Assembly: GCA_038128265.1 (NCBI GenBank)
Contig: JAYPJE010000031.1
Span: 1-49,971 of the forward strand
Direction of reading: 5' to 3'
Length of the DNA: 49,971 bases
DNA from: Gemmatimonadota bacterium
Lineage (GTDB): Bacteria; Latescibacterota; UBA2968; UBA8231
Part shown: positions 1-49,971 of the stretch, in pieces
Position numbering within the stretch: position 1 is the first letter of the stretch
Layout of the letters: the number at the start of each line of letters is the position of its first letter
Position numbers and translations under genes: made by a program
Notes under the pieces: model-generated
Databases searched by the model: none
What the model was told of the DNA's origin: nothing
Seen by the model: the letters and a program-made list of their open reading frames with translations, nothing else

Positions 1-2
1 TT

Positions 3-398
3 TTGGAGGGGTGGCGCGAAAGTGTCTATCCCGGCGGCTGCTCGCACGCCGGCGAGTTGGAGACGTCGATGCTGCTCTACCTCTCGCCCGAGAGCGTGCG
101 CAAAGACAAGATCAAGAGCGAGATTGCGTATACCAACAAGCGCGGCTCACAGTACCTGTGGACGGATCTCTTTGCTTCGGGACCGATGAATATCGTCGAG
201 TGGACGAGTCAGTATTCGAAGAGCGGCGTCATGGGCGAAGCGGAGAAGGCCACTGCCGAGAAGGGGCGCCTCGCATTTGAGGAGGCGAGCAAGAATCTGG
301 CCGGATTTGTCGAGGAATACCACGGAATGGAGATCATGCAGCGCGAGCCCAAGCAGGCGACGCCTCCGACGTTCCCGCTGTCGTTTCCTACGGACTGA
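3..398 (+). CDS. Creatininase/MftE-family amidohydrolase, C-terminal part (5'-truncated by the window edge)
   Basis: HAGELETS metal-binding motif and the typical tail SGVMG...ATAEKG; frame is open from the window start. Confidence 0.85.
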   Translation: MEGWRESVYPGGCSHAGELETSMLLYLSPESVRKDKIKSEIAYTNKRGSQYLWTDLFASGPMNIVEWTSQYSKSGVMGEAEKATAEKGRLAFEEASKNLAGFVEEYHGMEIMQREPKQATPPTFPLSFPTD

Positions 399-431
399 GA
401 TCCAAATATGGAGGAGAGCCGTATTGCTGCC

Positions 432-1004
432 CTAGAGCGGCGATACGGCCTCGTTATCTACGCGGTAGCGCGCCGCACAGGCAGGGCACGCCGTTTCGCC
501 TAGTGGATCGGGCAGGCGCACGCCGCAGCGGCACACCCAGCCGATCCGGCGCCCCGGCACGCCGACGACCAGGCCGTATGCGGGGATGTTGGATGTGACG
601 ACGGCGCCGGCACCCACCATGGCGTACTCACCGATATCCCAGCCACAGACAATAGTGCAGTTGGCGCCTAGCGTAGCCCCGCGTCCGACCCGCGTCTGGC
701 GAAATTCATTTTTGCGCTCGATAAAGGCGCGCGGGTTGATAACGTTGGTAAAGACCATGGAGGGTCCGCAGAATACCTCGTCTTCCAGCGTGACGCCCTT
801 GTAGACGGAGACGTTGTTCTGTATTTTGCAGCCGTTGCCGATCTGCACGTCGCGGTCTATATAGACATTTTGGCCAATATTGCACCCCGCGCCGATATGA
901 GCGCCGGACATGACGTGGCAAAAATGCCAGATAGACGTTTGTGCACCGATGTGCACGGGATCGTCGACCTTGGCAGTCTCGTGGACGAAGTACTCAGCGG
1001 ACAT
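432..1004 (-). CDS. Hexapeptide-repeat sugar N-acetyltransferase (WbpD/WlbB-like)
   Basis: IWHFCHV, NIGQNV, KIQNNVSVYKGV, CGPSMVFTNVINPR, and a C-terminal CxC...CxxC zinc ribbon; start taken at MSAEY (ATG at 1004). Confidence 0.85.
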   Translation of the reverse strand: MSAEYFVHETAKVDDPVHIGAQTSIWHFCHVMSGAHIGAGCNIGQNVYIDRDVQIGNGCKIQNNVSVYKGVTLEDEVFCGPSMVFTNVINPRAFIERKNEFRQTRVGRGATLGANCTIVCGWDIGEYAMVGAGAVVTSNIPAYGLVVGVPGRRIGWVCRCGVRLPDPLGETACPACAARYRVDNEAVSPL

Positions 1005-1081
1005 GTGGACTCCATTCGGGTGAAACGCGTTGGGAATGCAGCGCACGCCAAATATACGCACAGGTAAAGGGAGGATACAGT

Positions 1082-2050
1082 ATGAAACTGGCCACATTTA
1101 GCGCCGGCGGTCAACAGCGCTTGGGAGCGATTGTCGCCGATGATTCCGTCGCCGTTGATTTGGCGCGCGCCGAGCAGGCGCTGGCGCGCAAAGAGAAGCG
1201 CACGGCACACGCCTTTTTCGGCGATATGCTCAGCCTGCTCGAAGCGGGTAATAAGGGCCTAAGCGCGGCCAAGAAAGCGGCCAAAGCGGCCGAGGCCAAG
1301 CTCGGCAAACCCGACGGCAAGACGTCGTTTGCCCTGTCGCGCGTTCGGCTGCGTGCGCCCGTGCCCAACCCGCGCAAGGTCTTCTGCCTGGCCGGCAACT
1401 ACCAAGATCACATCGAAGAAGGCGGCCGCGCCAAGCTAGCTATTCAAGACAAGGAGACGCCGCGCGTCTTTATGAAGCCGCCGACCACGACCGTCGTCGG
1501 TCCCGGCGATAAAATCCTCATTCCGCCGATTGCCAACTCGATCGATTGGGAAGGCGAGTTGGCCGTTGTCATGGGCCGCACGTGCAAGGGGGTCAAGGCC
1601 AAGGATGCGCTGAAGTACGTCGCCGGCTACACGGTAATGAACGACGTTTCAGAGCGCGAGCTGCGCATCAAAAAGCGCACGGATAGCCGGCCGCGCGACG
1701 AGTGGTTTGACTGGCTTAACGGCAAGTGGCTGGATACCTTCGCGCCGCAGGGGCCGTGGCTGGTTACGCGCGACGAGATTCCCGATCCGCAGGTGCTCGA
1801 TATCAGCACCTTTATCAACGGCGAGCGCAAGCAGCACAACAATACCGGCCAGATGCTCTATCCGGTCAATAAGATTATCGAATATATTTCGGCGATCATA
1901 ACCCTGGAGCCCGGCGACTTGATTAGCACCGGCACCATCTCCGGAGTCGGTGCGACCACCGGCACCTTTATGCAGCCTGGTGACAAGGTGCAGGTGGAGA
2001 TTTCTCGGATTGGCGTGCTGAAAAACAGCGTGGCCGCCAGCAAGAAATAG
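1082..2050 (+). CDS. Fumarylacetoacetate hydrolase family protein
   Basis: KVFCLAGNY, FMKP, DWEGELAVV, NDVSER, GKWLDTFAPQGP and PGDLISTGT motifs; GGAGG RBS before the ATG at 1082. Confidence 0.92.
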   Translation: MKLATFSAGGQQRLGAIVADDSVAVDLARAEQALARKEKRTAHAFFGDMLSLLEAGNKGLSAAKKAAKAAEAKLGKPDGKTSFALSRVRLRAPVPNPRKVFCLAGNYQDHIEEGGRAKLAIQDKETPRVFMKPPTTTVVGPGDKILIPPIANSIDWEGELAVVMGRTCKGVKAKDALKYVAGYTVMNDVSERELRIKKRTDSRPRDEWFDWLNGKWLDTFAPQGPWLVTRDEIPDPQVLDISTFINGERKQHNNTGQMLYPVNKIIEYISAIITLEPGDLISTGTISGVGATTGTFMQPGDKVQVEISRIGVLKNSVAASKK

Positions 2051-2056
2051 TCCTAC

Positions 2057-3277
2057 TTGGACAGTGAGCAAAATGGGGCAGAGGCCGCAAGCGGCCTGCT
2101 GAGCCGCGCCTTTGCGGTCCTCTGCCTCGTCTACTTCCTCAACAGCTTTCTATCGGCGCCGTTTTCCGCGCTCTTCCCCGTTTACATAGAAGCCGACCTA
2201 GCGCGTCCGCCGTGGTTTACCGGCTATCTGCGCGCACTGATGCTGCTGCTGGGCGGGATCTTTGCGGTTATTGCCGGCCGTCTCTGCGATCGACTGGGCC
2301 TCAAGGTTACGCTGATCATCGGTCTGGCCGGCTCGGCGCTTACCGGCCTCGTATTTCGCACGGGCGATCCGGCTGGCCTGTCGCTGTTGCTCTTTCTGAT
2401 GGGCGCGGCTAGCGGTCCTTGGTCGACGGCGGGCCAGAGCATCCTCATTCGCGCCGTTAAGCCGACGCATCTAGGCGTGGGCGGGGCGCTCTATTTTCTC
2501 AGCAACACGCTGGGCAATTCGCTGGGTAGCCTGTGCGTGGGACTGGTCAAGACAGACTGGTCGTTTGCGCAGATCGGCGTGGCGATGAGCGCGGGCATGT
2601 TGGGCGTCATTGCTCTGGCGGGCCTGCTGCTGCCTGGCGATAGGGCGCCGACAGCGCACAGCCAGGAGAGGGATCATGCCTCGCTGTGGACGGCCTACAG
2701 ACCGCTGCTGCTGCGCGGGGAGATTTGGCTGCTGCTGAGCCTGCGCCTGACGATTACCACATTCTGGGGCATGGCGACGCTGGCCATGCCGCTGATGATC
2801 TATCGCGTGGGGCAGAGTGAGGCGCTGCCGGCCTATTTTGCCTCCGTTTCGCTGGTTGTCGCCGCGGCGTGTCAGTTGGGTACGGGCGTGCTCAACGACC
2901 GATTGGGCCATAAAAAGCCGCTGCTCTTTGCCGCCGCCGGCATCTGCCTGAGCGCGCTGGGCATGGCGCTCTTTCGCGATTCGCTGCCCGGGCTCTTTGT
3001 CTTTGGGACGGCGCTAACGGGCACGGCGTGGGCCGTATCCACCCTCATTCCCAAGCTGATTAACGACGTGGCCGGCCCCGATGAGAAGAATCGCTTGGTT
3101 GGCCTGGGACATATGGCGTGGAGTGCTTCGATGGTCAGCGGCAGTCTGATCGGTGGCTATTTGATCGACCTGCACCCGGCGCTGCCCTTTGTTATTGGTG
3201 CACTGCTGGCGGCTGGCGGAACGTTTGGCGCTTGGCGCCTATGCGTCTATCTGGACAACAGGAGCAGCGGGGCTTAG
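2057..3277 (+). CDS. MFS transporter
   Basis: About 12 hydrophobic segments; motif A variants GRLCDRLGLK and GVLNDRLGHK; TTG start uncertain. Confidence 0.85.
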   Translation: MDSEQNGAEAASGLLSRAFAVLCLVYFLNSFLSAPFSALFPVYIEADLARPPWFTGYLRALMLLLGGIFAVIAGRLCDRLGLKVTLIIGLAGSALTGLVFRTGDPAGLSLLLFLMGAASGPWSTAGQSILIRAVKPTHLGVGGALYFLSNTLGNSLGSLCVGLVKTDWSFAQIGVAMSAGMLGVIALAGLLLPGDRAPTAHSQERDHASLWTAYRPLLLRGEIWLLLSLRLTITTFWGMATLAMPLMIYRVGQSEALPAYFASVSLVVAAACQLGTGVLNDRLGHKKPLLFAAAGICLSALGMALFRDSLPGLFVFGTALTGTAWAVSTLIPKLINDVAGPDEKNRLVGLGHMAWSASMVSGSLIGGYLIDLHPALPFVIGALLAAGGTFGAWRLCVYLDNRSSGA

Positions 3278-3346
3278 AATAGGGGACCGCGTTAACCCAA
3301 ACAAGCGCTACGCTCCGTTGCCTACCGGCGGAACGGGCGCACGGCC

Positions 3347-4486
3347 ATGCAAAAACTTCGCCTATTATTGGTTACGCTATCGCACTTCTGCGTCGATAGC
3401 TATGCCACCCTGCTGCAGCCCGTGCTGCCCTTGCTCAAAGCCAACTTGGGTCTGAGTCTCGCGCAGACGGGCTTTCTGGGCACCATTGTTTCGATCTGCA
3501 ATATAAGTCAGCCCTTGATGGGCCTGTGGGCCGACCGCATGGGGCGTCGTTATCTGGTCATTGCAGGGCTGCTGCTGTGCTCCATTTTTTCGCCTCTGAT
3601 GGGCGTGGCCCCTAGTTATGCGCTGCTGGTGATCGCGCTGGCGCTTGGTGGCATCGGCGTGGCCGCTTTCCATCCGCAGGTCTTTTCGCTGGCCGGCGAG
3701 TTGAGCGGCGAACGGCGTTCGTTCGGCTTGGCGCTCTTTATCTTTGGCGGCACGATGGGGTTGGGGCTGGCCCCACTATGGTTGCCGCTCTACGCCGAGA
3801 AGATCGGTTTGCAGGCTCTGCCGCTGGTCTCTATTCCCGGTTTGCTCTTTGTGCTCCTGCTGATTCGCTTTGTGCCGCTGGACAATCCGCACTTTAGCGA
3901 GGGGCGCACAGCGGCCAACTGGCGCCTGCTGGGGCGACATGCCGGACCGCTGGCGCTGATTACGCTTATCGTGGTGATGCGCTCGGTAACGGGTTTGGGC
4001 TTTGGCACCTTCCTGTCGCTGCTGGCAGAAGAGCGCGGATTGGATCTGGTTATGGGTGGGGTTGCGCTGGGCATCTACAACATCGCCGGCGTCGTCGGTG
4101 CGCTCATCGCCGGTTATATGGCCGATCGCATCTCTCCCAAAGCGATTGTCTGCGCCTCGCTCTTTCTCTCCGCTCCGCCACTCTACGTCTTCGTATCGAC
4201 GGGTGATGTGATGACCGGATACCTGCTGCTGGCGGTGGGTGGTGGCCTGTTGCTGGCCTCCAATTCGATTATGGTGGCCCTAGCGCAGGAACTCGCGCCA
4301 GAAAATTCGGGACTGGCCTCGAGTCTGCCGCTGGGTCTGAGCTGGGGGTTGGCCAGCACCAGTCTGCCGATCATCGGCGGAATGGCCGATCAAATTGGCG
4401 TTGCCGAAACGCTGAAATACCTCGCACTATTGCCTGTATTAACGGGTGTATTTGCCCTCTTTTTGCCCTCTGCAAACAGGAATTGA
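3347..4486 (+). CDS. MFS transporter, Fsr (fosmidomycin-resistance)-like family
   Basis: SHFCVDSY, QPLMGLWADRMGRR, GIGVAAFHP and GYMADRIS motifs. Confidence 0.85.
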   Translation: MQKLRLLLVTLSHFCVDSYATLLQPVLPLLKANLGLSLAQTGFLGTIVSICNISQPLMGLWADRMGRRYLVIAGLLLCSIFSPLMGVAPSYALLVIALALGGIGVAAFHPQVFSLAGELSGERRSFGLALFIFGGTMGLGLAPLWLPLYAEKIGLQALPLVSIPGLLFVLLLIRFVPLDNPHFSEGRTAANWRLLGRHAGPLALITLIVVMRSVTGLGFGTFLSLLAEERGLDLVMGGVALGIYNIAGVVGALIAGYMADRISPKAIVCASLFLSAPPLYVFVSTGDVMTGYLLLAVGGGLLLASNSIMVALAQELAPENSGLASSLPLGLSWGLASTSLPIIGGMADQIGVAETLKYLALLPVLTGVFALFLPSANRN

Positions 4487-4487
4487 T

Positions 4488-5273
4488 ATGGCTGATAGAC
4501 TGCTCTTACTGACGCGCGAACAGAAAGAATCCTTTGACGCCGATGGCTTTTTGCACCTAAAGGGCTTTTATGGTGCGGCGGAGATGGAAGAGATGCGCCG
4601 TCAGTTTGCCGCGTTGGTAACGGATACGGAAGGGCGGCCCAAGAATATGAGCTATGCGTTTATGGACAGCCCGGAAGGCTACGAGCCCGATGCGTACAAT
4701 CCCAAGAATGTAGTGGGGATGATGGATCAAACGCTGGCCAACGACTACTGGTTTGACCAGTTTACCGAGCCGCGCATCGTGTCGGTTATGTGCGACTTGC
4801 TGGGCCCCAATATCGATTTTCACAATGGCAAAGTGCGCAACAAACCGCCGGGTTTTACCTGCGCGCAGGGCTGGCATCAGGACTGGCCCTACGAGCGCCA
4901 TTCGCATCCCGACTTGGCCGCTGCCATCACCTATCTCGATCCGACCGACTTTGAGGCGGGAGCGACGGAAGCCGTGCCCGGCAGCCATCTTAACGGAGAG
5001 TGGCCCACGCAGGAAGGAAGCCACACGATTTCCGATGCGGCCGTTCCCGACGGTGAGCACGTCGTGGTGTGCGCCGAACCCGGCGACGTATTGGTGATCC
5101 ACGTGCTGGTCGTGCACCGGGCGGGTCACAACTATACGCCGCGCGCGCGCCATGCCATAATCAATGAGTACAAGACGGCCGAGGCGATTGACCAGTGGAA
5201 CAATCGCTGCGCCTTTGCTGGCCTGCCGCTGACGCGCAACCGCCGACTGCTTATGCCGCGGGTGTCGGCGTAA
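4488..5273 (+). CDS. PhyH-family 2-oxoglutarate/Fe(II) dioxygenase
   Basis: F..DGF N-terminus, KPPG...WHQD, VPGSH, HRAGHN...R; ATG at 4488 directly after the upstream stop. Confidence 0.9.
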   Translation: MADRLLLLTREQKESFDADGFLHLKGFYGAAEMEEMRRQFAALVTDTEGRPKNMSYAFMDSPEGYEPDAYNPKNVVGMMDQTLANDYWFDQFTEPRIVSVMCDLLGPNIDFHNGKVRNKPPGFTCAQGWHQDWPYERHSHPDLAAAITYLDPTDFEAGATEAVPGSHLNGEWPTQEGSHTISDAAVPDGEHVVVCAEPGDVLVIHVLVVHRAGHNYTPRARHAIINEYKTAEAIDQWNNRCAFAGLPLTRNRRLLMPRVSA

Positions 5274-5408
5274 AGAGTGCGGTCAGGCATTGTGATCATC
5301 CTGAACAGTTTCCCAACGGCGAGCGCAATATGAGCGCCGTGCATTTGCCGTGCGATCGGCACGCAGATTTGTGTACCGCTCGTGCCTACTAGCTCATAGG
5401 AGAACTTC

Positions 5409-6047
5409 ATGTACGAAGAATGGAAACCGATTTATACGGCGCTGGTCTGCGATATAATGGACCAGCTCGGCCGGCGCGATCAGGCGATGAGTTACGATAT
5501 TCGCCCCAGCCATCCGGACGCGCATATTGCCGGCACGGCGGTTACGCTCGACGCCTATGCCAACCATCAGGCACACGATGATCCCTACGGTCAGATCTTT
5601 GCCGCCTACGACGTGGCCAACGCGGGCGACGTATTTGTCGTGGCGACCAACGGCGAATGCCGCTCGGGCCTGTGGGGCGAACTGCTGTCGACCGCGGCTA
5701 AGGCCCGGGGCGTCGAGTCGGTGGTGACCGATGGGCTGGTACGCGATATCCGCCAAATGAATGGCATGGGATTTAACTGCTTTAGCAAGGGCTATTCGCC
5801 GCTCGACTCGGCCGGGCGCATCGTGCCCGAGTCGGTTAACGAGCCGATTCTCTGTGGTGGGGTGCAGGTGTATCCCGGTGACTTCGTGCTGGCCGACTAC
5901 GACGGCGTCGCCGTTATCCCGGCGGCGATAAGGGACGAAGTGTACAAGAAGTCGATGGAAAAATTGGAGGGTGAGAACACGGTGCGCGACGAATTGGCCT
6001 CAGGGCGCTCACCGCGCGAAGTGTTTGACGAGTACGGCATTCTTTAA
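5409..6047 (+). CDS. RraA/HMG-aldolase family protein
   Basis: TALVCDIMD, GTAVT, WGEL, DGLVRD and GDFVLADYDGV motifs; AGGAG RBS. Confidence 0.9.
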   Translation: MYEEWKPIYTALVCDIMDQLGRRDQAMSYDIRPSHPDAHIAGTAVTLDAYANHQAHDDPYGQIFAAYDVANAGDVFVVATNGECRSGLWGELLSTAAKARGVESVVTDGLVRDIRQMNGMGFNCFSKGYSPLDSAGRIVPESVNEPILCGGVQVYPGDFVLADYDGVAVIPAAIRDEVYKKSMEKLEGENTVRDELASGRSPREVFDEYGIL

Positions 6048-6073
6048 GCGCGCTCGTGCGGTGCCGTTGCGCG

Positions 6074-6961
6074 TTATAAGCTCGTGCGAGTTATTGAGTC
6101 GACGGTGTCGCGCAGCTGTTTGGGGTCGATGGGCTTTTCGACGAATGCGTTGAAGTTGTAGTTGCGCAGCGAGTCGATGTCGAGCGCACCCGACGTGGCG
6201 ACAATGGGCAGGTCGGGGTAGAGCGTGCGCAAATTCATCAAGAGCGTGCATCCGTCCATCTGCGGCATGCGAATATCGGTTATGACCAGGTCGAGCGCCC
6301 GCGCACTCATGATATCGAGCGCTTCGCTGCCGCCGCTGGCCTCGTAGACTTCGCAGTGTGCGAGAATTTGCCTGACCAGCCAGCGGCATTCGGGCTCGTC
6401 GTCGACGACCAGAACCTTGGGCAGTTCCACCGCTTGCACCGACTGCAGCTGTGCGGTTACTTCGCGCAGCTGCTCCTCCAACAGTTCGATTCGATCCCTA
6501 AGGTGCTGTTGCTGTTCTGTTTCGCCCTGGCGATTGCGCTGCTGGCGCTGGCGAGTGAGGATCTGCGTCATATTGCGGTATATGGCCAACTGGGCGTCTC
6601 TGTCGCTGTCGAGGACGTCGAGAAAGAGCTGGCGCGCGATGGATAGTATGTGGCAGGTGCCCAGCGTCTGCACGTCGGTTGAGAACGTCTGGTCGGACAG
6701 AATTTCTACACCGCCGATGAGGGCAAATGCGCGCAGGCTGTCCGCCTCTGCTGCGTCGGAGCGCCGCCGCGAGCATTCCCCCGAGCAGAGAATCAGCAGC
6801 TCAGTAGGCGAATCGCCGGCCGAACACAGCACCTGCCCCGGCTCCTGGATGCGGTGTTCGCTTACGGCCAGCAGCGCGCGCAGGGCGTTGGCTGAAACGC
6901 CGTCAAAGAGATCGATTCTGCCGATTACCTGTACGAGTACGTCGCTGGGTGCTTTGGACAT
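6074..6961 (-). CDS. Signalling protein: cyclic-nucleotide-binding-like domain, coiled coil and C-terminal receiver domain
   Basis: N-terminal cNMP-like pattern (IDLFDGVS...PGQVLCSAGD); Q/E/R-rich linker; receiver motifs VLVVDDE, ITDIRMP, ATSG, KP; start at MSKAP assumed. Confidence 0.8.
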   Translation of the reverse strand: MSKAPSDVLVQVIGRIDLFDGVSANALRALLAVSEHRIQEPGQVLCSAGDSPTELLILCSGECSRRRSDAAEADSLRAFALIGGVEILSDQTFSTDVQTLGTCHILSIARQLFLDVLDSDRDAQLAIYRNMTQILTRQRQQRNRQGETEQQQHLRDRIELLEEQLREVTAQLQSVQAVELPKVLVVDDEPECRWLVRQILAHCEVYEASGGSEALDIMSARALDLVITDIRMPQMDGCTLLMNLRTLYPDLPIVATSGALDIDSLRNYNFNAFVEKPIDPKQLRDTVDSITRTSL

Positions 6962-7061
6962 AGGGTTCTGCAGTGCGTTTTTGTAGTGGACGTACACAAA
7001 TATAAGTAAACCCGAAGATCTGTCAGCCGTGCCGATTACCGTGCGATAGTTGCCCAGCTAT

Positions 7062-8450
7062 CTAAGCGAACCAATAGGAAAACAGGTTGGCGCGCTTCAT
7101 GCGAAAGCGCAGGCGCACCGCATGTCCGCGCAGCGCCGCTAGCGGTCGATCAAAGCGCAGTGCCGTCTCCGTGCGGTCTTTTACCATCGGCAGGGACGTA
7201 TAGCCGGGCAGCGGTGATCCTACATCATCGGTCACTTCCACTTGGATATAGCCGCGGCTGTCGGCGTTGACGCAGAGCTGGTCGCCTTCCACGCTCAGCG
7301 GCTTGGTCAGCAGCGAGCCTTCCGCATCGCCTGCCTCTACAGACACAAAGCCGTCGCGGCGCAGCGTCGCCAGTCCTATGGCCGAAGCGTGGGTGCGCTC
7401 TACGCGCGCGAATTTTCGGCCGGTGTGCGGGCCCTGCACGCCGCCGTAGTAGAGATATATTTGGTCGTCGACGGTGATGAACTGTTGGCTGATACGGACC
7501 ATGCCATCTTCCCACGAGCCGCGTTCGCCCAGGCAGAGAAAGGTCTGCCGGTCGAGCACGCGCTGCCAGTGAATGCCGTCGCGACTGCAGGCCAGCGAAG
7601 TGTCGATACAGCCGTCGACGCCCTCGCGGTAGACCCACACCATGCCGATGTAGATACCCTCATAAATGCTGAGTGGCATGCCGTAGAACTGTGTGCCCTC
7701 TTCGTCCCACTCATCGGCAGCAAAAACCGTATGCGGCTGGTCAAAGTGCACGCCGTCGCGACTCTCGGAGCGGGCGATGCGGCGTCCTCCCGATCCCATG
7801 CGTCCAAAGGCTACGTAGGCGGCGAGGCGCTCGTCCCAAACGAGCGACTGCGTCGTATCGCTGCCCAGGGCGATGACCGGATTTTCCTCGCAGTTTTGCC
7901 AGTGAATGCCGTCTGGCGAAAAGGACATCCACATGCCGTCGCCGTCGCCCTGTCCCCAGATTAGGCGCCCCTGGTGCTCTACAAAGGTGTCCGTGCCGCC
8001 GTGTTCCCAGTAGAAGGCTTTGTAGCGCCGCGCTGGATCGGCGTCGTGCTCGTCGTAGAGCAGAGCAAAGCCCTCGCAGTTGCTGCGTCCTACATCTATT
8101 AAATTATTGGCCGTCGAGCCGGCAAAGTCGACCTGGTTTAGCGTCGGTTTGTCCCAGTGCACTCCGTCGCGCGATTCGGCGTAGCCCAACAGCGTGCAGT
8201 TGCCCAACGCGCGTCGGCCGCGAATCTGCACGAAGCCGTCGGCCTGTGGTCCGGTCAGGTACCACATTCTGAACAGCCCATCGCCCGGGTCGCGCAGCGC
8301 CGTTCCATAGAGCGAGGCAAAGCGCTCCCACGGGTGCTCGCCCTGAAGCACGGGGTTGTTCGGATGGCGGTGCGGGGCGTGCATGCGGCGGTGTAGGTGC
8401 TCCATGCGCGTTACGTCATGGAGGTCGAGAAAGAGGTGTCTATAGCCCAT
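7062..8450 (-). CDS. Putative five-bladed beta-propeller glycoside hydrolase-like protein (GH32/43/130 superfamily-like)
   Basis: Repeated S.DG.HW/F boxes (SRDGVHW, SPDGIHW, SRDGVHF, SRDGIHW), NPVL/NPVI, LRRDGFVS and a C-terminal beta-sandwich ending LFSYWF. Confidence 0.6.
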   Translation of the reverse strand: MGYRHLFLDLHDVTRMEHLHRRMHAPHRHPNNPVLQGEHPWERFASLYGTALRDPGDGLFRMWYLTGPQADGFVQIRGRRALGNCTLLGYAESRDGVHWDKPTLNQVDFAGSTANNLIDVGRSNCEGFALLYDEHDADPARRYKAFYWEHGGTDTFVEHQGRLIWGQGDGDGMWMSFSPDGIHWQNCEENPVIALGSDTTQSLVWDERLAAYVAFGRMGSGGRRIARSESRDGVHFDQPHTVFAADEWDEEGTQFYGMPLSIYEGIYIGMVWVYREGVDGCIDTSLACSRDGIHWQRVLDRQTFLCLGERGSWEDGMVRISQQFITVDDQIYLYYGGVQGPHTGRKFARVERTHASAIGLATLRRDGFVSVEAGDAEGSLLTKPLSVEGDQLCVNADSRGYIQVEVTDDVGSPLPGYTSLPMVKDRTETALRFDRPLAALRGHAVRLRFRMKRANLFSYWFA

Positions 8451-8470
8451 GGAATCGGTCCTTTTTGGCC

Positions 8471-8499
8471 AATATGTCCCGCATGTGCGCTTTCGACAA
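8471..8499 (-). promoter_or_regulatory. Putative sigma70-type promoter for the propeller gene
   Basis: Minus strand TTGTCG-N17-CATATT, about 20 nt upstream of the ATG. Confidence 0.4.
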
Positions 8500-8558
8500 G
8501 GGGCGAGGAACGACGGGGTAGCGCCCGGTGCGGAGCGGCAGCCGAAAGAATCGGTCGT

Positions 8559-10628
8559 TTAAAGGACGTACTTCTCCAATAGGCGACGGTAAATAGCCGC
8601 GAAGTCGGCGCGCCCGTTGTCCTTATTGTAAAAGTAGCAGAATGGGTTGGGATTCAGCTCTAGGATGCGCAGTCCGTCAGCGCCGTTGATTAAATCGACG
8701 GCGTAAAAGCCCAAATGGACTGCGGGTGCAATGGCGGCGACCAGTGCGCGCATGGACTCCAGTACGGGCCCCTCGGCAACGCGGACGGCGTGCCCGTCGT
8801 CTTGGTGGAGCGGGTTGAGGTCGGTGCCGCTGCGCGCATCGCTCTCCTTGCCGTAGGCCAAGAGCAGTTCGCCCTCTGTTGCCACGGCGCGGAACTCAGC
8901 GCCGGGGACGTATTCCTGTATTAGAATGATATTGTCGAGGTAGGTGCTGTTTTCAAAGAGGTGGTGCAGGCGGTGCTCCAGCGCTTCCGCGCCGTGTTCA
9001 AGGAATACGCCCTGGGCTAGCGAACTCCGGTATTTTTTAACGACCAAGGGGAAGGTAAAGTGTTGACCTATATCATCGACGATATCGCGGATCGTATGAT
9101 GCGTTTTGTAGCGATCAAAGCGCGGGTCGGCCAGCGGGTTAAAGACCTGCTGCGTGTGCGGAATAGGTAGACCAACGCGCGCAAAAATTTCGTGCTGGAA
9201 TGCTTTGTCCTCTGCGATACGCGCTCCCATATAGTCGTTGAACGGGTGCTTGTTGCGCCAAAAGTACAGCGGTCGCTCGCGGTGGGTTAGGCGCATGAGG
9301 GAGCCTTCATCGCTGTAGGGCTCGCACGGCAGGCCCAACTGTTCGCAGGCCATTTTGAGGCATTCCAGGTTTTCCAGCGCCATGTCTTCGGTGATGCCGT
9401 CGCGCTCACAGGGCAGGTCAAAGAATTCGCGTGCACGTGCGACGAGGAAGAGCGATCCGGTGACGCATAGCGCGCCCCGTTCTCCGGCTAGCTGGCGACC
9501 GCGGTGCAGCGCTGCCGAAAAAGACGGCACGACTTCGGCCGTTGTGCCGTTGGGCACGTGCTGCGCCAACGCGGCAGCCGGCACCGCTTTGGGATGGTCG
9601 GAAGCAGTGAGCACGATGCGATCGGCTAGCGGTGCCAGCGCGCGCAAAAACGCACCCGCCTCGTGCCCTGAGCCCATGCCGATGACCAGCGTCCAACGCG
9701 CGCGGAGGGCGCGCAGGGAATCGGCTAATGCTCCAGCAGCCTGCGGGTTGTGAGCTCCGTCTAGCATGATTAAAGGCGTTGTGCTGGCCCGTTCAAAGCG
9801 CCCTGGCCACGCGTGCTCTGCCACGGTGCGCTCGGCGCTTGCTTGCGATGGTGCCAACCCCATGCCGCGTGCCGCCGCCAGGGCGAGCTCGGCGTTTTCT
9901 CCGTAGTACTGAGGACGCTCTGGCACGGTGCGAACCGGAGCCGTATGCAGCGCGATTGCGCGTTCGGCGCAGGTGCGTTGGAGCAGCTGCATTACTTCGG
10001 GGTCCTGGGCTATTGTTGTATACAGCGCGCGCCCGCTGCGCGCTATATGCACTTTATCGGCGGCGATTTGCTCTAGGGTGTCGCCCAAGATGCCAACGTG
10101 GTCTAAGCCGATCCGCGTCAGCACGGCGGCGTCGGCATCCCAGGCGTTGGTTGCGTCGTAGCGCCCCCCCAGACCGACCTCAAATACGGCCCATTCGCAG
10201 CGCGCCGCCGCAAAAAAGTGCGCAGCTAGCGCTGTCAGCGCTTCAAATTTGCTGAATGCGCCGAGCCCTTCGCGCTCAAAGTCGCGCGTGGTATCGTACA
10301 AGTTACCTACGGCGGCAGCCCACAGGTCTTTGCTCAAAATCTCGCCGTTGACGCGGATGCGCTCGCGCTGCGTATGTAGGTGAGGTGAGGTGTAGAGTCC
10401 TACGCACAGGTCCGACTGCTGGACGAGCGCGGCCAGTAGACTCGACGCTGTGCCCTTGCCATTGGTGCCCCCTACGATGAGCGTGCGGAAGGAATGCTGC
10501 GGGTTGCCTAAACGCGCCAAGAGCGCGCGCATGCGGGGCAGGTAGTCTTCCAAGGGGCCGCTAGGCTGTTGTCCCGTCTCCCAGTCGGGCAGCGTATCGA
10601 GGAAGCGCTTGGCGCGAAAATAATCCAT
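8559..10628 (-). CDS. folC: Folylpolyglutamate synthase/dihydrofolate synthase fused to a C-terminal RimK-like ATP-grasp domain
   Basis: GTNGKG, YTSPHL, ERIRVNG, EVGLGGRYDATN, IGLDH, WPGRFE, DGAHNP, TGSLFLV; then in the same frame EDK, FPLVVKK, IQEYVPGAEFR, AVDLI and ILELNPNP (ATP-grasp). Confidence 0.88.
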   Translation of the reverse strand: MDYFRAKRFLDTLPDWETGQQPSGPLEDYLPRMRALLARLGNPQHSFRTLIVGGTNGKGTASSLLAALVQQSDLCVGLYTSPHLHTQRERIRVNGEILSKDLWAAAVGNLYDTTRDFEREGLGAFSKFEALTALAAHFFAAARCEWAVFEVGLGGRYDATNAWDADAAVLTRIGLDHVGILGDTLEQIAADKVHIARSGRALYTTIAQDPEVMQLLQRTCAERAIALHTAPVRTVPERPQYYGENAELALAAARGMGLAPSQASAERTVAEHAWPGRFERASTTPLIMLDGAHNPQAAGALADSLRALRARWTLVIGMGSGHEAGAFLRALAPLADRIVLTASDHPKAVPAAALAQHVPNGTTAEVVPSFSAALHRGRQLAGERGALCVTGSLFLVARAREFFDLPCERDGITEDMALENLECLKMACEQLGLPCEPYSDEGSLMRLTHRERPLYFWRNKHPFNDYMGARIAEDKAFQHEIFARVGLPIPHTQQVFNPLADPRFDRYKTHHTIRDIVDDIGQHFTFPLVVKKYRSSLAQGVFLEHGAEALEHRLHHLFENSTYLDNIILIQEYVPGAEFRAVATEGELLLAYGKESDARSGTDLNPLHQDDGHAVRVAEGPVLESMRALVAAIAPAVHLGFYAVDLINGADGLRILELNPNPFCYFYNKDNGRADFAAIYRRLLEKYVL

Positions 10629-10650
10629 GCAGATGTTTACCTACACATAG

Positions 10651-10678
10651 AAAAAGGGGTGACCTGAACGGTCGCCCC
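10651..10678 (-). terminator. Probable intrinsic terminator after moaA
   Basis: Minus strand GGGGCGACC-GTTCA-GGTCACCCC-TTTTT (9-bp stem with one mismatch, then a U-tract). Confidence 0.55.
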
Positions 10679-10711
10679 GAGACCCTGTCATCGCCCGGCT
10701 GCGTGCGGAAC

Positions 10712-11767
10712 TCATCCGCCGCGCGTATGCATCTCTCTGTGCGGATCTTCGCGCAGGTCTTCTATGGCAAAGAGCGCGCCGCGCGCAGGATCTTCCAGGC
10801 GGTGTTCGGCGCCGCGATCTTGACGGCCGTTCCACGTCGCGCGCACGTAGTCGATTAGTGCATCGCGCTGTTCCGGTGCACGCAGATAGGTGCGCAGGTC
10901 GTGGCCTTCGCCGGCGTATAGGCACAGATACCACATGCCGTCGGCGGTCAGGCGGCTGCGATCGCACGTGCCGCAAAACGGTTCGCTGACCGAAGCGATA
11001 ATGCCGAAGCGCGTGCCGTCTTGCAGTTGGAACCTCGCCGCCGGTGCCGCCCCCTGTGGGCCATCGGCTGCGATCGGGCCGTAGTGCTGCTCTAGCAGAG
11101 CGAGTATATCGCGCCGAGTAACGACTTCGCCCTGCGACCAGTGGGTGGCTCCCCCTACATCCATGTATTCAATAAAGCGAACCTCAGCGCCGACGCGCTT
11201 GCCGTATTCGATCAGGTCGACGATTTCGTCGTCGTTGAAACCGCGCATTACAACGGTGTTGATCTTTAGCGCGTCGAATCCCGCACCAGACGCCGCGTCG
11301 ATGCCCGAGAGCACGGACGCCAGCGCGTCGCGTCGCGTCAATTGCTCTAGGCGTTCCCTCCGCAGCGAATCTAAGCTGACGGTGATGCGCTGCAGTCCGG
11401 CACGACGCAGGGCCTCGGCGCGCTGGGCCAACTGCGTGCCGTTGGTCGTTAGGGCTAGGTCGCCAATAGATGGCATATCGGCTATGCGCGCGACGAGTTC
11501 TTCTACATGCGGGCGCAGTAAGGGTTCGCCGCCCGTGATGCGCACGCGATCGACACCGAGTTCGGCAAATGTGCTGACTGCTCTCTCAATCTCGTCAAAG
11601 CTGAGTATGTCGGCCTTGGGCAACCAGGCGTAGTGCTCTTCGGGCATGCAGTAGCGGCAGCGCAGATCGCAGCGATCAATAACGGATACGCGCAGGCTGC
11701 GCATTGGGCGCTGTAGGCGATCGATGGAGGCGTTTTCCAAAGCAGTATGAATTCTGGCGGCAACCAC
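10712..11767 (-). CDS. moaA: GTP 3',8-cyclase MoaA (radical SAM)
   Basis: LRVSVIDRCDLRCRYCMP, RITGGEPLLR, TTNG, FIEYM, FCGTCDRSRLTADG..LCL and C-terminal GG; exact start uncertain. Confidence 0.95.
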   Translation of the reverse strand: MVAARIHTALENASIDRLQRPMRSLRVSVIDRCDLRCRYCMPEEHYAWLPKADILSFDEIERAVSTFAELGVDRVRITGGEPLLRPHVEELVARIADMPSIGDLALTTNGTQLAQRAEALRRAGLQRITVSLDSLRRERLEQLTRRDALASVLSGIDAASGAGFDALKINTVVMRGFNDDEIVDLIEYGKRVGAEVRFIEYMDVGGATHWSQGEVVTRRDILALLEQHYGPIAADGPQGAAPAARFQLQDGTRFGIIASVSEPFCGTCDRSRLTADGMWYLCLYAGEGHDLRTYLRAPEQRDALIDYVRATWNGRQDRGAEHRLEDPARGALFAIEDLREDPHREMHTRGG

Positions 11768-11921
11768 AGTGTGTAATGTGCAAAAAATTGGGTCGAAATC
11801 AGATTTTTGAATATAGGTATTCTAAGCGTTGGAGCAATTTTAAGGCGTGGTATGCCGGTGTGATGCATGCGAAATTACAATGGGAGAGTACATCGGCTCC
11901 TGTTTTGTGTATATTATTGTC

Positions 11922-11966
11922 CATCGCGGTATTCGCTCGACTGATTTCGCATCGCGATATTCGCTC
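11922..11966. repeat. 17-bp direct repeat pair in the divergent moaA/response-regulator intergenic region
   Basis: CATCGCGGTATTCGCTC (11922-11938) and CATCGCGATATTCGCTC (11950-11966), 16/17 identical. Confidence 0.75.
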
Positions 11967-12050
11967 TTTTTGGATTATAAAGTCAAGTTTTACAAGAACT
12001 TATCTCTTTTTGAGTGGAGCGCGGTTCCCCAAAGGTAGGATAGGTATTGT

Positions 12051-12452
12051 ATGGTTGCTAAGATATTGATCGTCGAAGACGACGAGGCATTGCGCGAGAG
12101 CTTGGTCCTCGCGCTGAGGACGTGTGCGGATCCTCCCATGAAGGTCTTTACCGCCGGTGATGGCAAAGCGGCGCTGCGGATCATAGAAGAGGAGGGAGAC
12201 ATCAATGTGGCGGTGGTCGATATCTTTATGCCCGGCGTCGACGGGATCGAATTTATCCGCACGGTGCGAAAAACGCAGCACGCCCTCAACACGTTGGCCA
12301 TTTCCGGTGGGGCCGTGCACATACACAGCAACTATCTAAACTCGGCGCGTTTCTTGGGTGCGGCGGCCATTCTCACAAAGCCCTTCCGCATGACGCAATT
12401 TCAGGAAGCCGTAAAAAAGCTGCTCGATGGTGCACCGGAGGCGGCCGAATAG
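12051..12452 (+). CDS. Single-domain response regulator (CheY-like)
   Basis: KILIVEDD, VVDIFMPGVDG, AISGG and LTKPF motifs. Confidence 0.9.
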   Translation: MVAKILIVEDDEALRESLVLALRTCADPPMKVFTAGDGKAALRIIEEEGDINVAVVDIFMPGVDGIEFIRTVRKTQHALNTLAISGGAVHIHSNYLNSARFLGAAAILTKPFRMTQFQEAVKKLLDGAPEAAE

Positions 12453-12461
12453 TATGGGGCT

Positions 12462-14144
12462 CTACGTGCGCGTTAGCTGGCGGTAGTGCACGCGCTTGGG
12501 TATATCGGCTTCTACGCCAAGGCGCTGGCGGCGGTTTTCCTCGTATTCTGAATAGTTTCCCTCAAACCAGTAGACTTGGCTGTCGCCTTCAAAGGCGAGT
12601 ATGTGGGTGGCCAAGCGATCCAAAAACCAGCGGTCGTGGCTGATGACCAGCGCGCAGCCGGCGAAGTTCTCCAGGCCCTCTTCCAGAGCGCGCAGCGTGT
12701 TGACGTCAAGGTCGTTGGTCGGCTCGTCGAGCAGGATTACGTTGGCACCCTCTTTGAGCATCTTTGCTATGTTGACGCGGTTGCGCTGCCCGCCCGAAAG
12801 TTCGCCAACTTTCTGCTGCTGATCGGCGCCGCCGAAGTTAAAGCGGCCCACGTAGGCACGCGAGTTAACCGTGCGCTCGCCCAGTTCGATTTCTTCTTCT
12901 CCGCCGGAGATCTCCTGCCAAACCGTTTTGTCGGGGTCGAGCGTTTCACGCGTTTGGTCGACATAGGCTAGCTGAGCGGTGTCGCCTAGCTTGAGCACAC
13001 CTTCATCGGGTTGCTCTTGGCCGGTAATCAAGCGAAATAGCGTCGTCTTACCGGCCCCGTTGGGGCCTATAATGCCGACAATGCCACCGGGCGGCATTTT
13101 AAAAGACATATTTTCAAAAATGATGCGATCGCCATAGGTCTTTTTAAGGCCGTCGGCATCTACGACTACGGAGCCCAACCGCGGCCCCGGCGGGATATAG
13201 ATCTGCAGTTCTTCGTTGCGCTGCACGCGGTCTTGGTTGAGCAACTCCTCGTAGGCGCGCAGGCGGGCTTTGTTTTTTTGCTGCTTGGCGCGCGGCGTCA
13301 TGCGCACCCACTCCAATTCGCGCTCGAGTGTTTTCTGCCGCGCACTCTCGCTTTTCTCCTCCAGGCGCAGGCGCTCCTGCTTCTGTTCGAGCCAAGACGA
13401 GTAGTTGCCCTTCCAGGGAATGCCGCGCCCCCCGTCCAATTCCAGTATCCAGCCGGCGACGTTGTCGAGAAAGTAGCGATCGTGCGTAACGGCGATCACC
13501 GTGCCCTGATACTGCTGCAGATGTCCTTCTAACCAGGCCACCGTTTCGGCATCGAGGTGGTTAGTCGGCTCGTCAAGGAGCAGGATGTCTGGCTTGCTCA
13601 GCAGCAGTCGGCACAGCGCTACGCGGCGTTTTTCACCGCCGGATAGGTGGTCTACTACTTGGTCTTCGGGCGGGCAGCGCAGGGCGTCCATGGCCATTTG
13701 TAGGCGGCTATCCAAGTCCCAGGCGCCGGCGGCGTCGAGTTGTTCGGCGACGGTGGATTGGCGCTCGATCAGCGCGTTCATGGCGTCGTCGTCCATCGGT
13801 TCGGCAAATTGGTTGTTGATTTCCTCGTACTCGCGCACGAGATCGACCGTGGCCTGCACGCCTTGTTCGACGATCTGTCGCACCGTTTTGCCGCTTTCCA
13901 ACTGCGGTTCCTGCTCCATATAGCCGACCGTATAGCCGGGGGAAAGATCGGCGTTGCCTTCAAACTCGCCGTCGACGCCGGCCATGATGCGCAATAGGGT
14001 GCTCTTGCCGGAGCCGTTCAGGCCGAGAACTCCTATTTTGGCGCCGTAGAAGTAGGAGAGTGAGATGTCTTCTATGATTTTCTTGCGGTTGTAGTGTTTG
14101 CTTACGCGCCGCATGGAATAAATAATTTTTTCTGCTTCGCTCAT
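12462..14144 (-). CDS. ettA: Energy-dependent translational throttle protein EttA (ABC-F)
   Basis: DISLSYFYGAKIGVLGLNGSGKS, LSGGEKRRVALC, LLLDEPTNHLDAE, IPPGPRLG, DEPTNDLDV, HDRWFLDR and FEGNYSEYE. Confidence 0.96.
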   Translation of the reverse strand: MSEAEKIIYSMRRVSKHYNRKKIIEDISLSYFYGAKIGVLGLNGSGKSTLLRIMAGVDGEFEGNADLSPGYTVGYMEQEPQLESGKTVRQIVEQGVQATVDLVREYEEINNQFAEPMDDDAMNALIERQSTVAEQLDAAGAWDLDSRLQMAMDALRCPPEDQVVDHLSGGEKRRVALCRLLLSKPDILLLDEPTNHLDAETVAWLEGHLQQYQGTVIAVTHDRYFLDNVAGWILELDGGRGIPWKGNYSSWLEQKQERLRLEEKSESARQKTLERELEWVRMTPRAKQQKNKARLRAYEELLNQDRVQRNEELQIYIPPGPRLGSVVVDADGLKKTYGDRIIFENMSFKMPPGGIVGIIGPNGAGKTTLFRLITGQEQPDEGVLKLGDTAQLAYVDQTRETLDPDKTVWQEISGGEEEIELGERTVNSRAYVGRFNFGGADQQQKVGELSGGQRNRVNIAKMLKEGANVILLDEPTNDLDVNTLRALEEGLENFAGCALVISHDRWFLDRLATHILAFEGDSQVYWFEGNYSEYEENRRQRLGVEADIPKRVHYRQLTRT

Positions 14145-15103
14145 GACCTTTTCTCCTGGAGTTCTCTATAGGCTTCAAACACAATAGACAGGTCGCGCTT
14201 CGCCTGCACAAAGCCCGAAATGGGTGCGCGCGATGGGTCGTCTAAACAGGCTAAAAAATCGCGCGTCTGTCCTTCGTACCCCATCAGGTCACGCAGACCT
14301 GGAAAATAGATTCGCTTGCGTGCGCGCGACTTGAGGCGCACGTAGAGCCCGTTGCTCTCAAATAGGATATACCCTGCGTCACCGTCGATGCGAGAGTGCT
14401 GCAGAACGCCTTTGGTTGCACTGAATGCGTCCCACGCGTAGTGCAGTTCGGCGCGCAGCCCGTCGGCGTATTCCATGCACACTTCGGAGCGCCGCTCGGC
14501 TCTATCTGGTTTCATACCGGGAAACTGTGCGGTCACGCGCTGCGGGGCTTGTCCGACAAGAGCCGATATAAGTGCCACAAAGTGTATGCCGCCTTCGAGA
14601 AGTGCGCCATAGCCGCTCTTCCATCCCGAGGCCTGCTGAGTAAAACACTTGCGCACGCGGATGGACTGGAGCGAGCCGATAAACCCCTGGCCGATGATCC
14701 ACTGCAGGAGCTTTAGCGAGGGCTTGTAGTAGTAGTTTTCGGCCACGACAAAAGGAATGTTGGGGTGGGCGGCCAACGTCTCTTCCAAAGTGGCTAATTC
14801 ACTCGGGTTGGTGCACAGCGGCTTTTCTACGAGCACGCCTTTGCCGTGCTGCAGGGCCGCTGTCGAATGGGCGATGTGGTGCTCGGGTGGCGTGCAAAGC
14901 ACGACGCCGTCGATGTCTGCATCGAGCGCCTGCTCGTAGCTATCGTACACCTTCGCGCCGTTAAAGGATGCGCAAAAGGCCTCAGCGCTTTCGCGCCGCC
15001 GGCTGACAAAGTGCAGCTCGGCGCGTGCGCGCAGGTGCTTGGCATGAACGTTGGCGATGGTGCCGCAGCCAACGATGCAGATTTTTTTTGCTGTGCTGTC
15101 CAA
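14141..15103 (-). CDS. Gfo/Idh/MocA-family NAD(P)-dependent oxidoreductase
   Basis: IVGCGTIA, LCTPP..H, VLVEKP and GALLEGGIH motifs; ATGA overlap with ettA. Confidence 0.88.
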   Translation of the reverse strand: MDSTAKKICIVGCGTIANVHAKHLRARAELHFVSRRRESAEAFCASFNGAKVYDSYEQALDADIDGVVLCTPPEHHIAHSTAALQHGKGVLVEKPLCTNPSELATLEETLAAHPNIPFVVAENYYYKPSLKLLQWIIGQGFIGSLQSIRVRKCFTQQASGWKSGYGALLEGGIHFVALISALVGQAPQRVTAQFPGMKPDRAERRSEVCMEYADGLRAELHYAWDAFSATKGVLQHSRIDGDAGYILFESNGLYVRLKSRARKRIYFPGLRDLMGYEGQTRDFLACLDDPSRAPISGFVQAKRDLSIVFEAYRELQEKRS

Positions 15104-15119
15104 TAGATGCTCGCGTTGC

Positions 15120-16604
15120 TCAGTGGGTCAGCATGGCCTCCGCTACGCGCAGGGCGTTGGCGGCAATGGTCAGGCTGGGGTTTACGCCGCCGGAGGTCGG
15201 CATAAACGAGCCGTCGGCGACGAATAGGTTATCTACGTCCCACACGCGACCGTTTTTGTCCACCACGCCGTCTTCGGGCGTATGGGCGCTGCGCAGGGTG
15301 CCGACGGCGTGTGAGAACGAATCGATGGCATACGTGTAAGAGGCTAGGCCACCGGCCTTGCGTAGGACCCGCCGCGCGCGCTTGAGCAGGTAGTCGCGGC
15401 GCTGCACGTCGGCGCGGCTGTAGGCGTGTTCGATTTCTACTGTGGGCAGGCCCCAGGCGTCCGTGTGCGCGCTCAGGCGCACGCGGTTTTGCAGCTGTGG
15501 CTCGTCTTCGGCTATGCAGAGCAAGTTCTGCATCAGGGGGGCAAAGAGGCCGGCTATCCAGCGGCTGCCCGGCGGTGCGTGATGGCGAATAACTTCCGGT
15601 GACGGCGTGTAGATATCTTGGATCACGCCGACGGCCGTGCCCAACTCGCTGCGCAAATCCTCGTAGAAATCGCCAAAGCAAAGCTGTTTGTGGAAGACCT
15701 GCTGCGGATTGGTGCGAAAGGGAAAGACGTAGCTGCATACCGCATTGCAGTGGCGCATGAGGTTGCGCCCGATCAGCGGATGTTCCAATCCCGAGCGCAT
15801 CAGCAGCGCGGGGCTTTGTATTGCGCCCGCGGCAACGATGACCAGATCGCCTGCCGCGCGCTGCGTCTGTCCGCTGTCCGCGTCGGCGTATTCTACGGCG
15901 CGCACGCGCCGGCCCTCTATCTGTAAGCGCTGGGCGATGGCTCCGCTGGCAATGTGCAGACCGCGCTGCTGCGCATCTTGCAGGATCGCCGTTGCCAAAT
16001 CGTTTTTGGCCTCGACGCGGCAGGGAAAGCCGTCACAGGTATTGCACAGCACGCAGCGTGGGCGGCGCTCATCGCGAAAGTTGATGGCCAGCGGAATGGG
16101 GAACGGGCGATAGCCGAGGTCGGCCGCCGCTCGCTGCAGGCGCTGGGCCGGTTCGCTCAGTTCGATCGGTGAAAAGGGATAGGACGTTAGATCGGGCGGT
16201 TCAAAGGGGTCGACGCCGACCGCGCCGTGCACGCCCAGCAGCGCTTCGGCGCGCGCGTAGTAGGGGGCCAGCTCGGCGTAGGAAATGGGCCAGCGGGCAA
16301 AGTCTGCTTCTCGCAGGCGCAGCGAAGCACCGCCGTAGAACACCGACTTGCCGCCAACGGTTTCGTTGGGATAGACATCGCTAAAACGGCGGGCGCCGTA
16401 CTGTTTGACGCGGATCGGCGTGGGGCCGCGGTAGCGCTGCTCAATCAGGATCTGCCGCTGGTCCAAATCGCCTCCGTCGCGGTGGGGCCAGCGACCGCGC
16501 TCGAGCAGCAATACCTGGCGCCCGGCATCGGTTAGCGCGGATGCGACCAGAGCACCGCCAAATCCCGAACCGATAACTACCGCATCATAGGATGCCGAGT
16601 TCAT
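15120..16604 (-). CDS. GMC-family FAD oxidoreductase
   Basis: DAVVIGSGFGG, LLLERG, CVLCNTCDGFPC, GRNLMRH, HAVGT and DGSFMPTSGGVNPSLTIAANALR. Confidence 0.9.
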   Translation of the reverse strand: MNSASYDAVVIGSGFGGALVASALTDAGRQVLLLERGRWPHRDGGDLDQRQILIEQRYRGPTPIRVKQYGARRFSDVYPNETVGGKSVFYGGASLRLREADFARWPISYAELAPYYARAEALLGVHGAVGVDPFEPPDLTSYPFSPIELSEPAQRLQRAAADLGYRPFPIPLAINFRDERRPRCVLCNTCDGFPCRVEAKNDLATAILQDAQQRGLHIASGAIAQRLQIEGRRVRAVEYADADSGQTQRAAGDLVIVAAGAIQSPALLMRSGLEHPLIGRNLMRHCNAVCSYVFPFRTNPQQVFHKQLCFGDFYEDLRSELGTAVGVIQDIYTPSPEVIRHHAPPGSRWIAGLFAPLMQNLLCIAEDEPQLQNRVRLSAHTDAWGLPTVEIEHAYSRADVQRRDYLLKRARRVLRKAGGLASYTYAIDSFSHAVGTLRSAHTPEDGVVDKNGRVWDVDNLFVADGSFMPTSGGVNPSLTIAANALRVAEAMLTH

Positions 16605-17385
16605 GAACGTAGAGCAGCACCAGCGCCGCGATAATGACCAGCGCCGCGTAGTGAAAGCGCTCGCGCGTATCCAATTGATGTTGGATGCGCGGCAGGTCGG
16701 GGCGAAATTTACCCGACATATTGCGCTGGATATAGGTTTTGTAGTACTCGACGGAGAAGCGTTCCAAGCCGCCGTTCATATAGATGAGGAAGCCCAACGG
16801 CAGAGGGTTTTCCGGGTCGGCGAGAAAGTAGAAAAGCGGGCTAAGCAGCGCCAAGACCATGCCCGATCGCTGAAATTTGAGCGGCTTAAATCCCTCAAAC
16901 GGCGCGTCCTTATAGGCGCCGCCCAGAGCCACGATGCAGCCCGTTCCGTAGGCGACGGCTAGGTATCCCCAAAATCCACTGATCGCATAGTCGACGAGCA
17001 AGAAAGCGAATACGATCGCGACGATGACGATGCCGACCCCGTGGCGCAGCAGGTCGCTTTCGACATGGCGCCCGAAGAAGGTTATGCGCGATGGGACAAA
17101 GTACTTGTCCTGGTCTTCGGTGCGAAAAAATCCCTTGTAGATCTCGGCGAGAAAGCGCTCGATGCCCATGACCAGAAAAAACAGCTGCACCAGGTCGAGG
17201 TGCTGCACGCGCGCTTGGAAGTGGGGGAGGAAGTAGAGCGGCAAAAAAATGGCGATGTGAAAGTAGACGCTGCGCGGGAAGGTCTTTGGCTTGAACCCTT
17301 CGTAGGGCCCGTCTTTAAAGGCGCCCCAAAGCGATGTGTACAAGCCCGATACGACGATGACGAAAAATTGGATGGCGAATGACAT
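16585..17385 (-). CDS. Hypothetical integral membrane protein made of two homologous halves
   Basis: About 7 hydrophobic helices; repeats WGAFKDGPYEGFKPKTFPRS / GGAYKDAPFEGFKPLKFQRS and GIERFLAEIYK / GLERFSVEYYK; 20-nt overlap with the GMC gene. Confidence 0.8.
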   Translation of the reverse strand: MSFAIQFFVIVVSGLYTSLWGAFKDGPYEGFKPKTFPRSVYFHIAIFLPLYFLPHFQARVQHLDLVQLFFLVMGIERFLAEIYKGFFRTEDQDKYFVPSRITFFGRHVESDLLRHGVGIVIVAIVFAFLLVDYAISGFWGYLAVAYGTGCIVALGGAYKDAPFEGFKPLKFQRSGMVLALLSPLFYFLADPENPLPLGFLIYMNGGLERFSVEYYKTYIQRNMSGKFRPDLPRIQHQLDTRERFHYAALVIIAALVLLYVHELGIL

Positions 17386-17415
17386 GCGATTTCTCTAAGG
17401 ATGGATACCGCATAG

Positions 17416-17444
17416 ATATTAGGCCAGATGGGGCCGTGCGGCAA
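17416..17444 (-). promoter_or_regulatory. Putative sigma70-type promoter for the membrane protein-GMC-Gfo-ettA operon
   Basis: Minus strand TTGCCG-N17-TAATAT, about 30 nt upstream of the ATG at 17385. Confidence 0.45.
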
Positions 17445-17512
17445 GATGTTCTCTTGCTCGCGCGCGTCCGTTTGGTTTCTTTTACGACCCCCCTATTCGA
17501 AAGGAAAATCCT

Positions 17513-18376
17513 ATGCGACTCGGCGTCTGCGGTATGATTCCCAGCGAATTTGTTGAAACGGGCGCGCACGACTTAGAGGCAATACGGGCGCTGGGCCTCA
17601 GCGGAGCCGCGTTCCACTACGCCGGCGACAAGCTAGCCCAACTCAGCGCCGACGATCTGCGCGGCGTGCGCCAGACCTTTGTCGACGCCGAGATGGACCT
17701 CGTGCAGTTTGGCATTGGCTTTGGCGAGTGCCTTTTCGATCCGAGCGCCGAGGTGCGTCAGCGCGTCATCGATAAAATTGAGCGCGGCATCGAAACGGCG
17801 CGCCAGCTCGATGCCATGGGATGCCTCATTCGCACCGGCAGCCTCAATCCGGCTGGATCCTACGTGCCGGACCGGGCCAACCGAACGCCAGAAGCGCGTG
17901 CACAGCTAGTGGATACGCTCAAAAAAGTTGCTGCCAAAGCCGAAGCCGAAGGCGTCGACGTCGTCATTGAAACGCACGTGCTGACGATTATGGGGTCGCC
18001 CGAAATCAATAGAGATGTGTTGGCAGACGTCGGCTCGGCGCGCATGAGCGTTGTTATGGACTACGTCAACCACTTTCAAAATCTCGACCAGGTCTACGAT
18101 AGCACAGCCCGGCTCGAGCATATTTTTGCCATTATGAATCCTATTTCCGTGCTCGGTCACTGCAAGGATATCAAGATGAGTCCCGGGCTAGTGCTACACA
18201 TCGACGAAGAAGTGCCCGGCGACGGCGAACTCGATGTGGCGACGGCGCTGCGTCTGTGGCATGAGGCCCATCCCGACGGATATATGCTGCTCGAGCATTT
18301 GCCCAACGAGCGCTATCCGCACGCGGCGGCCAACACGCTGAAGATCATAAGGGAGAACGGCATTCCGCTGCACTAG
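17513..18376 (+). CDS. Sugar phosphate isomerase/epimerase family TIM-barrel protein (xylose isomerase-like)
   Basis: Metal ligands in IETH, MDYVNH, HCKD and LLEH; PGDGELD; AAGGA RBS. Confidence 0.85.
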   Translation: MRLGVCGMIPSEFVETGAHDLEAIRALGLSGAAFHYAGDKLAQLSADDLRGVRQTFVDAEMDLVQFGIGFGECLFDPSAEVRQRVIDKIERGIETARQLDAMGCLIRTGSLNPAGSYVPDRANRTPEARAQLVDTLKKVAAKAEAEGVDVVIETHVLTIMGSPEINRDVLADVGSARMSVVMDYVNHFQNLDQVYDSTARLEHIFAIMNPISVLGHCKDIKMSPGLVLHIDEEVPGDGELDVATALRLWHEAHPDGYMLLEHLPNERYPHAAANTLKIIRENGIPLH

Positions 18377-18431
18377 CGGCGAAAGCTCTTTCTAGGTGGA
18401 AGTAGAACGCCGCACTTGGAAGTCCCCAAGT

Positions 18432-18467
18432 GGCCCGGACCAGCCAAATTGGTCCGGGCCCTTTTTT
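18432..18467 (+). terminator. Intrinsic terminator
   Basis: GGCCCGGACCA-gccaaat-TGGTCCGGGCC (11-bp stem) followed by CTTTTTT. Confidence 0.8.
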
Positions 18468-18575
18468 ATCCCATCTACGCGGACCAGTGCGTCGTATAGA
18501 CGATGATTCTCTTGCTGCGCTGCGGTCCATGTACTACTCTATGGGTCGAACGCACACGCACTGAAGGGGAGCGCC

Positions 18576-19589
18576 ATGCACTATCGCACGATGGGTCGCA
18601 CCGGCCTAAAAGTTTCGGAAGTTTGTCTTGGCACCATGACCTTTGGCCACGGAACCGACGAAGCGGAGTCGAGGAAAATCGTCGACTTGGCGTTTGAAGC
18701 CGGCATCAACTTTTTCGACACGGCCAATACCTACGGCGACGGCGAGTCGGAAGTCCTGCTGGGCAAAGCGCTCAAAGGCCGTCGCCGAGAGGCCGTCGTC
18801 GCCACCAAATTTTTCAATCCGTTTGGCCCCGGTCCCAACGATTCAGGTATGTCGCGGGTGCACATCATGAACGCCGTCGAAGATTCCCTGCGCCGCTTGG
18901 GGACGGATCACCTCGATCTGTATTACATCCACCACGTCGACACGCAGACTCCGCTCGAAGAGATGCTGCGCGCACTCGATGACCTGGTGCGCCAGGGCAA
19001 GGTGCGTTACACCGCCTGTTCCAACTACGAGGCATGGCGTCTGATGGAGGCGCTGTGGATTAGCGACTCGGAGGGCTGGACGCGCTTTGACTGCTACCAG
19101 CCGCAGTACAGCTTGGTCGTGCGCGATATCGAGGAAGAACTGATTCCCGTATGTCAGCTCAAAGGCCTGGGTGTGGTGGTGTGGAGTCCGCTAGGCGGTG
19201 GGTTCCTCTCCGGCAAGTACCGGCCGGGCGAGCGCTCGGTGGCCGGCAGTCGCTCCGAAGAGGGCTGGGCCTATCCACAGCGCTACTTTGCGCCCAGCGC
19301 CGACGATTCGCTGGCAGCCCTGCTCGAGGTGGCCGAGGTGATGGAACGCTCGCCGGCGCAGATTGCCCTGCGCTGGGTGCTGGAACAGCCGGCTATCACT
19401 TCGGTGATTATCGGTGCGCGTACCGTCGAACAGGCGCGCGACAATATGCTAGCGGGTTCGTTTGCGCTGGAGGGCGAACACCTGCAGCGCCTGAACGCCG
19501 TCTCTGAACTGCCGCCGCGCTACCCGCGCGCGATGGAAGAGAATATGCACGAGCGGCGTAACGACGCCGTCGATATGCCGTCGCTGTAG
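18576..19589 (+). CDS. Aldo/keto reductase
   Basis: GRTGLKVSEVCLGTMTFG, FFDTANTY, VATK, SLRRLGTDHLDLYYIH, QPQYSL and WSPLGGG. Confidence 0.95.
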   Translation: MHYRTMGRTGLKVSEVCLGTMTFGHGTDEAESRKIVDLAFEAGINFFDTANTYGDGESEVLLGKALKGRRREAVVATKFFNPFGPGPNDSGMSRVHIMNAVEDSLRRLGTDHLDLYYIHHVDTQTPLEEMLRALDDLVRQGKVRYTACSNYEAWRLMEALWISDSEGWTRFDCYQPQYSLVVRDIEEELIPVCQLKGLGVVVWSPLGGGFLSGKYRPGERSVAGSRSEEGWAYPQRYFAPSADDSLAALLEVAEVMERSPAQIALRWVLEQPAITSVIIGARTVEQARDNMLAGSFALEGEHLQRLNAVSELPPRYPRAMEENMHERRNDAVDMPSL

Positions 19590-19596
19590 GAGCGTT

Positions 19597-20358
19597 ATGC
19601 GACTGGCCAACAAGGTTGCCCTTGTAACGGGTGCTGGCTCGGGCATCGGGGCCGCCTCGGCCCGTCACATGGCCGGGGAGGGAGCTGCCGTGGCGCTGGT
19701 TGGCATTCCCGCTGACGGTGTAGAGGAGGGCGCTGCGGCGCTGCGGCGCGATGGCTATCGGGCGGTGGCCATTTCCACCGATGTAGCCGACGCAGGGCAG
19801 GTCGAGTCGGCCGTGCAACAAACCGTTGAGGCCTTCGGCCGTCTCGATATTGCCGTGGCCTCTGCTGCCGTGCAGTATCACGATCGCGATCACACGCTGC
19901 ACGCGCTCGACGAAGCGGTATGGGACGAAACCCATGCCATTAACGTTCGCGGAGTGATGCTGACGTGCAAGCACGCCGTAGCGCAGATGCTGGCTCAGGG
20001 CGAAGGTGGATCGCTGATTATTATTTCTTCTGTTACGGCGATGGACGGGGCCTCGCCCAACGTGTCGTATCTGACGGGGAAACACGGTTTGCTTGGTCTC
20101 AACCGACACATTGGACGGCACTATGGCGCACGCGGGATTCGCTGCAACTGCATTTGCCCCGGTGCGCTGGAGAAGACGCCCAACCACGACATCCACCCCG
20201 ACCCCGAGGGACGCGCCGCTCGGCTCAAAGCGTCTATACCGCTGGGCAGGACCGGCACGCCGGAGGACATTGCTCCGTGGGTGACCTTTCTGGCCTCAGA
20301 CGAGGCGCGCTACGCCAACGGGGCGCACTTTCTGGTCGACGGCGGACTGAGCGCCTAA
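19597..20358 (+). CDS. SDR-family oxidoreductase
   Basis: VTGAGSGIG, FGRLD, YxxxK (YLTGK), GIRCNCICPG and LVDGG. Confidence 0.93.
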   Translation: MRLANKVALVTGAGSGIGAASARHMAGEGAAVALVGIPADGVEEGAAALRRDGYRAVAISTDVADAGQVESAVQQTVEAFGRLDIAVASAAVQYHDRDHTLHALDEAVWDETHAINVRGVMLTCKHAVAQMLAQGEGGSLIIISSVTAMDGASPNVSYLTGKHGLLGLNRHIGRHYGARGIRCNCICPGALEKTPNHDIHPDPEGRAARLKASIPLGRTGTPEDIAPWVTFLASDEARYANGAHFLVDGGLSA

Positions 20359-20469
20359 TGGTCAAACGGCGCCAACGGATAGATGCATACGGTGGCCCCA
20401 GCGCGCTATTGCGTGGCCTGTCAACGCGCGTACCTTGATAGTATGGACCCTTTCAAATCCTCGGTGAAT

Positions 20470-21600
20470 ATGCGTTTGTTCGGTGGGCTGCGTCTTGTTG
20501 TCTTGTGCGCGATTGCCTTTTGCACCGCAGCGGGCTGCGGCAGCGTCGATGAAACGCCTACCGCTTCGGGCGACGCCGTTCCCACGCCCGAGAATCCAGC
20601 GACGGCGACGACGAACTATCCGGGCGGGGCGCTGCGCGAGCAGTACCAGTATTTCTTGCAGGACGACGAATCCATTTGGCACGGGGCATACAGCGCTTTT
20701 TACGAAGACGGCGCTGTCGAAGTGACCGGTTTTTACGCCCACGGGCAACGAGATAGCACGTGGGCTTTTTTTGATGCGACGGGTCGCAAGACGCTGCAGC
20801 ACACGTGGAATAGAGGTCGGCGCTGGAGCGGTCCGTTTATTCTATACTGGCCCAACGGACAAATCAGCGAGTATGGTTTTTATCGCGAGGGGCTCTGGCA
20901 CGGTGCCTATACCAGCTACTTTCAGAGCGGCCAAGTCGAGATTCGCACCCAGTATCTGGACGACCAACTGCACGGCACCTACATCGAGTTTTACGAGACG
21001 GGGACGCGCAAGCTGGTCGGTTCGTATGACAATGGATTCAAAAGCGGCCTGTGGACCCACTACGACGAGGCCGGCATTGTCACGCTGCGCGAACGCTACG
21101 AAAGCGGCCAGCTGCAGCAGGTGGAGCAGACGCGGGTCGAGACCTATGAAGACGGCACCATAAAGTCTACTGCTCCGCTAACCGATGGCGATATCGACGG
21201 TGTCTACAGCGAGTATTGGCCCAACGGTGCGCGCAAAGAGGAGACGGTCTACGTGCGTGGAATTCGCCACGGCGAGAGCGTGATATACTGGGATAACGGC
21301 GTCGTGCGCGAGACGGGGATCAACAGCAACGGTCGCAAGCAGGGCGTTTGGCAGACATTTACGCGCACGGGCGAGCTCTCCATTCGCGCCTCCTACGCTC
21401 AGGGACTGCTCAGCGGTTCTTACACATCGTACTATCCCAGCGGTCAAATCCAGTGGGAAGGGACCTACAGTCGCAACCTCAAAAACGGCACGTGGACCAA
21501 CTATTCCTCTTCCGGGCAAAAGCGCCTGGTGCAGTTTTGGGTCGCCAATCGCTTGACCAGCGGAATTGATTGCCGCGCCGATGCCGAAGCCTGCGAATAG
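20470..21600 (+). CDS. MORN-variant repeat lipoprotein (YwqK-like repeats)
   Basis: Signal peptide ending in AAGC lipobox; many ~24-aa repeats of the form G.W..Y..NG....G.Y..G; start at MRLFGG assumed. Confidence 0.8.
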   Translation: MRLFGGLRLVVLCAIAFCTAAGCGSVDETPTASGDAVPTPENPATATTNYPGGALREQYQYFLQDDESIWHGAYSAFYEDGAVEVTGFYAHGQRDSTWAFFDATGRKTLQHTWNRGRRWSGPFILYWPNGQISEYGFYREGLWHGAYTSYFQSGQVEIRTQYLDDQLHGTYIEFYETGTRKLVGSYDNGFKSGLWTHYDEAGIVTLRERYESGQLQQVEQTRVETYEDGTIKSTAPLTDGDIDGVYSEYWPNGARKEETVYVRGIRHGESVIYWDNGVVRETGINSNGRKQGVWQTFTRTGELSIRASYAQGLLSGSYTSYYPSGQIQWEGTYSRNLKNGTWTNYSSSGQKRLVQFWVANRLTSGIDCRADAEACE

Positions 21601-21656
21601 GGGGGTGCGCCCGCACGGCCATCCGCTTTTATCCAATACATTGAGAAAACGCATCT

Positions 21657-23012
21657 ATGCGTGAGGCTATGCGCGCTAAAACGGGTGAGCTACACGTTCA
21701 CATCGGTGGGTGTTTAACGGCAGAAGATCTGTTTGAGTTGGGGCGCGATGCGTTTGAGCAGATCGACTGGACGCTCTTTGTAGACAGCTTTGAGAAAGCC
21801 TACGGTGAGCGGCCGGATCCCGCTGCGATCTATCGCCGTGGTCTTGACGGCAGCGGCGCTGACGCGCTGCGTCCCTACTGCGTATACGGCGCAGAAGAAG
21901 GCGGTGACTTTGCGCGTTTTCAAGCGAAGTTCAATTTCAGCATCTGCGTATTTCGCCACTGGTGGCACGTTCTTTCCCGCGAAGGAGAAGTGCTGACGCG
22001 GATTTTTGAACAGCACCGACGCGAGGGCGTGCGCTACGTAGAATACCGAGCGATGGCGCCCTTTGGCGCAGAAAACCCCGAGGGATTTATTGATTTCCAT
22101 GCGACGATGGCTCATGCCATAGGCAAGGCGTGCGGTGACGGCTTTACGGCGCGTTACCTGATTAGCTTGCCGCGCTGGCAGCCGCTGGAATCGTACGCGC
22201 TGGTGCGTCGATTGCTAGCCGAACGCGCCGATTTGCAGGAAGTCGTCGTCGGGCTCGATCTCTGCTATGTTGAAGAGGGCTATCCCCCGGAGTCGACGCG
22301 GTCCTTTTTTCGCCAACTGCACGATGACAATGCCGCACAGCCGGCCTACCCGCTCGAAGTCGCCTATCACGTTGGCGAAGTGTTTTTTGATAAATCGCTG
22401 GAGAGCGCCGTGCGCTGGTGCCACGAGGCGGCCGAGCTAGGAGCCGCACGCCTGGGTCACTGCACCGCGCTCGGATTGGACCCGGGCAGCGCGGTGGCGC
22501 GTCAGCCCGCGGCGCATACGAGCGAAAGGGCATCCGAGCGCGTGGCGCAGATTGACTACGATCTGCGCTATCTCGACGCGCTGCGCGCCTATGGCGTCGC
22601 CGTCGACGGCGATCGGTTAAGAGCCGAACGGAGTGCGCTGGCTGCGCGTCCGGAGCAAATGCATTGCCGTCCCTATGCGCAGGAGCGCTTGGAGGACGTG
22701 CGCCTGCGCCAATCCTTCGTACTCGACCAACTGGCCGAACGGGCGGTTGTCGTCGAAACCTGCCCCACCTCCAATCTGCGCATTGGCGCCGTGCCTTCAG
22801 CCGATGTACATCCGGTGCAGCGCTTTCTCCAGTCTCGCGTGCCGCTGGTGATAGGTGCCGACGATCCCGGCGTCTTTGGCTGCACGTTGGGAAGCGAGGT
22901 CGACTGGGTGCTCGAGTATGGGGGCCTGGAACGGGAAGCGCTGGATGCGCGCCTGGGCGACCCGCTGCGCCATCGCTTTGGCAGGCGTGGCCGAACCCAA
23001 TCGCCGGATTAG
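21657..23012 (+). CDS. Adenosine deaminase-family metallohydrolase with a large insertion
   Basis: ELHVHIGG, YVEYR, YHVGE, RLGH, ETCPTSN and GADDPGVF motifs. Confidence 0.85.
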   Translation: MREAMRAKTGELHVHIGGCLTAEDLFELGRDAFEQIDWTLFVDSFEKAYGERPDPAAIYRRGLDGSGADALRPYCVYGAEEGGDFARFQAKFNFSICVFRHWWHVLSREGEVLTRIFEQHRREGVRYVEYRAMAPFGAENPEGFIDFHATMAHAIGKACGDGFTARYLISLPRWQPLESYALVRRLLAERADLQEVVVGLDLCYVEEGYPPESTRSFFRQLHDDNAAQPAYPLEVAYHVGEVFFDKSLESAVRWCHEAAELGAARLGHCTALGLDPGSAVARQPAAHTSERASERVAQIDYDLRYLDALRAYGVAVDGDRLRAERSALAARPEQMHCRPYAQERLEDVRLRQSFVLDQLAERAVVVETCPTSNLRIGAVPSADVHPVQRFLQSRVPLVIGADDPGVFGCTLGSEVDWVLEYGGLEREALDARLGDPLRHRFGRRGRTQSPD

Positions 23013-23085
23013 ATACCATCTACTGCTGGACAGATGCCGGCGCATTTGGCTTATTGTCGCCCGTACTCCTTCCGCGAGGTGTCCG

Positions 23086-24240
23086 ATGAAAATAGTCGAT
23101 ATAAATGTCATACCGTTTAGCGTTCCGCGCCGTCCCTTTCACGCCGGCAAACTGCTGCCCGAGACGACCATTACCCAGACGCTGACGAAGGTCGTTACCG
23201 ACGAGGGAGCCGAGGGCTACTACTTCGGCGGTTCGGGGCACGGCGATATGGATGGGATGTCACCGGAGCAGCGCGCCGTGCTCGAGGGACGCCTGAAAAA
23301 TCTCGTCGTCGGCCACGATCCCTTTGACCGCGAAAAGTTTTGGCACTGGATGTGGACGGCGCATACCATACCCGAAAACTTGATGAGCGTGCTCGACATG
23401 GCGCTGTGGGATTTGCAGGCGCGCCTATTTGGCGTGCCGCTCTACAAACTGCTGGGTGGCTGTCGCGACAAGGTGAAGGCCTACGCCAGTACCTATCCCA
23501 ATATGGGCAGCCCACAGGAGTATGCCGATCACGCCGCCGCCTGTCAGCAAGAAGGCTATACGCACTACAAGATACACCCCTACTATTTTTGGGATCCGGA
23601 GACGGGCAAGCCCGATCCCGGGCGGCCTTCGCATATCAAGCAGGACATCGAGGTGTGTCGGCTGGTGCGCGATGCCGTCGGTCCCGACATGGTTCTCAGC
23701 TACGATCCATGGGGAACTTACCGCACCTACGAAGAGGCCTATAAGGTCGGTCGCGTGCTTGAAGAGCTCGATTTTTACTGGTATGAGCACCCGATGCCCG
23801 AATACCGCGTCGCTCCTTATGAGAAGCTGTGCAGCGAGCTGGAGATTCCCATTCTCTCGCCGGAAATTGTCAACGGCAGCATCTACTCGCGCGCCGACTG
23901 GATCCTGCGCGGCGCGTCCGACATGACGCGCATCGACGTGCTGCGCGGCGGCGTGACGGGCGTGAAAAAGATGGCGGCTATCGCCGAGGCATACGGAATC
24001 AAGTGCGAAGTGCATATGAGCGGCTTTGCCAACTTGCAGCTGCTCGGCTCGACCAGCGAAGATGTCTGCGAGTACTACGAGCGCGGATTGGTTGCCCCCG
24101 GCATCGACTGCAACGATCCGCCGCCCTACCTGAACGCCTTGGGCGATCCACTCGACGCAGAGGGCTACGTGCATCTATCATCGCTGCCGGGCATGGGCTA
24201 CGACATCAACTGGGATTATATAAGGGATCATCAGGTATAG
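23086..24240 (+). CDS. Mandelate racemase/muconate lactonizing enzyme (enolase superfamily), likely an acid-sugar dehydratase
   Basis: DMALWDL, LYKLLGG, KAYAST, YKIH, and metal ligands in YDP, WYEHP and SPE; GAGG RBS before the ATG at 23086. Confidence 0.9.
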   Translation: MKIVDINVIPFSVPRRPFHAGKLLPETTITQTLTKVVTDEGAEGYYFGGSGHGDMDGMSPEQRAVLEGRLKNLVVGHDPFDREKFWHWMWTAHTIPENLMSVLDMALWDLQARLFGVPLYKLLGGCRDKVKAYASTYPNMGSPQEYADHAAACQQEGYTHYKIHPYYFWDPETGKPDPGRPSHIKQDIEVCRLVRDAVGPDMVLSYDPWGTYRTYEEAYKVGRVLEELDFYWYEHPMPEYRVAPYEKLCSELEIPILSPEIVNGSIYSRADWILRGASDMTRIDVLRGGVTGVKKMAAIAEAYGIKCEVHMSGFANLQLLGSTSEDVCEYYERGLVAPGIDCNDPPPYLNALGDPLDAEGYVHLSSLPGMGYDINWDYIRDHQV

Positions 24241-24310
24241 CGGCACGCGCGTTCGGGCACTATCTGTCGGGCCGTCCCTTTTACATGCATATCTCAACCA
24301 GGAGGAACCT

Positions 24311-25099
24311 ATGGCGCGCATTGGCATCGTCGGCTTTGGCTATCTCGGCTCGTTTATATACGAACAGATTCGCACGCGCCCCGAGTTGGGGTTGGACATT
24401 GCCTTTGTCTACAACCGCTCACCGGCGCGTCTGCAGGCGGTTGCGCCCGAACACATCCTTGGCGATCTGGCTACTTTCGCCGAACGCGATCCCGACTTGG
24501 TCGTCGAATTGGCGCATCCCGATATCAGTCGCCAGCACGGCGATGCCTTCTTGGCCAGGGCTGACTACATGCCGCTCTCGCTCACCTGTTTGGCCGATGC
24601 CCAGCTGGAACAGCGCCTGCTCGACACGGCGCGCAGCAGTGGAACGCGCCTGTGCGTGCCGCACGGTGCCGTCATCGGGCTGGATGCGCTCAGCGAGGGG
24701 CGCACGATGTGGGATGACGTGTCCATCACTATGAAAAAGCCGCCGCGCAGCATCGATTTTTCTGACTGTCCCGACTACAGCGCCGAAGACATAGAGGGTG
24801 AAACTGTGCTCTACGATGGGCCAACGCGCCAGGTTTGCACGCTGTTTCCGCGCAACGTCAATTCGCATGCGGCCACGGCACTGGCCGGCATTGGCTTTGA
24901 GCGCACGCGATCGGTATTAGTGGCCGATCCGCAGCTCGACGTATCGCTGATCGAGCTCAGTGCGCGCGGTCAGGGCGTGGAAATAGACATTCGGCGCGCC
25001 AACCCGATGCAGGGGGTCAGCGGCGTGTTAACGCTGATGTCGAGTCTGGCCAGTATTGGCCGAGCTAGCAGTCCGCGCGACCCCCTTTTTATTTGTTAG
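24311..25099 (+). CDS. Aspartate dehydrogenase-domain protein (Rossmann + DUF108)
   Basis: IGIVGFGYLG, DLVVELA, GAVIGLDAL, MKKPP, LYDGP..FPRNVNSHAA.ALAGIGF and LVADP; AGGAGG RBS. Confidence 0.85.
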   Translation: MARIGIVGFGYLGSFIYEQIRTRPELGLDIAFVYNRSPARLQAVAPEHILGDLATFAERDPDLVVELAHPDISRQHGDAFLARADYMPLSLTCLADAQLEQRLLDTARSSGTRLCVPHGAVIGLDALSEGRTMWDDVSITMKKPPRSIDFSDCPDYSAEDIEGETVLYDGPTRQVCTLFPRNVNSHAATALAGIGFERTRSVLVADPQLDVSLIELSARGQGVEIDIRRANPMQGVSGVLTLMSSLASIGRASSPRDPLFIC

Positions 25100-25144
25100 C
25101 CGATGGATGGCACGAGCGCAGTATAAACGCATGGAGAAGACGGC

Positions 25145-26239
25145 ATGCACATACAGCCCGATATACTAACGCTGTGCGATGGCTCGACGGCGACGGCTCA
25201 GCAGTGGCCGCGCCGCCGAGCCGAGCTGTTCGATGCAATCGTTCCCCACCAATACGGCGGCATGCCGCCACAGGTCGAGGGAGTCGAATTGGTCGAATAT
25301 TGTTCCAATAGAATCCGCGATTGGGATGGGGTGACGTATGCCACCTACGAAGTGCGTTCGGCCTTTGCTGGTGGGGAAGAGCACAGCCTGATGCTGTCTC
25401 TGTGGATACCGCCCGGCAAGGGCCCTTTTCCCGTTGTGCTATGCGGGGATGGGTGTTGGCGCATGTTCAACGACGACGTCGTGCGCCAGGTGCTGGCCCG
25501 GGGCAATATAGCCGCCTCATTTGATCGCACGATCGCCGCTGCTGACAATAAAGAGCGCTTTCGAGAAACGGGTCTCTATCGGCTGTTTCCCGAAGCCGAA
25601 TTTGGGGCGCTGTCGGCCTGGGCATGGGCCTACCATCGCTGCGTCGACGCGCTGCTGCAGATACCGCGCGTGCGAGCCGATGCCATTGCTATTACCGGGC
25701 ATTCGCGCGGCGGCAAAACAGTGCTGCTGGCTGGGGCAACCGACGAGCGGATTGCGCTGGTCAACCCCAACAATTCCGGCATTGGCGGCGCCGGACTCAA
25801 CCGCTGGAAGGGGTCTGGGTCCGAGACCGTCGACAGCTTTTTTCATTCGGGCAATATTTTTTGGTTTGCCGCGCCCTTTGCCGAGCACCGTCACCGGGAC
25901 GGCGCGCTGCCGTACGATCAGCACTTTATGCATGCGCTAATTGCGCCGCGCCCGCTCCTGCTAACAGAGGCGTACGAAGATCGCGCTACCAATCCGCCGG
26001 GCACCTATGCCGCTTGTCGGGCGGCACGCGGCGCCTACGAACTGCTCGGCGCGCCGGATCGCATTGGCTGGGCGTTCCGCGAGGGGGGGCACGCGCACAG
26101 CGCAACAGACTTTGCCGCGCTGCTAGATTTTATGGATCGGCACCTGCACCAGCGCACCGTGTCGCGCAACTTTCAGCGTGCGCTATTTCCGGACCTGGAT
26201 TCGATTCTGCTGCCGGTGGAAGATAGCTCTGAGCAGTAG
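25145..26239 (+). CDS. CE15-family (glucuronoyl esterase-like) carbohydrate esterase
   Basis: GALSAWAW, GHSRGGK nucleophile motif, SGIGG, LPYDQH...ALIAPRP and GGH. Confidence 0.82.
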   Translation: MHIQPDILTLCDGSTATAQQWPRRRAELFDAIVPHQYGGMPPQVEGVELVEYCSNRIRDWDGVTYATYEVRSAFAGGEEHSLMLSLWIPPGKGPFPVVLCGDGCWRMFNDDVVRQVLARGNIAASFDRTIAAADNKERFRETGLYRLFPEAEFGALSAWAWAYHRCVDALLQIPRVRADAIAITGHSRGGKTVLLAGATDERIALVNPNNSGIGGAGLNRWKGSGSETVDSFFHSGNIFWFAAPFAEHRHRDGALPYDQHFMHALIAPRPLLLTEAYEDRATNPPGTYAACRAARGAYELLGAPDRIGWAFREGGHAHSATDFAALLDFMDRHLHQRTVSRNFQRALFPDLDSILLPVEDSSEQ

Positions 26240-26351
26240 AGGGACCTTGGCTGAACGGAGACAGACGCGCGCGTTTGACTGCTGCGAGGTGCGCTGTTCT
26301 GCTAATAATTAGACGGCTGTGATGACATGCGAAGCGCGCAGTGATACCCAC

Positions 26352-27551
26352 TTACTTCTGCAAGTGTCGATCGGCAAAATCTAGAAAGCAGCGCCAGTCG
26401 AAATCGGTCACGTCGTGCCCTCCCGAGCGCACGTGATAGCCGATGCGCCCCATACGCGCGGCGTCGAGTTCTGGCATGGTATCGATAGGCAACCCATCGT
26501 CGCACAGCAGGCGATACACCGGATCGGCGTGCAATGCGCTGAGAAATTCACCGCGCGGATCCGACCAGCGATCTTCAACGGCACTGGCGACGTATACGGG
26601 GCGCGGCGCGGCTAGGGCAATGAGCATGTGTTGATCGACAGGTAGCGTTTCTTCCCGGCCGTTGTAGCGACGAAAGTTATTGCAGAACCAGTGGGGAAAT
26701 GACGTGTTGATGCGTTCAACCGTTTCTCCGTAGCACCGCCGCGATAGCGCTGCACCGCCGCATCCGGATTCGTTGGAAATAACCAGCGCAAAGCGCTCGT
26801 CAAGCGCCCCGGCCCACAGCGCCGTCTTGCCAAGGCGCGAATGCCCCATAACGGCGACGCGTCGATCGTCGATCTGCTCGTCGAGCTGAAAGTAGTCGAG
26901 TGCGCGACTGAGTCCCCAAGCCCAAGCACCTATAGTGCCCCACTCCCCGTCCCTAGGCTGCGTTTGGCCGGCATCGTAGAACAGCGGATGAATACCGTTG
27001 GCATAGCCATCGTCGTAGTCTGGATCGAGGTCGCCGCAATAGGCCGTAGCCAAACCGTAGCCGCGTGCGAGTATCGCGTCGAGCGCCCAGCGCGAACTCA
27101 GCACACCGCGCGCCGCTTCGGTAGCCCGATGGTCGACCACGCCCTGACCCGTTTCGCGCATCCACTGAGTAGACAGGCGAATGGCCGGATCGGCGTGAAT
27201 GCTGTGGTTGCCAAAGAAGTTGAGCCCTAAAAAGGTCGGCACGGGGGCGCGCTGACCGGCGGGCAAAAAAACGAGCAGGTCCATCTGAGGCCCGTCGGCA
27301 CCAAAACGAAGAACTATCTGGCGACGCACGGCTCTTCCTTCGAGCGCATCGCCCTCTTCAAAGACGTCGACGTGCACGGTCGGCTGGGCGCTAGGAGTCA
27401 AGCCGAATACGTGTTCGGTGAACAGTTCGAGCAATTCGCCGCGTCGCTTGGCCCTCCAGGTCTGCGCATCACCGACCGGCGTGCCGTCCAAACAGACCAG
27501 TGGATCCGGCAGCCGATACGCCGGCACCTGTGATTCGTCGTAGTTTGTCAC
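26352..27551 (-). CDS. CE15-family (glucuronoyl esterase-like) carbohydrate esterase
   Basis: NYDESQVPAYRLPDPL, GAWAWGLSR, GHSRLGK, SGCGG, FPHWF, LPVDQH and GGHDVT; GTG start at 27551 behind an AAGGAG RBS. Confidence 0.88.
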   Translation of the reverse strand: MTNYDESQVPAYRLPDPLVCLDGTPVGDAQTWRAKRRGELLELFTEHVFGLTPSAQPTVHVDVFEEGDALEGRAVRRQIVLRFGADGPQMDLLVFLPAGQRAPVPTFLGLNFFGNHSIHADPAIRLSTQWMRETGQGVVDHRATEAARGVLSSRWALDAILARGYGLATAYCGDLDPDYDDGYANGIHPLFYDAGQTQPRDGEWGTIGAWAWGLSRALDYFQLDEQIDDRRVAVMGHSRLGKTALWAGALDERFALVISNESGCGGAALSRRCYGETVERINTSFPHWFCNNFRRYNGREETLPVDQHMLIALAAPRPVYVASAVEDRWSDPRGEFLSALHADPVYRLLCDDGLPIDTMPELDAARMGRIGYHVRSGGHDVTDFDWRCFLDFADRHLQK

Positions 27552-27798
27552 AAACGCACTCCTTTTCATTGCTGAAGGCAAGGAATATAGCCGTTGGAGC
27601 GCCGATGGGCGACTAGGTGCACTGACCGTTGGCCAATCCGCTAACCGCTGACTGCATGTCCGGTGGTCGTCCAGGATGCTTTTCCATACTTTACAGTGCC
27701 TCGTATACAGTTCGTCACGCGCAGGCAGATTGCCCAATCGACGACCCACGCTCCGCGGCGCACGTGCGCCAGCTCTCTCACTCGTACCGGCGTATCGC

Positions 27799-30225
27799 AT
27801 GGCGTTTTTCCAACTGGATGACATCTGTAAGTCCTACCCGGGCGCTGTTGCACTGAAAGGGGTTAGCCTCGCCCTAGAGCGCGGACAAATTGTTGCGCTT
27901 ATTGGAGAGAATGGCGCTGGAAAGTCGACTCTCATCGAAATTATTGCCGGCGTAACAGCTCCCGACAGCGGCCGCGTATACCTGAACGGCGCCGCGGTGC
28001 AAATCGCCAGCCCAGAAGCCGCGCGTGCAGCGGGTATTGGCGTAGTGCACCAACACAGCCACCTGCTACCGGATTTGAGCATTGCCGAAAATCGTGCACT
28101 GCGCTGCGGATATCCGCGCACTCGCTGGGGCGCGATAGACTGGCGCACAACAGAGGATGAGGCGCGCGTGGCTTCAGGCCTGTTAGCCCCATCTGTAGAT
28201 ATCCTCCGGCGCGCAGGCGCGCTCAATGCCGTAGAAAGACAGCTTGTTGAGCTGTCGCTGACTCTAGCGCAAACGCCTCAGCTTCTCGTACTCGACGAAC
28301 CAACCGCCGCCCTGCCGCAGCGCCAAACGGAAGCGCTCTTTGCACAGGTGCGCGCCTATGCAGATGCGGGCGGAACGGTGCTCTTTGTCAGCCATCGTCT
28401 GGAAGAAGTCTCCGCCCTTTCACAGCGGGTCATTGTGCTGCGCGATGGCGCACTCGTCTGGCAGGGACGCACGCTCGAAACAGATCGCGCCGCGCTGGTT
28501 GCAGCCATGGTCGGGCGCCCGGTCAATCCATCCAAGCGCCCAGCGCGCCAAGCTAATAGCGAGCGCACCGTCTTGCAGGCAAACGCGCTACGCGCTTCTG
28601 ACAGCGCGTTCCACGGCCTAGACCTGGCGCTGCACGCGGGCGAACTGTACGGCCTTTACGGCCTAGTCGGCTCCGGACAAAATGCACTGTGCCAGGCCCT
28701 TGCCGGTCTCCTACCAGCATACGGCAGCATCGACCTCGATGGGTGCGAGCTAGCGCCCCTCTCTCCCGAGCAGCGCGCGGCCGCTGGGCTGGCATACGTT
28801 CCTGGTGACCGACGGGCACAGGGTATGCTGTATGCGCTGAATGTTGGAGAAAACATCGCGCTGGGTTCGGAGGGTAGCGGATGGATCCACCGGCGCGAAG
28901 AGGCGCAGCGCGTGGCCCGTATCATGGATCAGCTGCAGGTGCGCGCGCACAGCACAGCGCAGCCCGTGGGCCAGCTATCAGGGGGAAACCAGCAAAAAGT
29001 GCTGCTGGGACGCGGGCTGCTGCGCACTCCGCACGTGCTCATTGCAGAGGAGCCGACGCAGGGAGTCGACGTCGGTGCTAAGGCGGAAATCCACGCGCAG
29101 CTGCGCACCCTGGCCGAGCGTGGAACGGCTGTCCTATTCGTTAGTTCCGATATAGAAGAGGTGCTCTCATTAGCCGATCGCGTCGGCGTTATGCGCGAAG
29201 GAGCGTTGGTTGATGAATGGCCTGCGGCCGACGCGCAGCGCGAAAAAATAATCGATCGAGCGCTGCCGCGCTCCAATCGCGCACGCGAAACGCCACGTCA
29301 CCAGACGGCTATAGAGCCACGGCGCCTCACCGCGCTATTTCTGCTCAACGCGCTCTTGGCCGCAACGAGTGCAGCGCTGGCACCCGACGCATTGCAAAAT
29401 GCGCTGGACGTCGCTCTCAACAACGCCGTGCTGCTCATCGGTGCGCTGGCCGTTGGCTGCGTTATCATGGCCGGATCCATCGATATATCCATCGGCTCGC
29501 TGCTCGGCCTGAGTGCCGTCCTAGCGGGCCTGAGCGACACGGCCGAACTTCCCATTGCATGCACGGCCGCTGTCGCCCTAGCGGCCGGCGCGCTGGGCGG
29601 CTGGCTCAATGGATGGATGGCCGTCCGCAGCAAAGTACACGCTATCGTCATCACGCTGGGAACGATGGCAATCTACCGCGGACTAATCGTCGAATGGAGC
29701 GACGGGCGATGGATCCTAGGCCTATCAGACGGACTGCGCGACGTTGCACACGGTTCGTTACTCGGCGCTCCCTTCCTGCTGTGGGCGGCTATTGGAGCCT
29801 GGATAGGAGTGGCCATTCTGCTGCGTTTTAGTCGATTCGGTCGCCTCATATACGCCTTGGGCAGCGACCAACAGGCCGCTCGCTACGTCGGTGTCGCAAG
29901 CCACCAAATCCTCCCGTGGACCTTTGCCCTATGCGGCTTGCTCATCGGTGCGGCCGGGCTACTGCAGGCGGCTCGCTACGGTCAGGTGCAGACCAATGCG
30001 GGCCTCGGTTTTGAACTCAAGGCCATTGCCGCTGCCGTTATCGGTGGGGTCCACATCGCCGGCGGGCGCGGCAGTGCGCTGGGCATAGCGCTTGGCACGC
30101 TGCTCATTGGCCAACTAGCCAATGCGCTCGTCTTGCTACACGTTCCGGCCTATTGGGAAGGCCTTTTTCTCGGCGCGGTCATTCTCTCAACGCTGGTGTT
30201 AGAGCGAGGCAAGGACTCACAGTGA
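27799..30225 (+). CDS. Monosaccharide ABC transporter: tandem-NBD ATPase fused to a permease
   Basis: GENGAGKS, LDEPT, SHRLEE, LSGGNQQKV and EEPTQGVDVGAK; then in the same frame IDISIGS, ITLGTM, GRLIYALG and ELKAIAAAVIGG. Confidence 0.88.
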   Translation: MAFFQLDDICKSYPGAVALKGVSLALERGQIVALIGENGAGKSTLIEIIAGVTAPDSGRVYLNGAAVQIASPEAARAAGIGVVHQHSHLLPDLSIAENRALRCGYPRTRWGAIDWRTTEDEARVASGLLAPSVDILRRAGALNAVERQLVELSLTLAQTPQLLVLDEPTAALPQRQTEALFAQVRAYADAGGTVLFVSHRLEEVSALSQRVIVLRDGALVWQGRTLETDRAALVAAMVGRPVNPSKRPARQANSERTVLQANALRASDSAFHGLDLALHAGELYGLYGLVGSGQNALCQALAGLLPAYGSIDLDGCELAPLSPEQRAAAGLAYVPGDRRAQGMLYALNVGENIALGSEGSGWIHRREEAQRVARIMDQLQVRAHSTAQPVGQLSGGNQQKVLLGRGLLRTPHVLIAEEPTQGVDVGAKAEIHAQLRTLAERGTAVLFVSSDIEEVLSLADRVGVMREGALVDEWPAADAQREKIIDRALPRSNRARETPRHQTAIEPRRLTALFLLNALLAATSAALAPDALQNALDVALNNAVLLIGALAVGCVIMAGSIDISIGSLLGLSAVLAGLSDTAELPIACTAAVALAAGALGGWLNGWMAVRSKVHAIVITLGTMAIYRGLIVEWSDGRWILGLSDGLRDVAHGSLLGAPFLLWAAIGAWIGVAILLRFSRFGRLIYALGSDQQAARYVGVASHQILPWTFALCGLLIGAAGLLQAARYGQVQTNAGLGFELKAIAAAVIGGVHIAGGRGSALGIALGTLLIGQLANALVLLHVPAYWEGLFLGAVILSTLVLERGKDSQ

Positions 30226-31145
30226 AGCGAGAATTGGGTCTTTTGCTGGCGCTAATCCTCCTCTTGGCCGTAATGGGCACTCTCTCCCCATACTTTCTGC
30301 GCGCGGGCAATTTACTTGGCCTGACGCGCCATCTGGCCGAGGTTGGCATCATCGCCTGTGCTATGACGCTCGTCATCGCCACGGGCGGCATCGACCTCTC
30401 GGTGGGATCCCTGCTGGGTTTATCGGGCATCGCCCTGGGCTATGCTAGCCAAGCTTGGGGACTGCCTGCGGGTATCTGCACAGCCCTGGCTGTAGGGCTA
30501 TTGGGCGGGGCGCTCAACGGCGTGTTCGTCGCGCGTTACCACCTGCCGCCGCTGGTTGTAACGCTGGCGACTATGGCCCTTTTCCGCGGGTCAGCCATGA
30601 CCATCAGCCAGGCCCGACCGGTTTCGGACTTTCCGGATGCTTTTGCCGCACTTGGCCAAGGCGAACTGGCCTGGCTACCGACGCAGCTGTGGATCTGGAT
30701 GGCCGTCTATGGAACCTGCTGGATGGTGCTGCAGCGCATGGGTATTGGGCGTTACCTGCTGGCCATTGGCGACAGCATTCGCGCGGCGCGCGCTGCCGCG
30801 CTGCCGGTTGCCCACCTGCTGCTGGGGACCTATGCGATGACGGGGCTACTGTGCGCCCTAGCCGGTATCGTCTACACATCGCGCGTATCGACGGCCCGCG
30901 CCGACGCCGGCGTCGGACTCGAGCTAGAGGCCATTACCGCTGTAGTATTGGGCGGCACGCACATTACGGGTGGGCGCGCCAGCCTGTCGGGCACGCTGCT
31001 CGGCGTGCTGCTGCTCGGATCCGTGCGCAATGGTCTTAGCCTGGCCGGGGTGTCGTCCGTCTGGCAGACCATACTCGCCGGCGCCATTCTCATAGCCACA
31101 GCCGCGCTCAACCGGCGCTTGACAGACCGAGACACAGCCCGTTGA
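30222..31145 (+). CDS. Sugar ABC transporter permease (RbsC/RhaQ/LsrD-like)
   Basis: GGIDLSVGS, VTLATM and ELEAITAVVLGG motifs; GTGA overlap with the upstream stop. Confidence 0.9.
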   Translation: MKRELGLLLALILLLAVMGTLSPYFLRAGNLLGLTRHLAEVGIIACAMTLVIATGGIDLSVGSLLGLSGIALGYASQAWGLPAGICTALAVGLLGGALNGVFVARYHLPPLVVTLATMALFRGSAMTISQARPVSDFPDAFAALGQGELAWLPTQLWIWMAVYGTCWMVLQRMGIGRYLLAIGDSIRAARAAALPVAHLLLGTYAMTGLLCALAGIVYTSRVSTARADAGVGLELEAITAVVLGGTHITGGRASLSGTLLGVLLLGSVRNGLSLAGVSSVWQTILAGAILIATAALNRRLTDRDTAR

Positions 31146-31179
31146 CTTTGCCCACTCGCAAAAGGCAGGAGGCATAGCG

Positions 31180-32151
31180 TTGTTGAAATGGATCCTATGT
31201 GGGGCATTGGCGCTCTTGTGTAGCTGCGCCGCCCAGGAACGCGATGCGCAAACGCTGCGCATTGGCATGATGCCCAAACTAGTCGGCATCGACTACTTCA
31301 ATGCCTGTGAACAGGGCGCGCGCAGCGCCGCAGACGAGCTCGGCGTCGAGCTGGTATTTGACGGCCCGTTAAACAACGACGTTGGCAAGCAGGCCGAAAT
31401 GCTGGACACCTGGATGGCCCTGGGCCTCGATGCCATTGCCGTTGCACCCAACGATCCACAGGCGCTAGCACCCACGCTCAAGCGGGCAATGCAGCAGGGC
31501 ATCAAAGTGTTGACATGGGATGCCGACTCGGCTGGTGAGAGCCGCCACTACTTTGTCAACCAGGCCACCTATAGTGATATCGGCAGCGGTCTTGTAGATA
31601 TCATGGCCGAACAACTAGGCGGCGAAGGCGACGTGGCCATCGTTACCGGATCGCTGACGGCGGCCAACCAAAACATCTGGATGGAGTGGATGAACAAGCG
31701 CATTGCAGCGGCGGCTCCTGGCCTCAATATCGTCGCCGTGCGCCCATCCGAAGAAGACCAGCAGCTGGCCTACCAAGTTTCGCAGGACCTGCTCAAGGCC
31801 CATCCCAATATCCGCGGGTTATGGGGCATCACCTCGGTCGCCTTTCCCGGTGCGGCGGCCGCCGTGCGCGATGCGGGCAGAGGAGGTGAAGTGGCGGTCG
31901 TGGGCTTGGCCACGCCCAACGGCATGAAGGAATACGTGCACGACGGCACTGTCAAAACGGTGCTGCTGTGGAATCCCGTCGACCTAGGTTACCTAACGGT
32001 GCGCGCTGCAGTGACGGCCGTGCGCGACGGCGCGCTAGGCGAAACGCTGGATGCCGGACGGTTGGGCAACGTGCGCGTTCTCGGTGATCAGGTGCTCTTA
32101 GGAGCCCCCATGCGCTTTGACCGCGACAATATCGACCAGTTTGACTTTTAA
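31180..32151 (+). CDS. Sugar ABC transporter substrate-binding lipoprotein (RhaS/LsrB-like)
   Basis: Cys-containing signal (LLCSC); MPKLVGIDYF, VAPND, LTWDAD, NQN.W and LWNPVDLGY; ends IDQFDF. Confidence 0.88.
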   Translation: MLKWILCGALALLCSCAAQERDAQTLRIGMMPKLVGIDYFNACEQGARSAADELGVELVFDGPLNNDVGKQAEMLDTWMALGLDAIAVAPNDPQALAPTLKRAMQQGIKVLTWDADSAGESRHYFVNQATYSDIGSGLVDIMAEQLGGEGDVAIVTGSLTAANQNIWMEWMNKRIAAAAPGLNIVAVRPSEEDQQLAYQVSQDLLKAHPNIRGLWGITSVAFPGAAAAVRDAGRGGEVAVVGLATPNGMKEYVHDGTVKTVLLWNPVDLGYLTVRAAVTAVRDGALGETLDAGRLGNVRVLGDQVLLGAPMRFDRDNIDQFDF

Positions 32152-32199
32152 TAGGTCGGGAAGCGTTGATTTTTTCCGCCAACCACATCCACGTCGCCC

Positions 32200-32847
32200 G
32201 TGAACTCACAGCGCATCGCAGAGCCTAGCTTGCCTCCCCTGCGCTTGGGTTTTTTGGCCTCGCACGGCGGCTCAAATGCCCAGGCCATTTTTGACGCCTG
32301 TCGGAAAGGGGCGCTGCACGGCGAGGCCCGCGTGCTCATCAGTAACAATTCGCGCGCTGGCGTGCGCGATCGCGCAGAGCGCGCCGGCGTGCCGTTCTAC
32401 CATCTGAGTAGCACTACGCACCCGATTCCGGCCGAACTCGATGCGGCGATACTCCAAGCACTGCGGTGCCATGGCGTAGAAGTTGTATGCCTGACGGGGT
32501 ATATGAAAAAATTGGGCGCGCAAATGCTGGCGGCCTATCGCGGGCGCATCCTCAATATCCATCCGTCGCTGCTGCCCAAATTTGGCGGACGCGGCATGTA
32601 CGGAATCCGCGTGCACGAAGCGGTGTTGGCCGCTGGTGAAGCGGAGAGCGGTGCTACCGTGCACCTAATTAGCGACGAATATGACCGGGGCTCCATACTG
32701 GCGCAGGAGCGCATTGCCGTATGTGCCGGCGATTCTGCCGAGGCGCTACAGGCGCGCGTTCTGGCAGTCGAACACCGCATCTACACCGAAACGCTGCAGC
32801 GCATAGCCGCGGGTTCGCTCGCCCTCGAAGGACTTACCAGGCGGTAG
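32200..32847 (+). CDS. purN: Phosphoribosylglycinamide formyltransferase
   Basis: FLASHGGSNAQA, LTGYMKKL, NIHPSLLPKFGG.GMYG..VH, SGATVH and YDRG; start uncertain. Confidence 0.93.
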   Translation: MNSQRIAEPSLPPLRLGFLASHGGSNAQAIFDACRKGALHGEARVLISNNSRAGVRDRAERAGVPFYHLSSTTHPIPAELDAAILQALRCHGVEVVCLTGYMKKLGAQMLAAYRGRILNIHPSLLPKFGGRGMYGIRVHEAVLAAGEAESGATVHLISDEYDRGSILAQERIAVCAGDSAEALQARVLAVEHRIYTETLQRIAAGSLALEGLTRR

Positions 32848-32998
32848 AAAGCGCTGTCTGCTTCTACATGTTTTTTGCTACTCTTTTCGCCATGATTTGT
32901 TAGTTTGTTTTAATGAGTAGAACAATTTTAAGTCGGCGATTTCATATGCATGAACACTGCTGCCAAAAGGATAGCGAACCCATGAACGGTACCACGCG

Positions 32999-34021
32999 AT
33001 GATTCACCTGCCCGTTTTCTGCGTCGTTGCGTTGCTCATGGCCAGCAGCGTCCAAGCCAGCGAACAAACGGTTGTCCTATTCGGCAACTTTAGAGGATCG
33101 CTCAACCTCATAGACGATCCGCGCTGCGGAGCGGCGTACTGTTCAGAGCAGGACGATCACAAAGGCATCAGCTTTCGCAATAACGCATCGGTTCTGGGCC
33201 TACGTGGCTCACACACGCACGGTAATAAGACGGCCTACTTCAAGTACATATTGCGCGCTCATAACGACGAAATCTTTGCCAGCGGCGCGCTCAGTACCAT
33301 CATCTACCAGGTTGGCGCAAAAGGCTTCTGGGGCGATGTGTCGCTCGGAGTGGGTTCTACGCCATACAAAGCTGCGGGCATGGCGCTCGATCCGTTCTGG
33401 GATACCTCAGCTTCAGCGCGCGGTTTTGACGGCCCGTCTGTCGGCTTTTCAGACCTGACTTGGGGCTTCACCAAAAACTTGATTCAGTGGAATAGCGCAC
33501 AGCTGTGGGAGTCGCTGGCCGTTTCCGCAGCGGTCGTAGTTGACGATAGCAACGCAAATGCACACGATATCAATATCGGCGCCCAGCAGCGCATCGGGGG
33601 GCTGGACTTCGGCCTGCAGTTTTTGCGCATGAGCAGCAGCCATCCAACGGCCAAAAGTCTCCGCGCTGGTCATGCCGTGCGCGCGTGGAGTCGCTGGCCT
33701 CTCTCTGATCCGCTCACAGTAGGTGCCTCGTTGGAACGCGTTGATTACGAGCGAGTTGAAGGGGGGGGCGACCCTCTGCAGCTGCACTATGCACTAAGCT
33801 TTACCTATAAGCACAACGACCATCGCTGGGCACTAGCTATCGGACGTTCATCCGCCGAAGAGCAGCCCTACCTGCACGGGTCGGGCGGGTCGATCGGATG
33901 GTTTCACCAGTTCATGCCCGGCGTAGAGTTATACGCGCTATCCAGCTATGTTAAACGCGCCAATGGAGAAGCGGCACGCCGCATATCCTCTTTGGGCGTG
34001 ACGTACAGCTACGCCGACTAA
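32999..34021 (+). CDS. Putative outer-membrane porin
   Basis: Signal peptide (..VQA), VVLFGNFR, NNASVLGLRGS, VGAKGFWG.VSLG and amphipathic beta-strand pattern. Confidence 0.65.
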   Translation: MIHLPVFCVVALLMASSVQASEQTVVLFGNFRGSLNLIDDPRCGAAYCSEQDDHKGISFRNNASVLGLRGSHTHGNKTAYFKYILRAHNDEIFASGALSTIIYQVGAKGFWGDVSLGVGSTPYKAAGMALDPFWDTSASARGFDGPSVGFSDLTWGFTKNLIQWNSAQLWESLAVSAAVVVDDSNANAHDINIGAQQRIGGLDFGLQFLRMSSSHPTAKSLRAGHAVRAWSRWPLSDPLTVGASLERVDYERVEGGGDPLQLHYALSFTYKHNDHRWALAIGRSSAEEQPYLHGSGGSIGWFHQFMPGVELYALSSYVKRANGEAARRISSLGVTYSYAD

Positions 34022-34063
34022 GTAACTCCGCTTACAATGGCCTCGCCAAGAGTTGAGCCGTAA

Positions 34064-36199
34064 ATGAGTGAATCTGCTGCCCGCTTAACCGGTCTCTACG
34101 ATCGGCTCTCAACCTACGTTCCCGTCGCGGTTCTGCTAGCTGGTGTCCTATTATCTTTCGCGCTAGCAAAAGACGACTACGACCGAATAAACAGCGACGC
34201 CAAAGCACTCACTAACGAACGGCTGTACAGGGCGAAGAGCCAGCTTGAACAAGCGCTCAACGAGCGGCTCAACGTGTCCTATGCACTAGAGGCATTCGTC
34301 AAAATAAACTCGCACGCCTCTCTGAACGATGCGGCACAATTCGTCTTTGTTAACGAAGAGGCCCTATTCAAGAGCAAGTTTCTACAGCACGCCGATGCGC
34401 TATCGGAGCGCACGCGCGGACTTATGTCTATACAGCTAGCGCCCCAGGCCGTCGTTACCTACCTGACCAACGAAGAGCGCAACAAGGCGGCCATCGGACA
34501 CGACTTACTGATGGATCCCAACCGGCGCGAACAGACGCTGCGCACCATCCAAGAGCACAAGCTCATTGTTGCAGGTCCCGTAACGCTCAAACAGGGCGGC
34601 GATGCATTCATAGCGCGCCTCGCGATCTTTACCGAGGCAAATGCCTTTGACCCCGCCGCATATATGCGTCAGCGCGGCCTATCGGAAAAACCCGACTGGC
34701 TGGACGAAATACCCAGCAATTTCTGGGGCTTGGCTACCGTACTAATCGATGTCAATGTCCTGTACGAAGAAGCGCAAATAGATACCCTAATAGAAAGCAC
34801 AATGTTCGCTCTGCGCGGGCGCCACGGTCTGGGCGAGAGCGGCGAGGTATTCTGGGGCAACGAAAGCGTGTTTGATCACCCTACGGCGGCGGTGCCGATC
34901 TTGTTGCCGGCCGGCGAGTGGATTATCGCCGCAGTGACCCCGTTTAGGTTGGACTGGTTGTCTTTTGTCAACTCGCTCTTGACACTATTCGTTGCGCTAT
35001 TGCTGTACAAACTGGTTGTCATCCAGCGACGACACATACAAATACAGGCCGCTTCCGAAATAAAGAGCGCCATTCTCGCCAATATAAGCCACGAGATGCG
35101 CACACCGGTAAACGGCATTGTCGGCATGAGCGAATTGCTGATGGCCGATTCCGCTGCGGCGGCCCAATCCGAACAGCTAGAGGCCATTCGGCACAGTGCG
35201 CTACACGTTGCTGACATGATCAACGACGTTGTTGATATGGCCGCTGTGGAAATCGGGCAACTGCAATTGAGCGCGGAAGCGTTTGAACTGGGCGCAGAGT
35301 TGCAATCGATCGGTTCCTATATGGCGCCGCATATTGCCTCCAGTGAAACGCAGCTCGTCTGCCCTGTAGGCCAAAGCGAACCGCTGCACGTGCTGGCCGA
35401 TCGCAGACGGCTGAGACAGGTACTCGTCAAGCTCATTGACAACGCCATTCGCTTTTCAAGTGCAAGCCGAATAGAAGTCGAATACAGTGCGTTACGCCGC
35501 ACATCGGACACCGCTCGCGTGCGCTTTTCCGTGCGCGATAACGGCATGGGCATTGAACGCGAAAAGCAGCAGTTTCTTTTGCAAGCCTTTACGAGAAATG
35601 ACATGTCCGGTACGGGCCAGCACGGCGGTTTAGGTGTTGGCCTCAGCATCAGCCAAGCTATCGTGGGAGCGATGGGTGGCACGCTAGAAATCAGCGGTGA
35701 CGAAAGGACTGGATCCACCTTCTTTTTTACGCTGGATTTACCCATCGAGGCAACGGCCGAACGCGTCGATGGGAGCGACTCAGCTCAGGCCATTCCAAAG
35801 GATATATCTACCTCGCTGCGCCTTGCACTTGTGGTGGACGACAATTCCGTAAACAACTTGGTCATGGCGGCTGCCATGCGATCGTTCGGCTTTGAAGTAG
35901 AAATGGCGACCAACGGCGCACAAGCGGTGGAAAAAGCAGAAAAAAGTACATACGAATTAATTCTAATGGACTGTCAGATGCCCGTTATGGATGGCTACGA
36001 AGCAACGAAGGCCATTCGCCAACAGCAGGCGAAAAATGACAACGGAAATCGCCCGCCCATCATTATCGCCTGCACGGCCAATGCGCTTGAAGAAAACCGC
36101 ACAAAGTGCCTGGAAGTGGGCATGAATGATTTCCTAGCCAAGCCCGTACAACGCGACGAGATCGCGCAGGTGCTCCGTCGGCACGGACTGCTGGCCTGA
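34064..36199 (+). CDS. Hybrid sensor histidine kinase (TM-CHASE-TM-HisKA-HATPase-REC)
   Basis: CHASE-like AIGHDLL..P.R, AGPVTLKQGG and FWGLATVLID; ANISHEMRTP H-box; DNGMGI; receiver ILMDCQMPVMDG, TANA, AKP. Confidence 0.9.
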   Translation: MSESAARLTGLYDRLSTYVPVAVLLAGVLLSFALAKDDYDRINSDAKALTNERLYRAKSQLEQALNERLNVSYALEAFVKINSHASLNDAAQFVFVNEEALFKSKFLQHADALSERTRGLMSIQLAPQAVVTYLTNEERNKAAIGHDLLMDPNRREQTLRTIQEHKLIVAGPVTLKQGGDAFIARLAIFTEANAFDPAAYMRQRGLSEKPDWLDEIPSNFWGLATVLIDVNVLYEEAQIDTLIESTMFALRGRHGLGESGEVFWGNESVFDHPTAAVPILLPAGEWIIAAVTPFRLDWLSFVNSLLTLFVALLLYKLVVIQRRHIQIQAASEIKSAILANISHEMRTPVNGIVGMSELLMADSAAAAQSEQLEAIRHSALHVADMINDVVDMAAVEIGQLQLSAEAFELGAELQSIGSYMAPHIASSETQLVCPVGQSEPLHVLADRRRLRQVLVKLIDNAIRFSSASRIEVEYSALRRTSDTARVRFSVRDNGMGIEREKQQFLLQAFTRNDMSGTGQHGGLGVGLSISQAIVGAMGGTLEISGDERTGSTFFFTLDLPIEATAERVDGSDSAQAIPKDISTSLRLALVVDDNSVNNLVMAAAMRSFGFEVEMATNGAQAVEKAEKSTYELILMDCQMPVMDGYEATKAIRQQQAKNDNGNRPPIIIACTANALEENRTKCLEVGMNDFLAKPVQRDEIAQVLRRHGLLA

Positions 36200-36292
36200 G
36201 CGATTCTTAGTGCCGGCGATTTTATACCATATATTTCAAATATGCAGCTGCGTGGTTGTTTCGTAGTTGTGCCGCTAAAATATCGCTAATAT

Positions 36293-37093
36293 GTGGATAC
36301 TATTCTGGACAGGATTAAAAAATTGGAAAGAGATAACGGCGTAGACGGCGTAGATGTCCATGCACTTTTCGAGCGCGTGGCGTATTCAACGCGCAAGTAT
36401 ACCACGGGTCAGTTAACAAGCAGCGTTATGCACGAACTCGGCCAGCCGCTGACGGCTATAGTCGGCCTAGCTGAGTACCTGCATATGTGTTGCCAGTCGG
36501 GGGATGATATCTCCCGGGACGAGTTGCTAGAATCGATCGGTGAAATCGTCGCGCAGAGCACTCGAATGGTAGAGATGGTTCGAGCCGTGCAGCGCTTTAC
36601 CCGCAATGATTCTCGCGCCGTGCCCAAGGATATCGAGCTCGAAAGCCTTGTGGCAAGCGTCGTTGATGTATTGGACGTTCAGTTTAGTTCGCGCGGTATT
36701 GACCTAAACGTCGATGTCGGAGCATCCATTCCCAGCATCTGCGGTGCGTTTACCCCGCTGCAAGAGGTGTTGTATAACTTGCTGTTCAATGCTCGTGAGG
36801 CGATTGCAGCGCAAGGTGAACAGGGTGGGCAAATCGATGTGGGGGTGCATGCTTCCCCGGATGGGTTTGTGCTCCTATCCGTGCGCGATAGCGGAGAAGG
36901 CATTGACAGAGCCATACAGCAGCGCATTTTTGAGCCGTTTTTCACCACCCGCGATACCTCTCAGCACGCCGGGCTTGGCCTGAGCGCGGTGCAACACATC
37001 GCAAAGCGCTACGGCGGCCATGTAACCGTCTCGTCCGAGCCGGGGCAAGGCGCCTCCTTTACACTCCACTTGCCGTCGACTGCCACGGTTTAG
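36293..37093 (+). CDS. Cytoplasmic NtrB-like histidine kinase without an obvious sensor domain
   Basis: HELGQPL H-box, NLLFNAREA, DSGEGI, IFEPFFTT and GLGLS. Confidence 0.85.
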   Translation: MDTILDRIKKLERDNGVDGVDVHALFERVAYSTRKYTTGQLTSSVMHELGQPLTAIVGLAEYLHMCCQSGDDISRDELLESIGEIVAQSTRMVEMVRAVQRFTRNDSRAVPKDIELESLVASVVDVLDVQFSSRGIDLNVDVGASIPSICGAFTPLQEVLYNLLFNAREAIAAQGEQGGQIDVGVHASPDGFVLLSVRDSGEGIDRAIQQRIFEPFFTTRDTSQHAGLGLSAVQHIAKRYGGHVTVSSEPGQGASFTLHLPSTATV

Positions 37094-37199
37094 CGACGAC
37101 GCGCGGGTCGTTTGCGCGGGCGCAGTTCCGCTGGCTGCGTTCCCGAGGCCATTTTTCGCGGCCCTTGCACGCACCGCCCATTCGCTGCTTTTTTTTCCT

Positions 37200-38039
37200 A
37201 TGCGCATTGCTATACTGTGTGACATTCACGGAAATATCCACGCCTTTGAGGCGGTGCTTGCGCGCGTTGCAAGTCAGTCGCCTGACGCGCTTATTATCGC
37301 TGGCGATATCGTTGTCGGATGCGCCGACTCGGACCTGTGCTGGCAGCGTGCGCTCGATATGGACTGCGCGATTCTACGCGGCAATCACGAGCGCTACCTC
37401 TGTGAGCTGGCGCGCGGCCAAGCCGACCCGGCTTGGCAGGACGATCAATATGCGCCAGCGCGCTGGAGCTGCGACCAACTAGGTGTCAATACGTGTTGCG
37501 GCTTTGCGGGTCTTCCCATGCAGATCCAACCGGCAGAGGACCTGCTTGTCGTGCACGCTTCGCAGCGATCGGATCGCGATACGGTGCGTCCCTATATGGA
37601 CGACAACGAACTCCAGCGCATGTTTTGCGCCGCGCCGCCTCGCCTCGTCGTGCGCGGCCACAACCACTACCCGCAGACGCAGCTGTGGTCGGGTGGACGC
37701 ATTGTCACCGCTGGTTCGGTTGGATTGCCGATGGACGGCAACCCCACGGCCCAGTACGCGCTCTTGGATCGCACGGCTAATGGTTGGGAGGTTTATCACC
37801 AATCGGTTCCATACAACCGGGATGCGGCCATAGCGCGTTTTTACGATACGGGCTATCTGGCGCAGTGCGGTCCGATTGCCGAGCTTTTTCTGCGCGAGTT
37901 GGTATCGGCCTCGCAGCAGATCGTTCCCTTTCTCAACTGCTACGAGCGCTGGAAAAAAGAGGAGCCCATCTCGCTCGATGCGGCGTTTGGCCGCTATATG
38001 GGCAGCGCGCACAGCGCGCAGTGGGAGACATTTCTATGA
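37200..38039 (+). CDS. Calcineurin-like metallophosphoesterase
   Basis: DIHGN, GDIV, RGNHE, VHAS, GHNH and GSVG motifs. Confidence 0.9.
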   Translation: MRIAILCDIHGNIHAFEAVLARVASQSPDALIIAGDIVVGCADSDLCWQRALDMDCAILRGNHERYLCELARGQADPAWQDDQYAPARWSCDQLGVNTCCGFAGLPMQIQPAEDLLVVHASQRSDRDTVRPYMDDNELQRMFCAAPPRLVVRGHNHYPQTQLWSGGRIVTAGSVGLPMDGNPTAQYALLDRTANGWEVYHQSVPYNRDAAIARFYDTGYLAQCGPIAELFLRELVSASQQIVPFLNCYERWKKEEPISLDAAFGRYMGSAHSAQWETFL

Positions 38040-38950
38040 TTGAATACAATCCGGACGATCGCACGTTTGACTGCCCGCCGTCGCTGGGCGATGCGCAGAT
38101 CGTGGATTTTTGTCGCGATGGCTACCTGCTGCTGCGCGGCGTCGTGCCCGAGGAGACAAACCGCCGCACCGTCGCCTGGCTCAACGGCGAACTGCCGGCA
38201 AGTCCCACCTCGATCCCGTCGGGCATGAGCGCGCAAGACGTGGAGCGCATCCGCGCGACCCACGAACCCAGCACAATTTTCTTGGAGGAGTGGTTTCTGC
38301 GCGACGTGCTGCTCAACCCCGAGCTGGTCGGCGCAATGCGCTCGCTGCTGGGGCCGCATGTCAAGTTACCGGTATTGGCCAGTCACCACGGCACGCAGTG
38401 TCCTCAGCCGGCGCAGGGATGGCACCACGATGCCGACCGGGTCTTTGGCCCCGAGCTGCACTTTGTCGAGGTGTTCTACTTTCCGCAGGACACGCCCGTC
38501 GAACTCGGTCCGACTGAATTGGTGCCGGGCACGCACATTCGCCATACGGCGCGTCGTGCCGAAGACGGGGGTGTTTTTTCCGATGGTCCTGCCGGCACGC
38601 TGGGCATCCATCACCAGAGCATTCTACATCGGCGCGGCGCGTCCACGGCCAGCGGAATCCGCCATATGCTCAAGTACAATTACTGGCGGACGACGGCTCC
38701 GCGGCGCAATTGGATTGTAGAGAGCGACTTTGATATGCGTACAGCCCATTTCGGCGGCCACGAGCAGGCGCGCTATGCGGCACATATGTACTACTGGCTC
38801 TGTGGGCGTGGCGATGCATTTCGCACGTTGGGTGGCCAGGCGTGGCCCTGGCGTTCGCCCAACCAGATCGGCCCCTCGCCTGGCTTTGAGCCCAAAGAAG
38901 GCTACGTGCCTGATTGGTCCGGTGCGCGTCCCGATGGATATGCCCGCTAG
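38036..38950 (+). CDS. PhyH-family 2OG-Fe(II) dioxygenase
   Basis: FCRDGY, QGWHHD, YFPQD, VPGTH and ILHR; ATGA overlap with the phosphoesterase gene. Confidence 0.85.
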   Translation: MIEYNPDDRTFDCPPSLGDAQIVDFCRDGYLLLRGVVPEETNRRTVAWLNGELPASPTSIPSGMSAQDVERIRATHEPSTIFLEEWFLRDVLLNPELVGAMRSLLGPHVKLPVLASHHGTQCPQPAQGWHHDADRVFGPELHFVEVFYFPQDTPVELGPTELVPGTHIRHTARRAEDGGVFSDGPAGTLGIHHQSILHRRGASTASGIRHMLKYNYWRTTAPRRNWIVESDFDMRTAHFGGHEQARYAAHMYYWLCGRGDAFRTLGGQAWPWRSPNQIGPSPGFEPKEGYVPDWSGARPDGYAR

Positions 38951-38994
38951 ATCGCTTCCATTTGCCTACCAACCCCGTAATGCGGAGTGCGCCC

Positions 38995-39786
38995 ATGTCT
39001 TTTAACGTCAGTCAGCAGCAGGTCGAGCAGTTTCGCGCAGATGGTTTTCTACTCGTCGAGGAACTGTATAATGCCGAAGAGATGGAGCTCTTGCTTCAGA
39101 TCGGCAAAAGCGATACGGAAAAGAACGAAATGGTGCATGCGCCGCGCGATGCCCAGGGGCGTGAGAGCAAACTCTGGCTAACTTCCGATACGGAGCGCAG
39201 CGATATTTACAACGCGATCTGTCACGGTCACCGCATGGTCGACACGATGGAAGCGCTGATGGGCGACGAAGTATACCTATATCACTACAAGATGATGGTG
39301 AAGGAGCCGCGTATCGGCGGCGCTTGGGAGTGGCATCAGGACTACGGCTATTGGTATAACAATGGGGCCCTCTATCCCGATATGGCTTCCTGTATGATAG
39401 CCGTTGATCGCGCCAGCAGCGACAACGGTTGTCTGCAGGTGCTTAGAGGATCCCATAAAATCGGTCGGATTGAGCACGGGCGCTACGGCACGCAAACGGG
39501 TGCACATCCCGAGCGCGTAGCCCTAGCTGAGGCACACCTCGAACGGGTTTATTGCGAAATGAATCCAGGGTCGGCGCTGTTTTTTCACGCCAACCTGCTG
39601 CACTGCTCCGATGCCAACGAGAGCGAAGATCCACGCTGGTCGCTCATCTGCTGTTACAACACTCGCCATAACCCATGTGAAGATCGACCTGGACATCCCA
39701 GCTACCGGCCGCTGGAAAAGTGGGATGACGCGCGCGTGGTGGAATTGGGGCGCGAACAGTATCAGGCCATGCAGACCCATGCGTGA
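38995..39786 (+). CDS. PhyH-family dioxygenase (ectoine/proline hydroxylase-like subgroup)
   Basis: [31 protein letters not shown] and [12 protein letters not shown]...R; GGAG RBS. Confidence 0.9.
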
Positions 39787-39935
39787 GGCAGACGGCATTT
39801 GCTGGCTGTGTTTGAGGACGCCATCCGGATGCTCGGCGTGCGCACAGACTGCGCCCCAGCCGCGCGTACCCGCCGAAGGTCGATCTATTTGGGCTGGCGA
39901 AGCGCCGGCCGGCGCCGCTACAGTGTAGAAAGCCA

Positions 39936-40466
39936 ATGGATATGGATCCTACCGACCTGCCTGCAACGCTGCATACCGACCCTGCGCCGATTCCCGATTC
40001 GGTTTTTGTCGCTGCTGGTGCGCGCGTTATCGGCGACGTTCGCTTGGGCGCGCAGTGCTCAATTTGGTATAACGCCGTCGTGCGCGGTGATATCAACTAC
40101 GTCGAGATTGGTGCGCGCAGCAATATTCAAGACAGCTGTATTATACACGTGACCAACGCGCAGCCCTGCGTTGTCGGAGAAGATGTAACGACCGGACACG
40201 GCGCCAACCTGCACGCCTGCACGGTGGAGGAAGGGTGTCTAATCGGCATTGGTGCCATCGTACTTTCCGGTGCTCACATCGGTCGCGGCAGCATTGTCGG
40301 GGCTGGCGCCGTCGTGCGCGAGGGCGAAGTGGTCGAACCATTCAGCCTGGTCGTCGGCGTGCCGGCCCGGCGCGTTCGCACCTTGCCCGAGTCGACCTAT
40401 GACACGCACTGCCGCTGGGCGCAAAAGTACGCGGCGCTGGCGTGCGCCCACCAGAGGTCCTCGTGA
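39936..40466 (+). CDS. Gamma carbonic anhydrase-like hexapeptide protein (YrdA/PaaY family)
   Basis: VIGDV, SIWYNAVVRGD, SNIQD..IH, GHGANLHAC and LIGIGA. Confidence 0.92.
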   Translation: MDMDPTDLPATLHTDPAPIPDSVFVAAGARVIGDVRLGAQCSIWYNAVVRGDINYVEIGARSNIQDSCIIHVTNAQPCVVGEDVTTGHGANLHACTVEEGCLIGIGAIVLSGAHIGRGSIVGAGAVVREGEVVEPFSLVVGVPARRVRTLPESTYDTHCRWAQKYAALACAHQRSS

Positions 40467-40909
40467 CGACCTACGACTTTTCCCGCGCCGTCGGTTTGCC
40501 GCAGCGCATTTTTTTTGCCCTCTGGGGCATGGTCCAACTGGTGGCTAGTTCAGTCGCCTTTCAGCGCGGCGGCTTTGCCTACGGTCTCGGCGTGCTGCTG
40601 TTTGGAATCGCCGCGTTTAGCGCAGCGATTTTTGTCGTGCACCGCTTTAACCGCCACCGCATCTCCGTTGGTGATGTAGGTCTCGTTGTCGAAGAAGGCC
40701 CCACCCGCGCGCGCGCCGTACCGTGGGATCATATTGACGAAATAGCGCGCAGCGGGGAACGCATTGAAGCGCTCTTGAAAACCCGCTCGAATGTGCTGTT
40801 ATCTCCTCTGGCGCTGGACGGCGAGCACGGTGTGGGTCGACTCAACGCGCTGTGGTCAGAGATGCGTTCGCATGCGGCGGAGCGGAGCGTGTCGATACGC
40901 GAGGACTGA
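40463..40909 (+). CDS. Hypothetical two-TM membrane protein with a PH-like C-terminal domain
   Basis: Two hydrophobic helices followed by GL.V....VPWDHIDEI; GTGA overlap with the upstream stop. Confidence 0.55.
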   Translation: MTTYDFSRAVGLPQRIFFALWGMVQLVASSVAFQRGGFAYGLGVLLFGIAAFSAAIFVVHRFNRHRISVGDVGLVVEEGPTRARAVPWDHIDEIARSGERIEALLKTRSNVLLSPLALDGEHGVGRLNALWSEMRSHAAERSVSIRED

Positions 40910-41034
40910 TCGACCTTAGCGCAGTATATACGGGCGCTATTGGGAGGGGGTCCTGCGGTATATCGATGGCTGCTCCCGATATGGGAGCAGCGTAGTCTTA
41001 CGCGGCGGTATCGCCATTAGAGAGGAATGGGTAT

Positions 41035-41799
41035 ATGACGGATTCACAGGCGGCCAGTGCATTTGCTTTGATTGGCGATCGCTATCACAATTCTGACTAT
41101 ATTCGCACCGCGCTGACCAAGACGCTGGTCGAGGGTATTGGCCTGTCCATTGACTTTTGCGATGACGTGCGCCAGCTCAGTGAGCGCACGCTGTCGCGCT
41201 ATGCAATGCTCATTGCGTTCCGCGACGGCATGGAGTGGCCAGATGGATATGGCGCGGGGGCTTCGTACCCCGGCTACGACGGCAGCCACTTGCAATCCGA
41301 TCCGCCCTTCGAGCCGCCGCCGGCGCGCATCGTCTACTGGATGTCGGACAGCCAGGGCCGCGCCGTGCGCGAATTTGTAGAGGCGGGCGGCGCCGCGCTC
41401 CTGTATCATAACTCGACCTATATCGCCCCCAACTGCCCCGACTTTCGCCACGTGCTGGGCGCGGCGACAGAGGGCCATCCCCCCGTGCGGCCGTATCGCG
41501 TCGAAATCGCCGACGGCGATCATCCGATCACACAGGGTGTGCGCGACTTTGTCGTTACGGATGAACAGCACTATATGGTCTACGATAAAGACCCCCAATG
41601 CGTTCTGGCGCACAGCGTCAATGACGATGGCCACGCGTTCAATGAACTGGGCGTGCGCTGTCAGGCCGCTTGGGCATACGACTACGGCAAGGGCCGCGTG
41701 TGCTACCTCGCGCCGGGCCATACGATCGAGGCGTTGTGGAACCCCGAATACGTAAAAATGCAGCAGAACGCCGCACGTTGGCTACAGCGCCAACTATAG
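41035..41799 (+). CDS. ThuA-like domain protein
   Basis: GDRYH, FVEAGG, HPITQGV.DF...DEQH and GKGRVCYLAPGH; GAGGA RBS. Confidence 0.85.
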   Translation: MTDSQAASAFALIGDRYHNSDYIRTALTKTLVEGIGLSIDFCDDVRQLSERTLSRYAMLIAFRDGMEWPDGYGAGASYPGYDGSHLQSDPPFEPPPARIVYWMSDSQGRAVREFVEAGGAALLYHNSTYIAPNCPDFRHVLGAATEGHPPVRPYRVEIADGDHPITQGVRDFVVTDEQHYMVYDKDPQCVLAHSVNDDGHAFNELGVRCQAAWAYDYGKGRVCYLAPGHTIEALWNPEYVKMQQNAARWLQRQL

Positions 41800-41905
41800 T
41801 TTGCCATTCGAAACGGCTTGCCGTGCGGAACTTTCTATATATCTGCGGTTGAGTTATTTTTAATCACTGGACAATTCGCGTTTACTAGGTGATGCCACAA
41901 ACTAC

Positions 41906-42478
41906 ATGTCGAACAACAAAATAAATATCATCGTGTTAAATGGGGCGTCCTCTTCTGGCAAGACGTCGCTGGCCCGCGCGCTGCAGGACATATTCGAAGA
42001 GCCCTATCTGCGCCTCGGGACCGATATTATTCACGCTACGCTTCCCGATCGCTTTCGCGACCGTCGCGACGCACAAAGCGAGCGGATGGTGCGCGATGCG
42101 ATTACCGGCATGCACCGCAGCGCTGCCATCATGGCCGATGCCGGTAACAACGTCATTGTCGACACGGTGATGATTAACCGGGTTAGCGTCGGCGAGTGTG
42201 CACAGGCATTGGCGCGCAATCGCGCCTTTTTCATTGGCCTGTTTTGCAGCGATGAAGTGCTGAGAAAGCGCGCTGCGGAGCGCGGAGAGGGCATGGTCAA
42301 TATCGCTCTGCACCAGGCGCGCCACGTGCACAAGCACAGCATCTACGACCTCAAGATCAACACCGAGGGCAAGCCGCCAAATATAATGGCCGAACAGATT
42401 AAAAATTTGGTAAACAGCCGCACCGAGCCCGAGGCCTTCAAGCGGTTGAGCTCCCAGCACAAGAAGGGCGGCTCGTAG
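41906..42478 (+). CDS. Chloramphenicol phosphotransferase-like P-loop kinase
   Basis: IIVLNGASSSGKTSLARALQ, GNNVIVD and VH....YDL.INT. Confidence 0.88.
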   Translation: MSNNKINIIVLNGASSSGKTSLARALQDIFEEPYLRLGTDIIHATLPDRFRDRRDAQSERMVRDAITGMHRSAAIMADAGNNVIVDTVMINRVSVGECAQALARNRAFFIGLFCSDEVLRKRAAERGEGMVNIALHQARHVHKHSIYDLKINTEGKPPNIMAEQIKNLVNSRTEPEAFKRLSSQHKKGGS

Positions 42479-42488
42479 GCCGGCTAAA

Positions 42489-43481
42489 ATGGATCTGGCT
42501 ACGCAGGGCATTGCCGGAGCGGCCGTCGCCCAGGCCATAGCGCCTGCTCACCTCGGTCGTCGCGCCGCTCTGGTTGGTCTGTGCGCGGGCCTGTTGCCCG
42601 ACGCCGACGCGCTGATCTACAGCGCGCGCGATCCCTTGCTGCAGTTGGAATACCACCGCCATTTTACCCATTCTCTGATTTTTATTCCGTTTGGAGCCGC
42701 GCTGGCCGCCCTGCTGCTGTGGCCGTTTCTGCGCCGCAAGCTGACCCCCAAAGAACTCTACGCATACGCCTGCTGCGGCTATGCGCCCGGCGGCTTGCTC
42801 GATGCCTGCACCAGTTACGGCACCCATCTGTTCTGGCCCTTCTCTGCCGAACCCGTAGCCTGGAGCATTATCGCCATTGTCGACCCCGCTTTTAGTTTGG
42901 CGCTGGCGGTGCCGCTTGCTATGGGGCTGCGGAAGCTACAGCCGATGCGCATCGGGCTCGTGTTGGGCGTAGTCTATCTGATATTCGGCGTTGTTCAGCA
43001 CCAGCGCGCCCTGACCCTTGCGCGCGATGTCGTTAGCGCGCGCACGCACGCATCTCAGCAACTGCTCGTCAAGCCAACCGTAGGCAATTTGCTGCTGTGG
43101 CGCAGCCTTTATACGGTGGGCGATAGCGTCTACGTCGATGCGCTACACACAGGCGATCCGCCGCGTGTCTACCCAGGGGGGGCGGCGCGCCTGCTGGATG
43201 TAAAACGAGACCTGCCTTGGTCTGCAAAGGGCTCGCGCTCCCACAGCGACCTGGAACGCTTTTCCCGCTTTTCTCGTGGATTTGTCGTCACTTCCCCGCG
43301 CGAGCCGAACTTCTTCGGCGACGTGCGCTACGCCATGCTGCCCACCAGCCTCGAACCGCTGTGGGGTATCTACCTAGAAGCGTCGGATCCCGAACGGGCC
43401 GGCCGCTATGCTGCGCGCCGTGCGCTGAGTCCGGCGCTGCGCGATTCTTTTATCACCATGCTGCGCGGCAATTCGCTCTAG
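42489..43481 (+). CDS. YdjM-family membrane metal-dependent hydrolase
   Basis: MDLATQG, LPDAD, HRHFTHS, LDACTSYGT.LFWP and IVDP. Confidence 0.88.
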   Translation: MDLATQGIAGAAVAQAIAPAHLGRRAALVGLCAGLLPDADALIYSARDPLLQLEYHRHFTHSLIFIPFGAALAALLLWPFLRRKLTPKELYAYACCGYAPGGLLDACTSYGTHLFWPFSAEPVAWSIIAIVDPAFSLALAVPLAMGLRKLQPMRIGLVLGVVYLIFGVVQHQRALTLARDVVSARTHASQQLLVKPTVGNLLLWRSLYTVGDSVYVDALHTGDPPRVYPGGAARLLDVKRDLPWSAKGSRSHSDLERFSRFSRGFVVTSPREPNFFGDVRYAMLPTSLEPLWGIYLEASDPERAGRYAARRALSPALRDSFITMLRGNSL

Positions 43482-43612
43482 TGATTTGGATGGGTAGATC
43501 GTCGCCGCTTTTCCGGGGTCTTTTCGCCGCTCGTCTCTCATCGTAGTTTAGTTCCGCACACGCTTGTAACCGGCGATCCTTGCTGCACAAGGAGCACAAC
43601 AGGGAGATAGTC

Positions 43613-44860
43613 ATGTCTAACTACACCGTTCGCGCCACACACTGCGACTATACCGCCAGCGATGAAGAGGTCTATCAGGCGCTCGTACGCGCCACCGACC
43701 CCCTCGCCGATAGTTGGGAACGCCTGGCAAAGGCTAAGCGCATTGGCATCAAGATCAACCAGGACAAGCCGGTCGATCGCTGGGTGCGCCATGAGGGCCA
43801 GCTACAGCAGTTGGTCAGCGAAAAGGTCGTGCGCGCCTGCTTGCGCCTGCTGCGTGAGCGCACCTCGGCGGATATCGTCTGTTCCGACGTCAGTTTTTAC
43901 GCGATGTATCAGGGGACCAATCCGCAGGAAACGGGCACGGCCCTGCCGCTGCTAAAGGAATTTGGCGTCGAATATGTAGACTGCACTAAGCCGCCCTACC
44001 GCGTCCAAGAGGTGCCGGGCGGTGGTCAGATGTTCAAGCACTACGTGCTGCCCGAAAGCGCGCTCGACGTCGACGAGTTTATTTCGCTAGCCAAGATGAA
44101 AAACCACGCCTTTATGGGAATCACGCTGAGCCTGAAAAACCTCTTTGGCCTTATGCCGGCCGAGCCCGAGTGGCACACGCGCACCTACTTTCACCACTTG
44201 GTGCGCATGCCCTATATGCTCGCTGATTTGGGGCGCATCTTTAACCCGGTGCTCAATATCGTCGACGGGTTGGTTGGACAGGCGGGCCAAGAGTGGGGCA
44301 ACGGCCTCGAAGAGGGCCCAGCGCGCACGGCCAATACGCTGGTAGCGGGCAACCACACCATCGCCACCGATGCCTGCACGGCCCATCTGATGGGGCACGA
44401 TCCGCTGAGCGACTGGCTTACGCCGCCGTTTCTACGCGACCGCAATTCGCTGCTGGTGGCTGCCGAGGGCGGCTTTGGCACGGTCGATCTGGGTGAGATC
44501 GATTTCCACTCGGAAGTTGAAGGGCCGGTGGGCGCGTTCTATTCCAATGCGACCGACACGCATGAAATGGTCGTGTCCTGGCGTCGCACGACCTGCGAGC
44601 AGGGACTCTACTACCGCGACAATATGGAGCACTTTGTCGAGCGCTATGCCGGCCAATACGTCCTCTTGCAGGAGGGGCAGGTGCGCTGGCACGATAGGGT
44701 AAGCGATCTAAAAGGCAGTCGGCGCAAACTGTCTGGTGATAGGCCCGAGCAGGCGATGTGGCTCAAATACGTCGACCCCGAAGAGGCCGAGGGCGAGCAT
44801 TTCGAGGTGTACGAGCACGGTCTGGCGCATCTGCATACCGCCGGCATTCAGGCGGCGTGA
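43613..44860 (+). CDS. DUF362 domain protein with a C-terminal extension
   Basis: IKIN, ISLAKMKNH, TLSLKNLFGL, IVDGL and ATDA motifs; GGGAG RBS. Confidence 0.82.
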   Translation: MSNYTVRATHCDYTASDEEVYQALVRATDPLADSWERLAKAKRIGIKINQDKPVDRWVRHEGQLQQLVSEKVVRACLRLLRERTSADIVCSDVSFYAMYQGTNPQETGTALPLLKEFGVEYVDCTKPPYRVQEVPGGGQMFKHYVLPESALDVDEFISLAKMKNHAFMGITLSLKNLFGLMPAEPEWHTRTYFHHLVRMPYMLADLGRIFNPVLNIVDGLVGQAGQEWGNGLEEGPARTANTLVAGNHTIATDACTAHLMGHDPLSDWLTPPFLRDRNSLLVAAEGGFGTVDLGEIDFHSEVEGPVGAFYSNATDTHEMVVSWRRTTCEQGLYYRDNMEHFVERYAGQYVLLQEGQVRWHDRVSDLKGSRRKLSGDRPEQAMWLKYVDPEEAEGEHFEVYEHGLAHLHTAGIQAA

Positions 44861-44865
44861 TCGCC

Positions 44866-45666
44866 ATGCAACAGGAAGCGTTTGACGCGCACGTGCTGCG
44901 CATGCAGCTGGATGGCTACACCGTGTTGCCGGATGTATTCAGTGCCGAAGAGTGCGACCGGGCGCAGGAGGAGTTAGAGCGCTTGGCCGCTGCGGGCGAT
45001 CCGCCCGCGTTGGAGTGCCTCTTTAACAAGGCGCGCATCTTTGAGCGCGTCTACCAGGTGCCGCACCTGCTGCGGTTTGTTCGCTATTTTCTCGGTGCAG
45101 ATGCGGTGTTGAGCGGATGCTATGGCAGCATCCGCCGACCGGGTGACGGCGATGGCGGCCTGCACTCAGATGGCGCCATTACGGGCCATAATCGCCGCCA
45201 GTCGATGGCCGACGGCGATGGGGGACAGCGCATTATTAGCCACGTCCTCGGCCTCAATGTCATCACCTGTATCAGCGAGTTTAGCCGTGATAACGGCGCG
45301 ACGCACGTCGTGCCCGGGAGCTGCAAATGGCCGACCCTCGACATTCCCTCGCCCCCGGTGCCCGGTTTGCGGGTGGTGGAAGCGCCGCGCGGGTCGGCGC
45401 TGGTGTTTAATATCAACACCTGGCATGGTCCTTCTGCTCATCGGGGGAGCGCCAATCGTTATGCGTTGCTCACACCGTGGCGGCGCTGCTGGCTGCGCGG
45501 CGAATACGACTTGGCTTCGATGGTCAATCCCGACGTGCTGGAGCGGGCCGGTGAAGAGGGGCCTAGGGTATTTGGCGTCGGCGCGCGCATACCCTATTTG
45601 GAGGGATGGCAGTGGGATAGGTCTACGGGTGCTCCGAAAGCGGAGTGGTCACACCTGAAACGCTAA
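44866..45666 (+). CDS. PhyH-family 2OG-Fe(II) dioxygenase
   Basis: DGYTVLP, LHSD, NGAT.VVPGS and TWHG....R motifs. Confidence 0.85.
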   Translation: MQQEAFDAHVLRMQLDGYTVLPDVFSAEECDRAQEELERLAAAGDPPALECLFNKARIFERVYQVPHLLRFVRYFLGADAVLSGCYGSIRRPGDGDGGLHSDGAITGHNRRQSMADGDGGQRIISHVLGLNVITCISEFSRDNGATHVVPGSCKWPTLDIPSPPVPGLRVVEAPRGSALVFNINTWHGPSAHRGSANRYALLTPWRRCWLRGEYDLASMVNPDVLERAGEEGPRVFGVGARIPYLEGWQWDRSTGAPKAEWSHLKR

Positions 45667-45667
45667 T

Positions 45668-45704
45668 AAAAAGGGGCAACGCACAGCCGTGCGTTGCCCC
45701 TTTT
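45668..45704. terminator. Bidirectional intrinsic terminator between convergent genes
   Basis: AAAAGGGGCAACGCAC-agcc-GTGCGTTGCCCCTTTT. Confidence 0.88.
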
Positions 45705-45723
45705 GCGCGTCGTAACGCGTCCT

Positions 45724-45936
45724 TTACTGGAGCACTATGACCCCATCGGCGGCCGGCCCCTTCTGGCCCTGAACCACTTCAAATTCCACTTTTTGGCCCT
45801 CGGCCAACGTGCGGAATCCATCGCCGCGGATAGCGCTATAGTGGACGAAGACGTCGCTGTCGTTTTCGCGCTCAATAAAACCAAAGCCCTTGGATTCATT
45901 GAACCACTTAACGGTGCCAGTTTCGCGATCTGCCAT
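45724..45936 (-). CDS. cspA: Cold-shock protein (CspA family)
   Basis: [37 protein letters not shown] and KGP; GGGAGGTG RBS; symbol is family-level, paralogue not resolvable. Confidence 0.95.
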
Positions 45937-46123
45937 GAGCAAATCACCTCCCATTAAATGAGTGTGTTGGGCGTTCAAACCAACGATCGGTAGGGGATCT
46001 ACTTCAGGCGGATCAGATCTACGGCTGGTAGGATCTACTTCGGACCTTCGGTTAGCAATCTACTACTCGGGTTGGAACGGCTGCCAACTATGTTGAATAT
46101 CTCGCTCGGTGGCGAGTGGCTAC

Positions 46124-46152
46124 AATATACGTCGATACGTTTCGGAAATCAA
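46124..46152 (-). promoter_or_regulatory. Putative sigma70 promoter of csp, implying a 5' leader of about 180 nt
   Basis: Minus strand TTGATT-N17-TATATT. Confidence 0.6.
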
Positions 46153-46174
46153 TTGCCTTGTAACGGCGGTTTTT

Positions 46175-46543
46175 TCATGCGTCGCCTTCGTCAAACGCCC
46201 TGCGTATGGCCGCCAGTAAATCCTCTGCCTGCACAGGTTTAGACAGCGTGCAGAGCGCGCCCATTTCCATCGCTCGATCCTCCGTTTGCTGCGAGGCGCC
46301 GGAGAGCACGATCACCTGTACGGCAGGGGTATGGGCACGCACGTGTTCGATGACGCCAAAGCCATCCAACTCGGGCATGTTGAGATCCGTTACAATGAGA
46401 TCAGCCGGATCCTCTTCGTGGATCTCGACGCCTTCGCGCCCGTCCATGGCGACGCTGACGCGGTAGTCTCCTGCGTTCTCAACCGTTTGCGAGAGTTGTA
46501 GGGCGATTATGCCTTCGTCTTCTATGAGGAGGATGTGTTTCAT
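46175..46543 (-). CDS. Single-domain response regulator
   Basis: ILLIEDE, VTDLNMPELDG, VLSG and SKP motifs. Confidence 0.9.
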   Translation of the reverse strand: MKHILLIEDEGIIALQLSQTVENAGDYRVSVAMDGREGVEIHEEDPADLIVTDLNMPELDGFGVIEHVRAHTPAVQVIVLSGASQQTEDRAMEMGALCTLSKPVQAEDLLAAIRRAFDEGDA

Positions 46544-46575
46544 ATCGAGGTTTAGCCTGTGTAATTGGACCAGCT

Positions 46576-46604
46576 AATAAACGGACAACTGCATGGCAGA
46601 TCAA
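46576..46604 (-). promoter_or_regulatory. Possible sigma70 promoter of the response regulator
   Basis: Minus strand TTGATC-N17-TTTATT. Confidence 0.35.
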
Positions 46605-46707
46605 GCAAGAAAGCAGGACCGCTGGCAGCACGGGTTAGATCATATGCAAATAATCACTATATTTGATGGGTTGCATTTCGCACAATATTGCCACTAGGAG
46701 GGCACAT

Positions 46708-47856
46708 ATGTTTAATGCGCGCTGCATATATGGTCTGTTGGCGTGGGCAGTAGTGTTTAGTTCTACTGCACTCCATGCGCAGAAACCACCCACGGACCTT
46801 ACGGACTTAGATATCGAAGAAATTCTTTCGCTTCACATCAACCGCGTCGATTTTGAGCGCTGGCACGTCGGTTATCGCTTTCTCTTTGCGTCTTTTGATG
46901 GCTATCGCGACGGCACGAAGGATCTCGATCTGGACGAGGTGCTGGGACCGCCGCCTACGGGCAGGTTCCCGGTCACGCCTACGGTCATCACGCAGCAGGC
47001 GCACATGGTCGACATTTCTTATAACGTGTCACAGGAATTGTCGGTGGCCCTGCAGCTGCCCTTTATACGGCAGTCTTCCGATCACGAAAGCATCGTTGTT
47101 AAGACCGTCGACGGCGTCGAATACAACTTCAGCGAATTCAACATCACCTCGTCGGGAGTCGGTGATATCGCTCTGTCCGGATCGTATTTGCACCGATTGG
47201 AAAGCGGCCAGCGGGTTCTCGCAGGCTTGGCGCTCAACCTGCCCACCGGCTCGATAGACGAGAAGGGTTTGACGCCGCGCGATCCACCGAACAACACGCT
47301 GCTGCCCTTTACAATGCAGATCGGGTCGGGCACGTTGGACCTAGCGCCGACGCTGGCCTATTCGCATCGAAGCGACGCCCTGCGCTGGAGTGCATTTACG
47401 AGCGCCGTGCTGCGCATGGGTAAAAACGATCACGACTACACGCTGGGCAATCGCTTTGCACTTGGTGGATCTATCAGCTACAAAGCGCGCGATTGGGCGG
47501 AGCCCTTTGTGCGCATTTCATACAAGACGACGGGTAGCATAGACGGTGTTAATGAAGACCTGGTCGTTCCGGCGCCGCCGCCGTGTGGGGACGGTTGCCC
47601 CGGTCCCGTCGGTGTGAATGCGGCCGACATCAGCTTGGCCGGCCCGCAGGTCTTTCCCGCGCCCGTTACCAATCCGGCGCTCTTTGGCGGTAAAGAAGTC
47701 GAACTGCGTCTGGGTAGCAAAATCAAGGTCAACAAGGGTCTGCAAGAGCGATTTGCGGTCGATGTCGAATATGGCCTACCTATCTATCAATCGCTCAACG
47801 GTCCACAGCCCAAAGAGTTGGGGCGTATCGGGTTGAGTGCGATCGCTACATTCTGA
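46708..47856 (+). CDS. Outer-membrane beta-barrel protein (MetA-pathway/SphA 'transporter'-like)
   Basis: Signal peptide; SGVGDI, LNLPTGS, LPFTMQIGSGT.D, DYTLGN and LPIYQSLNGPQ; C-terminal Phe; AGGAGG RBS before the ATG at 46708. Confidence 0.72.
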   Translation: MFNARCIYGLLAWAVVFSSTALHAQKPPTDLTDLDIEEILSLHINRVDFERWHVGYRFLFASFDGYRDGTKDLDLDEVLGPPPTGRFPVTPTVITQQAHMVDISYNVSQELSVALQLPFIRQSSDHESIVVKTVDGVEYNFSEFNITSSGVGDIALSGSYLHRLESGQRVLAGLALNLPTGSIDEKGLTPRDPPNNTLLPFTMQIGSGTLDLAPTLAYSHRSDALRWSAFTSAVLRMGKNDHDYTLGNRFALGGSISYKARDWAEPFVRISYKTTGSIDGVNEDLVVPAPPPCGDGCPGPVGVNAADISLAGPQVFPAPVTNPALFGGKEVELRLGSKIKVNKGLQERFAVDVEYGLPIYQSLNGPQPKELGRIGLSAIATF

Positions 47857-47863
47857 TAGCTCG

Positions 47864-48421
47864 TTGTACGTACAGTTTCGCACATGTGCGCTACGGCTCT
47901 TTTGGGGATGGCTTCTCCTCTTCTGCGGTCAACGCGCTGCCATCGCCGACAGCGATGTAGGAGAGTATCAGGCAAAAACGGCGCTGATATACAACTTTGC
48001 CAAGTTGGTCCGCTGGCCAGATAATGCCTTTGCCGACGGCGACAGTCCGTTTGTATTTGCTTTTCTTTCGCCCGATACGCTAGGTGCAGCGCCCCAAATG
48101 ATTCGCGGTAAGCGCATACACGGCCGCTCTCTTGAGGTGCGCTACTATCGCGATGTGCAGTCGGTCGAGCAGGGTCACGTGCTGTTCTGCAGCCCAGACA
48201 GCTTGCGCAAACTGCGAGAAGTTGTGCCGGATTTGCCCGCGCTGGACCACGTGCTCACCGTGGGGCAAACCGGCGACTTCGCGCAGCGGGGAGGTATCTT
48301 GGAGCTGACGTTTGACGAGGATCACCTAGCGTTTATCGTCAACCTAGTAGCTGCGCGCAACACCGATTTAGATATCAGTGCCAACCTGCTCAAACTGGCG
48401 TCAAAAGTCATAGAAGATTGA
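47864..48421 (+). CDS. yfiR: YfiR-family periplasmic protein
   Basis: EYQAKTALIYNFAKLVRWP, HVLF, LTVG...FAQRGG and F.VNL.AA....ISANLLKLA; start uncertain (47837 or 47864). Confidence 0.88.
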   Translation: MYVQFRTCALRLFWGWLLLFCGQRAAIADSDVGEYQAKTALIYNFAKLVRWPDNAFADGDSPFVFAFLSPDTLGAAPQMIRGKRIHGRSLEVRYYRDVQSVEQGHVLFCSPDSLRKLREVVPDLPALDHVLTVGQTGDFAQRGGILELTFDEDHLAFIVNLVAARNTDLDISANLLKLASKVIED

Positions 48422-48422
48422 T

Positions 48423-49835
48423 ATGCGCGACTTTGCCAGCTTACCCCTAGAGCGCAAACTAACGCTGATCGTCGTCCTGACGACGGCGTTTGGCATGGTT
48501 TTGACATCGATAGCAATCATCGCCTACCAGACGTTTACGTTTACCAATTTTATGATTTCTGAGCTGGAGACCGTTGCCGATGTGCTGGGAAAAAATGGCA
48601 CTGCGGCTCTGCGCTTTCAGGCAAAGAGAGATGCTGAAAACACGCTTGCTTCACTGCGAGCCAAGCCCAATATAACGGGTGCGCGCTTTCTCAATCCGGA
48701 TGGTAGCACATTCGCGATGTATGCGCGCAGTCCCAATTTGCCGCCCCAGCTCGAAGTGCCACTGAGCGAAGGGTATGCCATTGACCTGCGGCAGCTCACC
48801 TGGACCAAATATGTCTATCAGGACGGCGATCTACTCGGTGCAATATACATCGAGTCGGATGTCGGCGTGCTCTATCGGCAGCTGTTCCACTCAATATCGA
48901 CGATTCTGCTGATCACCCTTATTGCGGCGGCGCTGGCCCTATTTCTGGGTATCAGGTTTTTGCGCACAGTATCTGAGCCCATTAACCATCTGATTCACAC
49001 GGCTAACCGCATCTCGGAAGAGCGCGATTACTCGCTGCGCGCCGAACAATACGCCGCCGACGACCTCGGAGCGCTGACGGTGGAATTTAACGAGATGCTC
49101 GCCGAGATTGAACTGCGCGACGCCGAGATGGAGCGCCGCGTGCGCGAGCGCACGGAGGCATTGTCGCACGCCAACCAGACCTTGGAGTCCTCGCTCGAAG
49201 AAAAAGTCGTTCTGCTCAAGGAGATCCACCACAGGGTCAAGAACAACCTTCAGATCATATCTAGCCTGCTTAGCCTACAGGCGCGCGATATTGCCGACGC
49301 GCGCGACCTTGACCTGTTTGTCAATAGCCAGAATCGCGTGCAGACTATGGCGCTGATTCACGAGCGCCTCTACCAGTCGGACGATTTGGCCCGGGTCGAT
49401 TTTACGGAATATATACCGGTGCTGGTCGACAGCCTGTTTACCACCTACAAGACCAGTGATCAAGACATTGAACTACGGGTCGAGGTGAGCGATTTGATGC
49501 TGGATCTCGACCAAGCCATTCCCTGCGGTCTGATGATAAACGAGCTGATTTCAAACGCGCTCAAATACGCTTTTCCAGATGGGCGTTCGGGCTCGATATA
49601 CATCGGCCTGCGCGCTGTCGAGGAAAAGCGCGTCGAGTTAGAAGTAGCCGACGACGGCGTGGGACTGCCCGCCGATGTGACCACGCGAGGGGCAAAGACG
49701 CTTGGTCTGCAGCTGATTCAGATTCTCACGCGGCAGCTGCGGGGGCGCTTTGAAACAAAAAGTCGGGAACGGGGTGCGCACTTTTGTATCACCTTTCCCC
49801 TGATGGAAGAAAGGGCCGTTAAGAATCTGGTCTGA
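48423..49835 (+). CDS. Sensor histidine kinase: CHASE8-like periplasmic domain, HAMP and HisKA_2/HATPase
   Basis: AALRF...DAENTLASL, PI..L......IS..RDYSLRA, EIHHRVKNNLQ, MALIHE.LY, NELISNALKYAF, DDGVG and LGLQLI. Confidence 0.9.
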   Translation: MRDFASLPLERKLTLIVVLTTAFGMVLTSIAIIAYQTFTFTNFMISELETVADVLGKNGTAALRFQAKRDAENTLASLRAKPNITGARFLNPDGSTFAMYARSPNLPPQLEVPLSEGYAIDLRQLTWTKYVYQDGDLLGAIYIESDVGVLYRQLFHSISTILLITLIAAALALFLGIRFLRTVSEPINHLIHTANRISEERDYSLRAEQYAADDLGALTVEFNEMLAEIELRDAEMERRVRERTEALSHANQTLESSLEEKVVLLKEIHHRVKNNLQIISSLLSLQARDIADARDLDLFVNSQNRVQTMALIHERLYQSDDLARVDFTEYIPVLVDSLFTTYKTSDQDIELRVEVSDLMLDLDQAIPCGLMINELISNALKYAFPDGRSGSIYIGLRAVEEKRVELEVADDGVGLPADVTTRGAKTLGLQLIQILTRQLRGRFETKSRERGAHFCITFPLMEERAVKNLV

Positions 49836-49916
49836 GTACTTGCCAGAGCGGGGTGAATGTATTTGTTTAGTCGAGCGCTTGGCCCGAGCTGAAAATTTCA
49901 TAAATTATTGTTTTTA

Positions 49917-49971
49917 GTGCCCATAGCTCAGCTGGATAGAGCATCTGCCTTCTAAGCAGACGGTCGCAGGT
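49917..49971 (+). tRNA. trnR: tRNA-Arg(TCT), 3'-truncated by the window edge
   Basis: GTGCCCA acceptor, TAGCTCAGCTGGATAGAGC D-arm, TCTGC-CTTCTAA-GCAGA anticodon arm (anticodon TCT), then GGTC and the start of the T-arm. Confidence 0.93.

Follow-up and report, generated by a model that had tools for sequence, protein, structure and literature searches.

A FolC Fused to an ATP-Grasp Ligase of an Unnamed Family in Latescibacterota, and Its Possible Role in the Folate Tail

Results

Structure and Integrity of the Fused Gene

The window, that is, the whole stretch of 49,971 nucleotides analyzed here, carries on its reverse strand a single gene in which a FolC is followed by an ATP-grasp domain. 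The gene, its parts and its upstream neighbor are located as follows:

8559..10628, minus strand: fused gene of 689 aa, FolC (Mur-ligase fold) then ATP-grasp domain, a single frame without internal stop
9411..10628, minus strand: FolC domain, residues 1–406 (TIGR01499 and Foldseek)
10449..10469, minus strand: P-loop GTNGKGT, residues 54–60 (sequence and alignment)
10053..10058, minus strand: D191-K192, with K192 invariant and D191 in place of the usual Glu
9663..9668, minus strand: G321-H322, replacing D-K of the FolC DKD motif (alignment)
9393..9410, minus strand: short linker, residues about 407–412, of low model confidence
8562..9392, minus strand: ATP-grasp domain, residues 413–689, 277 aa, of the RimK/LysX/ArgX fold group and an unnamed family
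9204..9209, minus strand: D474-K475, equivalent to RimK D99-K100 (alignment to RimK)
8889..8897, minus strand: E578-F-R580, equivalent to RimK D187-I-R189, the acceptor-carboxylate site (alignment to RimK)
8652..8696, minus strand: D645 ... E657-L-N659, equivalent to RimK D248, E260 and N262 (alignment to RimK)
10712..11767, minus strand: moaA, the upstream neighbor (TIGR02666, 362 bits)

The initial annotation had described a FolC which runs stop-free into an ATP-grasp domain, and the single frame of 689 aa confirms it. The junction at about position 9400 was bridged by contigs in three out of four runs (from three studies; one of these runs is possibly the source sample) with zero insertions or deletions, which settles the suspicion of an assembly error at this point. 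All of the 120 best homologues listed span 100% of the query, with identities of 52–99%, and the few of them that are named after their source bear the label Latescibacterota or Gemmatimonadetes. Among the metagenomes listed, those carrying the fusion are mainly estuarine and marine, and no RNA data set is among them. In comparison with the closest relative, dN/dS was 0.048/0.78 for the ATP-grasp half, similar to the N-domain of FolC, and the FolC halves gave 0.057/0.68 and 0.099/0.71. Both halves of the fused protein are under purifying selection. In a genome which is incomplete (G000; 84% complete, 5% contamination), one could suspect that the fusion arose by misassembly or read-through, or that a domain is dead, but the probability of this is practically nil, since it is refuted by the bridged junction, the full-length fused homologues, the purifying selection and the open frames of at least 674 aa found around the match in 122 of 123 carrier genomes (the frame of the remaining one stops at a contig edge).

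The AlphaFold2 model of the 689-aa protein showed a mean pLDDT of 86.6 and a pTM of 0.72, with values below 50 in the linker region (residues 411–416); modelled alone, the ATP-grasp half reached a pLDDT of 90.6. Complex prediction with the two halves as separate chains gave a score of 0.00 with controls that were not folded, and it is counted in neither direction. The scan for promoters and terminators returned matches at chance level only.

Distribution in the Phylum and Genomic Setting

A profile built on the ATP-grasp half found one copy each in 123 of the 168 genomes of the phylum, so that the fusion is not the property of one genome only. The carriers belong to three families (70 out of 75, 31 out of 31, and 21 out of 22 genomes), to which the genome of the window is added. 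No match was found in the fourth family of the class (0/3) or across ten other families (0/36). Thus, among these 168 genomes, the fusion is confined to three families of one class. Six genomes of the carrier families were missed by the profile; in three of them FolC is cut by a contig end and the other three showed no FolC match.

Of the 123 carriers, 120 have no FolC other than the fused one; two others have an additional plain FolC and one has a second, equal-scoring match. Genomes without the fusion have a plain FolC. In the window's genome, the fused FolC is the only match over the FolC cut-off, and folP, folK, a FolB-like ORF adjoining folK, and folA are also found. From the status of sole FolC in the carriers and from these folate-pathway genes, it is very probable that the FolC half serves as the housekeeping enzyme. 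F420 and methanopterin were considered as acceptors and rejected: their markers CofE and Mch were found in none of five genomes, the 84% complete genome of the window included, with positive controls in three archaea, which argues against either cofactor.

The moaA gene lies 83 bp upstream of the fused gene. MoaA belongs to the synthesis of the molybdenum cofactor, and its adjacency had been taken in the initial annotation as a hint to pterins. The adjacency stands, but the hint fails. When the neighbors were counted by tblastn, the window's family had moaA directly upstream at 17 of 18 fusion loci, and the other two carrier families had it there at none of 18; moaA was therefore rejected as a functional partner, its synteny being specific to one family. 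In the 18 loci of the other two families, the genes found divergently upstream are rimO (13), thyA (12), and folA (11). The folA–thyA linkage agrees with the FolC half and offers no particular clue to the second domain.

The FolC Half

Residues 30–402 matched the folC family TIGR01499 with 285.6 bits (cut-off 162.65; 288.6 bits for the FolC domain as a whole), and in Foldseek ranks 1–17 were all FolC/FPGS. The ATP/metal site (P-loop, E150, D158, H177, K192, R277, and D290) is invariant in the 107 aligned fused sequences; K192 is presumably the carbamylated lysine of FolC. The C-terminal amino-acid pocket is also kept, with H293 in 107/107, Arg (80) or Lys (26) at residue 347, and S392 in 106/107. 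K/R347 and S392 would correspond to the Arg and the Ser used in the modelled Glu site described in PMC10861534. As to the choice between mono- and bifunctional enzymes, a passage of PMC1971073 states that no motif tells the two apart.

The FolC is complete, as had been claimed from the sequence, but in its conserved DKD motif the Lys has given way to a fixed His. At this position, His is found in all 107 aligned fused sequences, and Lys in 32/32 plain FolCs from genome loci and in 97 of 102 other plain FolCs (a set from which six short rows were left out). The 14 fused sequences (out of 121) which stand outside the 107 rows all show G-H as well. We take the Lys of DKD to correspond to the free-glutamate-binding residue, R377 in human FPGS. 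The second change concerns D191, where Asp is found in 103/107 fused sequences and Glu in 31/32 and 96/102 of the two plain sets. The His is not strictly defining for the fused FolC, since five of the 102 plain FolCs have it too, one of them named Kouleothrix aurantiaca.

In a quick tree, the fused FolCs form a single long-stemmed clade, apart from the plain FolC of the sister family. An unfused protein of 426 aa (P0318) is sister to this clade and shows both changes, and these may therefore predate the fusion.

The ATP-Grasp Half

The description of the second domain as "RimK-like" holds for the fold and not for the family. Residues 499–670 matched the Pfam RimK model with 32.3 bits (cut-off 21), and the domain failed the cut-off of the RimK family TIGR00768 (50.5 against 143.4 bits). 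Foldseek placed RimK (5zct) as the top match, and VIA-align gave Z scores of 21.7 for ArgX (rmsd 2.8, 243 residues aligned), 21.3 for LysX/ArgX, and 19.5 for RimK.

The motifs listed in the initial annotation are all present, namely D474-K475, P527-LVV-K531, Q571-EYV, E578-F-R580, D645, and E657-L-N659. The RimK residues K100, K141, D187, R189, D248, E260, and N262 align to K475, K531, E578, R580, D645, E657, and N659, which are invariant in 255 out of 255 sequences (121 fused, 13 near, and 121 main stand-alone). Of these, D645, E657, and N659 are presumably the metal and phosphate ligands. In RimK, R189 is described as the acceptor-carboxylate site (PMC10375531) and, with N262, as a contact of the bound polyglutamate (PMC10092738); the same two sources describe the roles of the arginine belt and of the ADP loop. 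This belt (R96/R98/R102) is replaced by I471/E473/F477 in the fused protein, and the loop F210-R-S212-N213 is aligned to D603-L-N605-P606. The sequence alignments to RimK start only at its residue 85–87, past the donor-glutamate site R8/R64 of its N-terminal subdomain. Since the belt arginines and the R211-S-N213 loop are replaced, glutamate specificity cannot be transferred from RimK. The window's genome holds a separate true RimK with 24% identity to the domain. An assignment of the domain to RimK was rejected on these grounds, that is, the failed cut-off, the lost belt and the separate RimK. Its intact catalytic residues and the purifying selection suggest that the domain is apparently an active ligase of an unnamed family.

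Stand-Alone Relatives and Their Pairing with folC

A profile search retrieved 156 representatives at E <1e-30, most of them about 275 aa long and made of a single domain. In a genome scan, 360 relatives came up; among the 80 listed, most are from Nostoc or other cyanobacteria, some from Patescibacteria and one from Caldithrix. The family is patchy. Among cyanobacteria it is present in 15 of 251 genomes, among Patescibacteria in 10 of 401, and among Calditrichota in 1 of 81, counts which include the carrier genome used as the center of each group. Searches of plasmids gave no match for the stand-alone gene. In the tree, the fused ATP-grasp domains form a clade (support 99), sister to a small stand-alone group (94). 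A metagenome scan for this nearest stand-alone clade showed nine loci; eight came from carrier-type DNA and the ninth was a fragment.

In Patescibacteria, 11 of the 12 carriers showed no FolC match (the genomes are incomplete), which indicates that the ATP-grasp family does not require FolC. SHMT was present in five out of five FolC-less carriers, in line with a use of folate, but it was also present in 14 out of 14 controls and there was no non-carrier control, so that no weight is given to it.

The stand-alone loci (107, with a few genomes counted twice) were grouped into 23 neighborhood contexts. In two of them folC is directly downstream on the same strand, and the other 21 have no folC within 1.5 kb. 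The first case is Caldithrix, where folC follows the ATP-grasp gene at about 510 bp, across a run of N, and is the only FolC found in the genome. The second is cyanobacterial. In genome G880, an additional folC-like gene begins 4 bp past the stop of the ATP-grasp gene, and in G952 the ATP-grasp gene is followed by two additional folC-like genes, of which the first overlaps it; each genome retains its housekeeping folC elsewhere. This extra folC-like type is found in two of the 89 genomes of their family, both being ATP-grasp carriers, and two other carriers of the family have no folC neighbor. The ATP-grasp genes of Caldithrix and of the cyanobacteria stand on branches separate from each other and from the fusion. 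This makes three associations with folC.

The FolCs adjacent to the ATP-grasp genes have Asp before K192 in four out of four cases and the Lys-to-His change in two; the unlinked FolCs that were checked have Glu and Lys in seven out of seven. The partner FolC of Caldithrix keeps the Lys, and one cyanobacterial partner shows both fixed changes of the fused FolC (DKD to GHD and EK to DK). In the tree the partner FolCs cluster loosely, with a long-branch warning, and a single clade of the fused and the cyanobacterial His-type FolCs was not rejected (p-AU 0.186). Since a common origin with the fused FolC was thus not rejected, the shared residues are taken as a signature and not as a proven convergence. 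The cyanobacterial partners are additional, divergent FolC paralogues, which possibly do not act on folate. One of them (P0428) has a public record under Rippkaea orientalis PCC 8801, so that a cultured host may be at hand. A search for the type of another protein, P0430, found it in none of 301 genomes, a set which held no positive genome, and at one clostridial folC locus no ATP-grasp ORF was recognisable by eye among the neighbors.

Discussion

Proposed Function of the ATP-Grasp Domain

In the reading which we prefer, with a rough probability of 0.45, the ATP-grasp domain would extend or modify the folate tail and FolC would make the first pteroyl-glutamate bond. This proposal draws on sequence comparison, on the gene pairing and on analogy with other ligases. 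In detail, the FolC domain would attach the first glutamate to dihydropteroate; the ATP-grasp domain would use ATP to form an acyl-phosphate on the tail carboxylate and would add amino acids, most likely glutamate. In such a division of labor, the altered FolC would pass a part of the tail building to its ATP-grasp partner. The acyl-phosphate chemistry is suggested by the membership in the ATP-grasp superfamily, and folate is suggested as the acceptor by the pairing with folC and by the cofactor-tail ligases of the MptN/CofF/MyfB type.

A role in the folate tail had already been proposed in the initial annotation, and it gains independent support from the stand-alone genes upstream of folC in two lineages and from the absence of the F420 and methanopterin markers. 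The mixed gamma/alpha tail proposed with it stays a conjecture: ArgX/LysX and RimK, the best structural matches of the domain, activate different carboxylates, and the arginine belt of RimK is not conserved. By analogy with RimK and MptN, an alpha linkage would be somewhat favored over a gamma one.

A wider proposal is possible, though on balance doubtful. The unnamed family could be a second, non-FolC folate-tail synthetase, which would make alpha-linked or non-glutamate tails when fused to or placed beside a FolC with a rebuilt amino-acid pocket, and would be the sole tailer of salvaged folate in the FolC-less Patescibacteria.

It is somewhat unlikely, but deserves serious attention, that the two halves have nothing to do with each other. 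The FolC half would be an ordinary bifunctional DHFS/FPGS that tolerates His in place of Lys, the ATP-grasp half would do an unrelated job such as RimK-like protein tailing, and the two would have been joined once in the ancestor of the three families and then stayed joined. The single origin of the fusion (SH-aLRT 99–100 for the fused clade) and the existence of plain FolCs of the His type agree with this, and so do the stand-alone genes, most of which have no folate neighbor, and their occurrence in FolC-less genomes. The rimO gene found divergently upstream in two carrier families and one stand-alone context which comes after nusG–rplK also speak for it. On the contrary, two further and phylogenetically separate pairings with folC are hard to reconcile with unrelated halves; the chance of two in about 22 contexts is roughly 1e-4, when about three neighbors per context and about 5000 genes per genome are assumed. 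The rare changes common to the partner FolCs point in the same direction, and the window's genome already has a true RimK of its own.

A donor-making route, like that of Ddl for MurF, seems unlikely. The ATP-grasp domain would join two amino acids, and FolC would load this dipeptide, or else an amino acid other than glutamate, onto pteroate or folate in a single step; the lysine of DKD would be lost since the alpha-carboxyl of the donor would no longer be free. Such a route could explain why the fixed DK-to-GH change falls on the residue which we take for the binder of free glutamate, with the same His in a cyanobacterial partner, and the order of the folds matches that of MurC-Ddl. However, H293, K/R347, and S392, the other residues of the Glu pocket, are kept, His also occurs in plain FolCs, the score against Ddl is far below the cut-off, and an enzyme that is the sole FolC must still supply usable folate.

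Finally, it is quite improbable that the protein makes a free amino-acid polymer or another non-folate product, as cyanophycin synthetase (CphA) does, besides or instead of tailing folate. CphA has the same two folds, weak matches to its models were obtained (54 and 50 bits), motifs are altered in the additional folC paralogues of the cyanobacteria, and RimK and MyfB are described to form free polyglutamate in vitro (PMC8141765). Against it stand the scores far under the CphA cut-offs, the reversed domain order, the shorter protein, and a Mur half which is clearly FolC by sequence and fold and the only FolC of the genome. The polymer suggested in the initial annotation thus gained no positive evidence.

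Implications

The usual teaching is that folate tails consist of gamma-polyglutamate and that FolC is their only maker. If the ATP-grasp domain acts on folate, a new step would be added to a core vitamin pathway, much as ATP-grasp ligases are known to build the tails of methanopterin, F420, and methylofuran. With the fusion, a candidate enzyme family can be named, and the question is testable. If the family were indeed a second synthetase, it would provide a gene and cultured carriers for an alpha-linked folylpolyglutamate chemistry. If the halves turn out to be unrelated, the fusion would still be a clean marker of its lineage and point to a ligase family that lacks annotation, though its interest would be modest.

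Comparison with Known Systems

Both folds, the tailing of cofactors by ATP-grasp ligases, and the order of the Mur and ATP-grasp folds are already known. A literature search, whose scope did not include Iyer et al. 2009 and Li et al. 2003, found no description of a FolC–ATP-grasp fusion or of the family.

The protein has in common with FolC (TIGR01499; PDB 1w78, 2vor, 1o5z) the family score, the fold, and the folate-pathway genome, and it keeps the P-loop, E150, D158, H177, K192, DGAHNP, K/R347, and GS. It differs in the added C-terminal ATP-grasp domain of 277 aa and in the changes of DKD to GHD and of EKAG to DK(L/V)H; between two aligned blocks, its FolC half also has about 25 residues fewer than the FolC of T. 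maritima. With RimK (TIGR00768; PDB 5zct, 4iwx), the ATP-grasp half shares the fold and the catalytic residues, but it lacks the belt arginines and the RSN loop, scores below the family cut-off and is fused to FolC. ArgX/LysX (PDB 3vpb, 5k2m), which act on the carrier protein LysW, come closest in structure (Z 21.7 and 21.3, a tie within 1), with an identity of 18–19% and 25.8 bits against a cut-off of 275.6.

Cyanophycin synthetase has the same two folds in one chain, in the reversed order (N domain, ATP-grasp, Mur); the scores of the fused protein compare with cut-offs of 850 and 877 for the CphA models, and it is about 180 residues shorter. The initial annotation had rightly noted the alike folds and the opposite order, but its comparison was incomplete, as a MurC-Ddl fusion with Mur-ligase and ATP-grasp folds in the same order as here is described from Chlamydia (PMC4803751). 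The fused protein reaches 17.9 bits against the MurC-Ddl model NF011171 (cut-off 1015), its Mur half being FolC, and its ATP-grasp half reaches 16.8 bits against Ddl (cut-off 243).

The working principle proposed here is closest to that of MptN, CofF, and MyfB, in which an ATP-grasp ligase extends the tail of a one-carbon carrier; the acceptor in our case would be folate. CofF adds a glutamate to the tail of a cofactor. MptN and MyfB are described as ATP-grasp ligases which extend the cofactor tails of one-carbon carriers (PMC8141765). A non-FolC substitute in folate glutamylation is reported in PMC1971073, namely a chlamydial homologue of CofE. In direct comparison with MptN, the ATP-grasp half scores 19.8 bits against a cut-off of 350.

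The synthesis of alpha-linked folylpolyglutamate by an enzyme preparation of E. coli was reportedly described by Ferone et al. in two JBC papers of 1986, and we know of no gene that has been assigned to it. This is the very activity that a folate-tailing ATP-grasp domain would be predicted to have.

Unfused Relatives of the Two Halves

P0318, an unfused FolC of 426 aa, is of the fused type and is placed as sister of the fused clade. Both changed residues of the fused FolC (DKD to GHD and EK to DK) are present in this protein, which may represent either the pre-fusion state or a loss. The same lysine-to-histidine change of DKD is found in five plain FolCs, P0334, P0347, P0359, P0391, and P0399, which are spread over two or more additional branches; each of them also shares with the fused type the sequence H-P-[RK]-A at the motif that follows.

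In the ATP-grasp half, two cysteines, possibly part of a disulfide or metal site, are invariant in the fused proteins (121/121) and mostly retained in the nearest clade of unfused, stand-alone relatives:
window 9360-9362, C423 of the fused protein
window 8637-8639, C664 of the fused protein

Stand-alone genes are located in two Parcubacteria without FolC, in the following contexts:
L072, 555-6752
L114, 5490-12033
At both loci, nusG-rplK precede the gene, and SHMT as well as genes that by look are apparently ThyX-type and dCTP deaminase are placed within 6 kb.

Each carrier genome examined (four in all) had a single DHFR match, versus six (e.g., at L242), some of them broken, in G030, a genome of the sister family without the fusion.

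Other ORFs of the Window

7062-8450 (-), 462-aa ORF directly downstream of the fusion
6074-6997 (-), ORF with cNMP-binding and response-regulator receiver domains, linked by a glutamine-rich stretch
21657-23012 (+), 451-aa ORF

The Pfam search returned no match for the 462-aa ORF, and the mannobiose phosphorylase model matched it weakly (23.7 bits); it is found behind the fusion in just 4 of 21 loci. By its motifs LHVHIGG, HVGE, and GADDP, read by eye, the 451-aa ORF looks like an adenosine-deaminase-family amidohydrolase.

Cyanobacterial Modules

Two cyanobacteria contain an accessory module:
L227, 6288-9864, in G952
L214, 4778-6935, in G880
Each is preceded by a fatty-acid desaturase gene and opens with an ATP-grasp gene; next come one or two folC-like genes that are divergent and whose motifs are altered. 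The housekeeping folC is located elsewhere in both genomes, and the product of the module is possibly a separate one.
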